Numbered from the stretch's first letter, positions 1-64,000 are shown. The stretch is 64,000 nucleotides of DNA from a virus (IMGVR_UViG_2675903060_000001:1-64000); one strand, 5' to 3'. Notes: a model not told the origin generated them from the sequence alone. Numbers and translations are program-made.

Positions 1-270
1 CTCGGGGATGCCGAGCTGGTCGCAGTAGTAGTTGATGGCCTGCTCCCAGACGTCTCGGACGCCCAGGCCGGTGTTTTCGCAGGCGGCGTCCATGCGGTCG
101 ATGGTGTACGCGTCCAGGCGGGTGCCGGTGTTGATGAGGTTGGTCCAGCGGACGCCTTTGGTGCGGCCGGGTGCGGGGCGTGTTCGCGGTTTCGCCAACG
201 AAGCGGTGTCGTCTTCTCCGGGGGGTTGGAAGGTGACCTGGCGTGGGTCGGTTTGGCGGCGGCGGGCCAC
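1..270 (-). CDS. Ribbon-helix-helix-like DNA-binding protein, 3' end truncated by the window edge
   Basis: Hand translation MARRRQTDP...LINTGTRLDAYTIDRMDAACENTGLGVRDVWEQAINYYCDQLGIPE; GGAG RBS before GTG 270; beta-helix-helix pattern; absent from ORF track. Confidence 0.6.
   Translation of the reverse strand, partial: MARRRQTDPRQVTFQPPGEDDTASLAKPRTRPAPGRTKGVRWTNLINTGTRLDAYTIDRMDAACENTGLGVRDVWEQAINYYCDQLGIPE
181..200. promoter_or_regulatory. Degenerate copy of the dispersed 20-bp palindrome
   Basis: TGTTCGCGGTTTCGCCAACG, 3 mismatches to consensus. Confidence 0.5.
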
Positions 271-493
271 GTGGCGCTCCCGGTGGTGTGGCGGGTGTGG
301 TTGTTCAGGGTGATCTCTACCGTAGTCCTGCGCGTGTCTCCCGACAAAGCAGTGTCCGTTTTGTCCGTTTCTGTGAGGCGTTGAGAGCGCCGCAGCACCT
401 ATGTAAAGGTGTGGGGAGAGGTAGACTCGGAAGGGAATCGATCAAGCCGTCTCCGGTCACCACAGCCACGCGGAGAGGCATCTCTGGCAGGCT

Positions 494-513
494 CGTTGGC
501 GGAACCGCTAACG
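494..513. promoter_or_regulatory. Dispersed 20-bp palindrome
   Basis: CGTTGGCGGAACCGCTAACG directly before RBS GAAAGGA. Confidence 0.75.
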
Positions 514-531
514 GAAAGGATCATGAATGCG

Positions 532-612
532 ATGAGCGACCCCACCACCACCGAACCCATCGAGCCGGGCGGGACCTACGTCCCCGCTCGGCAGCCCGAG
601 GAGCGATCCTGA
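532..612 (+). CDS. Possible 26-aa small protein
   Basis: GAAAGGA RBS; stop overlaps next ATG (TGATG). Confidence 0.35.
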   Translation: MSDPTTTEPIEPGGTYVPARQPEERS

Positions 613-962
613 TGCCTCACGGCACGCTCGGCAGCTCAGCCGCACAACTGCTCATCCACGTTGTGTCTCACCAGGACGACACCGAAGGCCACCCCGCCCT
701 GGCGGACTCTGTCGGCCGCCGCGACCTGCGGCTCATCGACCACGGTAACCAGCACACCTTCGTCATCGAGGGCGATCCGGGCGAGCTGGCCGACTTCGTC
801 GCGAGTCTCGCGGTGGCCGTCGCCCAGGAACTCGACGGCGTCGTGGACGTGGCCGGCCGGGTGCACGCCTCCCTCGTCGTGAACGAACTCCTCCCCACCG
901 GTGGCCCGGCCCAGGCCGCCGAGACCTCAACGTTCGCCACTCAGCCGGAAGGAACCCGATGA
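612..962 (+). CDS. Hypothetical protein
   Basis: High GC3; coupled to next gene. Confidence 0.65.
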   Translation: MPHGTLGSSAAQLLIHVVSHQDDTEGHPALADSVGRRDLRLIDHGNQHTFVIEGDPGELADFVASLAVAVAQELDGVVDVAGRVHASLVVNELLPTGGPAQAAETSTFATQPEGTR

Positions 963-1327
963 GCGCCAACACGTGCACCACCGAGAGCGTGAACACCAGC
1001 GGCACGGACGTGATCGCCTACGCCACCCGAGACGACCTCGTGAACCTCGTGCGGAAGCTGCTCCTCCCGCGAGGCAACGACGGCTCGACGTTCGGGGAGA
1101 CGCAGATCGGGTCGGCCACCGTGGACGGCTTCTTGGAGAACCCGGTGTGCGTGCACCGCGCCGCACACCAGATCGCCGCTCTGGCCGAGAGCGGCGAACT
1201 CAACGAGGACGAATGGCCCGAGCTGTACGAGCACCCCGACGAGCTCATCGAGGAGCACGACCCCGACGCGGACCGCAGCGCCGCCCAGGAAATCGTCACC
1301 CTGCTCACGGAGGCGTGGGGGCTATGA
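959..1327 (+). CDS. Hypothetical acidic protein
   Basis: ATGA overlap, GGAAGGA RBS. Confidence 0.7.
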   Translation: MSANTCTTESVNTSGTDVIAYATRDDLVNLVRKLLLPRGNDGSTFGETQIGSATVDGFLENPVCVHRAAHQIAALAESGELNEDEWPELYEHPDELIEEHDPDADRSAAQEIVTLLTEAWGL

Positions 1328-1650
1328 GCGGCCGACTCGACTGGCACAGCTACCACGGTCGCCTCACGGGAGACAACATCGACGGGGTCGCCGACCGGCT
1401 CCGCGCCACCCTCGACGGCCGCCGGTTCATCCTCGTGCGCAGCTCTCCCAGCAGCAATGACGGCACTCCGCAGGTGACGACCGGGTGCGTGCTCAACTCC
1501 CCGATCCAGGTCGTTGTCCTCGGCGACTTCATCGCCGGGGAAGGGTCTCGGGTCGCGTTCGAGGGCCACGCGTTCACCATCTCCGAGCGCTCACCGAGCG
1601 GTCACCTGCACCACTACGTGTTCGCCCCGGAAGGCGGCGACGCGTGCTGA
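1324..1650 (+). CDS. Hypothetical protein
   Basis: ATGA overlap; MSGRLDWHSYHG... Confidence 0.65.
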   Translation: MSGRLDWHSYHGRLTGDNIDGVADRLRATLDGRRFILVRSSPSSNDGTPQVTTGCVLNSPIQVVVLGDFIAGEGSRVAFEGHAFTISERSPSGHLHHYVFAPEGGDAC

Positions 1651-2069
1651 AGGCCGTAACGATCTGGCAGCCCTGGTCCTGGGCCGTCGCTGCCGACCTC
1701 AAGCCCGTCGAGAACCGCACCCGCGCCACCCGGCACCGAGGCGAGATCGCTATCCACGCCGGGAAGCACTGGGACGAGATCGGGGCGTGCGACTGGCGCG
1801 TCATGGAGGCCGCCCGGTCGGAGATGCCGCTGACGGCCGATGACCCGCGGTTCGTGTTCGGCGCGATCATCGCCGTCGCCGAGCTGGTGGACGTGACCCG
1901 CGATGGTCCGGCGCCGTGGGCGGAGCCGGGCCAGGTGCACTGGCTGCTGGCCGGCGTGCGCCCGCTCGCCGACCCGGTGCCGTGCCGGGGCTGGCAGAAC
2001 GTGTGGGACGTGCCGCCCGACGTCGAGGTCGTGGTGCGCGCTCAGCTCGATCGAAAGGTCAGGACATGA
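1644..2069 (+). CDS. ASCH domain protein
   Basis: KAVTIWQPWSWAV..GLKPVENR-like (DLKPVENR)..HRGEIAIHAG signature. Confidence 0.88.
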   Translation: MLKAVTIWQPWSWAVAADLKPVENRTRATRHRGEIAIHAGKHWDEIGACDWRVMEAARSEMPLTADDPRFVFGAIIAVAELVDVTRDGPAPWAEPGQVHWLLAGVRPLADPVPCRGWQNVWDVPPDVEVVVRAQLDRKVRT

Positions 2070-2443
2070 TCGGACCCGGTCACTGGGCCACAGGCATCAG
2101 CGTCCGCTGCGACAGCCGAGGTGGCTGGGGAGCGCACGTGGACTTCTACGACGAGGGGCACGGAGACGACGACCCCGGCCGCGGCCGGATCTCCACGGAA
2201 GGCACGCTCAGGACGCGGTACTTCGTTGGGGGTAGTGGCCAGGTGGATGCGCTGACCGTCGCCATCGACACGGTGAAGGCCGACGCCGAGAAGCTGGGCA
2301 TCGTCTGGAGAGACCCCACCGTGTACTACGAAGGCGGCGGCGAAAGCCAGGGCTACCCCCCGCCGGAGGGCTGGGAGAACCTGGTAAACCGGCACGCCGC
2401 CCGGCTCGGCTGGCGTTCCTGCTACCGCCAGGACACGACGTGA
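2066..2443 (+). CDS. Hypothetical protein
   Basis: ATGA overlap, high GC3. Confidence 0.7.
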   Translation: MIGPGHWATGISVRCDSRGGWGAHVDFYDEGHGDDDPGRGRISTEGTLRTRYFVGGSGQVDALTVAIDTVKADAEKLGIVWRDPTVYYEGGGESQGYPPPEGWENLVNRHAARLGWRSCYRQDTT

Positions 2444-2601
2444 CGATCAAGCCGCTGGTGGACCCGGAGGTGCACTGCAACTGGTGCGGCAGAGGCCCTG
2501 AGCCGCGGCGGATCGTCGTCACCGGGGCGGGCATGGCGATCTGTGACGACTGCGTGGACCTCGCGGTCGTCCTCATCGAGGAGGAGAAGAAACGGGGGTA
2601 G
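2440..2601 (+). CDS. Stand-alone ClpX C4-type zinc-finger protein (53 aa)
   Basis: MTIKPLVDPEVHCNWCGRGPEPRRIVVTGAGMAICDDCVDLAVVLIEEEKKRG matches the ClpX pattern CxxCG..LIAGPGVYICDECV..IIEEE; GTGA overlap. Confidence 0.8.
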   Translation: MTIKPLVDPEVHCNWCGRGPEPRRIVVTGAGMAICDDCVDLAVVLIEEEKKRG

Positions 2602-2772
2602 AGTCCCCGCGAACATCTGGCCGCCGGGCCGGATGACCACATAGAGTGCCCCGTACGCGCGCGTGATCTGCATACTCCGCGCACCGTGAAGGCCCCGTCC
2701 GGACGTCCACCCTTCCGGGCGGGGTCTTCGCGTTCCTATACACAGGTTCGGCTTTCCGGGTACGGTAGGCGC

Positions 2773-3258
2773 ATGATCCGCTCCGACGCCAAGTACCCGC
2801 AAGTCGCTGCCGCCATCGCCGCTGACATCGACGCGGGCCGGCTGAAGCCCGGTGACCAGCTCCCGACCGAACTGGAAATCGGCGCCCAGTATGGCGTCGG
2901 CCGCACCACCGTGCGGCAAGCGGTCCGGCTGCTGCGCGAGCAGGGCCGCGTCGCCACGGTGCCCGCGAAGGGCACCTACGTGACCGGCGGGAAGACGAGC
3001 GCCCCCGTGCCGCCGTCCCGCCGCCTGGTCGAAGACCTCCGCGAAGCCATCACGTCCGGCAGGCTCAAGCCGGGTGACCCGCTGCCGCCAGAGGAGGAGC
3101 TGATGCAGCGGTACGGGCTGGCCGCGATCACCATCACGATCGCACTGCGCAAGCTCCGCGCCGAAGGGCTCGTCCACCACGTGCCCGGCCGCGGCCGGTT
3201 CGCCGGCCCGGACCCGCGCAAGCGCTACCCGGAATCTGCGGAAGAAGCTGGGCTCTAA
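2773..3258 (+). CDS. Tandem GntR winged-HTH regulator (two DNA-binding domains, no effector domain)
   Basis: GRLKPGDQLPTELE..GVGRTTVRQA and GRLKPGDPLPPEEEL..GLAAITITIAL. Confidence 0.88.
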   Translation: MIRSDAKYPQVAAAIAADIDAGRLKPGDQLPTELEIGAQYGVGRTTVRQAVRLLREQGRVATVPAKGTYVTGGKTSAPVPPSRRLVEDLREAITSGRLKPGDPLPPEEELMQRYGLAAITITIALRKLRAEGLVHHVPGRGRFAGPDPRKRYPESAEEAGL

Positions 3259-3298
3259 CGTCCGAAGCCCGCGGTGTCCAACGCAATGAGCGGAAGAG

Positions 3299-4156
3299 AT
3301 GCTCGAAATGTCTGAGTCGCGAGTCAGTCCGCCGTACCGGCTGCGACTGCTCGGCATGGAACTCGCCCGGCTACGCGCCGCTCGCGGCATGACCGGCGCC
3401 CAGGTCGCGCACGTGGCCGGCGTCACCCCCTCCGCGCTGTCGCGGCTGGAGCGCGGCCGGAACACGTACGTGACCGCCGGGGATGTCCGGCGGCTTCTCG
3501 ACTGCTACCAGGCCAGCACGCAGGACGAGACGACATGCTTGCGGCTGGTGGCTGAAGGTCGAGGCACGCCGTACTGGGAGCCGTACGAGCGTGCCGGGGC
3601 GCTGAGCGAGCCAGTCGAGTACGTCGCGTTGGAGACCGAAGCCCGCGAGGTCCGCTACTGGCATCCGCTGATGGTGCCAACCCTGCTCCAGACGTTCGCC
3701 TACGCGCAGGAACTCCTCGCCGCGCAGCACACCGATCCGGCGATGGTGCAGTTGCGGGCGCGGGCACGGATGGCCCGCCAGTGGATCATCCGCTGCGGTG
3801 ACCCGGCGCGGCTGCGGGTCATCGTGGGTGAGGACGCGCTACGGCTCCCGGTGGGTGAGACCGCGGTGATGCGCGGCCAGCTCGTCCGGCTGCTGGACGA
3901 CGCGGCCCTGCCGCATGTGAGCGTCCGCGTGCTGCCCCGGTCGGTCGGAGCGCATCCCGGAATGGCCGGCGGGTTCGTGCTGCTTACGCTGCCGCCGCTC
4001 GGGGATGTGCTGTTCGTGGAGTCCGGCGGTGGGCTGCTGGTCGAGGACGGGCCAGGAGTGGCCGCCTGCTCGGCGGTGTTCGGACAGTTGGACGACCTGG
4101 CGCTGAGCGAGAAGGAGTCGGCGGCCCTGATGCTGCGGGTGTTGCGCGAGAGCTAA
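3299..4156 (+). CDS. Xre HTH + DUF5753 regulator (WhiJ/Scr1-like)
   Basis: LGMELARLRAARGMT..LSRLERG; YVALETEA..VPTLLQTFAYA..RMARQ..GEDAL..MRGQL. Confidence 0.9.
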   Translation: MLEMSESRVSPPYRLRLLGMELARLRAARGMTGAQVAHVAGVTPSALSRLERGRNTYVTAGDVRRLLDCYQASTQDETTCLRLVAEGRGTPYWEPYERAGALSEPVEYVALETEAREVRYWHPLMVPTLLQTFAYAQELLAAQHTDPAMVQLRARARMARQWIIRCGDPARLRVIVGEDALRLPVGETAVMRGQLVRLLDDAALPHVSVRVLPRSVGAHPGMAGGFVLLTLPPLGDVLFVESGGGLLVEDGPGVAACSAVFGQLDDLALSEKESAALMLRVLRES

Positions 4157-4392
4157 CGCGACCGGGTGAGCCGGCGGCTGACTCGGTCGTAGCTGCGCGC
4201 GTACGCCTCATCGAGAGGGCGCCGCTCGGCGGGCCGGACAACGGCGTGCACGGTCGTGGCAGTGGCGAACAGTGCGAGCACGCCGGCGAGCGCCAGCGCG
4301 GCCGGGGCGAACCGGTCGGCGTGAACGGCCAGGAGAACGGCCAGCGCCGCGGCGGCGATGATGCAGGTCCAGATGACGCCCGGCTGGTTCAT
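4153..4392 (-). CDS. Small two-TM membrane protein
   Basis: Two hydrophobic segments and a basic C-terminal tail. Confidence 0.6.
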   Translation of the reverse strand: MNQPGVIWTCIIAAAALAVLLAVHADRFAPAALALAGVLALFATATTVHAVVRPAERRPLDEAYARSYDRVSRRLTRSR

Positions 4393-4617
4393 GACGTTCC
4401 CCCGTTGGTCTGTGATCGAGCGGGTGCGCGGGTCACGCTATCCGTGCGCGGCATTGCCGCGATATGGGCTCCAGGTGCGGTGATGCTAGATCGTTACCCG
4501 TCTTGGAGGAGTCGGTGTCCGGGGCCGGACGAAGCGTTGCCCGCGCTTGGGAACGACTGCGAAGCTGGAGCCACAGCACCCTTTCATCGGCCTGCGCCCC
4601 TACGCGATCGAGGTCAC

Positions 4618-5796
4618 ATGAGCGTCATCAGCTACAGCCCGTACGACCGCGCCATGCACGAGGACCCGTACCCGACGTACGCCCGGCTGCGCGAGCAGGC
4701 GCCCCTCTACCGCAACGACGAGCTCGACTTCTGGGCTCTGACGCGGCACGCCGATGTGCACGCAGCAGGCCGCGACCCGAACACCTACAGCAACAGTTAC
4801 GGCGTTGACCTGGGCTTATGGTCGAAAGACATGGCCCGGCGCCAATCGTTCATCGCGATGGACCCGCCCGAGCACACCCAGTTCCGCGCCCTGATCAGCC
4901 GCGCGTTCACGCCCCGCCGAGTCGGCGAGCTGGAGCCGTTCGTCCGGCGGATCACGCGGGAACGGCTGCGCGCCGTGCTCGACGCGGGCGGCGACTTCGA
5001 CTTCATCCACCTCGTGCAGGACATACCCGCCGACGTGATCAGCGAGCTCGTCGGGGTGCCCGCAGCGGACCGCAAGCAGATCCTCGCCTGGTCCAATGAC
5101 AACATCCTGCGCGATGAGACCACGGGCGCGGTCACCGAAGCGTCGGCCGCCGCCACGCTGAACCTCGTGACGTACTACGCCGAGCTGATCGCTGAGCGGC
5201 GTGCCCGGCCCGGCAACGACATGGTGTCAGCGCTGATCGAGGCCGAGATCGACGGTCAGCGGCTGTCCGACCAGGACGTGGGTGCCGTGCTGCTGCTCCT
5301 GGGCGTCGCCGGCAACGAGTCCACCACGAAGGTACTGGGCAACGCGTGGCTCCAGGCGGCCCGCCACCCTGACCAGCGCAGCGTCGTCTTCGGCGACCCT
5401 GCCCGGATCGGAGACTGGGTGGAGGAGACGCTGCGGTTCGACTCCTCCGGCCACATGACCGCTCGGCACGTCACTCGGGATGTCGAGTGGTACGGCACCA
5501 CGGTTCCGGCGGGGGCGCGGATGCTGCTCATCTTCGCCGCCGCCAACCGGGACCCTGCGGTCTTCTCCGACCCGGACGTGTTCGACCTCGGCCGGGACCG
5601 CTCTCGCACGCTCGCGTTCGGCACCGGGCCGCACTTCTGTCTCGGCGCGAGCCTGGCGCGGCTCGAAAACCGCGTCGTGCTGGAGGAACTGGTCACCGCC
5701 GTGCACGAGGACTATCAGGTGGGCGAGCCCGTCCGCGTGTACCACCCGAGTATCCACGGGCTGTCCAGCCTGCCGACCACCGTCAGAGCGCGCTAG
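4618..5796 (+). CDS. Cytochrome P450, CYP123-like
   Basis: HEDPYPTY..LREQAPLYRN, MDPPEH, AGNESTT I-helix, EETLR, ANRD, FGTGPHFCLG heme ligand; GAGG RBS. Confidence 0.95.
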   Translation: MSVISYSPYDRAMHEDPYPTYARLREQAPLYRNDELDFWALTRHADVHAAGRDPNTYSNSYGVDLGLWSKDMARRQSFIAMDPPEHTQFRALISRAFTPRRVGELEPFVRRITRERLRAVLDAGGDFDFIHLVQDIPADVISELVGVPAADRKQILAWSNDNILRDETTGAVTEASAAATLNLVTYYAELIAERRARPGNDMVSALIEAEIDGQRLSDQDVGAVLLLLGVAGNESTTKVLGNAWLQAARHPDQRSVVFGDPARIGDWVEETLRFDSSGHMTARHVTRDVEWYGTTVPAGARMLLIFAAANRDPAVFSDPDVFDLGRDRSRTLAFGTGPHFCLGASLARLENRVVLEELVTAVHEDYQVGEPVRVYHPSIHGLSSLPTTVRAR

Positions 5797-6596
5797 CGGA
5801 CGCGGCCGACGCCCGCCAGAAGGCCGAGCCGGTCGCCGGGGACCCCTTCGGTGATCCCGTCAGGGCGCCAGTCGGTGACCGGCACCAGGCCGGGCTCCAC
5901 CAGGTCGAGCCCGGTGAAGAACCGCTCGATCTCGGCTCTGGTGCGCATCTGGTACGGCATGGCGCTCTCGTACACCTGGCCGATGGCGGCGGCGTTCTGG
6001 CGGTCGTGTTTTTCGCCGGTCCCATGACTGATGACGACGTAGCTGCCAGGCCCGAGCGCCGCGGTGAGGGTCGCCACCACCTGGTCGGCGTTCTGCCGGT
6101 CCGGCACGAAGTGCAGCAGTCCCACCATGAGCAGAGCGAGAGGCTGGGAGAAGTCGAGGAAGCCGGCCACCTGTGGGTCGGTGAGGATGGCGTGCGGCTC
6201 GCGTGCGTCGCCGAGCAGCACTCGCACCAGCTCGCCCTTGTGGCCGGCCATGAGCGCCCGGCCGTGGGCGATCACCACAGGGTCGTTGTCCACGTAGACG
6301 ACGCGCGCTTCGGGGGATATCTCGTGCACGTTCCCTTGGGAGGGCAGCCCGGCCCCGATGTCGAGGAACTGCCGGATGCCCTGTTCGGTGAGGAAGGTGA
6401 CGGCGCGGCGCAGGAAGTGCCGGTTCTCCCGTGATGCCTCCACGACGACCGGCTCCAGGGTTTGCACCTTGCGGGCCGCTGCGACGTCGGCGGGGAAGTG
6501 ATCCTTGCCGCCCAGAAAGTAGTTATACATGCGCGCGGCGTTCGGGACGTCCGGGTCCACAGCGCGCCAGTCTAAGGAGCCGTTCATGGCGATCAC
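5793..6596 (-). CDS. SAM-dependent methyltransferase (Methyltransf_19/DUF574 family)
   Basis: PNAARMYNYFLGGKDHF, GIRQFLDIGAGLP, VVYVDNDPVV, LVEPGLVPVTDWRP. Confidence 0.92.
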   Translation of the reverse strand: MIAMNGSLDWRAVDPDVPNAARMYNYFLGGKDHFPADVAAARKVQTLEPVVVEASRENRHFLRRAVTFLTEQGIRQFLDIGAGLPSQGNVHEISPEARVVYVDNDPVVIAHGRALMAGHKGELVRVLLGDAREPHAILTDPQVAGFLDFSQPLALLMVGLLHFVPDRQNADQVVATLTAALGPGSYVVISHGTGEKHDRQNAAAIGQVYESAMPYQMRTRAEIERFFTGLDLVEPGLVPVTDWRPDGITEGVPGDRLGLLAGVGRVR

Positions 6597-7936
6597 CCTA
6601 ATCCGGGGTCGCCGGAATGATTCGCTTCACACACCGTCCGGATGCGGGCCAGTTCCTTGATCGCGTCGTCCGGCTGGGTCGCCGACACCGCGAGACGCCC
6701 GTGCGCCGTCGAGTACGCCATCACGCTCGCCGCGTCGGCCAGCATCGTGTCTTCGCGAAGCGACGGCAGCCACACCACGTCCGGGTTTCCCTTGCCTGGC
6801 AGCCGCATCAGCGAGAACGTGCCGCCGCGCGGCCGGTACCTGTCCGGGCCGCTGCGGTTGATCTGGATGCGGACTCTGCTGTCCGGCCGGGCGGCCAGCT
6901 CCATCAGGTGATCGATTTGGCGGAGCTGCACATCGATGCCGCCCAGATTGTCCAGCAGGACGCTCTCCTGAAGGACCGCCCAGATCACGGCATCGTTCTC
7001 CAGGAAACGCCGCTGCCGCTCACCCACGATTTCCAGTGCCAGGTCGAACTGGTCGGCCGCGACCTGCGGGAAGTGGGCGGCCTGCCGGACCGCCAGCGCG
7101 TAGTCGGGGTGCTGGAGCAGCGCGGGCACGGTAGCGTTGTCGTAGAGACGAATCAGCTCGGCGCTGTCCTCCATCTCCAGATAGGCCAGCAGCCACACCG
7201 GCAGCCGCCCGAAGAAGCGGTACCACCACCGGTCATCGAGCAGGCCCGCCGCAGCCGATGTGAACAGCTTCTGCTGGTAGACGTCCACCACCCCGTACCG
7301 GGTCAGGAGCGCGCTGAGCATCGCCGGCGACGGCGGCGTACTGCCCGCCTCGATACTTTCGACCAGGCCCGGTTCGCCGCCGACCACCAGGTCGGCTTCC
7401 GCCGTGGACAGGCTCGCGGCTTTGCGTAGTTCCCGGAGCCGACCGCCCACGCGGTTCGGCAGGGGATGAGCGGGAGCGAGCGCCTGCGCCACCTCCTGGG
7501 CGGTGAACGGATGGTAGACGTGCAGGGTCGTGTCGTCGGCCACGGCAGGGCGCGGTGCCGTGTTCCGTCCGGCCGAGGGCATCCGGTCAGCTCGCCGCGC
7601 CAGGTCGAGCACGACCCGCATCGCCTCGCGCGACTCGATCGACAGGCCCGCGAACGGTGCCTCGTCGGCCGGGTCCGGTTCGCCGAGCAGGTACGAGGCG
7701 CGTACCTGGAGGACCTGGGCCAGCGCTCGTAGCCGCCCGATCGTGGGGTTGCGTTGCGTGCCGGTCCTGAGCTGCGTGATGTAGGCGCGCGTCATGCGCA
7801 CGCCCGTCTGTTCCATGACCATGTCGGCGACCTGCTGGTCCACGAGGCCCCGCCGTGCCATGACGTCCCGTAGCCGTTCGGCGAACTTTTCCACCAGGAT
7901 CGTCTCCCTTGACGTGTTGACACGGTGTGCCCCCAC
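6593..7936 (-). CDS. Composite regulator: EspR-like HTH + second Xre HTH + DUF5753
   Basis: RAYITQLRTGTQRNPT..LAQVLQVRASYL; VGGRLRELRK; YLEMEDSA..VPALLQHPDYA; exact start uncertain. Confidence 0.85.
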   Translation of the reverse strand: MGAHRVNTSRETILVEKFAERLRDVMARRGLVDQQVADMVMEQTGVRMTRAYITQLRTGTQRNPTIGRLRALAQVLQVRASYLLGEPDPADEAPFAGLSIESREAMRVVLDLARRADRMPSAGRNTAPRPAVADDTTLHVYHPFTAQEVAQALAPAHPLPNRVGGRLRELRKAASLSTAEADLVVGGEPGLVESIEAGSTPPSPAMLSALLTRYGVVDVYQQKLFTSAAAGLLDDRWWYRFFGRLPVWLLAYLEMEDSAELIRLYDNATVPALLQHPDYALAVRQAAHFPQVAADQFDLALEIVGERQRRFLENDAVIWAVLQESVLLDNLGGIDVQLRQIDHLMELAARPDSRVRIQINRSGPDRYRPRGGTFSLMRLPGKGNPDVVWLPSLREDTMLADAASVMAYSTAHGRLAVSATQPDDAIKELARIRTVCEANHSGDPGLG

Positions 7937-8088
7937 GGGCGAACATCGGACGCCGATGTAAGTGGCGACCGAGAAAATGTAACTGCCGCCGCATGGTGAT
8001 GGCTATCGTTGGGAGTCCTCGTGACCAATCCCCGCTCAGGAACCACCCCGGCCGCCACTCGCCTTGGTTCCCGGAACGGCTACGGGGG

Positions 8089-8457
8089 ATGGTGACCCGG
8101 CCACCGCGAGGGAGACGAGGCCGAACACAGGGCCGGACTCGGCACGGAACTCGGTGGCCGGCCGACCTCGCCTCGCTGACGGCGGGTTTGATGGCGCCCG
8201 TGGTGGTGCTGGCCGCTGCCGAAGTTGTGCCGTTCACCGCGCTGCTGCTGGCGGCGTGGCTGATCGTGCCGCTGCACGCCGGGGGCCGCCTGATCGCTGA
8301 TGTCCGCTACGGGCTGGCGTGGTGGTCGGCCTCACGCGCGGGGGCTCGTCACGCTCGTGAGCTTGCGCGCGCCGCTCGTGAGAAAAAACTTCAGGAACGT
8401 GACAACCGTTCGCTTCTCACTGGCGTCACACAAGGCGGCATCCACCACAACAGGTAG
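8089..8457 (+). CDS. Putative membrane protein
   Basis: Hydrophobic LMAPVVVLAAAEVVPFTALLLAAWLIVPL; start uncertain. Confidence 0.5.
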   Translation: MVTRPPRGRRGRTQGRTRHGTRWPADLASLTAGLMAPVVVLAAAEVVPFTALLLAAWLIVPLHAGGRLIADVRYGLAWWSASRAGARHARELARAAREKKLQERDNRSLLTGVTQGGIHHNR

Positions 8458-8600
8458 GCAAGAGGCAGGAGCGGGGGCTCGGTGACACACCTCGGAGCGG
8501 GTCGAGCGGCAGGCCAGACGGCCACGTTGCCGTGCTGCTCCCCTCGTGCCACGAGGACGGTCAGCGGAGACGCCGGCCCCCGGCGGAGGAGCGGCGACGT

Positions 8601-9092
8601 TCAGCGGGTGGTGGCCTGCTCGCGGTCGAGGACCTGCCGGGTCCTCTCCAGCAGGAACCGCTTCATGCGAGCCTTCTCCGCGTCGGAGGCTTTCAACGCG
8701 TCGATGTCCGCGTACGCCTTCCGGAGAAAGCCTTCCAAGGCGTCGGCCGCGCGGGTGGCGGCTTGCTCGGCGGCGGCGGCTTTGTCCTCCTGGTCGGTGA
8801 GGATCTGGCGCAGGAGGTCGGCGGCGACGGTGCGGCCGGTGGCGGCGAGCTCGTCGGCGGGGGCGCCGACGCCCCAGGCCCACCAGGCGAGGTCCTTGTC
8901 TGAGATGTCGGTGACCATGCCGGATTCTCGTCGTCGCCAGAACTGTTCGTTGAACTTGTGCCCGGACGCTTCGCTGATCTTTCGTGCGAGGGGGCGGACG
9001 CCGAGTTCGGGTTCGGGGCTGCCCTCGCGCTTGCGGTAGCGGACGAGGAGCGCCATTTCAGGGCTGAGCTGGGTGGTCCTGGTGGCGGTCAT
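8601..9092 (-). CDS. Putative phage repressor (Xre-like HTH)
   Basis: LGVRPLARKIS..FNEQFWRRRESG; divergent from the main early operon. Confidence 0.6.
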   Translation of the reverse strand: MTATRTTQLSPEMALLVRYRKREGSPEPELGVRPLARKISEASGHKFNEQFWRRRESGMVTDISDKDLAWWAWGVGAPADELAATGRTVAADLLRQILTDQEDKAAAAEQAATRAADALEGFLRKAYADIDALKASDAEKARMKRFLLERTRQVLDREQATTR

Positions 9093-9185
9093 CTGGTGGT
9101 ATCCCCTCGTGGCGTGCCGTGGCGGGCTGGGATCGACGCGAGCGTATCACCCGTGTTGGCGTCGGTCGCGTCTCAATGTCATCAG

Positions 9186-9217
9186 TCAAGATCATTAACA
9201 GTGGTTACTGATCTTGA
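9186..9217. promoter_or_regulatory. Inverted-repeat operator in the divergent promoter region
   Basis: TCAAGATCATTAAC-AGTG-GTTACTGATCTTGA, 14-bp arms with 1 mismatch, AT-rich. Confidence 0.7.
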
Positions 9218-9377
9218 TTCGCCGCTCAGTCGGCGGCGCGAGCGACGCGCCAGAGCCGTGACATCTGCGCCGCAAAGGCGTAGGCTGGAGGTGTCGCGAG
9301 ACACGCCAGACCAAGATCAACAAGTCTTGCGGCGACCACCACCACCAGCGGAAACGCCACATCCGCACCCGCCCCGA

Positions 9378-9397
9378 GGTTGGCGGAACCGCCAACC
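9378..9397. promoter_or_regulatory. Dispersed 20-bp palindrome
   Basis: GGTTGGCGG-AA-CCGCCAACC with perfect arms, just upstream of the first early gene. Confidence 0.8.
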
Positions 9398-9413
9398 ACG
9401 ATCAGGGAGACAC

Positions 9414-9605
9414 ATGACCAGCCCCCACACCCAGCACGCCGCCAACCGCGCCGCCGACCTCGCGCTCATCGCGACCAGCGACGCCACCCTCCGCAGCGAC
9501 GCCCGCGACCTGCTCATCATCCACTACGGCGGCGACGTGACCGCCGCCGACCACGCCATCACCCAGGCCCGCGCCGTCCTCACCGAGCAGGGGGCCAAGC
9601 GCTGA
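9414..9605 (+). CDS. Hypothetical protein
   Basis: AGGGAG RBS; TGATG coupling. Confidence 0.65.
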   Translation: MTSPHTQHAANRAADLALIATSDATLRSDARDLLIIHYGGDVTAADHAITQARAVLTEQGAKR

Positions 9606-10024
9606 TGAAGCACAACATCAAGCCGGGCGACCGCCTGCGGATCACCATCATCGGCGAAGCCAACCTCCTGGACGACAAGGACATATGGGTCGCCGTCCCG
9701 GCGCCCCACACCCCCCGGCTCACCTTCAAGGTCCCGCTGGACAGCGCAGCCATCACCATCGAGGTCCTCACCCCCCGCTACTGGCCGCCCATGCGCGGCG
9801 ACGTGTGGCGGGACGGCGAGGGCCGCGAGTGGTTCGCCGTCCAGGACGTGCCCGACGCCGTCACGCTGGTGACCGAGCACGGCCGTCACGGTCTCAGCGA
9901 CCCCGAGGAGCTGCTGCCTCTGCACGGCCCGTGGAGGATCGCGTACAAGGGCCGGGAACGCCGGGAAGCTGAAGACCGCGACCGGGCTGAAGACCACGAC
10001 CTGGGCGACGAGCCGCCGTTCTGA
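9605..10024 (+). CDS. Hypothetical protein
   Basis: Coupled on both sides; WPPMRGDVWRD motif. Confidence 0.7.
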   Translation: MKHNIKPGDRLRITIIGEANLLDDKDIWVAVPAPHTPRLTFKVPLDSAAITIEVLTPRYWPPMRGDVWRDGEGREWFAVQDVPDAVTLVTEHGRHGLSDPEELLPLHGPWRIAYKGRERREAEDRDRAEDHDLGDEPPF

Positions 10025-10962
10025 TGGCCACGCTCACCGCAACACCCGAACTGCTCGGCCGGTTCGAGCCGGGCAGCCCCGAATGGCTCGCCACCCGCAT
10101 GGCCGAGGACGGGCCGCGCTTCGGCGGCACCGACGCCGCCGCCGCCCTCGGGTTCAGCACCTTCATCTCCCCGTACGGCCTGGCGATGATCCTCACCGGC
10201 CGCGTGGAGCGCGAGGAGCCGGGCGAGGACGCAGAACGCGGCAACCTCCTCGAACCCTCGCTCGCCGCCTACTTCCGCAAGTGCCACCCGGAGTGGGAGA
10301 TCGTGGACCACCCTGGCACGTACGCCAGCGGCTGGATGCTCACCAACCCCGACGCGCTCTGCTACTACCGCGGCCGGCTGGTGGCGGGCGGCGAGTACAA
10401 GTCGGCGCGCTACCGCGATGAGTGGGGCGAGCCCGGCACCGACGAGATCCCGCTCCCGTACTGGGTGCAGTCCATGTGGTACGCGCACTTCCACCAGGTG
10501 GACCGCTGGTACGTGCCGATGATCGGGCCCGGCCTGGAGTTCGCGGAGTACGTGGTCGAGTACGACGCGGAGGCGGCCCGCGCGCTGGTCGCCCAGGTGG
10601 CCGAGTTCCGCAGGAACCTGCTGTGGGGCGTCATGCCGCCGCTCGACCACCACCCGCACACCTACCGGGCGCTCCGCGCGGCTCACCCGGAGATCGATGA
10701 GGACCTGTCGATCAGCGTCTCGGACAAAGTCGGCGTCCGGTACGTCAAGGCCCAGCTCGCGTTCGACGCGGCCGAGGAGGAGCTGACCGGCGCCAAGGCC
10801 GACATGGCGGCCGAGGCCGGGCACGCGAAAAAGCTGTACCTCAATGGCCAGCTCATCGCGACCCGCCGCCGCAACCGCGGCCCGCACCCGCACATCCAGG
10901 CCGTGCGGAACCTCCACAAGATCAAGCTTCCCGCCCTGGAAGGAGACTCCGATGGGCGCTGA
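10024..10962 (+). CDS. YqaJ-like viral recombinase exonuclease (RecE-type)
   Basis: PGSPEWL..R..FGGTDAAAALG..ERGNLLEP..NPDA..EYKS..Y.VQ..WY. Confidence 0.92.
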   Translation: MATLTATPELLGRFEPGSPEWLATRMAEDGPRFGGTDAAAALGFSTFISPYGLAMILTGRVEREEPGEDAERGNLLEPSLAAYFRKCHPEWEIVDHPGTYASGWMLTNPDALCYYRGRLVAGGEYKSARYRDEWGEPGTDEIPLPYWVQSMWYAHFHQVDRWYVPMIGPGLEFAEYVVEYDAEAARALVAQVAEFRRNLLWGVMPPLDHHPHTYRALRAAHPEIDEDLSISVSDKVGVRYVKAQLAFDAAEEELTGAKADMAAEAGHAKKLYLNGQLIATRRRNRGPHPHIQAVRNLHKIKLPALEGDSDGR

Positions 10963-12634
10963 ACTCACTCCGCACCAGAAGGACCGGCTCGCGAAGCTGG
11001 ACGACACCATCACCGACTACGAGCTGGTGTTCCGGGAGGCGCTGCCGCCCGGCGTCCGCGTCGAACGCTTCCTCCAGGACGCCCGCAACGCGCTCGCCAA
11101 CAACCCCGACCTGGCCAACGTCTACGCCCCGAGCGTGATCGGCGGGCTCGTGACGTGCGCGCAGCTCAACCTGCGCCCGCACGTCCCCGCGCTCGGCCAC
11201 GCCTGGCTGATCCCGATGAAGAACAAGAAGGCGGGCGGACGGCTGGATGCCACGCTGATCGTCGGCTACAAGGGGCTGACGGACATCGGCTATCGCGACC
11301 CCGCTACCACGCTCCTCGGCGCGTACGCCGTGAAGGAGGGCGACGACTTCGACACGTGGTTTGAGAACGGCGTGTGGAACGTCAGGTACAGGCCCAACCG
11401 GCGTGATCCGCGCCGTGACGAGCGAGCCACCATCGACTACTTCGCGATGGCGAAGTACCGGGGCGAGGTCCACGTCACCGAGCCGATGACGCACACGCAG
11501 ATGGTCCGCCACCGCAACAAGTACGCGATGGCCCGCAGCAGCGGCCCGTGGTGGGAGAACGGCGAGCACTCGCCCGAGTTCGATGAGCAGGGCAAGAAGA
11601 CCATGATCCGAGCGCGGCTGGTCAAGCTGCTACCGCAGACGATCGAACTGGTCACCGCCGCGTACGCCGACGAGGGGACCCGCACCGACGATGATCCGCG
11701 CGGCGACATCCTCCAGGTGACCGTCCACCCCAACCGCGGCGACACCAGCGACAGCGGCGATGGGGAGGAGAACGGCAGCGGGCCGGAGCAGGCGCCGCGG
11801 CCCCGCTCCGTCATCAGGCTCATCGCCGAACGCGTGGACGGGCCAGCCGACGAGCAGGAGCCCGACGAGCTATCCAAGGATGAACTGCTGGACGCTCTCG
11901 GGGCGGCGCTCAAAGCCAAAGGTGTCCTCGGCCCGGCGATGCTCGCGTACGCGGCGAAGGTCCTGAACCGCCAGCTCAACCACCCTCGGGAAATGAAGAG
12001 TGACGACATCCGGAAGGTGCAGGACGCCGTCACCCAGGGTCTCTACCTGAATGGTCCGGCGTCGGACGCTCCAGCTCCGCAGACAGCTCCGCCGCCCCAG
12101 GCGCCTCCCACACCGGAAGCACCTGCGGCTCCGGCCGACGCGCCCGAAGCGCCCCCGGCTCCTCAGCGGGAGCAGCCTCGGCGACCGGTCGGCGCCGCCA
12201 ACCGGGCCACCCTGACCAAGCTGAACACGCTGTTCGGCGAGGCGGGCATCAGCGAAGACGCCCGCTTCCCGTGGCTCGCTCAGAATGTCGCCGTGGAGGT
12301 CTCCTCCACTGCTCAGCTCATCGCCGCGAAGGCGGACGAAGCGATAGCCAAGCTCGAAGTCGAGGCGCGGGCCCGCTGTGACGACCTCAAGCTGCGGATC
12401 GTCACGGTGTGGACCGACATGGGAGGCACCCGCGAGGAACTGACCCCGGCCGTGTGCTGGTGGGTCAACGCCAACACCCGGCGACGCAGTAAGGCGCCCG
12501 TGACGCAGCTCAACCAGGTGTCGAACATGCACCTGGACGCGTTCCTCAAGGCGTTGGCCGCCGACCCAGGCCAAGGCCAGGTCACGCCGGACATGTACCG
12601 GCAGGCCATCGCCGGGCGGGGAGGTGCGTCCTGA
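10952..12634 (+). CDS. recT: RecT single-strand annealing protein with long C-terminal extension
   Basis: CAQLNLRP..LGHAWLIP..LIVGYKGL..VKEGDDF..PW..F.E..KKT..KLLP; follows YqaJ. Confidence 0.9.
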   Translation: MGAELTPHQKDRLAKLDDTITDYELVFREALPPGVRVERFLQDARNALANNPDLANVYAPSVIGGLVTCAQLNLRPHVPALGHAWLIPMKNKKAGGRLDATLIVGYKGLTDIGYRDPATTLLGAYAVKEGDDFDTWFENGVWNVRYRPNRRDPRRDERATIDYFAMAKYRGEVHVTEPMTHTQMVRHRNKYAMARSSGPWWENGEHSPEFDEQGKKTMIRARLVKLLPQTIELVTAAYADEGTRTDDDPRGDILQVTVHPNRGDTSDSGDGEENGSGPEQAPRPRSVIRLIAERVDGPADEQEPDELSKDELLDALGAALKAKGVLGPAMLAYAAKVLNRQLNHPREMKSDDIRKVQDAVTQGLYLNGPASDAPAPQTAPPPQAPPTPEAPAAPADAPEAPPAPQREQPRRPVGAANRATLTKLNTLFGEAGISEDARFPWLAQNVAVEVSSTAQLIAAKADEAIAKLEVEARARCDDLKLRIVTVWTDMGGTREELTPAVCWWVNANTRRRSKAPVTQLNQVSNMHLDAFLKALAADPGQGQVTPDMYRQAIAGRGGAS

Positions 12635-13026
12635 TGGCCTCCAAGGAGATCGCGCTCCCGCACATCGTCACGTTCTCCAACGGCTCGACCCGGCCCACGT
12701 TCCACCTGTACGTCAGCCAGCCGCCTCCGAAGAACACGCTCGACCCCCGCTGGGAGACGTGCACGGACCACCGCACCGCGTGCGACTGCCGGGAAGCCAT
12801 CTTCGCCGAAGACCTCGCCGAGCTGCGGGCCGAACGCGACATGCTCCTCGGCACGCTACGCGAGGAGCTAGCCGGGCACGCCACGCGCGCCTACACCAGT
12901 GACGGCGCGCGGGACGAGCAGGCCGAATGCAAGTGCATCGGCTGCGGGATCGCCCGCCGTCTGCCGTGGTACTCCGTGGGCGGCTACGTCGTCACCACGC
13001 GCCGGAGCGTGACCGACACCCCCTGA
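12634..13026 (+). CDS. Hypothetical Cys-containing protein
   Basis: TGATG coupling; C/H clusters. Confidence 0.7.
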   Translation: MASKEIALPHIVTFSNGSTRPTFHLYVSQPPPKNTLDPRWETCTDHRTACDCREAIFAEDLAELRAERDMLLGTLREELAGHATRAYTSDGARDEQAECKCIGCGIARRLPWYSVGGYVVTTRRSVTDTP

Positions 13027-13109
13027 AGCCCCGGCTGGGCGCGCTTCTGCACGCACGAGGCGGGCGCGCTCAGCCGGCCCTACCCGCACCCCCCCGAGAA
13101 AGGACCACC

Positions 13110-13583
13110 ATGTCGATCGACTCTCTCCCCGAGGCCGACCAGACCGGCCAGGCCAGCGTCTCGGCGATGACGCCCGCCGTTCGCACCTACCTGGCCAACG
13201 GCGTCCAGCAGGTCAACGACACCATCGCCGGGGCGAAGCGGCACCTGGACGAGCTGGGCACCCGCCGCGTCCAGCTCGACGCGCAGAAGGCCGCCGCCGA
13301 ACTGGAGCTCGACCAGGAGACGGACGCCGCCCGCGAGCACCTGGCCGCGCTGGAGGCCAGCCGCGCCCAGCTCCTCGCCCTCCTCGGCAACGCGGAGGGC
13401 AGCGAGAACGAGCTGCCGACGCAGGTGTGCTTCTGCGGCCGGATCGCTGTCCTGGACCCGGTGCGCGGCCCGGTGCACGTCGGCGACACCACGCACCTGC
13501 CCGCCATGGAGAAGTGCACGATGCCGCCGCTCGGCAGCCTCTTCACGCCGGGCCGCGCCGGCGGGGAGGGCCCGGTCGCGTGA
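13110..13583 (+). CDS. Hypothetical coiled-coil protein
   Basis: GAAAGGA RBS. Confidence 0.7.
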   Translation: MSIDSLPEADQTGQASVSAMTPAVRTYLANGVQQVNDTIAGAKRHLDELGTRRVQLDAQKAAAELELDQETDAAREHLAALEASRAQLLALLGNAEGSENELPTQVCFCGRIAVLDPVRGPVHVGDTTHLPAMEKCTMPPLGSLFTPGRAGGEGPVA

Positions 13584-13822
13584 ACACGCTGACTGCCCCC
13601 GCCGCGGCGGCGATCGACTCCAGTTGGAAGTCCGGCCTGTTCTGGCTCGTGTTCGTCAACGGCGTCGCGCTCGACCCGGAGCACCCGCTGCCGCTCCTCG
13701 GCGCGGCGGCGGCGTTCGTGCAGGCCGGACTCGATTACCCCGGCCAGGAGATCGGCGTCGCCCCGTGCACGCCGGAGGACCTGGCCCTCGCAGGAATCAC
13801 TCCTCGGAAGGAACAAGGATGA
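13580..13822 (+). CDS. Hypothetical protein
   Basis: GTGA overlap. Confidence 0.6.
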   Translation: MNTLTAPAAAAIDSSWKSGLFWLVFVNGVALDPEHPLPLLGAAAAFVQAGLDYPGQEIGVAPCTPEDLALAGITPRKEQG

Positions 13823-14232
13823 CCGCCACCGATTCCGTGCCCGCCCCCGACTCGATCCGGTCGGGCGCCCTCGTCGTGCTCCGCCGCGGCGGCTGGATTC
13901 AGGGCGACTACGCCCGCACCCGCACCCGCAAGGGAGGCGGAAAGGTCGGCTGCTGCCTGGTCGAGGCGCTGGGCCGCGCTGCCGGGCTGCCGCCGTTCGC
14001 GCTGGCCCGCCGTAAGCCTCGCCACACGGACGCCGCGTTCCTCGCCCGGTGGGAGGTCGCGCACAACCTGATGGACGAGCTCGCCGCCGCCCTTGGCCGC
14101 GACCCCGAGCACGACGAGCTGTCCACCAGGGAGTGGCTGACGAACTGGAACGACCGGACGGACCGCACCTGGGCCGAGGTGGAGGCCGCCCTGCGGCCCG
14201 CGCCGGTCGAAACGGCGGTCGAAACCTCATGA
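13819..14232 (+). CDS. DUF6197-like phage protein
   Basis: GWIQG..CCLVEAL..WND.TDRT.AEV pattern. Confidence 0.65.
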   Translation: MTATDSVPAPDSIRSGALVVLRRGGWIQGDYARTRTRKGGGKVGCCLVEALGRAAGLPPFALARRKPRHTDAAFLARWEVAHNLMDELAAALGRDPEHDELSTREWLTNWNDRTDRTWAEVEAALRPAPVETAVETS

Positions 14233-14618
14233 CCCGACCCTCTCCGGTGCCGAGCGCCGCGTTCCTCGCCGCCATGACCGTGGTCGGCGGCGCGGTGTGG
14301 CTGGCGGCGTTCATCTCCGCCGGGGTCGCGACGTTCCTGGTCGCCGTCATCTGCCTCGGCGCCGGTCTCGCCTGCGGGTACGGCGTCGCGGACGTGGTCG
14401 CGGAGAACCGCTCCGAACGGCAGATCGCCGCCATGCACGCCTACAGCGTGACCGCGCACGACCAGGCCCAGCAGTGGCAGAAAGCCGCCGCAGGCAAGGA
14501 GCGCGAGCTGTACCAGGCGAGAGCGGACCTCCGCGAGGCCGAAAGCGAGCTGGCCATGCTGCGCGCCCAGGCCGCCGGCCCGGACGGCACCCAGGCCGAG
14601 GGAGACGAACCGCGATGA
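14229..14618 (+). CDS. Membrane protein with coiled-coil tail
   Basis: Two TM segments. Confidence 0.7.
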   Translation: MTRPSPVPSAAFLAAMTVVGGAVWLAAFISAGVATFLVAVICLGAGLACGYGVADVVAENRSERQIAAMHAYSVTAHDQAQQWQKAAAGKERELYQARADLREAESELAMLRAQAAGPDGTQAEGDEPR

Positions 14619-15172
14619 CCACCCCGCCGTGTGTGGCCGGGCTCGACCAGGCCGCCGAGAAGACCGGCCTGGCCCTGCCGGACGGCAGCACCCGCCTCAT
14701 CACCGCCCCCAGGGTGAGGGTGAGGCGGGGGGAGAAGCGGACGCTGGCCGACAACATGCGGCGGATGGACCACGTCGATGCCGAGTGCGCCCGCCTCATC
14801 ATCGGGGCGGGCACCGAGGCGATCGGCATCGAGGACTACGCCTTCACCAAGCAGTCGTCGGCCACGCACCGGCTCGCCGAGATCGGCGGGTCGGTGCGGC
14901 TCGCCTGCTGGCGGGCCGGGATCGCCATCGCCGTCATCAACATCAAGCACCTCAAGCAGTACGCCACCGGGGACGCCGACGCCTCCAAGAAGCAGATGGG
15001 CGACGCCGCCTTACGGTTCGCGGGCGCCCGGTTCCCCAGCGAGGACGAGTGCGACGCCGCCTGGGCGCGCTGGCTCATCCTCGACCGCCTCGGCCACCCC
15101 GAGGTTCACGTACCGGACGAGCATCGCCACGTGCTCGACCACGTCACCCTGCACCGCAAGGAGGGACCGTGA
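14615..15172 (+). CDS. RuvC-like Holliday junction resolvase
   Basis: AGLD..TG; IED; KQYATG..ASKKQM; DECDA. Confidence 0.88.
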   Translation: MTTPPCVAGLDQAAEKTGLALPDGSTRLITAPRVRVRRGEKRTLADNMRRMDHVDAECARLIIGAGTEAIGIEDYAFTKQSSATHRLAEIGGSVRLACWRAGIAIAVINIKHLKQYATGDADASKKQMGDAALRFAGARFPSEDECDAAWARWLILDRLGHPEVHVPDEHRHVLDHVTLHRKEGP

Positions 15173-15384
15173 AAACCCCATCCGACGTCGCCGACGAGCG
15201 ACGTTGGCAGAACCGCCAACGGCCGGCCATGCCGGACCAGCCGCGCGCCGCCGTCTGGAACGACGACCGCACCCGCGCCGTGGCCGTCATCGAGGGCCGC
15301 GACCTGACCGACGCCGACCTCGAAGCCGCACGGCGGCTGGCTGACCACCCGAACATCCACCACCACCACACGTTCCAGGAGTAG
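15169..15384 (+). CDS. Hypothetical protein
   Basis: GGAGGG RBS, GTGA overlap. Confidence 0.55.
   Translation: MKTPSDVADERRWQNRQRPAMPDQPRAAVWNDDRTRAVAVIEGRDLTDADLEAARRLADHPNIHHHHTFQE
15202..15221. promoter_or_regulatory. Dispersed 20-bp palindrome (intragenic)
   Basis: CGTTGGCAGAACCGCCAACG. Confidence 0.7.
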
Positions 15385-15387
15385 ATC

Positions 15388-15702
15388 GTGGCCACCACGA
15401 CATCGGCCGTAGCCGTCCTGACGAAGGCTCTGGCCCGCCCCAACCCGACCCCGCACCTGCTGCTGCGTGCGCTGCGCGCGGCCGGACTCGAAGTCACACG
15501 CACCGCCGACCGCCCGGCGTGGATGCCGACGACGCCGGACGCGTACGCGCTCGTCAAGCAGGCCGCAGACTGGCACATCGCGGGCCTGACTCCGCAGGAG
15601 ATCGCGGGCAGGATGCGGCGATCCACGCGGATGATCAACCGGTATCTGGCCGCCGCCGCGGCGATCCCCGGCCTGCTCGACCCGTTCGAGGAGCAGCGGT
15701 GA
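15388..15702 (+). CDS. HTH DNA-binding protein
   Basis: GLTPQEIAGRMRRSTRMINRYL. Confidence 0.75.
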   Translation: MATTTSAVAVLTKALARPNPTPHLLLRALRAAGLEVTRTADRPAWMPTTPDAYALVKQAADWHIAGLTPQEIAGRMRRSTRMINRYLAAAAAIPGLLDPFEEQR

Positions 15703-16073
15703 GCCGCGGCTACCGCTCCGCCCCTGACCCGTACCGGTCCGGCCCGATCGACATCCCGCAGGAACCGGAGTGGTTCGCCGACGCGGCATGCCACCGCATC
15801 GGGCACGAGCTGTTCTTCGGCCCGGCCGCCGACGAGGACAAGACGGAGACGACGCAGGAGAAGGAGGACCGCGAAGCGCGAGCGAAGGCCCTGTGCGCCG
15901 GCTGCGAGGTCCGGGTGAAGTGCGCCCAGTACGAGCGCGGCTTCGCCGAACCGATCCAGCGGGGCGGCGTCTGGCACGGCGACAACTACCACGAACGCCA
16001 GCTCGACCACCGCAAGGAGCAGCGCCGCGCCGCCGACCGGCGGCGCAGGAACAAGGAGAAGGGGCAGGTGTGA
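15699..16073 (+). CDS. WhiB family transcription factor
   Basis: W..AAC..LFF..AKALCAGCEVRVKC..GVWHG. Confidence 0.92.
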   Translation: MSRGYRSAPDPYRSGPIDIPQEPEWFADAACHRIGHELFFGPAADEDKTETTQEKEDREARAKALCAGCEVRVKCAQYERGFAEPIQRGGVWHGDNYHERQLDHRKEQRRAADRRRRNKEKGQV

Positions 16074-16387
16074 GCACCGCAGCCGACTTCCAGAAACGGG
16101 CCATGGACGAGGCCGTGCAGGCGCTGGCCAAGCGGCTGCGCGAACGCGACGCCACCGAACCCGGCCAGCGCGAGCCCGCCGACGTGTTCGCGCGCCGCTT
16201 CATCACCGACATGAACGGGCACGGCTGGCGGCTCACCCCCGCCGGCCGCGTCAACCCGCTCGCACGCAGGCCGCCCGACGACCCCACTGCGGTGACCCAG
16301 CGGGGTGCCGCGCTCGCCTTCGCTGAGCTCGCGAAGGTGATCGAGAAGCGAGCTGGTATCAACCAGGACGAGGGAGACGAAGCGTGA
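16070..16387 (+). CDS. Hypothetical protein
   Basis: GTGA overlap. Confidence 0.65.
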   Translation: MSTAADFQKRAMDEAVQALAKRLRERDATEPGQREPADVFARRFITDMNGHGWRLTPAGRVNPLARRPPDDPTAVTQRGAALAFAELAKVIEKRAGINQDEGDEA

Positions 16388-16947
16388 GCCCGGCCCGGCC
16401 TGCGCACGAGCAGCCCGGCGCGGTCCCCTCCTCCGTCCCGCACGACGCGTTCGGCGGCATCATCCTCGACACCACCGGCCTCGACCCCGACACCATCACC
16501 TGGGAGAAGCCGAAACCGTTCCCCGCGCTGCTGCGGCTGCACCACACCCACGGGCTGCGCGGCACCGCGCGCTACGTGCTGTGGAAGGACGTCCACGGGC
16601 CGGCCACGTACCCGATGTTCGCCGATGATCTCCCACGCACCATCCGGGGCACGGTCATCGACCACGGCGTGGCCGCCGCGCTCGAACACGGCGCGCTCGT
16701 CGCCGCCACGTGGGTGCCCATCACCCGGCGCGGCCAGTACGGCATCGCCCTCAAGGGCTTCCACGAGCAGGAACCCGCCGCGCCCGAGACGCCGCCGGCC
16801 AGCCCGGCGGACGAGGCCGCGGCCCGCTACATCGACCGCGAGCACGCCGTCCGGCTCATCCTCGCGACCCTCGGCCACGACGGCGAGGACGACGTCCCGC
16901 CGGGCCTGGCCGACCTGATCCACCACATCCGAGAAGACCAGCCGTAA
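16384..16947 (+). CDS. Hypothetical protein
   Basis: Coupled, high GC3. Confidence 0.7.
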   Translation: MSPARPAHEQPGAVPSSVPHDAFGGIILDTTGLDPDTITWEKPKPFPALLRLHHTHGLRGTARYVLWKDVHGPATYPMFADDLPRTIRGTVIDHGVAAALEHGALVAATWVPITRRGQYGIALKGFHEQEPAAPETPPASPADEAAARYIDREHAVRLILATLGHDGEDDVPPGLADLIHHIREDQP

Positions 16948-16962
16948 CCAGGAAGGACACCA

Positions 16963-17268
16963 GTGACCCACCACCGCCACACCTACACCAGCGTCCGCCA
17001 GGTCGGGCAAGCGGTCGGGCGCCTGCTCGACGCGCTCGCCGACAGCCCCGACCACCAGCGCGACGGACTCGTCACCTACCAGTCCGCCCCCAACGGCAGG
17101 TGGCAGTCCGGGGCGCACACCTGCGGCACCGGCACCATCAACACCGCGCGGAGCGCGGGGCTCATCACCATCCAGGTGACCGGCCGCAGCAGCAAGGGCC
17201 TCTCCCTGACCGAGGACGGCCTCCGGGTCGTCCGCGCCCGCCAGGCCCGGAAGGCGGACGGCCGATGA
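16963..17268 (+). CDS. Hypothetical protein (winged-helix-like C-terminus)
   Basis: GGAAGGA RBS; GLI..LTEDG. Confidence 0.6.
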   Translation: MTHHRHTYTSVRQVGQAVGRLLDALADSPDHQRDGLVTYQSAPNGRWQSGAHTCGTGTINTARSAGLITIQVTGRSSKGLSLTEDGLRVVRARQARKADGR

Positions 17269-17714
17269 CCGAGAACACCCCCAGCCCGTTCAACCCCTAC
17301 GCGGTCGCGTACGCCAGGACCGCGCTCGACGCCGCCGTCAACAACGACGCCGCCACCGTCGCCGACACCATCCGCCTCCTGCTGGCCGAGCACGGCATGC
17401 CCGGCGCCTACGACGCGATCTTCACGTGGTGCGCCGCGATCCGCGCTCACCTCCGGGTGCCTCTCGGCACCAACGTGGCCGTCGTCTACGTGAACGACGA
17501 CGGCGAGACCGTCCAGCCGCCGGAGGCGCGTCCCGCCTACGTGTGGGCCAACCGCGTCATGCAGGCGTACATCGCCCACGACAAGCCCAGCCTGAACGCC
17601 GTGGTCGCGGAGATGGGCGACGACCCGAAACAGGTGAAGGCTCACCTGGGCCAACTGGTCGCGCACGCCGCCGAAGTGGCCTGGGCCGCGGCCAGACGGG
17701 CGGAGCTGTCATGA
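17265..17714 (+). CDS. Hypothetical protein
   Basis: ATGA overlap. Confidence 0.7.
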   Translation: MTENTPSPFNPYAVAYARTALDAAVNNDAATVADTIRLLLAEHGMPGAYDAIFTWCAAIRAHLRVPLGTNVAVVYVNDDGETVQPPEARPAYVWANRVMQAYIAHDKPSLNAVVAEMGDDPKQVKAHLGQLVAHAAEVAWAAARRAELS

Positions 17715-18493
17715 CCCGGCACGTGATCCAGATGAGCGGCGGCCTCGGCTCGTTCTGGGCCGCCAAGCGCGTCGCCGAACGCCACGGCACCGCCGACATG
17801 ACCCTCCTGTTCGCCGACACCACCGTGGAGGACCCGGACCTCTACCGGTTCCTCGCCGACGCCGTCGCCCACCTGGACGTGCCACTCGTCACCGTCAAGG
17901 ATGGCCGGACGCCGTTCGAGGTGTTCCACGATGAGCACTTCCTGGGCAATTCCCGGCTCGCGCCGTGCACGAAGCGGCTCAAGCAGAAGCCCTGCCGCGC
18001 GTGGCTGGAGGAGCACTGCGGCCCGGCCGACACGGTGCTGTACGTCGGCATCGACTACTTCGAGCGGCGCCGCTGCCCCGGCGTCGTGAAGGGCTGGGCG
18101 CCATGGCGGGTCGAGTTCCCCCTGTGCGACAAGCCGCACTGGGACAAGAAGCGGATGATCGCCGAGTGCGCGAAGCTCAAGCTGGAGCCGCCCCGCCCGT
18201 ACGCCGATGGCTACGAGCACTGCAACTGCGGCGGCGTGTGCGTGCGCGCTGGGCAGGCGCAGTGGAAGCTCACGCTCCGACTGCACCCGGATCGGTACGC
18301 CCAGGCGGAGCGGCAGGAGCAGGAGTTCCGGGAGATGTTCGGGAAGGACGTCGCGATCCTCACCGAGACCCGCAACGGCGTGAAGCGTCCGCTCACGCTC
18401 GCCGAGCTGCGCCGCCGCGCCGAAGCCGAAACGGTTCAGCAGCCCCTCTTCACGGCGGCTCAGGCCATCTGGAACCGCGAGGTGACGGCATGA
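17711..18493 (+). CDS. PAPS-reductase-like PP-loop protein
   Basis: SGGLGS PP-loop, FADT..ED.DLYRF, CTKRLK, NCGGVC. Confidence 0.85.
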   Translation: MTRHVIQMSGGLGSFWAAKRVAERHGTADMTLLFADTTVEDPDLYRFLADAVAHLDVPLVTVKDGRTPFEVFHDEHFLGNSRLAPCTKRLKQKPCRAWLEEHCGPADTVLYVGIDYFERRRCPGVVKGWAPWRVEFPLCDKPHWDKKRMIAECAKLKLEPPRPYADGYEHCNCGGVCVRAGQAQWKLTLRLHPDRYAQAERQEQEFREMFGKDVAILTETRNGVKRPLTLAELRRRAEAETVQQPLFTAAQAIWNREVTA

Positions 18494-18741
18494 TCAGCTC
18501 TCTGACGCTGTCCGAGGTGATCGGCCGGGCGATGAACGCGGGCATGACGCCCGCCGAGGTCACCGCCAAGGTGTTCCGCGCCCTCATCGACCACAACATC
18601 GGCCAGGCCACCGTGCCCGAGGAGGACCTGCGCGTCGTCGTAGAGGTGGCCGCGAACTACCTCGACATGTGCGAGCCGCCGCCCGAACGGGAGATGGCCG
18701 CGCTCGCGTCCGTCCGCGCTCATCTCAGGGAGAGAGCGTGA
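18490..18741 (+). CDS. Hypothetical protein
   Basis: ATGA overlap. Confidence 0.65.
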   Translation: MISSLTLSEVIGRAMNAGMTPAEVTAKVFRALIDHNIGQATVPEEDLRVVVEVAANYLDMCEPPPEREMAALASVRAHLRERA

Positions 18742-18884
18742 AGATGCGCCGCTGCACCCTCGGCCGCCTGGCCATCTACATCGAGCCGCGAGACCTGTGG
18801 GTCGGCATCTACATCGCCCCGGCCGCGGTCTACGTCCTGCCCTTCCCGATGCTCGTCTTCCGCTGGACCAGGAGGACCAGGTGA
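18738..18884 (+). CDS. Small hydrophobic protein
   Basis: EPRDLWVGIY..VYVLPFPMLVFRW; coupled on both sides. Confidence 0.6.
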   Translation: MKMRRCTLGRLAIYIEPRDLWVGIYIAPAAVYVLPFPMLVFRWTRRTR

Positions 18885-19681
18885 ACACCACCACCCTGTA
18901 TGACGCGCTCGAACGCCACTACCGCAAGCCCGGCGCCGCCCGCGACGGCGAGATCCTGCTCCGCGAAGTCGAAGCGCCCGGCACCGGCGGCCGAGCCGAC
19001 CTCGTCCGGATCGGGCTGTGGCCGTCGCGCGGCTACTCCCTCGACGTCCACGAGCTCAAGACACAGCGATCCGACTGGCTGCGCGAGCTCGACAACCCCG
19101 GCAAGGCCGACGCCTGGTGGCCGTACTGCACAGGCTTCTGGATCGTCGCCCCCGCGGGCATCGTCCACAAGAACGAGCTGCCCACCGGCTGGGGGCTCAT
19201 GGAGCCGCCCGCCTCTGCGAACCGGCGGCGGTTCCGGACCATCGTGGACGCGGAGGTGAAGACGGCCCAGCTCACGATGGACCTGCTCGCCACCCTGGTC
19301 AGGCGGACAGACAACACCCGCCTGGCCGAGATGGACAAGATGCGTGAGGAGCACCGCGCCGCACTCTACAAGGCGCGCACCGAGGCTCAGCAGAACGCGA
19401 CTCAGACGGGCTTGAGCGAGCGGATGCGCCGCCGTCTCAACCTCCTGGACGAACTGGAGAAGCTGCTCGGCGCGAAGCTCGACGGCTTCACCTGGGGCGA
19501 CGGCACCACGCTGGACCAGATGACCCCGCACGAACTGGCGGCAGCTCTGGCCGACTGCGGTGACCACATCCGGCTCCAGCAGCGGCAGGCCCGCGTGGAG
19601 GAGCTGATGGGGCGGCTGTCGTACGCGGCGCAGAGCGTCCTGACCGAGATGCGGAAGGTGGGCAACAGCCATGACCGATGA
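18881..19681 (+). CDS. MmcB-like PD-(D/E)XK endonuclease-family protein
   Basis: RADL..HELK..RSDWLREL..K..W.YC..FWIV..LP.GWGL. Confidence 0.8.
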   Translation: MNTTTLYDALERHYRKPGAARDGEILLREVEAPGTGGRADLVRIGLWPSRGYSLDVHELKTQRSDWLRELDNPGKADAWWPYCTGFWIVAPAGIVHKNELPTGWGLMEPPASANRRRFRTIVDAEVKTAQLTMDLLATLVRRTDNTRLAEMDKMREEHRAALYKARTEAQQNATQTGLSERMRRRLNLLDELEKLLGAKLDGFTWGDGTTLDQMTPHELAAALADCGDHIRLQQRQARVEELMGRLSYAAQSVLTEMRKVGNSHDR

Positions 19682-20087
19682 CATGCCCCTGCAACACGTC
19701 ATCCGGCCCAAGCTGCCGTGGCGGGACGAACAGCTCACCGAGTGCCGCAAGCCGCCGAACGAGCACGCCATCACCCGCGACCAGTTCATCGCGAAGGTCC
19801 GCAAGCTGGGCAAGAAGCGAGCCGCGATGACGACGTGCATGACGTGCTTCGACACGGCTGAACGCTGGCCGGACTGGAACACCAACCCCGTCGCCGTGCT
19901 GGCACGCGATGTGCGTGGCGTCACCTACTGGGGCGGAGTGGATCACGAGGCGCCACTGCGGGACGAGCTGCGGGCGATTGCGCTCCTCATCGAGGCCCAC
20001 CAGGAGGAGTTCGCGCAGACCCTCGCGGCACTGAAGAACACCGTCCCGTTCGGCAAGCGCAAGCCCAGGGCGGTGCGCCGTGGCTGA
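19671..20087 (+). CDS. Hypothetical protein (H/C motif)
   Basis: H..R..TEC..TCMTC. Confidence 0.7.
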   Translation: MTDDMPLQHVIRPKLPWRDEQLTECRKPPNEHAITRDQFIAKVRKLGKKRAAMTTCMTCFDTAERWPDWNTNPVAVLARDVRGVTYWGGVDHEAPLRDELRAIALLIEAHQEEFAQTLAALKNTVPFGKRKPRAVRRG

Positions 20088-20493
20088 TCCCAGGAGAGAG
20101 AACATCCCCGAGGTGGCGCGCGAGCTCGTGCCCTTCATGGAGGCCGGCCGCCGCGGGCTCGCCGCCGCGAACTGGCGGGTCGGCATGGAAGCCGACGACC
20201 TCGTCGCCCCGGTCGTCCTCGCGGTCATTGCCGAGGTGCACCGGCGCGTCGTGGAGGGCGGGACACTCGATGAACGAGCGCTCGCCGCCGGGGGCCTGAT
20301 GGTCGTCCCGGTCGAACTCCTCCAAGCCCTCACCGACGACGAAGAGTGCGACTTCGACCACCACGGCGGCTGCCAGACCCACGGCTACCTGTCGCTGGAG
20401 CCTGACGAGCGCTGCCCCCAGGCCGAGGCCCGAGAACTGCTCGCCGCGGCGACCAACCACCACAACGAAGAGGACCAGAACCGCCATGCCTGA
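20080..20493 (+). CDS. Hypothetical protein
   Basis: CDFDHHGGCQTH..CP motif. Confidence 0.7.
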   Translation: MADPRRENIPEVARELVPFMEAGRRGLAAANWRVGMEADDLVAPVVLAVIAEVHRRVVEGGTLDERALAAGGLMVVPVELLQALTDDEECDFDHHGGCQTHGYLSLEPDERCPQAEARELLAAATNHHNEEDQNRHA

Positions 20494-20971
20494 ACTCACC
20501 GCCGACGCCGCCAAGACGTTCATCACCCGCCTGGAGCAGAACTTCGAGGACGCCGGAGACTGGAACGTCCAGCCCACCCTCATGCTGATCACCGTGTTCG
20601 CCGGCCAGGACCCGAACACGCCGGGGACGCTCGGCGTCACGCCGGTGTTCCCGTCCGACTGGATCAGCGACGGGCAGCTCGTCGCCGACGCGCTCGCCGC
20701 CGCCGGCCCGCCCATGCTGTGCCCGCTCGTCCCCGAGGAGCTCCAGGTCGTGGCGGTCGCGGTCGCCTACGAGGCAAAGGTTCTGGAAGACCCGAACTTC
20801 GGCAAGGACGCACGGCTGCTGTACTGCGGCCTCGCGGACGGGACCCTCGTCGGCGCCGGCCGGGTGCGCGGCGACGAGGCGAACGTGAAGACGTACGCGC
20901 CGGACCACCCGCACGACACCACCCCGGCCGCGGTCCGCCGCCTCGCGATGGCGGTGCTCGGGGGCTTGTGA
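20486..20971 (+). CDS. Hypothetical protein
   Basis: High GC3, coupled. Confidence 0.7.
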   Translation: MPELTADAAKTFITRLEQNFEDAGDWNVQPTLMLITVFAGQDPNTPGTLGVTPVFPSDWISDGQLVADALAAAGPPMLCPLVPEELQVVAVAVAYEAKVLEDPNFGKDARLLYCGLADGTLVGAGRVRGDEANVKTYAPDHPHDTTPAAVRRLAMAVLGGL

Positions 20972-20975
20972 CGTT

Positions 20976-20995
20976 CGTTGGCGGTTCCGCCGTCC
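20976..20995. promoter_or_regulatory. Dispersed palindrome copy
   Basis: CGTTGGCGGTTCCGCCGTCC, intergenic. Confidence 0.65.
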
Positions 20996-21171
20996 GGCGA
21001 GTGAACCCCTTTTGGACACTCCCGCAGCGCCAGGTGATCGGGCACGATCGTTGATGCGCGATCACCTGGCCAGGACCTCGCCACATCACCAACACCGCAC
21101 ATACGGTGGGGGCTCGACCACTTCCCTCAGTGGACGGGCTCCCATCGCCGTGTCCAGGGGAAGGGGTTCGA

Positions 21172-21576
21172 GTGGGCGTACGCCTGGTCGGCGAGGTCGC
21201 CGCTTGGCTCGAAAGCCCGGCCGCGGCCGAGCTGACCCAGTCGGAACGGCTGGTGCTGCTGCTCATCGCTGAGCGGGCGAAGGACACGACGCGGCGGATG
21301 CTGTCGTTCCGGGGCGACCGCCGGGACGACGGTACGAAGATCACGCTGACGGAGCTGTTGCAGGCTCGGACGGGCCTGACCGAGCGAGGGCTGAGCGACA
21401 CCGTGCAACGCCTGTCCAAGCGGGGCCTGGAGGTGCGGGTGCCGGTCGGCAAGGACAAGAACGGGGTGATCATGTTCGCTCGGCGTGGCCACGCGACGGA
21501 CTACATCCTGCCGGAACTGCCAGCCTCCGTGAGCCTGCCGGAACCGCCGCCACGGCGCGGCTCGCACCGCTCCTGA
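21172..21576 (+). CDS. HTH replication initiator-like protein
   Basis: LTQSERLVLLLIAERA..LQARTGLTERGLSDTVQRL; directly followed by iterons. Confidence 0.7.
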   Translation: MGVRLVGEVAAWLESPAAAELTQSERLVLLLIAERAKDTTRRMLSFRGDRRDDGTKITLTELLQARTGLTERGLSDTVQRLSKRGLEVRVPVGKDKNGVIMFARRGHATDYILPELPASVSLPEPPPRRGSHRS

Positions 21577-21578
21577 CC

Positions 21579-21745
21579 TGTGGATAACCAGCTTCCGAAC
21601 GATCACCGTAGCCGAGTTAGGTCACGTCCAGACGTGGGCCGCACGGGTCACGTCCAGACGTGGCCCGCAGGTCACGTCACAGCGTGGCCCATGTCCCTAC
21701 CTATGTACCTACAAAACCTTTATCCCTACTGATCAACATCCCTCC
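21579..21745. other. Putative replication origin
   Basis: DnaA box TGTGGATAA (21579-87), three 18-bp repeats GGTCACGTCCAGACGTGG (21620, 21646, variant 21670), then an AT-rich tract. Confidence 0.7.
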
Positions 21746-21832
21746 GTACACCTACAGGTGGAAGTCCGAACGATCACGCTCGGAAGCCTGTGGAAACACG
21801 AAGATCACCATTTGCCGCCCCAAGGAGACCCA

Positions 21833-22192
21833 GTGCAGCACGACCCATGCCACTGGTACGAAAACCCCGACCGGCCAGGCGAACGCTTCCTCATCCCCTG
21901 CTGCTACGAACGCCTCGAAGACCCCGACACCTGCACCTGCGAACTCCCCATCGAAGAACTCCGCCGCCTCCGCGCCGAGAACCGAGAGCTGCGCGCCCGA
22001 CTCGACCAGCGAGACCGCGACTTCCTCGACCTCGCCGCCGCCATCAGCGGCCGGCCCGACGCCCGAGCGATCTGGGACCAGATGGACGCCTACCGGCAAC
22101 GGCGGGCCCAGGTAGCCGCCGAAGACGCGCAACGCGCACCACACCACACCGTTCGCGCCACGCCGACGCTGCAAGACCCCCTCCCGCCATGA
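21833..22192 (+). CDS. Hypothetical Cys-rich/coiled-coil protein
   Basis: AAGGAG RBS; C..IPCC..CTC. Confidence 0.65.
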   Translation: MQHDPCHWYENPDRPGERFLIPCCYERLEDPDTCTCELPIEELRRLRAENRELRARLDQRDRDFLDLAAAISGRPDARAIWDQMDAYRQRRAQVAAEDAQRAPHHTVRATPTLQDPLPP

Positions 22193-22682
22193 CCAGCCAT
22201 GCACCGAGCCGCACACAGCCGACCAGCTCGGCCGGGCACTCTCATCCTCGTCGCTGGCTGCTTGTCCGTCGTGGTGAGTACAGGCGACGCGAGAGACGCG
22301 CGGCGGTCGCGCCGCAACACCTCCGGAATGGCCTTCATGGTCGCGGCTGAGCGGCGATCAGGTGCGGCCTGGCAGTGAGAGGCCAGGCGGCGATCACAGA
22401 CGCTCACAGACGCACTCAGACAAGATCCTTAAGAGAGGAGGAGAACACCGCCCCACGACATGCGGTTGGTGTCGGTGGCGGCGGATTCCGGCCGGTCAGC
22501 TTTGGTTGACGTCTAGAGGTTTTGTCGTGTCCGTATTCCGGGGGCGGTTTTGATGTCTCTGCTGGTAGGCGCGTTGTGCGTCAGTGCAGGTTGACGACCT
22601 GGAGCCCCAACTCCGTAACGGTTCGGTCTCGTTTTCGTCCGAAACCTGGACGTCATGTTCCGCGCGTAACAGTGTCGTCGGC

Positions 22683-23429
22683 ATGCAGATCACACGAGCG
22701 ATCACGGCAGCGGGAGCGGCGGCAGCAGTCGCCGCCCTCTTCGCTGCCCTGATCACCACGCCAGGCCACGCCGCGCCCCGCGCGACCGTGGCAGACCCGA
22801 CGATCACCGGCTGTCCGATCCAGGACCCCCCGGTGATCTGCATTCCGGTCACGGTCCCCGTGACCACCACGGCCACGGCCACCACCACGGCCACGGTCAC
22901 CACGACTCCGCCCACCGTGACCGCCACGGCCACGACGACGGAGACCGCCACGGCCACCGCGCGGAGCACCGTCACGGCCACGGAGACGGAGACCGCCACC
23001 GCGCGGAGCACCGTCACCGCGACCGCGACACGTACGGCCACAGCGACCGCCACAGCCACGCGCACGGCCACCGTCACGGCCACGCCGGACGCCACGCTGC
23101 CCGCGTGGCCTTCCGTGCCGCAGGGGAGCGTCCCGACCGTGGAGCCGATCCCCAGTGACGACGGCCTGATCATGCCGAAGCTGCGCACCCCCAAGGCTTC
23201 CCCGGCCCCGTCCGCCATGAGCACCACCAGCGGCACCACGGCCACGCCGATCGCTACGGCACCAGCGAGCGACGACACGACCGCCGCATGGGTCGGAGGG
23301 GGCACCCTTGCCGCCCTGATCATCGGAGTTACGGTGACGTGCTGGCTGATCTACCGACGCCAGCGACGCGCGGACGACGATTACGACTTCGTTGGCGGTT
23401 CCGTCAACGAGGACCACACCGACCACTGA
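22683..23429 (+). CDS. Secreted, membrane-anchored Thr-rich (mucin-like) protein
   Basis: Signal peptide ending GHAA, TATAT repeats, C-terminal TM followed by RRQRR. Confidence 0.8.
   Translation: MQITRAITAAGAAAAVAALFAALITTPGHAAPRATVADPTITGCPIQDPPVICIPVTVPVTTTATATTTATVTTTPPTVTATATTTETATATARSTVTATETETATARSTVTATATRTATATATATRTATVTATPDATLPAWPSVPQGSVPTVEPIPSDDGLIMPKLRTPKASPAPSAMSTTSGTTATPIATAPASDDTTAAWVGGGTLAALIIGVTVTCWLIYRRQRRADDDYDFVGGSVNEDHTDH
23390..23409. promoter_or_regulatory. Dispersed 20-bp palindrome
   Basis: CGTTGGCGGTTCCGTCAACG. Confidence 0.7.
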
Positions 23430-23484
23430 TCAATCCCGCCCCCGCCCAACCGGGGCGGGGGCACCCACCGAAGGGAAAACAGCA

Positions 23485-24150
23485 ATGACCAGCACCAACC
23501 CCACCGCGTTCGAGATCAGCGAGGACCTTCGCGCGGCCGTCCGCGCCGCTCTGGCCGATCTCAACCGCGCCCTTGAGGGGCACACCGGCAACAACCCGAT
23601 GCTCAACGCCTACCGCCTGCCCGCCGCCCGCGCGACGCTCGCGGAGGTCATCGCCATTGTGGACAACGACGGCACCCTCTACACCGGCCCGACGCCGACC
23701 GCGTTCGCGGCCATGGACAAGGTCAGCGAGGCGGACCGCGCTTCGTGGTACGTGATGCCGGACCGCGCCGGAGCCGCCGCCCGCATCGCGGCCACCTGCG
23801 AGGCGTACGGCATCCCCGCCGATCACCTGATCGCGACGCACGCCCCGTCCCACGCGGAGATCAAGGCCATGGTCGGCAGCGCCGACCCGCTGGCCAAAAT
23901 GACCGAGATCCACGCCGAAGCGGCCAAGCGCGAGCAGGAGCGCATCAAGGCGGAGCGTGAGAAGCGGATCAAGAAGGCGGTTGCCGCCGCGCGCAACCTC
24001 ACGGAGTACGGCGGAGACCCCGCCTTGCCGTTCGCCAAGGCGATCGAGAGCGGCGCGGACCGCGCCGAGTTGGCGCAGGCGTTCACCAACGCCGGGCTTC
24101 CGGTTCCGCCGGAGGAGCCCGCCAAGGCGAAGCCCGCGCCGAAGAAGTAG
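23485..24150 (+). CDS. Hypothetical protein
   Basis: GAAGGG RBS, strong GC3 bias. Confidence 0.75.
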   Translation: MTSTNPTAFEISEDLRAAVRAALADLNRALEGHTGNNPMLNAYRLPAARATLAEVIAIVDNDGTLYTGPTPTAFAAMDKVSEADRASWYVMPDRAGAAARIAATCEAYGIPADHLIATHAPSHAEIKAMVGSADPLAKMTEIHAEAAKREQERIKAEREKRIKKAVAAARNLTEYGGDPALPFAKAIESGADRAELAQAFTNAGLPVPPEEPAKAKPAPKK

Positions 24151-24225
24151 CCCCACCCGCCGCGCGCCCCGACGCCACCGGGGCGCGCGGCCCCACCACC
24201 CCCACCACCCCGGAAGGGACAACCA

Positions 24226-24930
24226 GTGAACGTCCTACAGAACCTCGCGGCCCGTTCTATCGCCGCCGTCCGGCTCGCCCACGCCGACCGCCTACGCCAC
24301 CGCGAAGAGTGCGGCATGTGCGGCCCCGACCAGGAATGCCCGCGCGCCGCCGAGCAGTTCGCCGACCTACAGGCCCGCGTGCAGCGCGCCCGCGCCAACC
24401 TGACCACCTACCTCCCCAGGGGCTCTCTGGTCACCTACGGGGGCGCGCTCCGCAGGATGCACGGCGATTGGTGGATTCACGCCACGTGCACGGACTGTGA
24501 TCACACCGCGTACCGGCTGATCAGGGGGCGCGGCATGACCTTGCCCCACGTGCATCTGTCCGAGATCACCAGCGCGCCCATCCTGCAACCCCGCGCGGCT
24601 CAGACGGTGGACGCCGTCCGCGACGCCGTCCGGGAGGTAACCGCCATCCTCGCCATGAACGAGGTCCGGCTTCCGATGCTCGTGGACATCAACGGCTTGG
24701 GGGCGTGCACGCTCGCCTACCCCCGCGCCGCCTACGACCACGAGATAGCCGTAGCGGAGGCGGTCCAGCCGCAGACCCCCGAAGCTGCCTACGTGCTGGC
24801 AGCGCTACGCGCGTTGCCCCTACTGGCCAGCGCCGCCGACAACGGCAACGCCGCCGGAGCCGCCGGAGTCACGCAACGCCTGCTGAAGCTGCGTGAGACA
24901 GCGGCGCGCGTGCACCGCGCCAGCGAGTAG
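24226..24930 (+). CDS. Hypothetical protein with Cys pairs
   Basis: GAAGGGA RBS; CGMC, CTDC. Confidence 0.7.
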   Translation: MNVLQNLAARSIAAVRLAHADRLRHREECGMCGPDQECPRAAEQFADLQARVQRARANLTTYLPRGSLVTYGGALRRMHGDWWIHATCTDCDHTAYRLIRGRGMTLPHVHLSEITSAPILQPRAAQTVDAVRDAVREVTAILAMNEVRLPMLVDINGLGACTLAYPRAAYDHEIAVAEAVQPQTPEAAYVLAALRALPLLASAADNGNAAGAAGVTQRLLKLRETAARVHRASE

Positions 24931-24940
24931 CCGCACCGCC

Positions 24941-24974
24941 GAAGCCCCCGCGCGGACCACCGCGCGGGGGCTTC
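24941..24974 (+). terminator. GC-rich hairpin terminator
   Basis: GAAGCCCCCGCGCGG-ACCA-CCGCGCGGGGGCTTC. Confidence 0.75.
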
Positions 24975-25109
24975 CGCACGCCCAAGATCACCCCCCGTAC
25001 CCCCTCCCCGGCCGCCGGCCGGAGGTACCTCGGTTCCGTTCATGCCGAATGGTTTTGATCTTGCCCAGGGTTTGTATGGTGTCGGAGTCCTGCTGGGCGC
25101 GGCGGGCGG

Positions 25110-25889
25110 ATGGCCGGGGAGGTCGTGGTGTCGGATCGGGTGTGCGTGGGGCCGTGCAACAGGCAGGCTCGCGCGGTGTGGCAGGTGTTCCTCGGGGAGC
25201 GGGAGGCGCATGCGGATGCGGTGGACCGGTGGCTCGCGTCGGGCGGGGAGGGGGAGCCGCCGCCGGAGCCTGCGGTGCCGGTGGTGGAGTGGCGGGCGGG
25301 GGAGCCGCTGCACTGCGGCCGGTGCCGTGCGACGGGGCGGCGGGCGCTGCTGGTGGTGGACGAGCTGGCCGCGAGTCTGGCGGCGCGGCCGGGCGAGGTG
25401 AAGGCGCAGTCCAGGTGGTCGCGAGTGAAGGGCACCCGTCCGCACGGTTCGCTGTCGGGGGAGGCCGACCTCGTGCACACGGTGACGGGGGAGGTGCTGC
25501 GGCTACGCCGGGAGGTGGCCCGGAGGTTGGAGCTCGCGGACCAGCCGCCGGCGGGCCGCTCCGGGATGGCGCGGTCCCGGTCGGTGTCGTGGCTGGTGGA
25601 CAAGCTCGATGCGGCGCTCGCCCTCGACGGGCTGACCGTCGTGTCGAGCGTCGAGGACGACGAGCGGACCGTGGAGCTCGGCCCGGTCGAATGGGCGCTC
25701 GCCTGGGAGAACAAGCTGCGGCGCCTGGTGGATGACGCGCCCGGCCACACGCTCGCCCGCTGTCCGGGGTGCGGGGAGCGGCACCTGGAATGGGCGCCGC
25801 GGGCCGGCTACTACGTGTGCGGCGGCTGCGGGCGGCACGTCAGCGAGGCCGAGGCGCTGGAGCTGGTCACCGAGGAAGCGAGCGCGTGA
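25110..25889 (+). CDS. Zinc-ribbon phage protein
   Basis: CVGPC, CGRC, CPGCG..CGGCG. Confidence 0.7.
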   Translation: MAGEVVVSDRVCVGPCNRQARAVWQVFLGEREAHADAVDRWLASGGEGEPPPEPAVPVVEWRAGEPLHCGRCRATGRRALLVVDELAASLAARPGEVKAQSRWSRVKGTRPHGSLSGEADLVHTVTGEVLRLRREVARRLELADQPPAGRSGMARSRSVSWLVDKLDAALALDGLTVVSSVEDDERTVELGPVEWALAWENKLRRLVDDAPGHTLARCPGCGERHLEWAPRAGYYVCGGCGRHVSEAEALELVTEEASA

Positions 25890-25963
25890 CGCTGGCGGTC
25901 CGCCCTGGATGGACGGCCCGCCAGCTCACGCCGACGAACTACTTCAGCACGTCAGCCGGCGTA

Positions 25964-26170
25964 CTACTTCAGCAGGGGCCGCGCGATGACCTCGACCAGC
26001 GCGACCGGGTCGTAGCCGAGGGCGACGAGCGCGATGCAGCCGCCCATGACGATGAGGGCGACGGCGACCTTCGTGGACATCATCACGCCGGGCTGCGGCG
26101 GAGGGTTACCGCCGCGGCTGTTGCTGCCGGGTTCGTCCGGCGGTTGGCCGGGGAGCGCGGGACTGGACAT
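25964..26170 (-). CDS. Small membrane protein, candidate type I toxin
   Basis: GGAGG RBS inside a hairpin; C-terminal hydrophobic helix. Confidence 0.65.
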   Translation of the reverse strand: MSSPALPGQPPDEPGSNSRGGNPPPQPGVMMSTKVAVALIVMGGCIALVALGYDPVALVEVIARPLLK

Positions 26171-26270
26171 GTGCCTCCGTTCCTGGGGTCAGCTCTGACC
26201 CCAGGAGGCGCAGGTCACAGTGCCGCGCTTCATGTTGCGCCGCACGCAATCGACCGCTTAATGTAAGTGC

Positions 26271-26368
26271 AGTCATTTAACACTCGCTAAGCGACGACGG
26301 ACCTGCATCTCCTGGGGTTCGACTTCATGCGCGACTAGGCCCCGGCCCTGGTACGGCTGGGGCTTTCG
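26271..26368 (+). ncRNA. Candidate ~100-nt antisense sRNA
   Basis: TTGCGC-18-TAATGT promoter (26235-26264), terminator GCCCCGGCC..GGCTGGGGC-TTTC, no ORF in between. Confidence 0.45.
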
Positions 26369-26889
26369 TCGTGTGTGACTACGGTAATGGACTCGCCGCT
26401 CGATGCGAAATGAGCCACTGGTCCTCGGACGAGCTTGAAAAACTCGCCCCTGACCTGCGGAAACACGCTTTCTGGCGCATGTTGCGCACGGGTGGCGCAC
26501 CGCCACCCGTCACGTGCCGGGCCTGCTGGGAGGCGCGGAAACCGGCTCTGACCTGGGAAAAGACGTCGGCGCGCTGAGCGGCGCCCGGATGGCCGGTACT
26601 CTGCGTAACTTTGTTTATTCGCGTGCTGAGAATGTTGAGAACGGCCTGAGATTGCTGAGATTCGCAGGTGGAGCCGCGATCACGGCGTGTCGGCTATCGT
26701 GAACGGTACGGCTCTCGCAAGCCTGCCTCCGAGCGCATCACCTGCCTACGCCAGGGACCGCGCACCGACGAGGTGAAGGTCCGCCCGTGGATCGCGTATC
26801 CCTCTCGCCTCCGTGCGCCCGAAGGTGGCGTCGGTCTCCTGCGTCTTCGAGGTGGGGTGCGTAGGGCCGCCATCTGGAAGGACACTCCC

Positions 26890-27588
26890 ATGACCAGCAA
26901 CCCCCGCTGGAAGAAGCGCGTCCGCGAGTACGCCGCCGCGCACGGCCTCAGCTACCAGCAGGCCCACGAAGCGCTCACCCAGGCCGGAACCTCCGCCCCC
27001 GCCGGCGACGGCTGGACGGCCGACCCCGCTCAATGGACGCACGCCGGAGCGGGCCGCTGGCTGGTCGAATTCAGTGAGCACGGCATCGGCGGCGACGAGG
27101 TCGAGCCCCTCCACCTCGACGCGGCCAGCGCCGCCGACCTGAAGGAACAGCTCGGCATGCTGGCGATGCGGCGCGGCTGGATCGACTTCTGGGTCGAGCT
27201 CGACGGCCTCACCGGACGTTTCCGGTTTGACGGGCTCGAATCCGGCACCGACATCCTCGCCGAGTTCACCCTCCGGCTGGACCCCGACGAGGACGTGGTC
27301 GAGCTGCCCCGTTCGTTCTCCCACGACATGTACGAGCTGATCGACCTCGTTCAGCAGCGGTTCGACTGCACCGTGGACGCCTTCACCTTCGTGCGCGGCG
27401 CCCGCGGCGGCGACGTCGAGTACATGGGGCTGATCTACCGAGCCGGGACGCAGATGTACCACCTGCTCCACATCACCGACCGGGAAGGCGGCTGGGAGTA
27501 CACGCTGTCCGGCGGATGGCCGCTCGCCCGCGACGAGGAAGCCGTCGAGGCGTTCCAGGCGAAGGTCGCCGAGCACATCCACGCCTGA
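26890..27588 (+). CDS. Hypothetical protein with N-terminal KKRVR..GLSYQQA helical motif
   Basis: GGAAGGA RBS; acidic C-terminal region. Confidence 0.75.
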   Translation: MTSNPRWKKRVREYAAAHGLSYQQAHEALTQAGTSAPAGDGWTADPAQWTHAGAGRWLVEFSEHGIGGDEVEPLHLDAASAADLKEQLGMLAMRRGWIDFWVELDGLTGRFRFDGLESGTDILAEFTLRLDPDEDVVELPRSFSHDMYELIDLVQQRFDCTVDAFTFVRGARGGDVEYMGLIYRAGTQMYHLLHITDREGGWEYTLSGGWPLARDEEAVEAFQAKVAEHIHA

Positions 27589-27603
27589 CCCCGAGCATGA
27601 AGA

Positions 27604-27634
27604 AGGCCCGCCGCGCTCCTCGCGCGACGGGCCT
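27604..27634. terminator. Hairpin between convergent genes
   Basis: AGGCCCG-CCGCGC..GCGCGA-CGGGCCT. Confidence 0.55.
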
Positions 27635-27651
27635 CTCCAGAGGGTTCGGGT

Positions 27652-27771
27652 CTACTCGACCTCGGCGGCCTCCTCGTCGTCCTCGACCTCGACCTCGGCG
27701 GTCTCCTCGGGCTCGACGGTGTCGGTGGTGTCGGCGGTCTCGTCCACCTGGTCGTTGAAGCGGGCGCTCAT
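27652..27771 (-). CDS. 39-aa highly acidic micro-protein
   Basis: MSARFNDQVDETADTTDTVEPEETAEVEVEDDEEAAEVE; GAAAGGA RBS; all third positions G/C. Confidence 0.7.
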   Translation of the reverse strand: MSARFNDQVDETADTTDTVEPEETAEVEVEDDEEAAEVE

Positions 27772-27822
27772 GGTGTCATTTCCTTTCGCGAGGAAGAACG
27801 TGTCTCTCCCATCATGACGTGT

Positions 27823-27842
27823 CGTTGGCGGTTCCGCCTACG
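27823..27842. promoter_or_regulatory. Dispersed 20-bp palindrome
   Basis: CGTTGGCGGTTCCGCCTACG. Confidence 0.75.
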
Positions 27843-28047
27843 AACCGGCGGAAAGAATGGCCTCGACCTCCTCCGCGGTGACGGTCCGGCCCTGGCCCCG
27901 GCTCCGGCTGACGTCCTCCGCGATCTGCTCGTGGGTCCAGCCGGGGCAGGCGCGGGCCATTTCGCGCACCTCCGCCGTGGTCTTCTCCTGCTCGTCCGTC
28001 GTGATCGGGGTGAAGTGCGTGCTGCCGGGGCTGTGGTGGCTGTCCAT
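27838..28047 (-). CDS. Small HTH-like protein (69 aa)
   Basis: PGWTHEQIAEDVS..VTAEEVEAIL; GAAGGGA RBS. Confidence 0.65.
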   Translation of the reverse strand: MDSHHSPGSTHFTPITTDEQEKTTAEVREMARACPGWTHEQIAEDVSRSRGQGRTVTAEEVEAILSAGS

Positions 28048-28098
28048 GGTGATGTCCCTTCGCGAGGAGTTGTTCTGTCCCCGCCAGCATGGCGGGTC

Positions 28099-28155
28099 CG
28101 TTGGCGGTTCCGCATGCGTTCCCTGCGTATTGGTGCGTTGGCGGTTCCGCCAGCG
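28099..28155. promoter_or_regulatory. Two tandem copies of the dispersed palindrome
   Basis: CGTTGGCGGTTCCGCATGCG (28099) and CGTTGGCGGTTCCGCCAGCG (28136). Confidence 0.75.
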
Positions 28156-28368
28156 GTTGCGTGCCCGCGATCATGTGTGAAACACTTCGTGCGGGCGGCA
28201 CCCCTATGCCCATCACCCCCCTTGTGACCTGGGCCGATACGGATTGCGGGACTGGACGCGTCTGTGACGGTGCGTGTGCCGCCCCCACCCTTTCCTATCG
28301 GCCGTGGCGTGTTCGCGCGTCTCCGGCCATCTCAGCGCGCCGATTCTTCACGGGAAGCGGGGGTGAAC

Positions 28369-28602
28369 ATGGCCCCGGTCACCGCCGCGATGGCCGCACA
28401 GCGCCTCGGCCGATCCCCGACCACCATCCGCCTGTGGGCCCACCGGTATGCCGCTCGCACGCTCGGCCGGGACGGGCGGCAGGTCGTCTACGACTACGAC
28501 GACCTGGCCACGATCGAGTGGTGCATCTGGGCCGGCCACGTCGTACCGCTCACCCCTGAGGAGCGGGACGAGCTGCGCGCCGCCCGCCGGCGAGCAGCCT
28601 GA
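28369..28602 (+). CDS. MerR/excisionase-like HTH protein
   Basis: VTAAMAAQRLGRSPTTIRLWAHR..VYDYDDL. Confidence 0.75.
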   Translation: MAPVTAAMAAQRLGRSPTTIRLWAHRYAARTLGRDGRQVVYDYDDLATIEWCIWAGHVVPLTPEERDELRAARRRAA

Positions 28603-28623
28603 TGCAGCACGAAAGGAACCTGT

Positions 28624-28839
28624 ATGAACTTCGGCCATGCCCTGGCGCACCTCCGCGACGGCCACAAGGTCACCCGCGACGGCTGGAACGGTCGCGGCAT
28701 GTGGCTCGCCCTCCAGGTCCCCGACCAGCACTCGAAGATGAGCCGCCCCTACATCTACATGTCCACCGTGGACGGCGGCCTGGTGCCGTGGGTCGCGTCC
28801 CAGACGGACCTGCTCGCCGACGACTGGCGGCTGGCGTAG
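28624..28839 (+). CDS. tad2: DUF2829 / Thoeris anti-defence 2 (Tad2)-family protein
   Basis: MNFGHAL..G.KV.R.GWNG.GMW..PYIYM..VPW.ASQTDLLADDW. Confidence 0.9.
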   Translation: MNFGHALAHLRDGHKVTRDGWNGRGMWLALQVPDQHSKMSRPYIYMSTVDGGLVPWVASQTDLLADDWRLA

Positions 28840-28863
28840 CCCCGCCCTCTTGAAGGAGCCCTC

Positions 28864-29094
28864 GTGCAGATCAGGCCCCGCGTCCGCATCGTCGGCGCCG
28901 AACGCCACCAGCTCGCCCAGCACATCGCTGGCCGCTACAGCGCGGGCGAGTCCATCCGCGCGCTCGCGGCCTCGATCGGCCGCTCGTACGGGTTCATCCA
29001 CCAGCTCCTGGAGGAGGCGGGCGCCGAGATCCGGCACCGCGGCGGCAACCACCGCACCCGCCCCACCACCACGGCGGCCGGGGCCGGAAAGTGA
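28864..29094 (+). CDS. HTH_58-type DNA-binding protein
   Basis: RYSAGESIRALAASIGRSYGFIHQLL.EAG..R.RGG. Confidence 0.85.
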   Translation: MQIRPRVRIVGAERHQLAQHIAGRYSAGESIRALAASIGRSYGFIHQLLEEAGAEIRHRGGNHRTRPTTTAAGAGK

Positions 29095-29261
29095 CGCCCG
29101 CCGAGCAGGCCGCCGTGCAGGCGGGGAAGATGCTGGACCTGGCCGCCGAGCACCTCCTGGAGCCCGAGTACGTGGCGAACTGTGTGGCCGTGGCGGACGC
29201 GTGGACGCGGCTGCACTTGGCCCTGACGACCGGTGCGATCATGCGGTTCTCGCCGGACTGA
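29091..29261 (+). CDS. Hypothetical 56-aa protein
   Basis: GTGA overlap; MTPAEQAAVQAGKMLDLAAEH... Confidence 0.55.
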   Translation: MTPAEQAAVQAGKMLDLAAEHLLEPEYVANCVAVADAWTRLHLALTTGAIMRFSPD

Positions 29262-29561
29262 TCAGTCCTCCGGGTGCACACCCAGGTAGTCGCGGGCCGC
29301 GCCGCCCAGCTCGTACGGCTTCACGAGGACCTGGAGACCCTGCTCGGCGTCCCACGTGGCGACTTCGCGCAGCTTGTCGTCCACGAAGGTGGGGCTCTGG
29401 CCGTCGCCCTCGTTCGGCGCCCAATCGCCGGCGGCCCACGCCGCGGCGTCGGCAGCGAACTTCCCGCGCATGTCCTCCCCCCAGGCGATGAAGCTCCACG
29501 CCTGGTCGCCGTTGGCGACGACGAGGATTTCGCTGTTCGTCTCGTACAGGGTGATGGTCAT
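29262..29561 (-). CDS. Hypothetical protein
   Basis: GAAGGAG RBS. Confidence 0.75.
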   Translation of the reverse strand: MTITLYETNSEILVVANGDQAWSFIAWGEDMRGKFAADAAAWAAGDWAPNEGDGQSPTFVDDKLREVATWDAEQGLQVLVKPYELGGAARDYLGVHPED

Positions 29562-29691
29562 GACCTGCTCCTTCGCGGTGTGCTGAGGTCGTGCGCCACG
29601 CCATGTGCGTGGGGCACCGCAGTTCGTTGAGATCCTCAGCCCCGAGGAGCTGCCACAGGCCGGACGAAGCCGACCATGGTCTCAACATAGC

Positions 29692-29719
29692 GGAGCCCGC
29701 CGACATCGCGGCGGGCTCC
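29692..29719 (-). terminator. Hairpin terminator
   Basis: GGAGCCCGCCG..CGGCGGGCTCC. Confidence 0.6.
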
Positions 29720-29745
29720 GGATTGATCTCGTTGAAGCTCCTCCC

Positions 29746-30126
29746 TTACCTGACCAGCTCGACGCCGCGCGCCAGTCCCCACATGCGTAGGGCCAGCTCC
29801 TCCGGGTCGTCGCCCTCCAGGTGCTCCCCGTCACCGACCTGCCGGAACAGGCGAGCCACCTCACGGGCCGCGCTGCGCGCACTGCCCCGAGGGATGTCCG
29901 CCAGGCCCGTGCTGGCCGGCTCGGCGTAGGTGACGTCGGAGTAGTACAGCTCGACCACGTGGGCGGCGATCCGGTAGCGCTCCTGCTGGTCGCAGTCGTC
30001 GCAGTTCGCGGGCTGGCCGCTCCAGATGGTGCGGGTGAGAGCCTGCTCCAGAGAGAGGGAGAGGTCGCCGAGCATGATGTCGGCCGCCCGCTCCAGGACG
30101 TAGGCGACGCACACGAAACTAGCCAT
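29746..30126 (-). CDS. Hypothetical protein
   Basis: MASFVCVAYVLERAADI...; coupled. Confidence 0.65.
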   Translation of the reverse strand: MASFVCVAYVLERAADIMLGDLSLSLEQALTRTIWSGQPANCDDCDQQERYRIAAHVVELYYSDVTYAEPASTGLADIPRGSARSAAREVARLFRQVGDGEHLEGDDPEELALRMWGLARGVELVR

Positions 30127-30466
30127 CGAGCCGCCCCCTCGCGGCGAGCTCCAGTTCCCGCGCCGCCTGCGCGGGCGGGATCGGGATGACGACGACCCGA
30201 TCGGTCGGGTACGCCTCGTACGCCTCGCCCGGCTGCGCCTCCGTCCCGAAAAGGATCGGCGCCTCGTAGCCGTCGTTGACGTACTCGGCGAACAGGATGC
30301 GCGGCCACTCGCCGCCCACCTTCGGCGGCTCGCAAGGCAGCACGTCGAGCATGGCCACCAGCCGGAACCGGCCGCCCGAGGCGAACCGCATGACCAGCTC
30401 GTGCACGTCCATCGCGATCGAGCCGGGCTCGTCGTAATCACTACGGTCGGGGAAGGTCTCACGCAC
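30119..30466 (-). CDS. Hypothetical protein
   Basis: Coupled, high GC3. Confidence 0.65.
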   Translation of the reverse strand: MRETFPDRSDYDEPGSIAMDVHELVMRFASGGRFRLVAMLDVLPCEPPKVGGEWPRILFAEYVNDGYEAPILFGTEAQPGEAYEAYPTDRVVVIPIPPAQAARELELAARGRLDG

Positions 30467-30845
30467 CTTCGGTGACCTCCTTGACGGCCGCCCGCACCCG
30501 GTCGGCCTGGTCGTGGGGGAGGACCACGCGGGCGTTGCTCCCGCAGGCGGGGAAGCTGACCGTCAGGTCCAGGCCGTGCTGGTCGCTGACGGCGGTAAGC
30601 CACACGTCTCCGTCCGGGTCTTTCAGGGGGAGCGTGCGCTGGCCGTGGACGGCGTTCGGGCCGAGCATGCCGAACAGCAGGTTGAGGTCGTGGGGCTCCA
30701 GTCCGAGCAGGAGGCCGGACACGTTGACGATGACGCTGCCGACCGGAGCGTCCGGCAGGGCGTCGATCACGTCGAAGTACGAGCCGTCCGTGTCGATGTA
30801 GAGCGACGAGTACGCGAAGGGTGCCGTCGCGGTGGCCTCAGCCAT
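30459..30845 (-). CDS. Hypothetical protein (weak SsgA-like resemblance)
   Basis: DGDVWL..LTVSFP..ARVVLP. Confidence 0.6.
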   Translation of the reverse strand: MAEATATAPFAYSSLYIDTDGSYFDVIDALPDAPVGSVIVNVSGLLLGLEPHDLNLLFGMLGPNAVHGQRTLPLKDPDGDVWLTAVSDQHGLDLTVSFPACGSNARVVLPHDQADRVRAAVKEVTEGA

Positions 30846-30972
30846 TCCACACCACAACGGTGCTGTGGACGGGGCACGCGCCCATGTCCGAGTGCAGGTG
30901 GTAGGTGCCGGACAGGCCGCACGCGGTGCGCGGGTCGGCCGAGCAGTCGTAGACGCACGTGCAGTTTTTCAC
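30838..30972 (-). CDS. Small Cys/His-rich protein (44 aa)
   Basis: MKNCTCVYDC..C..H.H..CPVH; GAAAGGA RBS. Confidence 0.55.
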   Translation of the reverse strand: MKNCTCVYDCSADPRTACGLSGTYHLHSDMGACPVHSTVVVWNG

Positions 30973-31039
30973 GGGTGTCCTTTCGCAGGTCGGTGTCTTT
31001 TCGCGAGGAATCGACGCCACCGTACGACCGGCACCTTGG

Positions 31040-31570
31040 TTATGTCGGGCATCTGCTCGAATTCGTTGGCGGAAGCGCCAACGCTTCCTCGGTCTGTGCC
31101 CTGGCCTGCACCAGCTCCTCGAACCTCGCGATGTCCTCCGGGGTCGCCAGCTTCCAGTCCCGGCCGCTGACCCTCAACGCCAGGTTGTGCAACTCGCGGT
31201 GCTGTACGTCCCATTTGACGTCGCTCTCGCCCAGCAGGGCCGTGGCCAGTTCGACCGTGGGCGACACGTACCGACCGTTGACCATCGCGGAGCTGTACTG
31301 ACCGTCGATGAACTTCTCGACGGAGCCCTCGCCGTGGACCTCGCAGATGATCGACTCCTCGATGAGGTCGTCGTTGTCGTCGTCGTAGTCGTAGCGTTCG
31401 ATTACTCCGTCAGCGCTGACGGGGCCGTGCGCCACGACATGCGTCCAGGCGGTCAGACGGGTGCCATCACCGCATTCCGCGCATCTGTAGACGCTGGTTG
31501 CTGGTGCGGTGCCATCCTCGGTGGCCTGGGGTGCTGTCTTCGGTAGCTGTCTTGTGCGAGTGCGGGTCAT
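31040..31570 (-). CDS. Hypothetical protein with CxxC..CxxH
   Basis: Coupled to the resolvase; AAGGAG RBS. Confidence 0.7.
   Translation of the reverse strand: MTRTRTRQLPKTAPQATEDGTAPATSVYRCAECGDGTRLTAWTHVVAHGPVSADGVIERYDYDDDNDDLIEESIICEVHGEGSVEKFIDGQYSSAMVNGRYVSPTVELATALLGESDVKWDVQHRELHNLALRVSGRDWKLATPEDIARFEELVQARAQTEEALALPPTNSSRCPT
31064..31083. promoter_or_regulatory. Dispersed 20-bp palindrome
   Basis: CGTTGGCGGAAGCGCCAACG. Confidence 0.7.
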
Positions 31571-32241
31571 GCTGAGATCTCCTTGTCTGGGTCGAGGCTG
31601 CGGGCGGTCGCGGCAGCGCGCAGCTCCTTGAGGTCGGGGATGTGGTTGTAGAGGGTGCCGACGCTGACACCGAGCAGCTTGGCGATCGACGTGATCGAGT
31701 GCTCCGGATTCGGCAGCATGTCCTTCGCGGCCCGGATCAGGTCGGGGCTGACGACGGTCGGCCGGCCACCGACCCGGCCGCGCGCGCGAGCCGCGGCCAA
31801 GCCCTCGCGGGTGCCCGCGATGATGAGTTCGCGGATGAACTCGGCGAGGGCGGCGAAGACGTGGAAGATGAGCCGGCCGCCGGGCGTGGTGGTGTCCAGG
31901 TTCTCGTGCAGGCTGGTGAACCCGATCTCGCGGCGCCGGAGTTCGCCGACCATGGTGATGAGGTCGGCGAGGGATCGGCCGTAGCGGTCGAGGCTGGGGA
32001 CGACGAGGGTGTCTCCGGCTTGGAGGAAGGCGTGGCACGCTTGGAGCTCGGGGCGCTGGGCGGTCTTGCCGGACTTCTTGTCGGCGAAGATGCGTCGGCA
32101 CCCGGCGGCCTTGAGTGCGTCGATCTGGCGGTCGAGGATCTGTCCGCCGGTGGAGACGCGGGCGTAGCCGATGCAGATCTCGGTGGGGCGCGCGGGGAAG
32201 GTCGCGAGGAGGTCGTCTGGGGGCTGGAGGTTGTCGGTCAC
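31567..32241 (-). CDS. Small serine recombinase (resolvase/invertase family)
   Basis: IGYARVST..Q..Q.DAL..GDTLVV.SLDR.GRS..ALAEF.RELI..T.EGL.AARARGR.GGRP plus C-terminal HTH. Confidence 0.95.
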   Translation of the reverse strand: MTDNLQPPDDLLATFPARPTEICIGYARVSTGGQILDRQIDALKAAGCRRIFADKKSGKTAQRPELQACHAFLQAGDTLVVPSLDRYGRSLADLITMVGELRRREIGFTSLHENLDTTTPGGRLIFHVFAALAEFIRELIIAGTREGLAAARARGRVGGRPTVVSPDLIRAAKDMLPNPEHSITSIAKLLGVSVGTLYNHIPDLKELRAAATARSLDPDKEISA

Positions 32242-32249
32242 CCTCGAAT

Positions 32250-32375
32250 CCTCTCAAGAAACGGTGTTCGGGGGTTGTTGAACGCCCAAGGTTATTGAAT
32301 AAGTTTTTGAGGGGTTTGGGGGCTCTTTTCGAGGCCCTGTGATCATCCTCAAAAAACGATCGTTTTTTGAAAGCG
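32250..32375. other. Putative res site / resolvase promoter
   Basis: AT-rich region with perfect 22-bp palindrome TCAAAAAACGATCGTTTTTTGA (32349-32370). Confidence 0.65.
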
Positions 32376-32442
32376 TAGATGGCCGACTTGATCATGGTTG
32401 GCGGTCTAGCATCGCGAGTGAACCAATCTCCTCGCGAAAGAG

Positions 32443-32853
32443 ATGATCATGAGCGAAGCTCCCGGCGAACCGTCCTGGATCGCCACGCACACCCGCTACG
32501 GCGTCCGGTACACCGACGCCACCGCCGAGTCGCGCATCGCCTACGACCCGGACGAGTACGACCCGTACAATCGCGCCTTCGCCGCCACGCGCTGCCGGGG
32601 CATCCGCTCGGAGCAGGAGGATCGCGGCATCCCCGTGGACGCCACCCTCATGCGGCGGCTGCCCGGCGGCGAGTGGGAAGAAGACACGGAGTGGGCGGCC
32701 GACATCCAGGCGTGGGACGAGTACGTCGCCAAGATGAACGCCCTCGACGCGGCGGACGACGTCCAGAGCATGACGGACCTCCGTTACGGCCGGGACCGGT
32801 GGCTGGCAAACCGCCGTAAGGAACTCCTCGCGGCGGGCGGTGAGGCCCGATGA
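32443..32853 (+). CDS. Hypothetical protein
   Basis: First gene of the coupled array; ends GGEAR. Confidence 0.7.
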   Translation: MIMSEAPGEPSWIATHTRYGVRYTDATAESRIAYDPDEYDPYNRAFAATRCRGIRSEQEDRGIPVDATLMRRLPGGEWEEDTEWAADIQAWDEYVAKMNALDAADDVQSMTDLRYGRDRWLANRRKELLAAGGEAR

Positions 32854-33128
32854 GCCGCCCCATCATCACCACCGTGTCGGAGGTCAAAGCGCTGGCCGAC
32901 TCCCGGCGCCGCGCTGGGTTACCCGCCACGCCGCTGCCCGCCGGCCTGACCATCCGAGGCGTCGATGTCCGCGAAGCGAAGGACATCCTCCGGGGCGCCT
33001 TCGTCTCCGCGCCCACCACCGTCCACATCTCCAGCCGTGACGAAGGTGTCTACGTCGAGCACGCCGACCCGGCGGTCATCGCGGAGCTTCGGGAGGAGCT
33101 GCGCGTCGGAGGGTGGGACGTCCGATGA
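32850..33128 (+). CDS. Hypothetical protein
   Basis: ATGA coupling. Confidence 0.65.
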   Translation: MSRPIITTVSEVKALADSRRRAGLPATPLPAGLTIRGVDVREAKDILRGAFVSAPTTVHISSRDEGVYVEHADPAVIAELREELRVGGWDVR

Positions 33129-33424
33129 GCCTGCGCACCACGCTCTCACCCGAGAAGCTGGCCGAGCTGGCGGCCGAGGGAAAGGCCGAGGCGGCACGGA
33201 GCCCGTTCGTGAACCCTGACGCCGTTGCCGCGTCCAAGAAGATCCTGCGCGAGCGGGGCGAGGTCTGGGCGGCGAGCGTCCTGATGCGGGACCTGTCCCG
33301 CCGGTCGCTGGCACTCCCGCAGTACCCGTGGCTGGAGGACGGGGAGCTGGAGACCCTGATCCTGGCCGACCGCGCCGAGTGGGACCAGCTCGCCGCCGCG
33401 GCCCAGGGCGGTGAGGCTCGATGA
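33125..33424 (+). CDS. Hypothetical protein
   Basis: ATGA coupling; ends GGEAR. Confidence 0.7.
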   Translation: MSLRTTLSPEKLAELAAEGKAEAARSPFVNPDAVAASKKILRERGEVWAASVLMRDLSRRSLALPQYPWLEDGELETLILADRAEWDQLAAAAQGGEAR

Positions 33425-33648
33425 GCGACGTGCTCAATGTCGTTGCAGTCGGCCACCACGGCGACGAGCTGTTCGACAACGCGCTCGCCCAGGGCCGCGC
33501 GCACTTCGGGGATGACGCCATTCTGGAGGCGGACCTCGACCACGAGAGGTCAGAGCGTGAGCGGGGGACCGTCCCGCCCGAGGCTGAGGCGTCGAACATG
33601 CCGTTCTTCGCCTACGCCGTGGTGCGCAAGGTTGGTGAGGCTCGATGA
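33421..33648 (+). CDS. Hypothetical protein
   Basis: ATGA coupling; ends GEAR. Confidence 0.65.
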   Translation: MSDVLNVVAVGHHGDELFDNALAQGRAHFGDDAILEADLDHERSERERGTVPPEAEASNMPFFAYAVVRKVGEAR

Positions 33649-33830
33649 GCGCCGTCACCTACGTGGTCACAGTGGACCACGACACGGCCGAGAACGTGGA
33701 GCGCGCTGCCCGCGATCTCGACCTCTACCCAGAGCAGGTGCTGGCGATGCTGGCGGGCCGGGTCGAGGTGGAGTCCGGCGGCCGGCTGGCCCTGTCCGGC
33801 GAGTGCGACGAAGGGGCTGAGGCTCGATGA
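33645..33830 (+). CDS. Hypothetical protein (RHH-like pattern)
   Basis: ATGA coupling; ends AEAR. Confidence 0.6.
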   Translation: MSAVTYVVTVDHDTAENVERAARDLDLYPEQVLAMLAGRVEVESGGRLALSGECDEGAEAR

Positions 33831-34117
33831 GCGCGCCGCCCGTCACCGCGTTCGCCGAGACCGCCGCCCTTTACCACCTCCTCAACGAGGACCTGGCCGA
33901 GGCACGCCGCATCATCGGCGACATGCTCCCCGGCGAGCGGCGGGTGTACGCCGAGCAGCTTGAGCGGCTGCGCGCGATGGTCGGTCAGTCGTGCGAGGAG
34001 TGCGGGGCGCTGACCCCGGCTGCCGAGATCGTGACGGTCCGGCCGCTCGGACCGAATCGGCTCCACCTTTGCCGGGCGTGCGCCGGCATGCCCTCCAGGG
34101 GCGGTGAGGCCGGATGA
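33827..34117 (+). CDS. Hypothetical Zn-finger protein
   Basis: CEEC..CRAC; ends GGEAG. Confidence 0.65.
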   Translation: MSAPPVTAFAETAALYHLLNEDLAEARRIIGDMLPGERRVYAEQLERLRAMVGQSCEECGALTPAAEIVTVRPLGPNRLHLCRACAGMPSRGGEAG

Positions 34118-34497
34118 GCCTCATCGTCTACAAGACCGCGCCCGACCGCGACTGCTACGTGCTGTGGCGGACGAGCAGCGATTCGCCGGTGTTCATCGGC
34201 GACCGCGCCAAGACCGCCGCCCGGCTCCGGCCGGAGTGCGGCCACCCCTCGCTCGCAGAGCAGAAACTGGCCCTGGCCGACCAGACCGGCAGCTCGCACA
34301 TCGATGGCGAGGGCGGCTGGGACCACGAGGGAGTGGCCGCTGGCGGCGGGTGCTTCCCGGACGGGGAGATGCGGTTCGTGCCCCGGTCGAACCTGGAGGC
34401 GTTCGTGCGGGCCGCCGACGCGGGTGACGTGGAGCGGATGCTCTCGTTGGCCACGGAGATGCAGGAGTCGCACGGGTCGGTCGGAGGTGGCTTCTGA
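34114..34497 (+). CDS. Hypothetical protein
   Basis: Ends GSVGGGF. Confidence 0.7.
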   Translation: MSLIVYKTAPDRDCYVLWRTSSDSPVFIGDRAKTAARLRPECGHPSLAEQKLALADQTGSSHIDGEGGWDHEGVAAGGGCFPDGEMRFVPRSNLEAFVRAADAGDVERMLSLATEMQESHGSVGGGF

Positions 34498-34778
34498 TGG
34501 CGCTCACCGAAGCCGAGCGGCTGGAGCGGATCGCTTCGCTGATCCCGACGTGCCCGCCGCCCGATGTCTGGAACGGCATGGACCGGTGCCCGAACCACGG
34601 GGGCCGGTGGCCGTGCGCGCAGACCGAGGCGAACTGGCTCGCCCGCGGCCTCGACCGGTCGGAGGCGCAGCGGGCGGCGCTGGACGCGCTGCCGAAGCCC
34701 GCCGACTACTACGCCGGCCCGGACGAGGAGTACGACCCGGCCGAGGACGTGCGCGGGTCGGTCGGGGGTGGCTTCTGA
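34497..34778 (+). CDS. Hypothetical protein flanked by 29-bp direct repeats
   Basis: Ends GSVGGGF, same as the previous gene. Confidence 0.7.
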   Translation: MALTEAERLERIASLIPTCPPPDVWNGMDRCPNHGGRWPCAQTEANWLARGLDRSEAQRAALDALPKPADYYAGPDEEYDPAEDVRGSVGGGF

Positions 34779-34969
34779 TGGCCGCCCGCACTATGCCGCC
34801 GCCGACGCACGAGTACGCCGGAAGCGACACGGAACGGCAGTCGGTCGGCGCCCCAGGCCACTGCGAGGCGTGCGCCATCCACGGTCATGTGGTGGCGCAC
34901 CCGGAGCTGGGGTGCGGGGATGTTGGCTGCTATCGGCACCACCCCGAGGCCGAGGGCGGCGATGGCTGA
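34778..34969 (+). CDS. Small Cys/His-rich protein
   Basis: CEAC..H..GCGDVGC..H. Confidence 0.6.
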   Translation: MAARTMPPPTHEYAGSDTERQSVGAPGHCEACAIHGHVVAHPELGCGDVGCYRHHPEAEGGDG

Positions 34970-35196
34970 TGAGCCGTAAGCCGAGCCTGGCGCAGCGGGC
35001 AGTGCTGGAACGCTGTCGCGACGAGCAGGTGTGGTACGACTACCTGCACCCTCGCCGGTCCGGTGTCGGTGCTCGGACGTTCGATGCGTTGTTCGACGCG
35101 GGCTGGATCGCCTACGGAGGGGAACGCGGGAGCTCGCGTCTGCTGGTGCTGACCGAGGCGGGCCGCGCGGTCCTCGACGCGGAGGATGCGTCATGA
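34969..35196 (+). CDS. Small winged-helix-like protein
   Basis: TFDALFDAGWI..LTEAGRAVL. Confidence 0.65.
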   Translation: MSRKPSLAQRAVLERCRDEQVWYDYLHPRRSGVGARTFDALFDAGWIAYGGERGSSRLLVLTEAGRAVLDAEDAS

Positions 35197-35441
35197 CCCC
35201 GCGTCTCACCCCGCGCCGGTTGGAGTTCCTTCAGCTCCTTGCCAAGGAGGGGAAGGCGCTGCTGTACGCCTCGTACGAGGACATCCCGGGGTACGGGCTG
35301 AACAAGGCCGACGTGGACGCGCTGGTCACCTTGGGCTTCATCACGGTGGGAGAGCCGACCTGGCATCGCAATACGGTGCGCGAGACGGTGCTCACCGACG
35401 CGGGCCGGGCTGAGCTGGAGCGGCGTGGGAACTCGTCATGA
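35193..35441 (+). CDS. Small winged-helix-like protein
   Basis: VDALVTLGFI..LTDAGRAEL. Confidence 0.65.
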   Translation: MTPRLTPRRLEFLQLLAKEGKALLYASYEDIPGYGLNKADVDALVTLGFITVGEPTWHRNTVRETVLTDAGRAELERRGNSS

Positions 35442-35668
35442 GATCCGAGGAGATCGCCACGCTGCTCCCAGGTGACCGCATCTGGCAGTGGACGTGGACA
35501 GGAGGTAACACGTCCGGGGTTCTGCCGATGACCGTGGTCCGGGTCAACCTTGTGACGGTGACCGTGGACACTGATGCGGGGGATCGTGTTCGTGTCCCTC
35601 ATGATGTGATCGAGGGTCGGGTGGACTGGGAAGAGGCCCGGCCAAGTGATCAACGCCGACCGGAATGA
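35438..35668 (+). CDS. Hypothetical beta-barrel-like protein
   Basis: ATGA coupling; PGDRI..TVVRVN..VTV. Confidence 0.6.
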   Translation: MRSEEIATLLPGDRIWQWTWTGGNTSGVLPMTVVRVNLVTVTVDTDAGDRVRVPHDVIEGRVDWEEARPSDQRRPE

Positions 35669-35778
35669 TCTTCGCGTGCTGGCTGGCTTGCGTGGCCTGC
35701 CAGCACGCGCGGGAAGGTCTTCATGGTCGCGGCTGACAGGCGTTCTGGCCTGGCCTGATGCCTGGTAAGGCTCTCATG

Positions 35779-35818
35779 GTGAGGCGCTGAGAATCGCTCT
35801 CAGCGCCTCACTTATTTT
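35779..35818 (+). terminator. Intrinsic terminator
   Basis: GTGAGGCGCTGAGA-ATCGC-TCTCAGCGCCTCAC-TTATTTT. Confidence 0.8.
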
Positions 35819-36117
35819 CATGATCGTTTGAAGCGTGGGACCTTCCCATACCGGTCCCGCAGGGACTCCGCCGGAACCTGCGACAACCGCTCACCGGGCA
35901 CCCACTCGACGTGCTTCACATGGACCGCCCCCGCGTCCGTCCGCGTCGTCACCACCCACGTCACCAGCCCCTCCCACGCCTTCGGGCCGACCTGCCGCCA
36001 CGCCAGCAGGAACACCGCCCGGTCGTAGAACTCGCCCTCCGGCGCGTACGTCACCAGCGGCGGCACCAGCACCGGGAACGCGTCATCGTCGTACGGGTTC
36101 GGCTGCCTGGCGTCCAC
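35818..36117 (-). CDS. Hypothetical protein
   Basis: LLAWRQ..WEGLVTW..EWVP motif. Confidence 0.6.
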   Translation of the reverse strand: MDARQPNPYDDDAFPVLVPPLVTYAPEGEFYDRAVFLLAWRQVGPKAWEGLVTWVVTTRTDAGAVHVKHVEWVPGERLSQVPAESLRDRYGKVPRFKRS

Positions 36118-36140
36118 TTCGTCACCCTAGCGAGGACCTG

Positions 36141-36755
36141 ATGCGGCACATCGAGTACCTGCCCCTCCCCGAGATCGTCCGAGCCGTGCGGAACCCGAAG
36201 GAGCACGACCTCCCCACCATCCGCAAGTCGATCCAGAAGTGGGGCTGCACCCTCGCCGGCGAGCTGGACGACCGCACCGGCCGCCTCGTCGCCGGGCACG
36301 GGCGCCTCCTGGTGCTGGAGGAGCTGGTTGCCGATGGCGGGTCGCCGCCCGAGGGCGTGAAGATCGGGGACGACGGGGTGTGGCTGGTGCCGATCCTGCG
36401 CGGCTGGTCCTCCCGCTCGGACGCGGACGCGGAGGGCTACCTGGTGGCGAATAACTCGACGTCGGAACGCGGCGGGTGGGACCGCGGCGCCCTCGCCGAC
36501 ATGCTGACCGACATCTACGAGGCCGACGAGGAGCTGCTGGCCGCGACCGGCTACGACCCCACGGACATCGAGGACCTGGTGCCCGCCGACCTCGGGGACG
36601 CGCCGCCCGCTCCCGTCCCCCAGTCGGGGCCTGTCGAGCGGGTCGAGCCGCCGGACGTGTGGGGCGTCATCGTCACCTGCGCCACCGAAGAGGAGCAGGT
36701 CGAACTCCTGGAGCGGCTGGCCGCCGAAGGCCGCTCCGTCCGAGCCCTCATGTGA
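36141..36755 (+). CDS. ParB/Srx N-terminal domain protein (DNA-modification-associated type)
   Basis: NPK.HD..I..SI..WG..LVAGHGR..YLVANN..WD; no HTH. Confidence 0.85.
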   Translation: MRHIEYLPLPEIVRAVRNPKEHDLPTIRKSIQKWGCTLAGELDDRTGRLVAGHGRLLVLEELVADGGSPPEGVKIGDDGVWLVPILRGWSSRSDADAEGYLVANNSTSERGGWDRGALADMLTDIYEADEELLAATGYDPTDIEDLVPADLGDAPPAPVPQSGPVERVEPPDVWGVIVTCATEEEQVELLERLAAEGRSVRALM

Positions 36756-36806
36756 GCGGGCAGAAGTAGTGATCTCGTGACTCGTATGCCAGGTGATCGA
36801 GTTCTT

Positions 36807-37421
36807 CTACTCGATCGCGCGGGGGATTATCTGGTGAAGACGGTGCAGGAGCTCCGTGATCGAGGTCTCCAATTGGCCACCCTGCACTCGGATATCTTCG
36901 TCGCGGAAAAGAGGACGCGTCCCTCTGATAACTCGGACAGCTACAAGAAGCTCGACTAGGTCGTTGAGTGTCGTCCCCTGTTGTCCTTTGAAGACGCCCG
37001 TCCTGAGCTTCTCCCAGTAGGGTGCAGGGATGTCGCTCTTAGGGTCTATCTCTCGGCCCACCCTCCCATAGAACTCGTCCATCTCCCCGAAGATGGTGCT
37101 TAAACGGCTCGCCACCTCCTCCTCCATCATGCGACGGTACCCAAAAGTGAGTTTCCGCCGGACAGGTAGGTTGTCGGCCACATACCTGGGCAGCGCGATC
37201 AGGCGGACGTTCTGCTGCGGCTTCGGCTTCTGGTGGCTGGCCCCCCGCCATGCTGCTGCGGCAGCCAAGAAGGCACTGATCCCCGAGATGAGTGCCGAGA
37301 GGGCGGTGACGATGGAGTTGATGTCCTCCGCGCCGGTGAGCTGACTGACCGTAGCGGTGAGAAGAAACCCGCCAGCAATGAGGAGCACAATCACAACGAG
37401 GGCCAGACCGATGCGGCGCAT
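36807..37421 (-). CDS. Two-TM membrane protein with soluble C-terminal domain (lower-GC insert)
   Basis: MRRIGLALVVIVLLIAGG..IVTALSALISGISAFLAAAAAW; atypical codon use. Confidence 0.65.
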   Translation of the reverse strand: MRRIGLALVVIVLLIAGGFLLTATVSQLTGAEDINSIVTALSALISGISAFLAAAAAWRGASHQKPKPQQNVRLIALPRYVADNLPVRRKLTFGYRRMMEEEVASRLSTIFGEMDEFYGRVGREIDPKSDIPAPYWEKLRTGVFKGQQGTTLNDLVELLVAVRVIRGTRPLFRDEDIRVQGGQLETSITELLHRLHQIIPRAIE

Positions 37422-37565
37422 GGACAGATCATCTCCCAAGCCATCGGCGAAAGCCCAGCGTTTGGAGAGAGTGACGCCCGTCTCGCCCAAGCCCCATTCG
37501 GCGGTGCATCCAGCGATGGATGCGGAAACACCACAGCCCCTATGACCTGACGGAGGAGAGCGCTC

Positions 37566-38669
37566 GTGCGCGCGGACATCACCCTCGCCACCCCCGTACG
37601 CCGCACCGCCCGCGTCCTCCAGCTTCAGGGCATGTTCGACGTGCCGCTGGAGGAGAAGCTGACGAACTCCTGGTCGGTGCACCTGCCCATCGAGGAACGG
37701 CGGTGGAACGTCGGCCTGATCGTCGGCCCGTCTGGGTCCGGCAAGTCCACGATCGCCAACGAGCTGTGGCCCGGCCGGCTGGTCAAGGACCATCCGTGGG
37801 GGGACCGGGCGCTCGTGGACGACTTCCCGCCCGGCATGGGCATCAAGGACATCGTCGGCCTGCTGACTGCGGTGGGCCTGTCGTCGCCGCCGGCGTGGCT
37901 CCGGCCGTACAAGACGCTCAGCAATGGGGAGGCGTTCCGCGCGAGCATGGCCCGCGCGCTCGCCGAGCACAAGGGCCTGCTGGTCGTGGACGAATTCACG
38001 TCCGTGGTGGACCGGCAGGTCGCCAAGGTCGCGAGTCACGCCGTGGCGAAGTCTGTCCGCCGTGACGGGCGGCAGCTCGTCGCGGTGACGTGCCACTACG
38101 ACGTGGTGGACTGGCTCCAGCCGGACTGGGTGTACGACGTGGCGACCGGGTCGTTCGAGTGGAGGTCGGTTCAACCCCGGCCACGGCTCCAGCTCGACAT
38201 CCACGCGGCCGACCGGAGTCTCTGGCAGATGTTTCGCCACCATCACTATCTGAGCAGCGACATCAGCAACGCTGCCCAATGCTTCGCCGGGTGCATCGAT
38301 GGCAAACCGGTAGCTTTCGCTGCCTACAGGCATTTTCAGCACCCGAAGGTGCGTGACATCAAACTCGGTCACCGCTTGGTGGTGCTGCCGGACTTCCAAG
38401 GACTGTCGATCGGCGGGCACCTGGAAGACTGGCTCGGCCAGCACCTGCATGCGCAGGGGTTCCGGTACCGGAATGTGACGTCGCACCCGGCGTTGATCGC
38501 CTACATGGAGCGCAGCCCGCGGTGGCAGCGGCAGGGCCGCGCGACCAAGCTCCACACCAGCTCGAAGCGGCGGAACCAGCATGCGAACACGCTGGACCCG
38601 CGCCGGCTCGGCCTGGTGTCGTTCGAGTACGTCCCGGCCGCGCCCGCGCGGGCGGCGCGACCGCGTTAG
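37566..38669 (+). CDS. ABC ATPase fused to a GNAT acyltransferase
   Basis: GPSGSGKST, LSNGE, LVVDEF, VTCH; then HHYL and RLVVLPDFQGLSIG. Confidence 0.9.
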   Translation: MRADITLATPVRRTARVLQLQGMFDVPLEEKLTNSWSVHLPIEERRWNVGLIVGPSGSGKSTIANELWPGRLVKDHPWGDRALVDDFPPGMGIKDIVGLLTAVGLSSPPAWLRPYKTLSNGEAFRASMARALAEHKGLLVVDEFTSVVDRQVAKVASHAVAKSVRRDGRQLVAVTCHYDVVDWLQPDWVYDVATGSFEWRSVQPRPRLQLDIHAADRSLWQMFRHHHYLSSDISNAAQCFAGCIDGKPVAFAAYRHFQHPKVRDIKLGHRLVVLPDFQGLSIGGHLEDWLGQHLHAQGFRYRNVTSHPALIAYMERSPRWQRQGRATKLHTSSKRRNQHANTLDPRRLGLVSFEYVPAAPARAARPR

Positions 38670-39067
38670 AAGCTGATCGCGGACGTCGTGTTGTGCACCG
38701 CCCGCCACGCGTGGGCGAGGTGCTTGGCGGCTTCGAGCGCCTGGTCAAGGGACGACTGCGCGGCGGCGACCGCCTGCTCGGGGTGCCCCTCGTACGGCCC
38801 GTGCGTGACCCGAAGCTCCCCCTCCGCCTGGTGGCGGGCCAGGAACTCGCCGAGCTGCCGGGTGAGCTGGTCCAGCCGTTCGGCGGCGGCGCGGATCTCA
38901 CCTGCGACCGAAGCGACGTCGGCGGGGGACTCCAGGCCGTCCGCGCCCTCACGGGTGGCGTAGTTGAGGACGCGCATGCCCTCGGCGACGGCCTGGGCGA
39001 CTTCGAGCGTGTAGCCGGAGCTGTGCGGGCCATCGGCGTTCAACGTGACGGTCGTCATGCCCGTCAT
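38666..39067 (-). CDS. Hypothetical helical protein
   Basis: High GC3 on the minus strand. Confidence 0.65.
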   Translation of the reverse strand: MTGMTTVTLNADGPHSSGYTLEVAQAVAEGMRVLNYATREGADGLESPADVASVAGEIRAAAERLDQLTRQLGEFLARHQAEGELRVTHGPYEGHPEQAVAAAQSSLDQALEAAKHLAHAWRAVHNTTSAISF

Positions 39068-39127
39068 GCTCGCACTCGGGCGCGGTCGGGCGCTCGCGCT
39101 TCCCCTCACCCATCCAGGAGTTCCGTC

Positions 39128-40186
39128 ATGCGCTGGCATACCACCGACTACCTCAACCGGGACGACGATCCCCGCCCCGGCCGCCGCGTGCACCGCGGCT
39201 TCTGGCTGGAGGAGTTGCCCCGTCTGATGCTGGTCTGCCGCCTGCGAGGCCACCGGCCGGTCGTGGACGGGTATGGTCCGACGCCGCCGGGGACGGGCGC
39301 GGCGCGGTGGGTGGTGTGCGACCGGTGCGGTGTCCGGCCAGAGCCGCAAGGCCGCCTCGACCCGGACGGGTGGCGCATCGGCCAGCCGTACGACGGCCCG
39401 TACGCCGGCGAGGAGATGAACGACCCGCTGCTGCGGACGCTGCTCGGCCCCGGCAACACGTTCGTCCGGGGCGGCATGCATCTGCCCGGAACGTGGCCGG
39501 GCAAGCCGACCGGGACGCTCGGCGGGGAGCTGGTCATCGGGAAGACGTGGGACCTGCTCTCCGTCCAAGTGAAGGTCGGCAACGCGGGCAGCGAGCACGT
39601 CCTCGCCGCCCATCTGGGGGTGTGGCCGTTCGGCATCCTCTACCTGCACACCGAACGGTTCGGCACCTGGTTGCAGCGCCGCCTGAACCCGACCGGCTAC
39701 GAGTCGCGCGTGATCGGCCTCGACATCGGCGGGTGGAAGATTCGCACGCAGGTGTGGGCTCGGCGTGACCACTGGTCTCGCGACGACCCGTGGTGGATGC
39801 ATGGCCGGATCAGCCTGGACCTGGTGGAGAAGGTGTTCGGGCGGAAGCGGTACAGCTACACCGACCACGACACCTCGGACGGGCTCGTCTGCCTCGGGAA
39901 CGGCGAAGTGCACCCGGTGCGGCTCACGCTCCAGCGGCAACGGCTCGGCCGGCCCCGGCTGGAGTGGCGTGCCCGCTACTCATGGGTGGTCGAGTGGGTC
40001 GCCGCCGACAGTGAAGGCATCCCGGTCCGGCCCGGCCGCGGCACCGTGTCGGCGGCGGTCGAGGTGGACGACGACGCGGTCACCAGCGGCCAATGGGGGC
40101 CTGCCGCACGCGCGGCCATCGCCGAGAAGATCGCCCAGGAGCGCGCCCGGTACGGCTACCGGGCGCCAACAGGAACGGAGAACTGA
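39128..40186 (+). CDS. Hypothetical Trp/Gly-rich protein
   Basis: AGGAG RBS; CRLRGH..VCDRCG. Confidence 0.7.
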   Translation: MRWHTTDYLNRDDDPRPGRRVHRGFWLEELPRLMLVCRLRGHRPVVDGYGPTPPGTGAARWVVCDRCGVRPEPQGRLDPDGWRIGQPYDGPYAGEEMNDPLLRTLLGPGNTFVRGGMHLPGTWPGKPTGTLGGELVIGKTWDLLSVQVKVGNAGSEHVLAAHLGVWPFGILYLHTERFGTWLQRRLNPTGYESRVIGLDIGGWKIRTQVWARRDHWSRDDPWWMHGRISLDLVEKVFGRKRYSYTDHDTSDGLVCLGNGEVHPVRLTLQRQRLGRPRLEWRARYSWVVEWVAADSEGIPVRPGRGTVSAAVEVDDDAVTSGQWGPAARAAIAEKIAQERARYGYRAPTGTEN

Positions 40187-40188
40187 TC

Positions 40189-40515
40189 ATGGCTGTGGAC
40201 ATCCGCGAGTACGAGCCCGTGGACACCGTCGTGCAGGCCGTCGAGGTCAACGGGCTCGACCTGGACGACATCGTCGCCTGGATCAACGACACGTCCAACC
40301 TGAAGGGCATCGTCGGTCAGCCCGCGCTCCGAGGCCGCAGCGCCGAGTACATCGACCTCCAGACCCCGGAGGGGATGCTGCGCGCCGTCCTGGGCGACTA
40401 CATCGTGACGGACGGCGCGGGCTCGTTCTGGAAGGAGTCGCGGTCGGTGTTCGAGCGCAGCTACAACCCGCGCGCCGGCGGCAACACCGGCGGCGAGGGC
40501 GGCGAGGGGGAGTAG
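40189..40515 (+). CDS. Conserved phage protein (PGDYG-like)
   Basis: VQAV..TPEG..A..GDYIV..G.FW..VFERSY. Confidence 0.75.
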   Translation: MAVDIREYEPVDTVVQAVEVNGLDLDDIVAWINDTSNLKGIVGQPALRGRSAEYIDLQTPEGMLRAVLGDYIVTDGAGSFWKESRSVFERSYNPRAGGNTGGEGGEGE

Positions 40516-40782
40516 GTGCGCGTCCAGGTGCTGCGGCTGCCGCTGTACGAGATCGGCGGCATCAGCGAGGAGCCGTTCGCGCTCATCGTGGACCAGGCCC
40601 CGGCCGAAGGCGACGGCTGGTCCACGCCCGCGCTCGCGGTGTTCGCCGAGCAGATCGGCGCCCGCGGCGTGTGGGTGACGGGGCAGACGGTGGAGATCGT
40701 GGAGCCGCACCTGCCCGACGTGGTGGACCACCTGCTGGCCGTCGAGGTGGCGGCCGACGACGCGGACGGCGGCGGCGAGTAA
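40516..40782 (+). CDS. Hypothetical protein
   Basis: GGGGAG RBS. Confidence 0.65.
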   Translation: MRVQVLRLPLYEIGGISEEPFALIVDQAPAEGDGWSTPALAVFAEQIGARGVWVTGQTVEIVEPHLPDVVDHLLAVEVAADDADGGGE

Positions 40783-40785
40783 CAA

Positions 40786-40805
40786 CGTTGGCGGAACCGG
40801 CAACG
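40786..40805. promoter_or_regulatory. Dispersed 20-bp palindrome upstream of the terminase genes
   Basis: CGTTGGCGGAACCGGCAACG. Confidence 0.75.
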
Positions 40806-40824
40806 GATGAGGTGAGTTCTGGCG

Positions 40825-41331
40825 ATGGCTGACGAGCGGCGGAAACTGGAGCTCGCCCAGCGGCGTAACCAGGCGCTCCAGATGCGGATCGCCGGCGTCT
40901 CGCCCACGCTGATCGCTGAGCGGCTGGGCTACAACAGCCCGCAGGCGGCTGCCGGCGACATCACCGCCGCGTTGAAGCGGGCCGCGAAGGCGGAAGGGCT
41001 CGCGGCGGAGCATCTGCTGCACCTGGAGATCGACCGGCTGGACCGGATGATGGCCGCCCTCTGGCCGAAGGTCTTGAAGGGCGAGGTGAACGCTGCCGAC
41101 ACCTGCCTGAAGATCATCCATAAGCGGGCGTCGCTGCTCGGGCTCGACCAGATCAACCGCAACGGCGCCCCGGACAACGACATGGCGTCGCTGCTCGGCG
41201 CGATGCTGGCGCAGCTTCAGCAGCGCTACCAGGTGGCCGACCCGGACCTTGACGCCATCGCGGCGGCCGACGTGCACGCCGAGGTCGTCACGGGCGAAGT
41301 GCTGTGGGACGACGCCGGCGGCGAGGCATGA
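40825..41331 (+). CDS. Terminase small subunit (HTH)
   Basis: ALQMRIAG.S..IAERLGY..LE..RLD..RASLLGLD; directly before TerL. Confidence 0.8.
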   Translation: MADERRKLELAQRRNQALQMRIAGVSPTLIAERLGYNSPQAAAGDITAALKRAAKAEGLAAEHLLHLEIDRLDRMMAALWPKVLKGEVNAADTCLKIIHKRASLLGLDQINRNGAPDNDMASLLGAMLAQLQQRYQVADPDLDAIAAADVHAEVVTGEVLWDDAGGEA

Positions 41332-42623
41332 CCGGCGGCGCGCTGGGGCTCGCGGTGCGGCTGTCGCCCAAGCAGGAACGCAGCATCGCCGAATCGACGG
41401 CACGCCTGAACATCTGGCAGGGGGCCATCAGAAGCGGGAAGACGATCGCTTCGTTGCTGCGCTGGCTGGCGTTCGTCGCGAATGCGCCTCGCGGCGGGTC
41501 GCTCATCGTCGTCGGCAAGACCGCCGACACCATCTCGCGGAACATCTTCGACCCGCTCATGGACCCGGCGATCACGGGGCCGCTCGCCGCGCGGATCTCC
41601 TACACGCGCGGCGCCCCGACCGCGACCATGCTGGGCCGCAAGGTGGAGATCATCTCCTGTGCGGACGCCCGCGCTGAGACGCGGCTGCGCGGCATGACCG
41701 GTGTCGGCGCGTACGTGGACGAGATCACGCTGATCGAGCGGCCGTTCTGGGACATGCTCCTGTCCAGGTTGAGCGTGCCAGGGGCGAAGCTGTTCGGCTC
41801 CACCAACCCCGACAGCCCGTCGCACTGGCTGAAGCGGGACTTCCTCGACCGGGCTCACGAGCTCGACCTCAAGAGCTGGCATTTCCGGCTGGACGACAAC
41901 CACGCCCTGGACCGCGCGTACGTGGCCGCGCTGAAGAAGGAGTACACCGGCCTCTGGTACAAGCGGTTCGTGCTCGGCCAGTGGGTGATGGCCGAGGGCG
42001 CCATCTTCGACATGTGGGACGACGACCGCATGATGGTCGCCGATCTGCCGCTGATGGAGAAGTGGCTGGCCTTGGGCATCGACTACGGCACCGCGAATCC
42101 GTTCCACGCCGTCCTCGTCGGTGTCAGCGTCCCCGACGCCCAGGGCCAGCGCCGCATCTACGTCACCAGCGAATGGCGGTGGGACTCCCGCGCCACCCGC
42201 CGCCAGCTCACCGACGCCGAGTACAGCATGCGGCTCGCCGACTGGCTCGACGGCATCCCCGACAGCTACGGCCCCGGCACGCACGGGGTGCGGCCCGCCT
42301 GGCTGATCGTGGACCCCTCGGCGGCGTCGTTCATCACCCAGCTCTACCGCGACGGCTTCCGCCCCCAGCAGGGCGACAACACCGTCCTCGACGGCATCCG
42401 CACCGTGTCCAACCTGATGGCCGCCGACCACCTGCGCGTCCACGCCTCCTGCCGCCACCTCCTGGACGAGATCGTGGGCTACGCCTGGGACGAGAAGAAA
42501 GCCGAGAAGGGCGAGGACGCCCCGATCAAAGAGCATGACCACGGCGTGGACGCCCTCCGCTACGCCATCCACACCACGCAGGCCGCGTGGATGCGGCTCC
42601 TCGAACCCGTCCCCCAGCTTTAA
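41328..42623 (+). CDS. Terminase large subunit (PBSX type)
   Basis: GAIRSGKT, YVDE, TNPD.P.HW, GIDYG, VDPSAASF, DH.VDA.RY. Confidence 0.95.
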   Translation: MTGGALGLAVRLSPKQERSIAESTARLNIWQGAIRSGKTIASLLRWLAFVANAPRGGSLIVVGKTADTISRNIFDPLMDPAITGPLAARISYTRGAPTATMLGRKVEIISCADARAETRLRGMTGVGAYVDEITLIERPFWDMLLSRLSVPGAKLFGSTNPDSPSHWLKRDFLDRAHELDLKSWHFRLDDNHALDRAYVAALKKEYTGLWYKRFVLGQWVMAEGAIFDMWDDDRMMVADLPLMEKWLALGIDYGTANPFHAVLVGVSVPDAQGQRRIYVTSEWRWDSRATRRQLTDAEYSMRLADWLDGIPDSYGPGTHGVRPAWLIVDPSAASFITQLYRDGFRPQQGDNTVLDGIRTVSNLMAADHLRVHASCRHLLDEIVGYAWDEKKAEKGEDAPIKEHDHGVDALRYAIHTTQAAWMRLLEPVPQL

Positions 42624-42828
42624 GACGCGTGCGCGCCCGGCCCTGTGTTGTGGCGGCCCAGGCCAGGCGCGCACGCCCGCTCCGCACGCGGCATCCCCGT
42701 ACGCGTGCGTCGAGCCCCGGTGCCCCCGCAGGTCGTGCCCGCCGTTGAGGGGCGGCGGCCGGCCACGCGGGGGCACCGCAGGCCCCCCGCCGGTTCACCA
42801 TCCGCTGTAGGCAGGAGATCAGCTCACC

Positions 42829-43380
42829 ATGACCGCTGACGTGACCGCAGACGACATGCTTTCCCGCCGGGACGCCCTGGTCTGGCGCTGCGCCTGGAAG
42901 GTCGCCAAGTTCTGGGGCGACCCCACGCCCGGCGCCGTCCCGTACGACGTGATCGAGGGCGACGGCAATCTGCTCATGCACGGCGGCGCGTCCGCGATCT
43001 GGCAGGCGCTCCTCGGCAACGGCACCGCCACCGCGGGCCAGGGCCTCACCTTCTTCAACGCGGCGAACGCCCACGTGGGCGTCGGCGACTCCACCACGGC
43101 GGCAGCCGCGACCCAGACCGACCTCCAGGCCGCCACCAACAAGGTGCGCAAGGCGATGGACGCCGGCTACCCGCAGCACACGGACGGCACGGGCAGCGGC
43201 AACGCCACCGTGACCTTCCGCGCCACCTTCGGCACCGGCGACGCGAACTTCGCCTGGAACGAGTGGGGGATCTTCAACGGGGCGGCGGGCGGCCGGATGC
43301 TGAACCGCAAGGTGGAGAACCTGGGGTCCAAGAGCGCTGCCGCGTCGTGGCAGCTCACCGTCACCCTCACCCTGGCGTAG
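42829..43380 (+). CDS. Virion structural protein (tail/collar-like)
   Basis: GVGDSTTA..QTDL..ATFG..ANF.W.EWG..MLNR. Confidence 0.75.
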   Translation: MTADVTADDMLSRRDALVWRCAWKVAKFWGDPTPGAVPYDVIEGDGNLLMHGGASAIWQALLGNGTATAGQGLTFFNAANAHVGVGDSTTAAAATQTDLQAATNKVRKAMDAGYPQHTDGTGSGNATVTFRATFGTGDANFAWNEWGIFNGAAGGRMLNRKVENLGSKSAAASWQLTVTLTLA

Positions 43381-43384
43381 TCCC

Positions 43385-44848
43385 ATGCCTGCGGCGGTCC
43401 GCCAAGTCACGTCGGCCCCGTCCGGCACGGCAGCCGCGTTCACCTGCGCCCGCCCGCCCACCGCCGTCGCCGGGGACCTGCTCGTCGCCTACCAGGCCGC
43501 CGACATCGGCGACCTGACCGTCATGGGCGCCCCGTCCGGCGGCGGGACGTGGAACCTGCTCGTCGCCCGCCAGTGGGGGTCAGGCTCCGGCGCGGGCGTG
43601 AAGCTCTGGTACAAGACGCACGGCGCGTCCGAACCGACGAACTACAGCTTCTCCCAGAACGGCCAGGCGGACGGCCTCGCCATCGTCGTCGCCCTGTCCG
43701 GCGCGGCCACCCCGATCCTGTACCAGCCGCTCGACACCTACACCCCGAACGTCTTCCCAACCAGCCACAACACGCCCGGCATCACGCCAGGTGGGCCGGA
43801 TGACGTCGAGCTGCGGTTCATCGGATCGCCGTCCGGGTCGGCCACCACGTGGGGAGCACCCGCCGGCTTCACCCCCGGCACGAGCGTGCAGTCGCAGATC
43901 TACACCACGGCCTCGCTCGCTCACCGCGTCCTGAGCTCGTCAGCCCCGACCGGCACCGCGGCATTCACGTCCTCGCCCGGCCTGTCGCTGACGATGGGGT
44001 TCACGCTCGCGATCCCCTCGGCCGGTCCGGCGCTGGTGACCAAGAGCGGCAGCGACACCGCCGTGGCGGCCGACCTCGCGACGCCATCGGTGACGCTGAT
44101 CCGCCCGGACTCGGCCACGCTCACCGAGGAGGCGGCGGCGGGCCCGGCCGCCGCCGACGCCGCCACCGCAGCCGAGGACGCGGCGGTGGCCGCCGGGCCC
44201 GGCACCGGCGACGCCGCGGCCCTGGCCGAGCAGGCATCCACGGTCTCGAGTCCTGCCCGCGTCGAGACGGGCGCGCTGGCGGACGTGTCCGCGCTGGTCG
44301 TCTCCCTGTTCCGGGACGACTCCGCCTTCCTGGTCGAGCAGGCCAACGTCGGGCTCGCCGCCCTGGACGCCGCCACGCTCGCCGAGACGGCGGCGCGGGA
44401 GGAGACGATCGGCCCGTCCACCGGGGACGCGGCGGGCACCGCCGAGACGGCAGCCGTCGCCGGCGCGGCGGGCGCGGCCGACGAGGCGGCCCTGACCGAG
44501 TCGGCGCGGGTGGACGTGCTCAAGCAGTCCAGCGACTCGGCGGCACTCGCCGAGCACGCCGACGCCGGCCCCGTCGCCGCCGACGCGGTGGCCCTGACCG
44601 AGTCGGCGTCGGTGCTCGTCGTCATCGACGCCTCCGACAGCGTGACCGCCGCCGACGCGGGCGCCGCGCTCCGGCCGGTCGCCGCCATGGACTCGGCGAC
44701 CGCCACGGACTCCGCCGCGGTGGCCGAGGTCGGGCGGGCGCTCGACAGCGCGGACGGGCCGCGCCGCCTGTGGCACGCCAGCCTCGCGCCGCGCCCGTGG
44801 CGCGCTGAGCCGCCCCGCCGGTCCTGGTCCGCGACGCACCTGACGTAA
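43385..44848 (+). CDS. Putative minor virion fibre/decoration protein with Ala-rich repeats
   Basis: AGDLLVA beta-sandwich N-terminus; repeated D.A.L.E.A units. Confidence 0.7.
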   Translation: MPAAVRQVTSAPSGTAAAFTCARPPTAVAGDLLVAYQAADIGDLTVMGAPSGGGTWNLLVARQWGSGSGAGVKLWYKTHGASEPTNYSFSQNGQADGLAIVVALSGAATPILYQPLDTYTPNVFPTSHNTPGITPGGPDDVELRFIGSPSGSATTWGAPAGFTPGTSVQSQIYTTASLAHRVLSSSAPTGTAAFTSSPGLSLTMGFTLAIPSAGPALVTKSGSDTAVAADLATPSVTLIRPDSATLTEEAAAGPAAADAATAAEDAAVAAGPGTGDAAALAEQASTVSSPARVETGALADVSALVVSLFRDDSAFLVEQANVGLAALDAATLAETAAREETIGPSTGDAAGTAETAAVAGAAGAADEAALTESARVDVLKQSSDSAALAEHADAGPVAADAVALTESASVLVVIDASDSVTAADAGAALRPVAAMDSATATDSAAVAEVGRALDSADGPRRLWHASLAPRPWRAEPPRRSWSATHLT

Positions 44849-44858
44849 GGAGCCCACG

Positions 44859-45158
44859 ATGGCGGAAACGATCTCCAGCCTGTCGCGTGAACTGCTCCCC
44901 ATCTGGGTGCGAGGAGCGAACGGCACCGAGGACGTCGAGATCGCGTTCACGAAACCCGGCGTGAGACCCGTCGAGGACGACTGGGCCGAAGCCGAATGGG
45001 ACACCGCGTCGGTCACCGGGAAAGGCGCGACCGCGCGCATCCTGTTCGGCCCCGGCGGCACCATCTCCCGGCCGGAAGGCACCTGGCAGGCGTGGGTGCG
45101 GGTGACCGCGCCGCCGCAGCTTCCGGTGCTGCCTGCCGGACTGATCGACGTCATCTGA
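44859..45158 (+). CDS. Putative structural protein (Ig/BppU-like)
   Basis: DW..AEW..ARILFGP..GTWQAWVRV. Confidence 0.65.
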   Translation: MAETISSLSRELLPIWVRGANGTEDVEIAFTKPGVRPVEDDWAEAEWDTASVTGKGATARILFGPGGTISRPEGTWQAWVRVTAPPQLPVLPAGLIDVI

Positions 45159-45185
45159 CTCTGCGAACAGTGAGGGCGAAAGATC

Positions 45186-46760
45186 ATGCCGCTTCCGGAC
45201 CATGACCAGGAGTGGCCGCCGCCGCACATCCGGCGCGAGATGCGGCTGTATGAGGAGTGGGGAGCCTGGTACGCGGGCGACCCGGACCGGCTGGCCGACG
45301 TGTACGGCGCGTCCGGGGCGGTGCACGGCATCGGCCTGGACCCGAAGGGCTGGGACCGGCCGAACAAGAGCTTCGGCGGCTGGCTCCAGCGCGCGGCACG
45401 CTACTTCTGGGGGACGCCGGTCCCGGCCGGGCAGGTCCGCTCCACGAAGCTGCACGTGCCGATCGCCGGAGACATCTCCGCGACCAGCGCGGATCTTCTG
45501 TTCAGCGAGCCGCCGACGTTGAGGATCGCCGGGAAGAAGTCGCAGGCCCGCCTCGACAAGATCCTGCGGGACGCCGGGGTCTACGGGGCGCTCCTGGAGG
45601 CAGCCGAGACCAGCAGCGCGTACGGAGGCGTCTACCTGCGGGCCGGCTGGGACACGGAGATGTACGACCACCCCGTCCTCAGCGTGCTCCCGCCGGACGC
45701 CGCCGTGCCCGAATTCCGGTACGGCAAGCTCGCCGCCGTCACGTTCTGGCGGGTGCTGGCCGAGGACGACGACCGGCAGGTGTGGCGGCACCTGGAACGG
45801 CACGAGAAAGGCCGCGTCTACCACGGCCTGTACCTGGGCACGCCCGACCGGCTCGGCATGCAGGTGCCGTTGGAGGACCACCCGGAGACGGCGATCTACG
45901 CCGACCAGGTGGACGAGAGCGGCGGGTTCGACTCCTACTACCCGCGCGGCCTGCTCGTCTCCTACGTGCCGAACATGCGCCCCCACCGGCTGATCCGAGG
46001 CACCAGCCTGGGCCGCTCCGACTACCAGGGCGTCGAACACCTCATGGACGCCCTGGACGAGGTGTGGACGAGCTTCATGCGCGACTTCCGCATCGGCAAG
46101 GGCCGCGTGATCGTGCCGGACATCTTCCTCGACAGCCTCGGCCGCGGCCAGGGCGCGTCGTGGGACCCGGACCGGGAGATCTACGCGGGGCTCGGCATGC
46201 TGCCGCCGCCGGGGTCGGCCGCCAACAGCATGTTGACGCTGACGCAGTTCGCGATCCGGGTCAAGGAGCACGTGGACGGCGGGAAGGCGCTCGCCGCCCA
46301 GATCCTGCGCGGCGCCGGATACTCGGCCCAGTCCTTCGGGGAGGCGGACGGGTCCGGGCAGGCCGTCACCGCGACCGAGGTCCACTCCCGCGAGCGTAAG
46401 TCCTTCAGCACGCGGGGCCGGAAGACGGGCTACTGGAACCCCACGCTCCAGTGGGCGCCGGACGTGCTGCTGTCGATCGACCGGGCCGTGTTCGGGCAGA
46501 AGGTGGCCGCCGACAAGATCGAAGTGCATTGGCCGGACGGCATCCAACCGGACCCGGAGTCGCTGGGCCGTACCGTCGAGCTGTTCAACCGGGCCCAGGC
46601 CATGTCGCTGGAGACGAAGATTCGCACCCTGCACCCGGAGTGGGACGACCACCAGGTCATCGAGGAACGCAACCGTCTGCGCGACGAGCTCGGCCTGAAC
46701 GTGCCCGACCCCGACACGCTCGGCGACGTGCTCGTGCCCGACGCCGCCGGCGACGACTGA
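45186..46760 (+). CDS. Portal protein (SPP1 gp6-like)
   Basis: WY.GD..L, SADLLFSEPP, YVPN..GRSDY..LMDALDE; position. Confidence 0.9.
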   Translation: MPLPDHDQEWPPPHIRREMRLYEEWGAWYAGDPDRLADVYGASGAVHGIGLDPKGWDRPNKSFGGWLQRAARYFWGTPVPAGQVRSTKLHVPIAGDISATSADLLFSEPPTLRIAGKKSQARLDKILRDAGVYGALLEAAETSSAYGGVYLRAGWDTEMYDHPVLSVLPPDAAVPEFRYGKLAAVTFWRVLAEDDDRQVWRHLERHEKGRVYHGLYLGTPDRLGMQVPLEDHPETAIYADQVDESGGFDSYYPRGLLVSYVPNMRPHRLIRGTSLGRSDYQGVEHLMDALDEVWTSFMRDFRIGKGRVIVPDIFLDSLGRGQGASWDPDREIYAGLGMLPPPGSAANSMLTLTQFAIRVKEHVDGGKALAAQILRGAGYSAQSFGEADGSGQAVTATEVHSRERKSFSTRGRKTGYWNPTLQWAPDVLLSIDRAVFGQKVAADKIEVHWPDGIQPDPESLGRTVELFNRAQAMSLETKIRTLHPEWDDHQVIEERNRLRDELGLNVPDPDTLGDVLVPDAAGDD

Positions 46761-48646
46761 TGAGTGCGCCGACGCTGGCGCTCCCGGCCGCGCAGCAGGA
46801 GGCCGCGCAGATCGAGGCCGCTCTCGACCACGCCCGCGCGGTGGCCGCGATCTACTGGCAGGCCGAGCGCGAGCTGCTGCGCGTCGTCTCGGAGGCCCTG
46901 GCCAAGCGCGAAGGCGAACCGGAGTACGCCGGGCCGCGCTTCGCCGAAGTGCGGGCGCTGCGGCGCGAAGCCGACCAGATCGTGCGGCGGCTGGAACGGC
47001 TGTCGGAGCGGCTGGTCACGGACGGCGTCAACGCCGCATGGCGGCGCGGCGCGCAGCGCGCCACCGGCGACCTGGAACGGCTCGGCTCCCGCAAGGGCAT
47101 CCCGCAGGGGCAGGGCGTCATCGAGATCGCCCGGCGCGCGACACGGCTGGTCGCCTCCACGCAGCCCGGAATGCGGTCGGCGCCGGAGTTCCTGTTCCAG
47201 CAGATCGTCAACCAGGTGGCCGCCCAGGCGCTCACCGGCGCGATCACCCGCCGCCAGGCCCAGGCCCGCCTCCTGGACCAGGTCGCCCGCCGAGGCATCA
47301 CCGGCTTCACCGACACCTCCGGCCGGGTCTGGTCCGCCAGCGCGTACGCCGAGATGGCCACGCGGACCGCGATGGCGCAGGCCGCGACGGACGGCCACCT
47401 CGCCACCCTCGCCGCCAACGGCATCGACCTCGTCATCGTCTCCCGGCTGCCGTTCACGTGCGCCCGGTGCGCCGTCTGGGAGGGCACGGTCCTGTCGCAG
47501 GAAGGGCCGATCGGGTGGCGGCGCGAGGAGTCCGCCGTCTCCGACGACCTGGTGGACGTGCTCGTGGAAGGCACCGTGACGCAGGCCCGCGCCGCCGGGC
47601 TGCTGCATCCCGGCTGCGGCCACACGCTCGGCGCCTACCTGCCAGGCGTGACCCGCCCGCCGCGGCCGGCCATGCATCCCGCCGGGCCGGACGGCTATCG
47701 GGCGTCGCAGAAGATGCGCCGCCTCGAATCCGAGCTGCGCGCCGCGAACCGGCAGGCGGCGGTCGCGCTCGACGCCGACCAGCGGCGCAAGGCGGCGGCC
47801 CGCGCCGACCGGCTCACCCACCAGATCCGGGACCACGCGAAGACGTCGGGCATCCCCGCCCGCGCCGACCGGGTCCGGCAGGAGACGATCCCGCGTGACC
47901 TCGACCAGCGCACGGACGAGGAACTAGCCGGACTGCTCGGCCGGTGGGCCGACGACGAGGCAGCGGTCGCCCGCATCACCGACGTGCTGGAGCAGCGCGA
48001 CCGCGACCGCGACCGGCAGCGGGACGAGCGGGTGCGCGAAGCGGTCGCCGACCTGCCGCCCGAGTTCGCCAACGCCGGCGACGACCAGGTGCTGGAACTG
48101 GTGCGGCGCTTCTCCGACGAGGGCGACCCCGTCGCGCTGGAGCGGCTGCTGGAGGCGCTCGACGCCCGCGAGCAGAACCCGACGTGGTCGTGGCGGTCCG
48201 ACGACACCGCCGAGGAACGCGCCGTCACCGACCTCATCGCGGACGGCATCGACCCGATGGACGCCTACGGGCAGGTGTACGGCGTGGACCCCGAGCAGAT
48301 GCGGCGGCAGGACTCCCGCGCGCACGCCGAAGCCCAGCGGCGGCCGGGCGAGACCCTGGACCAGGTCGTCCGCCGCCTGTACGACGAGTGGCTTGAGCTT
48401 CAGTTCATCGCCGCCGAACGCTACGCCCGCGGCGTCCTCACCAACGCGGCCGGGCGGGCGGCAGGGATCGACGGCCGGACGCTGCTGTCTGGGCCGCAGT
48501 CCCGCGCCGACAAGTACGCCTCGGAGGAGCTGCGCGCGTGGTGGGAGCAGCACCCGCGCATGACGCTGGTGGAGTTCCGGGCGCAGATGCTCGGCCGCGC
48601 CTCCGACCGCAAGGCCGCCCAGCGAGCGAAGGAGCAGCGGCGGTGA
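46760..48646 (+). CDS. Phage minor capsid protein with C-terminal extension
   Basis: GITGFTD..GRVW..YAEMATRT, C..C..WEG, GLLHPGCGH. Confidence 0.85.
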   Translation: MSAPTLALPAAQQEAAQIEAALDHARAVAAIYWQAERELLRVVSEALAKREGEPEYAGPRFAEVRALRREADQIVRRLERLSERLVTDGVNAAWRRGAQRATGDLERLGSRKGIPQGQGVIEIARRATRLVASTQPGMRSAPEFLFQQIVNQVAAQALTGAITRRQAQARLLDQVARRGITGFTDTSGRVWSASAYAEMATRTAMAQAATDGHLATLAANGIDLVIVSRLPFTCARCAVWEGTVLSQEGPIGWRREESAVSDDLVDVLVEGTVTQARAAGLLHPGCGHTLGAYLPGVTRPPRPAMHPAGPDGYRASQKMRRLESELRAANRQAAVALDADQRRKAAARADRLTHQIRDHAKTSGIPARADRVRQETIPRDLDQRTDEELAGLLGRWADDEAAVARITDVLEQRDRDRDRQRDERVREAVADLPPEFANAGDDQVLELVRRFSDEGDPVALERLLEALDAREQNPTWSWRSDDTAEERAVTDLIADGIDPMDAYGQVYGVDPEQMRRQDSRAHAEAQRRPGETLDQVVRRLYDEWLELQFIAAERYARGVLTNAAGRAAGIDGRTLLSGPQSRADKYASEELRAWWEQHPRMTLVEFRAQMLGRASDRKAAQRAKEQRR

Positions 48647-48810
48647 GCCTCACCGACCTCGACCGGCGCGCGGCCATCACGACCGCGCGGTGGGCCGCGC
48701 TGCACGACCGGCCGGTCACCGAATGCCCGTACGACCCCGCCGGCGACGCGCGCTCTCAAGCGCTCGCGCTGCTGTGGGTGCGCATCTACCGCAGGTACCG
48801 GCCGGCCTGA
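48643..48810 (+). CDS. Small protein with CPY..W motif (Rmf/CrpP-like)
   Basis: ECPYD..LWVRIY; GTGA overlap. Confidence 0.6.
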   Translation: MSLTDLDRRAAITTARWAALHDRPVTECPYDPAGDARSQALALLWVRIYRRYRPA

Positions 48811-48889
48811 CGCCGGGCCGTACGCCTGTGTGATCCGTTGGGCCCGCCTGGCGCGGGCCTTCCTCTTGTCCGGCTCCGGGAGGGCCAAG

Positions 48890-49795
48890 ATGTTCGATCA
48901 CTCGTTGCTGACGACGCCTGGCGCGATCATCGGCTACCGCAAGTCCGGCGCCCCGATCCGGCTCATCGCCGGAGGCAGCGGCGAAGGCGACGGCTCCGGC
49001 GGCGACGGCGGCGGCGCTGCTGGCGGATCTCAGTTCGGCGGCGAAGGCCAGCCGCAGGACGGCGGCGCCCAGCAGGACGGCGGCACGTCAGCGGCCGGGG
49101 TCACGCACCCGGACCGGTCCTCGTGGATCAACCCGGACGAGCCGATCAACCCTGACGCGATCAAGGTGGATCAGCTTCCGGCGTGGGGTCAGAAGCTGTT
49201 CCGCGACCTGCGGAAGGAAGCGGCCGACTACCGGTCCAAGATGGCCGACGCGCAGAAGGCCGCCGACGAGGCCGCCAAGAAGGCAGGCCCGTCGCCGGAG
49301 GAGGTCACCGCGCAGGTGCGGGCCGACTTCGCGCAGCAGATCGGCCAGGCGCTCGGCCTGATCGGCGGCGAGCAGGAGAAGCAGCTCACGCCCGAGCAGG
49401 TGATCGACCAGCTCACCGCTGAGAAGGACACGACCGCGAAGGAACGCGATCAGGAGAAGGAGCGGCACCGCCGTGCCCTGATCGAGCTGGCGGTGCACCG
49501 CGCCGGCTCGCAGATGGGCGCCGACCCGGAAGCCCTCCTCGACTCCAGGTCCTTCGTGAAGAAGGTCCGCGACCTGGACCCGGACGGCGAGGACTTCGCG
49601 ACGAAGCTCGGCGAGGTCATCCAGCTCGCGATCGATGAACACCCGAAGTACAAGGCGGGCTCCCTGGCGGGGCCGCCTCCCCGGAGCGGAGGGGAGTTCG
49701 CCGGCGGGCCTGGCGCGCGTCCCAGCGGCTCCGAACCCACCATCGACGACTTCCGGAAGCGCCGCGCGGCGGCGGCCAAGGAGAAGTCGTCCTAA
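48890..49795 (+). CDS. Capsid scaffolding protein
   Basis: LPAWGQK..LRKEAA..R coiled coil, ALLDSRSF; precedes the MCP. Confidence 0.85.
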   Translation: MFDHSLLTTPGAIIGYRKSGAPIRLIAGGSGEGDGSGGDGGGAAGGSQFGGEGQPQDGGAQQDGGTSAAGVTHPDRSSWINPDEPINPDAIKVDQLPAWGQKLFRDLRKEAADYRSKMADAQKAADEAAKKAGPSPEEVTAQVRADFAQQIGQALGLIGGEQEKQLTPEQVIDQLTAEKDTTAKERDQEKERHRRALIELAVHRAGSQMGADPEALLDSRSFVKKVRDLDPDGEDFATKLGEVIQLAIDEHPKYKAGSLAGPPPRSGGEFAGGPGARPSGSEPTIDDFRKRRAAAAKEKSS

Positions 49796-49801
49796 CGCGC
49801 T

Positions 49802-49821
49802 CGTTGGCGGTAACGCCAACG
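49802..49821. promoter_or_regulatory. Dispersed 20-bp palindrome upstream of the MCP
   Basis: CGTTGGCGGTAACGCCAACG. Confidence 0.75.
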
Positions 49822-49843
49822 GCATCCGTCAGGAGAAGGCCCG

Positions 49844-50794
49844 ATGCCGAACACGTTCCTCACCCCGTCGATCATCGCCCGGCAGGCGCTGGCGAACCTG
49901 TATGAAACCACGGTCATGGCCCAACTGGTCCACCGCGACTACGAGGCCGAGTTCGTGAACCGGATCGGCGACACGATCACGATCAGGAAGCCCGCGATCT
50001 TCGAGGCCAAGAGCTTCAACCGGACGACGGGCATCGAGATCCAGAACGCGACCGAGGGCAGCATTCCGATCACCCTCGACAAGTTCGTTGACGTCAGCTT
50101 CGCTGTTACGTCGGAAGAGTTGACGTTGGACATCATCGACTTCAACGCCCAGCTCCTTGCCCCGGCGGTCGAGGCCATCGCGCAGCGGATCGACCGCGAC
50201 ATTTTGTCGCTGCGCGCCGACGTCCTCCAGAGGGTCGGTACGGCCGGGACCACGGTGACCGGCGTCGGCGGCCCCGTCACCGGCACCAACGAGTGGGCGT
50301 GGGACAACCCGCGCGTGGTCATCGACGCGCGCCGCGTGCTGAACCAGCGGAACGTGCCGCCCACGGACAGGTTCGTCGTGGTCGGGCCGGAGATCGAGGC
50401 GCAGTGGCTCGGCGACCCGCTGTTCCACCAGGCCGACACCCGAGGTGACACCGAGGGTCTGCGTGAGGCCAACCTCGGTAGGCGCGTCTTCGGTCACGAC
50501 GGCTACCAGACGCAGAACATCAAGGGCCCGTCCGGCACGCCGACGACCGGCCAGCCGAACACGGAGATCGGCGTCGCATTTCATAAGACGGCGTTCGCGT
50601 TGGTGACGCGCCCGCTGGTGTTGCCGCAGGGCGCCGCGAACGCGCACGTCGAGTCCTACAAGGGATTCGCGTTGAGAGTGGTCATGGGCTACGACCAGGC
50701 CAAGAAGCAGGACATCGTCAGCATCGACACCCTGTACGGGGTCAAGACGCTCGACGCCGACCGCGCCGTGAAGATTCACGGGGTCGTCGCGTGA
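49844..50794 (+). CDS. Major capsid protein (P22 coat-like)
   Basis: NTFLTP.II..AL..GDTITIRKP..AFHK.AFALVTRPL..DTLYG. Confidence 0.93.
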   Translation: MPNTFLTPSIIARQALANLYETTVMAQLVHRDYEAEFVNRIGDTITIRKPAIFEAKSFNRTTGIEIQNATEGSIPITLDKFVDVSFAVTSEELTLDIIDFNAQLLAPAVEAIAQRIDRDILSLRADVLQRVGTAGTTVTGVGGPVTGTNEWAWDNPRVVIDARRVLNQRNVPPTDRFVVVGPEIEAQWLGDPLFHQADTRGDTEGLREANLGRRVFGHDGYQTQNIKGPSGTPTTGQPNTEIGVAFHKTAFALVTRPLVLPQGAANAHVESYKGFALRVVMGYDQAKKQDIVSIDTLYGVKTLDADRAVKIHGVVA

Positions 50795-51114
50795 GGTGGC
50801 GGTACGCGAACGCCAACACCGGCGACGTGGTGCTCCTGGACGAGCGTGACCCGTGCCTGGACATGCTCCCCAACTGGACCGTCTCCGGTTCCACCAGCGT
50901 GGGGGAACCGGAGTCAGGCCCGTCGAACTCCGGCCAGGCTACGCCTGGCCGGCCGCCCGAGTCCGCGAACAAGGCCGCGTGGGTCGCCTACGCCGTGGCG
51001 CGCGGCATGGCCGAGGCCGACGCGAAGGGCCTGCGCAAGGACGCGCTCATCGAGGAGTTCGGCGAGAACTCCGACAACGACGACGAGGAGGGGGGCGGCG
51101 GTGGCCAGGACTGA
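50791..51114 (+). CDS. Small head-associated protein
   Basis: P..SANKAAWVAYA..KDALI. Confidence 0.7.
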   Translation: MRWRYANANTGDVVLLDERDPCLDMLPNWTVSGSTSVGEPESGPSNSGQATPGRPPESANKAAWVAYAVARGMAEADAKGLRKDALIEEFGENSDNDDEEGGGGGQD

Positions 51115-51448
51115 CCTTCCGATCACGCCCATGCCGAAGGCGGGGCTGTCCCTGGCGGGCGCGCTGCCCACCGCGGCGGCCGTGGACGGACACGCCTTCG
51201 GCCACTCGGCGAAGCGGCTGGTCCGGATCCGGAACAGCTCCGGCAGCCCGAAGACGGTGACCGCGGTCATCCCCGGCGAGGTCGAGGGGCAACCGCTCGC
51301 CGACCGGCCGTACGTCATCCCGGCCACGACCGGCGACGTGCTGATCCCGCCGTTCGGCGACATCTACGCCCAGGACGACGGCAAGGTGTACCTCGACTAC
51401 CCGGCCGACCCGTCAGGGCTGACGGTCGCCGTGTACGAGATGCCGTAG
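51101..51448 (+). CDS. Putative head decoration/structural protein
   Basis: Beta-rich; position after the MCP. Confidence 0.7.
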   Translation: MARTDLPITPMPKAGLSLAGALPTAAAVDGHAFGHSAKRLVRIRNSSGSPKTVTAVIPGEVEGQPLADRPYVIPATTGDVLIPPFGDIYAQDDGKVYLDYPADPSGLTVAVYEMP

Positions 51449-51458
51449 GCAGGCCGAC

Positions 51459-51851
51459 ATGGTGTACGCGAACGCGGACGACTACGCGGCCTACACCGGC
51501 AAGCCGGCCCCGGACGGGATCGACGCCGTGCTGGCCCGGGCCAGCGAGCGGATCGATGAACTGCTGGTGACGGCGGTCTACGCGGTGGACCCGGCCACAG
51601 AGCTGCCGACCGATGAGAAGGTGGCCGACGCCATCCGGCGGGCGACCTGCGCCCAGGCCGCCTGGTCGGTGGCGGTCGGCGACCCGTACGGCGTGGCCGC
51701 CGCGTTCAAATCGGTGTCGATCGGCTCCGTGAAGCTCGACCGCGCCGGCGGGGGCGAAGCGGGACCGGCCCGGCATGCGCCGGACGCGGCGTCGATCCTG
51801 CGCGTCGCGGGCCTGCTGCCCGGCTTCGTGATCGACCAGGGCGCGTGGTGA
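51459..51851 (+). CDS. Head-to-tail adaptor
   Basis: YA..DY..L.RASE.ID..ATCAQA..SVSIG. Confidence 0.85.
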   Translation: MVYANADDYAAYTGKPAPDGIDAVLARASERIDELLVTAVYAVDPATELPTDEKVADAIRRATCAQAAWSVAVGDPYGVAAAFKSVSIGSVKLDRAGGGEAGPARHAPDAASILRVAGLLPGFVIDQGAW

Positions 51852-51854
51852 GCG

Positions 51855-52166
51855 GTGCTGATCCCCGAGTGGGTATTCACGCACACCGCGACGATCGAGC
51901 CGTACGAGGGCGACGGCGCGTACGGCCCCATCTTCGGCTCTCAGGTGACGGAGCGGTGCCTGGTGGACGACGAGCGGCGGCTTGTCCGCAACGCGGAGGG
52001 CTCGGAAGTTGTGTCCGATACGACGATCTTCTTCCCGCCCGGCACGCACTGCCCGGAGGGGTCGCGGGTGACCGTGAACGACCGGACGACCACGGTCATC
52101 GCGTCCCATAACCGATCCGGTGGGGGCCTGCCGACGCCGGACCATACGGAGGTGGTGTGCCGATGA
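51855..52166 (+). CDS. Head-to-tail stopper
   Basis: YEGDGAYG..RLVR..G.EVVS. Confidence 0.8.
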   Translation: MLIPEWVFTHTATIEPYEGDGAYGPIFGSQVTERCLVDDERRLVRNAEGSEVVSDTTIFFPPGTHCPEGSRVTVNDRTTTVIASHNRSGGGLPTPDHTEVVCR

Positions 52167-52537
52167 CGCAACGCGGCATCGACGTGGACGTGCGGTTGGA
52201 CCTGCACGTCAACCCCGAGGCGCTGGAGGCCAAGGCGCGGGTGGCGATCGAGCGGGGTCTCCAGGCGGCGACCGAGCACGTGCTGACGGCGACCCAGCCG
52301 AAGGTGCCGTGGCAGACCGGCGACCTGGAACGGTCAGGGTCGGCGGTCGTGGACCGGTCGAACCTCGACGGCGTGATCTCGTTCGATCAGCCGTACGCGG
52401 TCGCCCAGCATGAACAGCTCGACTGGGAGCACCCGCTGAAGGGCGAGCCGAAGTACCTGGAGACGACCCTGTACGAGGAGGCCGAGGTGGTGCGGGCGAT
52501 GGTGGCCAAGGCGGTGCGGAAGGCGCTCGGCGGATGA
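52163..52537 (+). CDS. Neck protein (HK97 gp10-like)
   Basis: VP..TGDL.RS..PYA..QHE..KYLE. Confidence 0.85.
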   Translation: MTQRGIDVDVRLDLHVNPEALEAKARVAIERGLQAATEHVLTATQPKVPWQTGDLERSGSAVVDRSNLDGVISFDQPYAVAQHEQLDWEHPLKGEPKYLETTLYEEAEVVRAMVAKAVRKALGG

Positions 52538-53004
52538 CCACGCCGTCACCGCCGCTGCCGGGCCAGTTCTCGCGGGCGCTGCTGAACGGGCTGGCCGCGC
52601 TGCTCGCGGAGCGTGGGGTCGGCGTGTGGTCGCCGGTCGGCGCGTACGGGCCGCATCAGCTCGCGCTCACGATCGGCGGCTTGCCCGCCACCCCGGACAC
52701 CGCGATCTCGCTGGCCATCTACGGGACCGGCGGCGACGACCTGGACGGCGGCGACTCGACGGTGCTCGTGCAGCTCCGGATGCGGGCCAAGGGCGACCCG
52801 CGTGACGTGGGCGACTACGCCGACGCCGTCTTCTCCGTGCTGCACGGCCTGACCGAGGTCCGGCTGTCGTCCGGGGTGCTGGTGCTGCGCGCGCGGCGCA
52901 CGGTGGTGGCGCCGCCCGGCCGGGACTCCTCCGGCCGGTGGGAACGCGCCGACAGCTACGAGCTGATGGTGCACTGGCCCACCGCTCAGCGGGACGACGA
53001 CTAG
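52534..53004 (+). CDS. Tail terminator
   Basis: P.TPD.AI.L..Y..VQLR.R..GRD..GRWER. Confidence 0.8.
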   Translation: MTTPSPPLPGQFSRALLNGLAALLAERGVGVWSPVGAYGPHQLALTIGGLPATPDTAISLAIYGTGGDDLDGGDSTVLVQLRMRAKGDPRDVGDYADAVFSVLHGLTEVRLSSGVLVLRARRTVVAPPGRDSSGRWERADSYELMVHWPTAQRDDD

Positions 53005-53072
53005 CCCCGCTCCCTTTCCTTCATCGCGGGCCTGGCGCGGCCAGGATCGCGCGCACGAACGGAGACACGATC

Positions 53073-53549
53073 ATGACTCTGGTGAGCATGCTCGCCAAGC
53101 ACTGGTGCATGGACGTCAACACCGCAGGGCCGGGCGCTCCCGCCCCCTCGTGGACCCGCGTTCGTGGCCTGTCCAAGTGGGAGAAGTCCACCGACGACAA
53201 CGTCGAGGACGACGGCGACTTCGATGACGAGTCCGGGTACGGCTCGGACGTCATCACCGAACGCAAGTGGAAGATCGAGGCCGAGGGCCGCCGGAAGCGG
53301 AACAACACCGAGGTGTTCGTGCCCGACGCCGGCCAGGAGTACATCCGCAAGGCCGCCCGCAAGGTCGGCCTGGGCGCGTTCATCGAGGTCCGCTGGTACC
53401 GGCGGGACGGCTCCGACGAGGCGTACCAGGGGCTGTGCCAGGTCAACGAGTTCACGATGGGCGGCGAGAAGACCGACCTCGAACCCTTCAGCTTCACTCT
53501 GTTGGGCTCGGGCGAGGACGTCGAGATCGACAACCCGCTGGCGGCATGA
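53073..53549 (+). CDS. Major tail tube protein
   Basis: D.GQE.IR..RWY.R..EAYQG..NPL; position. Confidence 0.85.
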   Translation: MTLVSMLAKHWCMDVNTAGPGAPAPSWTRVRGLSKWEKSTDDNVEDDGDFDDESGYGSDVITERKWKIEAEGRRKRNNTEVFVPDAGQEYIRKAARKVGLGAFIEVRWYRRDGSDEAYQGLCQVNEFTMGGEKTDLEPFSFTLLGSGEDVEIDNPLAA

Positions 53550-54040
53550 TGGCGCAGTTCCGGAACCTGGACGAGTTCTTCGACCCGTACCTGCGGCTAC
53601 CGGTCGGCGGCAAGACGTACGCGGTCCCGCCGCCGAACGGCGAGGTGGGCCTGCTGGTGCAGCGGCTCATGCACGCCGGGATCGCCGCCGAGGCCGGTCA
53701 GGACGTGGACGCCGAAGGGCTCGGCGACCTGGCCAAGTCCGTGCTGGAGGGCGACAGCGGCGACAGCGGCGACACCGACCTGTACCAGCGCATCCTTGGC
53801 CCCGTCTGGGACGAACTGTTCGCCGACAAGCTCGACTGGCCGGTGATCCAGCACATCGGCGAGACGGCGATGCTGTGGATCGCCGCCGGGGCGGACGCCG
53901 CCGCGAAGCACTGGGAGGCCGGCGCGGGGGAAGCGGAGGCCCCGAACCGGAAGGCTCGCCGGGCGGCGGCGGCGCAGGCCCGATCGACCCGGTCACGGGG
54001 CTCGCGGAGTGGTACGACCCGGACGACGGACTCGGCCTGA
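53546..54040 (+). CDS. Tail assembly chaperone (G)
   Basis: LRLPVGGKTY.VPP..PNRKARRA. Confidence 0.8.
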   Translation: MMAQFRNLDEFFDPYLRLPVGGKTYAVPPPNGEVGLLVQRLMHAGIAAEAGQDVDAEGLGDLAKSVLEGDSGDSGDTDLYQRILGPVWDELFADKLDWPVIQHIGETAMLWIAAGADAAAKHWEAGAGEAEAPNRKARRAAAAQARSTRSRGSRSGTTRTTDSA

Positions 54041-54261
54041 CCGGAGGCCCCGCAGTGTCCTGGCTGGACCTGCTGACCCGCTGGGACCTGATCGAGGCTG
54101 ACCTGCACCAGACGTACGGCATCGACCTCGACCGGTCGGGCGCACTGCGCGACCGGTCGTGGCGGTGGCTGCGGACCCGGATCGCCGGGCTGCTCGTGTG
54201 TGACTCGCGGATCGCCCGCGCGCTCGACCCCGGCGACGACGGCCCCGGCCGCCGCCGCTGA
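53926..54261 (+). CDS. Tail chaperone GT extension via programmed -1 frameshift
   Basis: In-frame G GGG GAA slippery site at 53926-53932; -1 frame encodes WDLIEADLHQTYGIDL..WRWLRTRI.GLL..SRI. Confidence 0.75.
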   Translation, partial: GGSGGPEPEGSPGGGGAGPIDPVTGLAEWYDPDDGLGLTGGPAVSWLDLLTRWDLIEADLHQTYGIDLDRSGALRDRSWRWLRTRIAGLLVCDSRIARALDPGDDGPGRRR

Positions 54262-54286
54262 CCCCTCCCTCCCCCTTCTCTCCTTC

Positions 54287-54306
54287 TGCTGGCGTTACCG
54301 CCAGCG
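54287..54306. promoter_or_regulatory. Dispersed palindrome upstream of the tape measure gene
   Basis: Reverse complement CGCTGGCGGTAACGCCAGCA. Confidence 0.6.
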
Positions 54307-54349
54307 TTCAGGCCGCCACGCCTCCTGATCTTTCTCTGATCGAAGGGCG

Positions 54350-56596
54350 GTGGCCGTCGTGAACGTCGGCGAGCTGTTCGCCAGGCTCCGGCTGAAGGAC
54401 CACCTCACCAGCGCGCTCGGCCGCGCCATCGGCTTCTTCCGGGCCAAGGCCGCCGAGTTCCGCGCGCACGCCGGCTCCATCGCTGCCGGGTCGGTGCAGA
54501 TGGGTGCCCGGCTGGCGGCGACCGCCGTGGCCGGTGCGACCGCCGCCGCCGGCCTGGCCGCCGCGGCGCAGGGCGCGCTCGGCCTGATCGCGGCGCTCGC
54601 GCCCGCCGCCGGGATCGTGGCCGCGCTGCCCGGCGCGCTCGCGCTCGGCGCCGGAGCGCTGGCCACACTCAAGATCGCGCTGTCCGGGGTCGGCGACGCC
54701 TTCTCGGCGGCGCTCGCCGACGACCCGAAGAAGTTCGCCGAGTCCCTGGCCGGGCTGTCACCGGCCGCGCGGGCGGCGGCGATGGAGCTGCGCGCGGCCA
54801 AGCCCGCGATCGACGCCCTCAAGAGCAGCGTCCAGGAGGCGTTCTTCGCCCCGCTGGCCGGCCAGATCGCCGCCGTGGCGGCGGCGCTGTCGGGTCCGCT
54901 CAGGTCCGGCATGTCCGGCGTCGCCTCGCAGATGGGGCTCGGCGCGGCCGAGGTGGCGCGGTTCGCCTCGTCCGGGCAGACCGTCGCCGCCCTGTCTTCG
55001 ATCTTCGCGTCGCTACGGTCCGCCGTGGCGGCGACGCTGCCCGCGATCCAGCCGGTCCTGGCCGGGTTCCGGGACCTGGCCGTCGTCGGCGCCGGCTTCT
55101 CGGCCGGGCTCGCGCCGGGGATCGCCGCGGCGGCGGCCCGGTTCGGCGAGTTCCTGTCGCAGGCCGCCGCCAGCGGCAAGGCGCTCGCCTGGATGCAGGG
55201 CGCCGTCGCGGTGTTCCAGCAGCTCGGCCAGATCGCCGGGAACCTGATCGGGATCGTCCGAGGGGTCTTCTCGGCGATGCAGACCGGCGGGTCCGGCGCG
55301 CTCGGCGTGCTCGGCCAACTCCTCGGCCAGCTAAACCAGTTCGTCAACAGTGCGCAGGGCCAGCAGATCCTTGTCACGATCTTCCAGTCGCTCGCCCAGG
55401 TCGGCGGCGTGCTGATGCCGATCTTCACGGCGCTCGGGGGTGCGCTGGCGCTGGTCGCGCCGCACGTGGCCGCCATCGCGGTCGCCCTCGGCCCTGGGCT
55501 CGCCGCCGCTGTCGGTGCGCTCGGTCCTGCGCTGGCCGCGCTCGGTCCAGGGCTGACGCTCGTGGCGCAGATGCTGTCGCAGGCGTTCGCGAACCCGGCG
55601 ATGCAGGCGGGGTTGCTCGCGCTCGGTCAGGGGATCTCGGCGGTGCTCGCTGCGGCGGCTCCACTCCTGCCGGTGGTGGGTCAGCTCGCCGGGATTCTGG
55701 GTCAACTTCTGGGCGCGGCGCTGGCGAATCTGGCGGCGCTGCTCGCCCCCGTGATTTCGGCGCTTTCGTCCAGTTTGCAGCCACTTCTTCCGGTTTTGTC
55801 GAGCGCGATCACGGATCTGGCGGCGGCCACGGCCCCACTCGCCGCTCAAATCGGACAAGTGCTAGCAATAGCCATCAAAACGGTGCTTCCGCCCCTGGTG
55901 CAGCTCGCGGTGGATCTGCTCCCGCCCCTGGTGGAGCTGACGAAGCAACTGATCCCGCTGATCACCTCCTGGGTGAGCAGCATGTCCTCCATCCTGGGCG
56001 TGATTCAGCCGATCGTCCCACCATTGGTGCAGATCGCGACGTCGCTCCTGCCCTTCTGGATCAAGATCATCACGGCCCTGGTGAAACTGATCAACGGCGA
56101 CTTCAAGGGTGCCTTCCAATCGATCATGTCGGCCATCAAGGGCTTCGGCGACACGATCATGAACGCCGGGAAAGCCCTGATGGACGGCCTCTGGAACGGC
56201 ATCGTCGCCGCCGGAAACCAGATCAAATCCAAGATCGTCGGCTTCCTCCGGTCCATCCTCCCGCAGCCCGTGCTCGACTTCCTCGGCATCCACTCGCCGT
56301 CGAAGCTGTTCGCCAAGATGGGCCGCGAGGTACCCGCCGGACTCGCCCTCGGCATCACCCAGGCCGGAGGACTGGTGCGCACCGCCGTGCAGCGCATGGC
56401 CGGGATCGTCGCCGGCGCGGGCATCCCCGACATGCAGATGCCGGGCCTGGCCGTGCCGGGCGGAGCGGCCGGGACGGGCCTCGGCGGAGCGTCGCGCGTC
56501 GTCGTGCACCAGACGAACTACTACCCGCAAGCCGAACCGACCTCGGCCAGCGTGAACCGCGGGCTTCAGCTCACGAGCGCCTTGGGGGTGATCTAG
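54350..56596 (+). CDS. Tape measure protein
   Basis: VGEL.A.L start, Ala/Gly/Leu helical repeats, LGIHSPSKLF. Confidence 0.93.
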   Translation: MAVVNVGELFARLRLKDHLTSALGRAIGFFRAKAAEFRAHAGSIAAGSVQMGARLAATAVAGATAAAGLAAAAQGALGLIAALAPAAGIVAALPGALALGAGALATLKIALSGVGDAFSAALADDPKKFAESLAGLSPAARAAAMELRAAKPAIDALKSSVQEAFFAPLAGQIAAVAAALSGPLRSGMSGVASQMGLGAAEVARFASSGQTVAALSSIFASLRSAVAATLPAIQPVLAGFRDLAVVGAGFSAGLAPGIAAAAARFGEFLSQAAASGKALAWMQGAVAVFQQLGQIAGNLIGIVRGVFSAMQTGGSGALGVLGQLLGQLNQFVNSAQGQQILVTIFQSLAQVGGVLMPIFTALGGALALVAPHVAAIAVALGPGLAAAVGALGPALAALGPGLTLVAQMLSQAFANPAMQAGLLALGQGISAVLAAAAPLLPVVGQLAGILGQLLGAALANLAALLAPVISALSSSLQPLLPVLSSAITDLAAATAPLAAQIGQVLAIAIKTVLPPLVQLAVDLLPPLVELTKQLIPLITSWVSSMSSILGVIQPIVPPLVQIATSLLPFWIKIITALVKLINGDFKGAFQSIMSAIKGFGDTIMNAGKALMDGLWNGIVAAGNQIKSKIVGFLRSILPQPVLDFLGIHSPSKLFAKMGREVPAGLALGITQAGGLVRTAVQRMAGIVAGAGIPDMQMPGLAVPGGAAGTGLGGASRVVVHQTNYYPQAEPTSASVNRGLQLTSALGVI

Positions 56597-57477
56597 TGCC
56601 GTCGTACACGCTGGACGGCGTGCCGCTCGACCACCCGGCCGGCTGCTGGAAGCTGAAGAAGGGCACCCAGCGCAGGCCGCTCCCCGGCGCGCGGGCCGTG
56701 CGCGTCTCCGTGCCCGGCCGCGCCGGTGAATTGCCCATCACGGGCCTCGACCACGAGATCACGTCGTTCTCTCTGGTGTTCACCGTGACGGGCGCGACCC
56801 CGACCGGCGGCGACGGCGGCTTTGCCCAGCTCGAAACCAACCTGGAAGCGTTGGCGGCGATGCTCGGCGTCCGGCACCGGCTCATGAGCCTCCGCTACCA
56901 GGCCGGGGCGATCGTGCGGGTGGCCGACGTGACCGTGGTTGCCGCCAGCGAGCCCGAGCTGCGGGTCGGTGCGGCCCGCGCCAGACTGACCGCCGTGGTC
57001 GAGGTGCCCGGCGTTTACTGGCGCGACGAAACCACCGCCACCTGGCAGGGGGCGGCGAACACCGCCGACCAGCCGATCGCGACCCTCGCCGGGAGCACCG
57101 CGCCCGTCACCGACGCTCTGATCCGCGTCACGGGGCCGGCCACGAACATCACCGTGCGGGACGTGGCCACGCAGGGCGCGGTGGGTCTGCTCGCTGCCGG
57201 GGCGAACTCCATCACGGCTTCGGAGCGGCTGCTGATCGACGCCGCCGCCATGCGCGCCGCCATCGTCACCACCGACACCTGGGACCTCGCCGGAGGCACG
57301 GACCGGACGGGCGTGATCAGCGTGTTCGGGCCGGGATCGGCGTCGCGATGGATACACCTGACCCCGGCGATGGCCGTGGGCGATCCGTTCTCCCGCGCGG
57401 TGCTCATCTCGTGCACGGCGACCGGAACCACCGCGGCGTCGAAGCTCGAAGTTCGCGCCCGACGCTCTTATCTCTGA
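56596..57477 (+). CDS. Distal tail protein (Dit)
   Basis: Follows the TMP; VPGRAG, GSTAPV.D..GP. Confidence 0.8.
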   Translation: MPSYTLDGVPLDHPAGCWKLKKGTQRRPLPGARAVRVSVPGRAGELPITGLDHEITSFSLVFTVTGATPTGGDGGFAQLETNLEALAAMLGVRHRLMSLRYQAGAIVRVADVTVVAASEPELRVGAARARLTAVVEVPGVYWRDETTATWQGAANTADQPIATLAGSTAPVTDALIRVTGPATNITVRDVATQGAVGLLAAGANSITASERLLIDAAAMRAAIVTTDTWDLAGGTDRTGVISVFGPGSASRWIHLTPAMAVGDPFSRAVLISCTATGTTAASKLEVRARRSYL

Positions 57478-57684
57478 GGAACAACAGCGCGAACGAGCCA
57501 AGAAATGGTGCGTTGGAAGGAACTTGGATGTGCGGGGCTCTGAACAAGCGAGGCAGCTACACAGTATGGTTTACGAGGGAGTGAGTCATGCATGATTCAT
57601 TCGCGGAGTTGTCGCGAGGCCCCGGCCACCGTGCCAATGGAGAGCCGAGGCCCCGCGTGGGGGCTCAGTCAGCCGCTGGTGCGG

Positions 57685-57798
57685 CTAGCTGAGCCCTCCT
57701 CTGTTGAGAGCCCAGTCGAGCAGGATGAGCAGCAGTTGCAGGAGCAACAGCCTGTCTTCGCCGTCTGGTTCTCTCGGGGAGCTGTGCAGCGAACTCAC
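57685..57798 (-). CDS. Candidate small hydrophobic peptide in a low-GC insert
   Basis: SSLHSSPREPDGEDRLLLLQLLLILLDWALNRGGLS; AGGAGGTGA Shine-Dalgarno; start codon ambiguous. Confidence 0.4.
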   Translation of the reverse strand: MSSLHSSPREPDGEDRLLLLQLLLILLDWALNRGGLS

Positions 57799-58175
57799 CT
57801 CCTGGACCGGATCAGGAACCTTGTGGGGTTGGCCCCGGTCCGCCGGCCGACCCAATTGGACGCCGACCGGCTAGTGAGATCGCTTGCTACCAGCTCCCTT
57901 GAATCGTAGTGACTTCGCCGCGAGTGCGGCGATCGTAGTAACGAGATTCCGGCGGTCATTTTGTCCGTTCTAATCGGACATGGCCTGCGTTCGTGGGCGT
58001 AATCCGCCCAAAAAAACTTTCGGACAAACAAGAACTGTAGGTAATTGATTCACTGCGGATGGTGAGAAACGGGGGTGTTTCCTGCGGAAACCCCTCCATT
58101 CCGGGACATATGCCAACCCCGCCCGAAATTCCTCGCAGCTTTTCTGAAATACGTTCCACCGGGTGAGGAGGGATC

Positions 58176-59330
58176 GTGCCCTTCGACCTCCGCCTCGTCG
58201 CCTACGCCCCGAACGGGGCGCGGCTGGGCATCCTCCCGCACCCGACGTCTCTCCAGGTGTCCTGGCCGCTCAACGACGTTCCAGCGCTCAAGTTCACCTA
58301 CAGTGCGCACGCCGTGGGCGCTCAACTGATCGCACAGCCGTGCGAGATCGGCGTGCAGTGGTCGGCGGATGGCACCACCTGGACGGAGAACGGCGACGGC
58401 CGGTTCCTCCTCCTCCGCCGCGAGGGCGACCAGCTCGACCCGTCCGGAGTGTGGCGGTTCGACTGCCCCTCCTACCTGTGGGTGCTGAAGAAGGCCGTCA
58501 CGTACGCGCACGCCTCCATCGCCCCCGTCAACGGCCAGCGCATGTACGGCAGCCCGACGCCGAACGCCACCGCCGGGTTCATCATGAACTCGCTCCTGAC
58601 CGAAGCGCAGGCGCGCGGCGCCCTGTTCAACTTCGGGTGGACGTTCACCGGCACCACCGACAGCGCCACCACCACCTGGAGCCAGACCTTCGGTCTCGGC
58701 ATCCCCCTCGGCACCGACGTGCTCTCGGTCCTGCTGACGCTCGTGGACGCCGGGCTCATCGACATCCGCATGACCGGCCCCCGCACTCTGTCCGCGTGGC
58801 GGCCCGGAACCGCGATCTTCCGCAACCTCACCACCGTCCCCGCCCCGGTCGAGCTCGCCGCCGGCCGCGACATCCGCGCCGCCCCCGACGTCGGCACGCT
58901 GGAGGACATGGCCAGCGCCGTGTACGTCGTCGGCGACGCCAGCTTCCGCATCGAGCGGACGAACATCGGCACCCCTCTGCCGTGGGGCCGGTGGGAGGTC
59001 GGCGTGCGCCAAGTCGGCGTGACCGAGACCAGCGCCGCGGCGCTCGTGGGCGACTCGCTGCTCGTGCGCGGCGCCGTCGAACGCACCCAGCGCACCCGCG
59101 AACTGTCGTTCACCGCCGCGCGGTGGCTGCCGCTGCGGGACTACCTGCCCGGCGACCTCATCTACGCGCCGGGCGAGGCCGGACAGCGCAAGGCGATGCG
59201 CGTCCGTCAGATCACGTTGACCCGGACCGACCGCGGGGTGGTCGGCGGGAACCTCGTCCTCGATGACCGGCTCGCCGACCTGGAGCTTCTGGTGCGCCGC
59301 CGGGTCGCGCTCCTTGCCCGTCGCCCCTGA
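58176..59330 (+). CDS. Baseplate hub/Tal-like minor tail protein (short paralog)
   Basis: Colinear similarity to the N-terminus of the next gene. Confidence 0.8.
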   Translation: MPFDLRLVAYAPNGARLGILPHPTSLQVSWPLNDVPALKFTYSAHAVGAQLIAQPCEIGVQWSADGTTWTENGDGRFLLLRREGDQLDPSGVWRFDCPSYLWVLKKAVTYAHASIAPVNGQRMYGSPTPNATAGFIMNSLLTEAQARGALFNFGWTFTGTTDSATTTWSQTFGLGIPLGTDVLSVLLTLVDAGLIDIRMTGPRTLSAWRPGTAIFRNLTTVPAPVELAAGRDIRAAPDVGTLEDMASAVYVVGDASFRIERTNIGTPLPWGRWEVGVRQVGVTETSAAALVGDSLLVRGAVERTQRTRELSFTAARWLPLRDYLPGDLIYAPGEAGQRKAMRVRQITLTRTDRGVVGGNLVLDDRLADLELLVRRRVALLARRP

Positions 59331-59350
59331 GTGGAACTGAGAGGAGCACC

Positions 59351-62080
59351 GTGCAGGTCATCACGCCCGGACGTCCGGAGCCGTACGCGCTGCGGCTGAC
59401 CGCCTACGCCCCGAACGGCGCGCGGCTCGGGACGCTGCCGCACCACCTCGGGTTCGAGGCCGGGATACCGCTCAACGACGTGCCGAGCCTGCGACTCACC
59501 TACCCGGCGGCCGGCGCGGGCGCCGAGCTGCTGACCGCGCCAGTGGAGATCGCCGTCGAGGTGTCGGTCGGCGGCGGCCCGTGGCTGGAACCGAACGACG
59601 CCCGCTTCCTGCGGATCAAGCGGGGGAGCAACGCCACCGACGCCACCGGCGCGCGGAGCTACGACTGCCCCGGCTACGCGTGGATGCTGCGCAAGCTCGT
59701 GCTGCATCCAGGCCCGGTCATGGTCGAGGGCAAGCGGCCGTTCTCCGCCGTGTCGGCGGGGGCGATCCTTCGGACGTTCGTGGACGAGGGCCACGCGCGC
59801 GGCACGCTGCCCGGCCTCGCGGTGGCGTTCACCACCACGCACGACTCCGCCGGGCAGCCGTGGGACAAGACGCTGACGCTCCAGGTAGAGCCCGGCGCGG
59901 ACCTGCTCACTCTCCTGCTCAACCTCAGCGAACAGGGCGTGCTCGACTGGACGATGACCGGCCGCACCCTCCGCGCCTACAACGAAGGCACGATCCTGGG
60001 CGAAGACCTCGCCGCCGGGCACGCTCCGGTGGACCTGCGGCTCGGCCGCGACATCGACGACGCCCCCGCGACCGCAACTCTCGAGGATCTGGCGTCGGCG
60101 ATCCTCGTGCGCGGCGAGGCCGGGCTGAGCGTCGAGGTGACCAACCCCAGCGCGCCGCAGCCGTGGGGCCGGTGGGAGACCGCCCAGTCCCAGGGCGGCG
60201 TGGCCGACGAGGGGACGGCGATCCTCCTCGGCACCAACGCGCTCGCCCGCGCCGGCCGAGAGAGGACCCAGCTCACGCGCGGCATCCGCGTCGAGGCGGC
60301 GCGGTGGCTGCCGCTCGTGCACTACCGGCCCGGAGACCTGGTGCTCGCCCCCGGCGAGACCGGCGCGATGGAACCGGTCCGGGTCCGGCAGATCACCGTG
60401 TCCGTGGGCCAGGACGGCGGCATCGGCGGCAACCTCGTCCTGCACGACCGGTTCATCGAGCGGGAACTGCGGCTCGCCCGCCAGGCGGCGGGCATCCTCG
60501 CCGGCGGCGTCTCCTCCGGCGGGACGGGCGGCACTCCGGCGCCGGAGCCGTCCGGCCGCGTGGCGGCGGCCCCGGCCGGGCTCATCGTGGAACCGGCCGC
60601 GTACACCGACGAGCACGGGTTCGCCCGCGGTCAGATCACGGCCACCTGGACGCCGGTCACCGCTGACGTGAACGGCGTCGCCCTGGACGTGGACGGCTAC
60701 GAGCTGTACGCCCGCGTCAACGCGACCGGGCAGGTGTGGCGGCACATCGCCACCAGCGACGACACCACGGCGACGTACTCGCCGCTCGTCGTGGCCACCA
60801 CGTACGCATTCAAAGTCCGCGCCACCGCCGCGGGCACCAAGGGCGCGTTCGGGCCGGAGTTCGTGGTCCTGGTCCCGGACGACGTCACCCCGCCGCCCGT
60901 CCCCTCGACGCCGGTGCTCTCGACGCGGCTCGGCGTCATCGACGCCGCATGGAACGGCCTCGGGTCGTCAGGCGAGCCGATGCCGCCGGACTTCGAGCAC
61001 GTCCGGGTGCACATGGCGGCCGACGCCGAAGGCCCGTGGACAGTCGTGGATCACCTGCGGGCGGCCGGGTCCGCGCTCATCGCCGACCAGCCGTACAACA
61101 CGCCGCGCTGGTTCCGGCTGACGTCGGTGGACCGGCGCGGCAACACCTCGGCGCCCTCGGCCGCCGCCTCCATCGCGACGCAGCCGCTCGTCAACGGCGA
61201 CATCATCGGCGAGGTCATCGACGGCGCGAACATCGTGCCCGGCACGGTGAACGCGGCCGACGCCGTCATCGCCAACACGATCACCGGAGGGCTCATCCAG
61301 GCCCTCGCCATCGAGACCCCGCACCTCAAGGCCAACGCGGTCACGCTCGACAAGCTCGCCGCCGGGTCCGTGGACGCGACCCGGCTGACCGCGACCGCCA
61401 TCGACGGCAAGACCATCACCGGGGCGTTCATCCGCACCGCCGCGACCGGCCGGCGGCTGGAGTTCGCGCCGCCCGGCGCGACGTACCCGGAGATGCGGTT
61501 CATCCCGGCCAGTGCCGGGAGCAACTACACCCGGCTGAGGACGCGCGACGACCAGTGGCCCGGCGAGGCGACGTTCGAGATCACGAGCGGAACCAACTCG
61601 GGTGTGACCGCCGCGAGCCAGACCTCGATCGCGGCTGGGTTCATGCAGATGCAGGTCAGGGACTCGACCCTGTCGAATCCCAATGGTGGGCTCATGGAAC
61701 TGGCCGAGTCGTATGCCCGGTACGGCTACTTCCGCAGCGCCGACCGCGAGCAATACTTCTGGTTCGACAACTCCGGCCGCACCCGCCACGTCGGCAAGTG
61801 GTGGGACTTCACCGCACTCGGCCCCACCGCGGGCATCCTCGCCGGCTCCGTCACCTTCGCCTCGGCCGGGTCGGGCGCGAACATCCGCTTCCTGTCCTAC
61901 GGCGCGTCCATGGACGGCAACATGGGGCCCGTCGTCGTCATGCGGCGCGGCCTGTCCAGCCCGACCTCGCACACCCCGTCCGGGTCGTGGTACGTGACCG
62001 AGTCCCTCCAAACCGGCTTCCGGATCTCCACCAGCTTCCCGGACGGTTTCGCGATCTACTGGTGGGCTCACCGGCATTGA
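59351..62080 (+). CDS. Minor tail protein: hub + Fn3-like + fibre/receptor-binding region
   Basis: Hub domain, YAFKVRA and F.LTSVD..GN.S Fn3 motifs, A.AVT.DKL..GSV fibre repeats. Confidence 0.88.
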   Translation: MQVITPGRPEPYALRLTAYAPNGARLGTLPHHLGFEAGIPLNDVPSLRLTYPAAGAGAELLTAPVEIAVEVSVGGGPWLEPNDARFLRIKRGSNATDATGARSYDCPGYAWMLRKLVLHPGPVMVEGKRPFSAVSAGAILRTFVDEGHARGTLPGLAVAFTTTHDSAGQPWDKTLTLQVEPGADLLTLLLNLSEQGVLDWTMTGRTLRAYNEGTILGEDLAAGHAPVDLRLGRDIDDAPATATLEDLASAILVRGEAGLSVEVTNPSAPQPWGRWETAQSQGGVADEGTAILLGTNALARAGRERTQLTRGIRVEAARWLPLVHYRPGDLVLAPGETGAMEPVRVRQITVSVGQDGGIGGNLVLHDRFIERELRLARQAAGILAGGVSSGGTGGTPAPEPSGRVAAAPAGLIVEPAAYTDEHGFARGQITATWTPVTADVNGVALDVDGYELYARVNATGQVWRHIATSDDTTATYSPLVVATTYAFKVRATAAGTKGAFGPEFVVLVPDDVTPPPVPSTPVLSTRLGVIDAAWNGLGSSGEPMPPDFEHVRVHMAADAEGPWTVVDHLRAAGSALIADQPYNTPRWFRLTSVDRRGNTSAPSAAASIATQPLVNGDIIGEVIDGANIVPGTVNAADAVIANTITGGLIQALAIETPHLKANAVTLDKLAAGSVDATRLTATAIDGKTITGAFIRTAATGRRLEFAPPGATYPEMRFIPASAGSNYTRLRTRDDQWPGEATFEITSGTNSGVTAASQTSIAAGFMQMQVRDSTLSNPNGGLMELAESYARYGYFRSADREQYFWFDNSGRTRHVGKWWDFTALGPTAGILAGSVTFASAGSGANIRFLSYGASMDGNMGPVVVMRRGLSSPTSHTPSGSWYVTESLQTGFRISTSFPDGFAIYWWAHRH

Positions 62081-62128
62081 CCAGCCCATCCGCCGCACCC
62101 CCGACGCCGACATGAGAAGGACTCCGCG

Positions 62129-62824
62129 ATGCCCGAGCTGGTCGAGGTGTGGGACGCCGAGCTGTCCTACACGCACACGCCCCTGATGGACACGCCGGGG
62201 CCGGTCCCCGCGCACGCGGACGGCGCCGAACCGCTGTGGTGCGTCTACCAGTACGCGCCCGCGACGCAGATGGAGATCCACCACGCTCTGCCGCACACCC
62301 TGTTCGAGTGGCGGGCCGCGATGCACGGCATCGACCCCGACGACACCGCGACACTGCTCGACGTCGCGCTGCACGAGCCGTACCTGCCCGCCGCCGACGA
62401 CATGTTCGCGTCCGACGACCCGTCCGCCGCGTCGGTGCTCGCCGAGACGCGCGGCCTGCCGACGTGGCAGACACCGGGCGTGCCCGACGCTGACCGGCTC
62501 GCCGCGTGCCTGGCCCAGATCGAGGCGGTGAAGACGCACCGGGTGCGGCTGGAAGCGGCTCCGCTGACGGCCCGGCTCAAGGCGCTGGTGTACGTCGGCT
62601 CCGACCGCGCCCTGGCCGACGACCCGCTGGAGCCGGTCACGTCGCTGATGCGGCTCGACCCCGTCCGCGTGCAGGCCCGTCGCCAGGCGGTCGAATGGGT
62701 GAGAGCTGGCCGGGAAGCCGCTGCCGCGGCCGGGCGGGGCCTGATCGTGCCGACGTTCCACGGGCCGAAACCTGCCGGGACGTTCGTCGGGATGCAGCCC
62801 CGGCCAGGGGGGAGCAGCCTGTGA
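62129..62824 (+). CDS. Tail-associated hypothetical protein
   Basis: EWRAA..GID..LD..LHEP; GAAGGA RBS. Confidence 0.7.
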   Translation: MPELVEVWDAELSYTHTPLMDTPGPVPAHADGAEPLWCVYQYAPATQMEIHHALPHTLFEWRAAMHGIDPDDTATLLDVALHEPYLPAADDMFASDDPSAASVLAETRGLPTWQTPGVPDADRLAACLAQIEAVKTHRVRLEAAPLTARLKALVYVGSDRALADDPLEPVTSLMRLDPVRVQARRQAVEWVRAGREAAAAAGRGLIVPTFHGPKPAGTFVGMQPRPGGSSL

Positions 62825-63162
62825 GCGCCGACGACATGCCCAGCGTCGCCCTGTCGCTGGAGACACTGCGACGCCTGGTCGAAGTCGGCTTCGCCCAGGT
62901 CAACGGCCAGATCGCGTTGGTCCGGCAGGAGCTGGAGCAGGTGAACGCTCAGCACGCCAGCCTCGCGCAGCGCGTCGAGCAGGACAGGATGACCGCCGAC
63001 GTCCGCCACGCCGCGCTGGAGACCCGCCTGGACGCTCTCGAACGGGAGGCGGTGACGCGGTCCCAGCTCGCCGACCGCACCCGCCAGATCATCGCCGTCG
63101 TGACCGTGCTGCTGCTCGTCGCGGGCACCGTCATATCGCTGATCAGCCTGACCCGGAACTGA
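62821..63162 (+). CDS. Coiled-coil protein with C-terminal TM (lysis-region membrane protein)
   Basis: VEVGFAQVNG..IIAVVTVLLLVAGTVISLI. Confidence 0.7.
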   Translation: MSADDMPSVALSLETLRRLVEVGFAQVNGQIALVRQELEQVNAQHASLAQRVEQDRMTADVRHAALETRLDALEREAVTRSQLADRTRQIIAVVTVLLLVAGTVISLISLTRN

Positions 63163-63170
63163 GCCCCCTG

Positions 63171-63458
63171 TTGATCGTGTTCCCCGCGCGGGACGGCCTG
63201 CTCGTCGTGCCCGCTGTTCTGCCCATCCACGTCAGCGACGACGAGCTCAAGATGACCGTCGCCGACTGGCTCACCCACCGGGAGATCCCCATGTCCGACC
63301 CCTCCGCCGAGCCGATCGAGGTCCTGGACGGCCAGGACCCGCTTCCGCTGCCGCCGTTCGCCGGCGCGGGCGTGACCGCGCTCGACCCCGACCAGGACGC
63401 GCTCCCGCAGGAGCCCGGCAGCGCCATCGAGGAGGTGCCCGCCGATGACCACGCCTGA
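63171..63458 (+). CDS. Hypothetical protein
   Basis: ORF filling the gap; start uncertain. Confidence 0.45.
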   Translation: MIVFPARDGLLVVPAVLPIHVSDDELKMTVADWLTHREIPMSDPSAEPIEVLDGQDPLPLPPFAGAGVTALDPDQDALPQEPGSAIEEVPADDHA

Positions 63459-63717
63459 CCGGCCACCCATCACCGGAGACATCGTCCGCTACCGAGGCAA
63501 GCACGGTTTCCACGCGGTTCGCGCCGCCATCGTGACGGCCGACGTGGACACCCTCGATCCCGCCGGTGTGCGCGTTGGCACCGTGCCCGCGCTCGACAGC
63601 CCCGCACACGTCCACCTGCTGGTGTTCACCCCCGGCGCGCGCGGCTCGTTCTGGGAGTTCAACGTGCCGCCCGGCGACGAGCCCGGCACCTGGCACTGGC
63701 CGCCGGAGCGGTCATGA
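63445..63717 (+). CDS. Conserved phage hypothetical protein
   Basis: GDIVRY..AAIVT..VHLLVF..GTWHWP. Confidence 0.75.
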   Translation: MTTPDRPPITGDIVRYRGKHGFHAVRAAIVTADVDTLDPAGVRVGTVPALDSPAHVHLLVFTPGARGSFWEFNVPPGDEPGTWHWPPERS

Positions 63718-64000
63718 AGGTCACGGACCCCGTGGACCGGCTCCTGTCCGAGGCCCGCGCGCAGCTCGGCTACACCGAGAGCCCGACCGGCTGGACCGTG
63801 TTCGGGTCGTGGTGGGCCAAACGCCACGGCAAACCGTCGTCGTGGGCGCTGGAGCCGTGGTGCGACATGTTCGTCGCCTGGTGCGCGTACAAGGCCGGGC
63901 TGCTGCCCGTCGTCGGCGACCACGCCTGGACGGTCGGCCACGCGCAGTGGTTCAAAGCGCGCGGCCAATGGGGGCACACCCCGCGGCGGGGCGCGATCGT
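63714..64000 (+). CDS. Endolysin with N-terminal CHAP domain (truncated)
   Basis: A.AQLGY.E..FG.W..PWCDMFVAWC..WFK.RGQW..P.RG. Confidence 0.85.
   Translation, partial: MKVTDPVDRLLSEARAQLGYTESPTGWTVFGSWWAKRHGKPSSWALEPWCDMFVAWCAYKAGLLPVVGDHAWTVGHAQWFKARGQWGHTPRRGAI

What the first reader, a model, noticed from the sequence alone, without database searches (positions are those of the whole stretch)
25964..26370. Candidate type I toxin-antitoxin / RNA switch of an unrecognised family
Seen: the minus-strand gene for a 68-aa TM protein has its GGAGG RBS next to a 12-bp perfect hairpin (26181-26206) with a GCCTCC anti-SD. A 19-nt upstream segment (26300-26318) is the inverted complement (17/19) of that anti-SD arm (26198-26216), giving two mutually exclusive folds. 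The opposite strand has TTGCGC-18-TAATGT and an intrinsic terminator (26339-26368) bracketing a ~100-nt ORF-less RNA that covers that upstream arm. Established: hok/sok and Fst-type systems use this logic. Inference: an antisense-controlled membrane toxin for element maintenance or abortive defence.
Basis: partly seen in the sequence, partly recalled or inferred. Interest (0 to 1): 0.7.

Follow-up and report, generated by a model that had tools for sequence, protein, structure and literature searches.

The report
Candidate RNA-controlled membrane toxin module
A 500-base unit on a plasmid-like phage of the actinomycete Nonomuraea encodes a small membrane protein behind a foldable leader and a facing 100-base antisense RNA; it looks like a new type I toxin-antitoxin family in a phylum where none has been proven, but neither the RNAs nor toxicity have been measured.

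Summary

I found eight more copies of the unit, nine in all, from six other Nonomuraea-type assemblies and one sequencing run. All nine share:
- an antisense-strand TTGCnn-17/18-TAnnnT, a pattern that occurs once in the whole 64-kb window;
- an antisense hairpin with a T-rich tail, giving a predicted RNA of 97-110 nt;
- a sense TAnnnT just upstream of a 5' stem-loop;
- a long-range helix (A:B) whose letters change between copies while the pairing holds;
- a second partner for B at the ribosome site.

Flanking genes differ between copies. One genome has two copies in tandem, and four loci hold decayed remnants. The protein (64-91 aa, disordered N-terminus, one membrane helix) matches no Pfam, NCBIfam or PADLOC family, and the RNA matches no Rfam family.

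Best reading: a type I toxin-antitoxin-like module. The antisense RNA masks an activator arm, so the ribosome site stays closed. It may stabilise the carrier, a 107-kb circular phage contig with ParA and no integrase. Transcripts and toxicity are untested.

This scan has proposed other, unrelated candidate type I families in Actinobacteria on other DNA.

The parts
25891..25925 (.). GC-rich hairpin between the convergent genes. It is the 3' end of the small-gene transcription unit, and homologous hairpins follow the ORF in the other copies.
   Evidence: I4, 15-nt arms, 87%; searches show related hairpins after the stop codon elsewhere
25964..26170 (-). ORF for a 68-aa protein: disordered Pro/Gly-rich N-terminus (1-32), hydrophobic helix 33-50, GYDP break, helix 55-67. 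Candidate toxin.
   Evidence: GC3 0.93; alignment of 7 homologues; 19-aa window, mean KD 2.44; AlphaFold2, pLDDT 80-86 over the helix
26174..26178 (-). Shine-Dalgarno GGAGG, 3 nt before the ATG. An SD 2-5 nt before an in-frame ATG/GTG/TTG is present in all nine copies.
26181..26192 (-). Element C: 3' arm of the perfect 12-bp hairpin, next to the SD.
   Evidence: I6
26195..26216 (-). Element B (anti-SD arm, includes CCTCC). It can pair either with C and the SD or with the upstream element A.
   Evidence: I1, I6
26218..26229 (-). Leader segment that pairs with codons 2-6 (26154-26165). It extends the closed structure over the start codon.
   Evidence: I8, 11/12; minimum-energy fold
26235..26264 (+). 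Antisense promoter: -35 TTGCGC (26235-26240), 18-nt spacer, -10 TAATGT (26259-26264).
   Evidence: the same TTGCnn-17/18-TAnnnT in 9 of 9 copies, and one match in the whole window
26271..26372 (+). Predicted ORF-less antisense RNA of about 100 nt (candidate antitoxin). It is complementary to about the first 100 nt of the mRNA leader, including element A.
   Evidence: predicted length 97-110 nt in all copies; its longest reading frame is ATG plus 2 codons
26300..26318 (-). Element A: upstream arm complementary (17/19) to B. Proposed activator (anti-anti-SD) and the main target of the antisense RNA.
   Evidence: I1; helix conserved with compensatory changes
26332..26371 (.). Stem-loop P1/P2. On the + strand it is the intrinsic terminator of the antisense RNA (stem 26338-26363, then TTTCGTCGT). 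On the - strand it is the 5'-terminal stem-loop of the mRNA.
   Evidence: helices 1-2, 9 of 15 pairs with changes on both sides; T-rich tails in 9 of 9
26381..26386 (-). TACCGT, candidate -10 of the mRNA promoter. It predicts a 5' end at about 26373-26375.
   Evidence: a TAnnnT starts 6-11 nt upstream of the leader start in 9 of 9 copies; no conserved -35 was found
26455..26466 (-). Conserved motif GTTTCCGCAGGT ('Z') upstream of the module. Role unknown.
   Evidence: present in 5 of 9 copies at variable distance; local repeats D2, D4, D8

Best explanation
The locus is a self-contained module of about 500 bp of the type I toxin-antitoxin kind.

1. A promoter with only a -10 box (TACCGT) starts the mRNA at the foot of a stable 5' stem-loop.
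2. The 200-nt leader holds three elements. A lies upstream. B is an anti-SD arm. C is the Shine-Dalgarno and start region. B can pair with A, a long-range helix that encloses about 75 nt and leaves the ribosome site more open. Alternatively B pairs with C, which buries GGAGG and the ATG.
3. A convergent promoter inside the leader makes an antisense RNA of about 100 nt that ends at the same stem-loop. This RNA is fully complementary to the mRNA's first 100 nt or so, including A but not the ribosome site.
4. When the antisense RNA is present it occupies A. The long duplex would probably also be cut by RNase III. B then closes the ribosome site, and the 68-aa single-pass membrane protein is not made.
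5. If the antisense RNA decays faster than the mRNA, as after loss of the element, A:B forms, the protein is made and the cell is harmed. That would stabilise the carrier, a circular phage genome that has ParA and no integrase.

Shown in silico: the elements, their conservation, and the covariation of the A:B helix and the stem-loop. Inferred: both transcripts and their ends, the direction of the switch, the relative RNA stabilities, toxicity, and the maintenance role.
For: 1. Nine copies share the layout.

2. Antisense promoter and terminator. TTGCnn-17/18-TAnnnT is present in 9 of 9 copies, against one match in the whole 64-kb window on both strands. It is followed 97-110 nt later by a hairpin and a T-rich tail. 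No conserved ORF lies downstream of that terminator. In L020 and L022 the next gene faces the other way, so this RNA is not the leader of another gene.

3. A:B helix.
- It is in the minimum-energy fold of all nine leaders cut at the start codon.
- RNAalifold predicts it from 5 and from 9 sequences; with 9 sequences, 7 of 11 pairs show changes on both sides.
- On the five-copy alignment, 84% of cells across all six predicted helices are paired, against 35-44% when the partners are slid.
- The cognate A:B duplex is the best partner in 8 of 9 copies, mean -34.8 against -22.2 kcal/mol for non-cognate pairs.
- In L027 module 2 and L030 the letters are entirely different but still complementary.
- In L020 the changed pairs (CCUUAGG with CCUGAGG) have no counterpart near the SD. 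The covariation is therefore between A and B, which puts A inside the mRNA.

4. Alternative B:C fold. It buries the SD and/or the start codon when A is masked. Masking the antisense target lowers SD accessibility in 7 of 9 copies: 0.34 to 0.01 in L004, 0.37 to 0.17 in L022, 0.39 to 0.16 in L027 module 2.

5. Sense -10. A TAnnnT lies next to the 5' stem-loop in 9 of 9 copies.

6. Protein. There is one strongly hydrophobic 19-aa segment in every homologue. The start next to the SD is in frame in all copies. The model shows a disordered N-terminus and two helices.

7. Behaviour like a toxin-antitoxin module.
- Flanks vary between copies.
- G044 holds a tandem pair.
- Four loci hold remnants without a leader.
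- This copy sits on a phage.
- The carrier contig is circular, has no integrase and has a ParA-like gene.

8. Literature. Type I systems on prophages stabilise them in Clostridioides difficile (PMC7699646). SD-sequestering leaders are typical of type I toxins, and timPR uses a long-range interaction that frees the SD (PMC13000454).
Against: - No transcript data exist for either strand. The 5' end of the mRNA is inferred only from a -10-like hexamer without a -35.
- Toxicity is untested. At 64-91 aa with a 30-50-aa hydrophilic N-terminus, the protein is larger than most type I toxins, which PMC12390103 gives as under 60 aa.
- In the window's own copy the closed B:C fold already wins once 18-30 nt of coding sequence are added, so masking A changes nothing there. 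The predicted effect is also small in L020 and L030.
- In some copies the start codon stays in a small hairpin even in the 'open' state.
- The covariation rests on nine sequences from about four lineages. The tested structure came from the same alignments, and the A and B windows were taken from the minimum-energy helices. Both choices favour the cognate pairs.
- The family is very small, so selection for a general function is hard to judge: 3 clusters among 1.8 billion representative proteins, and 10 of 110 genomes of the genus.
Confidence: 0.5

Rival explanations
1. The regulatory layout is the same (antisense RNA plus leader switch), but the protein is not a toxin. It would be a harmless small membrane protein whose dose must be kept low, for example a prophage-expressed exclusion or membrane-modulating factor. 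The module would then not act as an addiction or abortive system.
For: The protein is longer than typical type I toxins and has a long hydrophilic N-terminus. It matches no toxin family. Phages carry many small membrane proteins of other function, and the only hit is a weak one to a PHROG of unknown function (E = 0.0035). In L006 it lies beside a gene with a peptidoglycan-binding domain.
Against: The double lock (sequestered SD plus dedicated antisense RNA), the autonomous spread into unrelated contexts, the tandem duplication and the frequent decay are the pattern of type I modules. Exclusion or lysis genes normally sit in operons with their partners, whereas this unit has its own promoter and terminator in every copy.
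Confidence: 0.3
2. The two convergent promoters form a transcriptional-interference switch, or the + strand RNA is mainly a trans-acting small RNA with other targets. Base pairing of the RNA with element A would then not be the controlling step.
For: The promoters face each other about 100 bp apart in all copies, a geometry known from phage switches (my own knowledge: coliphage 186 pR/pL). The RNA carries a CUCCU-type anti-SD-like stretch that could pair with other ribosome sites.
Against: Interference alone does not explain why A and B co-vary, nor why B has an alternative partner at the ribosome site in every copy. The anti-SD-like letters are not conserved: L027 module 2 and L030 have different ones, as expected if the RNA's partner is its own cognate leader.
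Confidence: 0.12
3. The repeats are DNA-level features or chance: protein-binding palindromes, ends of a small mobile element, or the high background of GC-rich hairpins. No regulatory RNA structure would exist.
For: High-GC DNA is rich in inverted repeats (one search lists 13 in 771 bp). A 26-bp perfect palindrome could bind a dimeric protein.
Against: The palindrome is not kept as a palindrome elsewhere. In L004 the arms are 27 nt apart, and in L020 only CCUCCU with AGGAGG remains. The A and B letters change while pairing is kept, including G-U pairs that work only in RNA of the sense strand. No other copy of the repeat exists in the genome or the window.
Confidence: 0.04

Closest known systems
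timP/TimR type I toxin-antitoxin system of Enterobacteria (PMC13000454)
   Same: Both encode a small membrane protein whose SD is held in a stem-loop. In both, a long-range interaction in the 5' UTR competes with that stem-loop and frees the SD without RNA processing. In both, the antitoxin RNA binds the 5' UTR and acts by destabilising an activating structure instead of covering the SD.
   Different: There is no sequence or structural homology. timP activation also needs a pseudoknot. As far as I recall, TimR is not a fully overlapping cis-antisense RNA. Here the antisense RNA is made from a convergent promoter inside the leader and is perfectly complementary to about 100 nt. The host phylum differs, and the protein here is 64-91 aa.
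aapA1/IsoA1 of Helicobacter pylori (PMC5416894, PMC6733600) and hok/sok of plasmid R1
   Same: All have a cis-encoded antisense RNA against the 5' part of a toxin mRNA, a translationally inert fold with a sequestered SD, and alternative mRNA folds that decide translation. In those systems RNase III cleaves the duplex.
   Different: Those mRNAs are activated by 3'-end processing that breaks a 5'-3' interaction, and nothing here suggests processing. Sok and IsoA1 act at or next to the translation start (of mok, or of aapA1), whereas here the RNA stops about 90 nt upstream of the SD. The proteins are unrelated: no Pfam Hok_Gef hit or any other. The RNA is unrelated: no Rfam hit.
Antisense-RNA-driven attenuation in plasmids pT181 and pIP501 (my own knowledge, not checked in papers here)
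   Same: The logic is the same. A leader has mutually exclusive helices, and binding of a short countertranscript to the upstream arm releases the downstream arm to form the 'off' structure.
   Different: There the 'off' structure is a transcription terminator in front of a replication gene. Here it is an SD-sequestering hairpin without a U-tract, in front of a membrane-protein gene.
Prophage-borne type I systems of Firmicutes: bsrG/SR4 and yonT/SR6 on SPbeta, CD0977.1-RCd11 and others on phiCD630-1 (PMC5848175, PMC7699646)
   Same: These are also small membrane toxins with an antisense RNA of about 100 nt, carried by prophages as stand-alone units. A role in keeping the element has been shown in C. 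difficile.
   Different: Those antisense RNAs overlap the 3' end or the coding region of the toxin mRNA. There is no homology, and the phylum differs.

Membership tests
Type I toxin-antitoxin systems (generic definition) | Small hydrophobic, usually membrane-inserting, protein encoded by a stand-alone gene | tested here: met
   The homologues are 64-91 aa with one 19-aa segment of mean KD 2.1-2.6. The model shows a helix at residues 33-50. Each copy has its own SD, start and terminator. Length is above the usual limit of under 60 aa (PMC12390103).
Type I toxin-antitoxin systems (generic definition) | Gene for a short non-coding RNA complementary to the toxin mRNA | tested here: inconclusive
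   The promoter and terminator signals are conserved in 9 of 9 copies, and the predicted RNA has no ORF. Complementarity to the mRNA depends on an mRNA 5' end upstream of 26318. This is supported by A:B covariation and a conserved -10, but no transcript data are available.
Type I toxin-antitoxin systems (generic definition) | Toxin mRNA folded so that the ribosome binding site is sequestered | tested here: met
   Predicted folds bury the SD and/or the start codon in the window, L004, L020 and L022, and the start codon in L006. These are in silico predictions only.
Type I toxin-antitoxin systems (generic definition) | Expression of the protein arrests growth or kills, and the RNA prevents this | not testable with these tools
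   This needs expression assays. No data exist for this protein family.
Known type I toxin protein families (Hok/Gef, Fst, Ldr, TisB, Ibs, ShoB, TxpA/BsrG and others) and defence-system proteins | Sequence match to the family profile | tested here: not met
   None of 7 homologues hits Pfam-A, NCBIfam or PADLOC at E <= 0.01. There is only a weak hit to a PHROG of unknown function.
Known antitoxin or regulatory RNA families (Rfam 15) | Covariance-model match at the gathering score | tested here: not met
   No family reaches its gathering score in the window. The best sub-threshold hits are sroE at 26.1 bits against 51, and chrB-a at 25.5 against 43.9. Both are probably chance.
timPR-like structural switch | Long-range 5' UTR interaction that competes with the SD-sequestering stem-loop | tested here: met
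   The A:B helix is conserved with compensatory changes, and B is shared with the SD-sequestering fold. This is a likeness of mechanism only. Homology was not tested, and none is expected.

The most novel reading that the evidence does not exclude
This is the first type I toxin-antitoxin family of Actinomycetota that can be defined by comparative RNA structure. Its antitoxin works indirectly: it is a cis-antisense RNA that never touches the ribosome site. It titrates an upstream activator arm, so that a three-element leader snaps into the SD-closed state. An integrase-less, ParA-bearing phage-plasmid uses the module as an addiction module.
Probability: 0.35. Interest if true: 0.72.

Novelty: new variant of a known kind. 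Interest (0 to 1): 0.6.

Why it matters
According to a 2025 paper (PMC12390103), type I toxin-antitoxin systems have been identified only in Proteobacteria, Firmicutes and Tenericutes, plus that paper's own cyanobacterial candidate. The paper attributes the narrow range to search bias.

This locus offers a testable actinobacterial family of nine copies. The copies carry enough natural covariation to define the mRNA switch, the antisense gene and both promoters before any experiment.

If it is confirmed, four things would follow:
- RNA-antitoxin systems would be known from the phylum of the main antibiotic producers.
- There would be a second example, independent of timPR, of toxin control by a purely structural long-range switch.
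- It would suggest how a large actinophage without an integrase is kept in its host.
- It would supply a compact RNA-controlled counter-selection or plasmid-stabilising cassette for high-GC hosts.

If the protein is not toxic, the module is still a clear case of antisense-driven translational attenuation in actinomycetes.

Tried and rejected
- **DNA similarity.** Megablast of 24000-29000 against the phage and plasmid collections found nothing.
- **Protein word search.** It found only the query itself.
- **Wider scans.** The viral-contig and metagenome-contig scans with the protein profile found no relatives. One alignment was too diverse to scan with.
- **ESM Atlas.** Only low-scoring, uninformative neighbours.
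- **+ strand RNA as leader or attenuator of downstream + strand genes.** Rejected. The ORF at 26371-26577 is not conserved, there is no common ORF downstream of the terminator in the other copies, and the neighbouring genes differ or face the other way.
- **Internal Met31 as the true start.** This would give a peptide of about 38 aa. Rejected, because the Met is replaced by Val or Ile in the two L027 copies, no SD precedes it, and the start next to the SD is in frame in all copies.
- **mRNA promoter between the antisense promoter and element B.** This would make the two RNAs divergent with no overlap. I read the leaders of the window, L004 and L020 by eye for such a promoter and found no shared -10 (sequences; no scan was run). 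A:B covariation also argues that A is transcribed.
- **Dispersed repeat or MITE.** No other copy in the genome or the window.
- **-35 box for the sense promoter.** None is conserved.
- **Motif Z (26455-26466).** I could not explain it. Its distance to the promoter varies from 55 to 143 nt.
- **Covariance model for more copies.** Considered and not built, because the six-frame protein profile search of the whole genus had already been run.

Full report
**Setting.** The window is the first 64 kb of contig C9 of a 10-Mb, 70%-GC genome. Public titles of related loci name the genus Nonomuraea. C9 is 106,863 bp and its two ends share 95 identical bases, so it assembles as a circle. It is a phage genome. 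It carries a YqaJ/RecT pair, large terminase, SPP1-type portal and P22-type coat protein, and a Tad2-like protein and HTH proteins next to the finding. Neither a tyrosine integrase nor a large serine recombinase maps to C9. A ParA-like ATPase does, at C9:105922-106479. An episomal, plasmid-like prophage is therefore plausible, but this was not shown.

**Observation.**
- the 68-codon ORF at 25964-26170 (-), GC3 0.93;
- GGAGG at 26174-26178;
- the perfect 12-bp palindrome 26181-26192 / 26195-26206;
- the 17/19 inverted repeat 26198-26216 / 26300-26318;
- the + strand TTGCGC-18-TAATGT at 26235-26264;
- a hairpin at 26338-26363 followed by TTTCGTCGT.

A further stem pairs 26218-26229 with codons 2-6 (I8). 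The 251-nt leader folds better than all 200 shuffles, z = -4.1. Its minimum-energy fold closes GGAGG and the ATG in a long hairpin. Cut at the start codon, the minimum-energy fold switches to the long-range helix between 26300-26318 (A) and 26195-26216 (B). The two states are therefore close in energy. The generic promoter and terminator scanner found neither signal. I attribute this to its E. coli-like thresholds.

**Relatives.** The protein family is tiny. A profile search of 1.84 billion representative proteins gave three clusters. A six-frame profile search gave hits in 10 of 110 genomes of the genus, and only one weak hit in 89 other genera of the family. With the contigs behind those hits I obtained nine complete modules:
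- the window;
- L004 (N. terrae);
- L020, which is identical to L021;
- L022 (a sequencing-run assembly);
- L006 (N. ceibae);
- two tandem modules in L027 (G044);
- L030 (G010);
- L031 (G003).

Four loci (L005, L023, L033, L034) keep only the C-terminal part of the ORF and its terminator, without a leader. Flanking genes differ from copy to copy:
- a pentapeptide-repeat protein and a DNA ligase in L004;
- APH, DUF6236, DUF6221 and a transposase in L020;
- HTH and DUF6545 proteins in L022;
- a protein with a peptidoglycan-binding domain in L006.

The conserved unit runs from a hairpin after the stop codon to just beyond the antisense terminator. It behaves as an autonomous cassette.

**The antisense gene.** On the strand opposite the ORF, all nine leaders contain exactly one TTGCnn-17/18-TAnnnT. 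The same pattern occurs once in the entire 64-kb window on both strands, at this locus. The spacers differ, while the TTGC and the TA...T stay fixed. A covarying GC-rich hairpin followed by a T-rich tail (TTTCGTCGT, TTTTGTCGT, TTTTGTTCTGT and similar) sits 97-110 nt downstream of the -10. The RNA has no ORF. No conserved ORF follows the terminator. In two copies the next gene points the other way. A stand-alone small RNA is therefore the simplest reading. The alternative, that it is the leader of another gene, is rejected.

**The mRNA leader.** In all nine copies a TAnnnT hexamer starts 6-11 nt upstream of the 5' stem-loop, which is the same hairpin read on the other strand. No -35 is conserved. 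From my own knowledge this is common in actinobacterial promoters. It predicts an mRNA that begins at the foot of a stable stem-loop, and an antisense RNA complementary to its first 100 nt or so.

The key test is the helix between A and B.
- It appears in the minimum-energy fold of 9 of 9 leaders.
- RNAalifold predicts it from five sequences and from nine.
- With nine sequences, 7 of its 11 pairs show changes on both sides.
- On the five-copy alignment, 84% of cells across all six predicted helices are paired, against 35-44% when partners are slid by 1-3 columns. No shuffle in 500 reached the observed values for four of five measures.
- The changes are independent: GGAG:CUCC becomes GGAA:UUCC in L004; CCCCAGG:CCUGGGG becomes CCUUAGG:CCUGAGG in L020; there is an A-U to G-C change in L022; and UCCAAGAGG:CUUCUUGGA in L027 module 2 stands against UCCGGGGAG:CUUCCCGGA in L030.
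- In a 9 x 9 matrix of duplex energies, the cognate B is the best partner of A in eight copies and second in one. Means are -34.8 kcal/mol for cognate pairs and -22.2 for non-cognate pairs.

There are caveats. The copies fall into about four lineages. The structure was derived from the same alignments. The windows came from the minimum-energy helices.

Because the A:B helix spans the antisense promoter, it can form only in a sense transcript that covers that promoter. This is indirect evidence that the two RNAs overlap.

**The switch.** In every copy, B or its immediate flank has a second partner at the translation start:
- CCUCC with GGAGG plus the 12-bp hairpin in the window;
- CUUCCUGGG with CCCAGGAGG, and ACCUGACCU with AGGUCAGGU, in L004;
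- CCUCCU with AGGAGG in L020;
- AUUACC with GGUGAU in L022;
- GCUGGCGA with UUGUCAGC over the start codon in L006.

I forbade pairing of the nucleotides covered by the antisense RNA and recomputed the mean unpaired probability of the SD-start stretch. It fell in 7 of 9 copies. The fall was strong in L004 (0.34 to 0.01), L022 (0.37 to 0.17) and L027 module 2 (0.39 to 0.16). It was slight in four copies. It did not fall in the window or in L030. The thermodynamic support for the direction of the switch is thus real but uneven. Co-transcriptional folding (A is made before C) and RNase III cleavage of a 100-bp duplex are further inferred contributions.

**The protein.** The homologues are 64-91 aa. 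The N-terminal 30-50 residues are hydrophilic and Pro/Gly/Asp-rich. They evolve fast, with no excess of synonymous change. They keep a PD motif and a G-x-x-x-S-x-K motif, and the start next to the SD is in frame in all copies. One 19-aa segment has mean hydropathy 2.1-2.6. AlphaFold2 on the 7-sequence alignment (mean pLDDT 65.5) gives residues 1-32 as coil, a helix at 33-50 (block pLDDT 80-86), a break at GYDP, and a helix at 55-67. There is no hit in Pfam, NCBIfam or PADLOC for any of seven homologues. There is no Rfam family at the gathering score, only weak sub-threshold hits.

**Comparison with known systems.** The generic criteria of a type I system are met as far as sequence can show: a small membrane protein, a sequestered ribosome site and a dedicated antisense RNA gene. 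Toxicity and neutralisation cannot be tested here.

The unit is not a member of any described toxin or RNA family. In mechanism it is closest to timPR. There, a long-range interaction competes with the SD-sequestering stem-loop, and the antitoxin destabilises an activating structure (PMC13000454). It is also close to antisense-driven attenuation of plasmid replication genes (my own knowledge). It differs from hok/sok and aapA1/IsoA1, which need 3' processing (PMC5416894). It also differs from the Firmicute prophage systems, whose antisense RNAs overlap the 3' end or the coding region (PMC5848175, PMC7699646).

PMC12390103 states that type I systems are known only from Proteobacteria, Firmicutes and Tenericutes. 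Earlier notes of this scan propose other, unrelated candidate families in Actinobacteria on other DNA. None of them is this family, and none has been tested.

**Verdict.** It remains open in its functional part, with about 0.5 that the protein is a toxin and the unit a toxin-antitoxin or maintenance module. The main rival is a non-toxic membrane protein under the same control.

Noticed in passing
whole contig C9 (the window is C9:1-64000); ParA-like gene at C9:105922-106479 (-): The 106,863-bp phage contig has 95 identical bases at both ends, so it assembles as a circle. It has no tyrosine or large serine integrase, and it has a ParA-like ATPase next to the window's start. It is a candidate phage-plasmid of an actinomycete.
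   Followed up: partly
window 25930-25949 and 25955-25974: A 20-nt direct repeat (18/20) duplicates the last codons, the stop codon and 9 nt downstream of the ORF, 25 nt apart. It may be a scar of insertion or duplication.
   Followed up: no
window 26445-26565 (- strand motif at 26455-26466): The motif GTTTCCGCAGGT lies upstream of the module and is conserved in 5 of 9 copies, at 55-143 nt from the sense -10. The same stretch of the window holds two further direct repeats and a second CATGTTGCGC. In L022 and L027 the motif is followed by GG(G/T)TAC after 13-14 nt, which resembles a SigB-type promoter. This was not tested.
   Followed up: partly
L027 (G044:C36) 1264-1716 and 2084-2557: Two diverged copies of the whole module (leader, antisense gene, ORF, terminator) lie in tandem about 570 bp apart. 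Their A:B helices use different letters.
   Followed up: yes
L005 (G078), L023 (metagenome), L033 (G012), L034 (G070): These loci hold leaderless C-terminal remnants of the ORF with its terminator. In L005, L023 and L034, and in the intact copy L030, the remnant or ORF lies next to the same flanking sequence (GTCACTC-CGCATGCC). This suggests an old chromosomal site where the module has decayed repeatedly.
   Followed up: partly
L006 1333-2319 (-): An open frame with a weak peptidoglycan-binding-domain match runs on the opposite strand straight through the small ORF before reaching a stop. The module may have been inserted into the 3' end of that gene.
   Followed up: no
L004 about 1690-1712 (-), L020 about 4000-4021, L027 about 2287-2306: A small conserved hairpin (GGUGUUC-loop-GAACGCC) includes the GTG start codon and codons 2-6. 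It may explain the conserved N-terminus (V-F-K/D-R-T-P), and it keeps the start partly closed even in the 'open' leader state.
   Followed up: no
window 26435-26518 (-) and 26558-26585 (-): There is a sub-threshold Rfam hit to the enterobacterial sRNA sroE (26.1 bits against 51) over a 10-bp perfect hairpin at 26488-26510. A terminator-like site lies on the - strand just upstream of the module. Both are probably chance or insulating structures.
   Followed up: no
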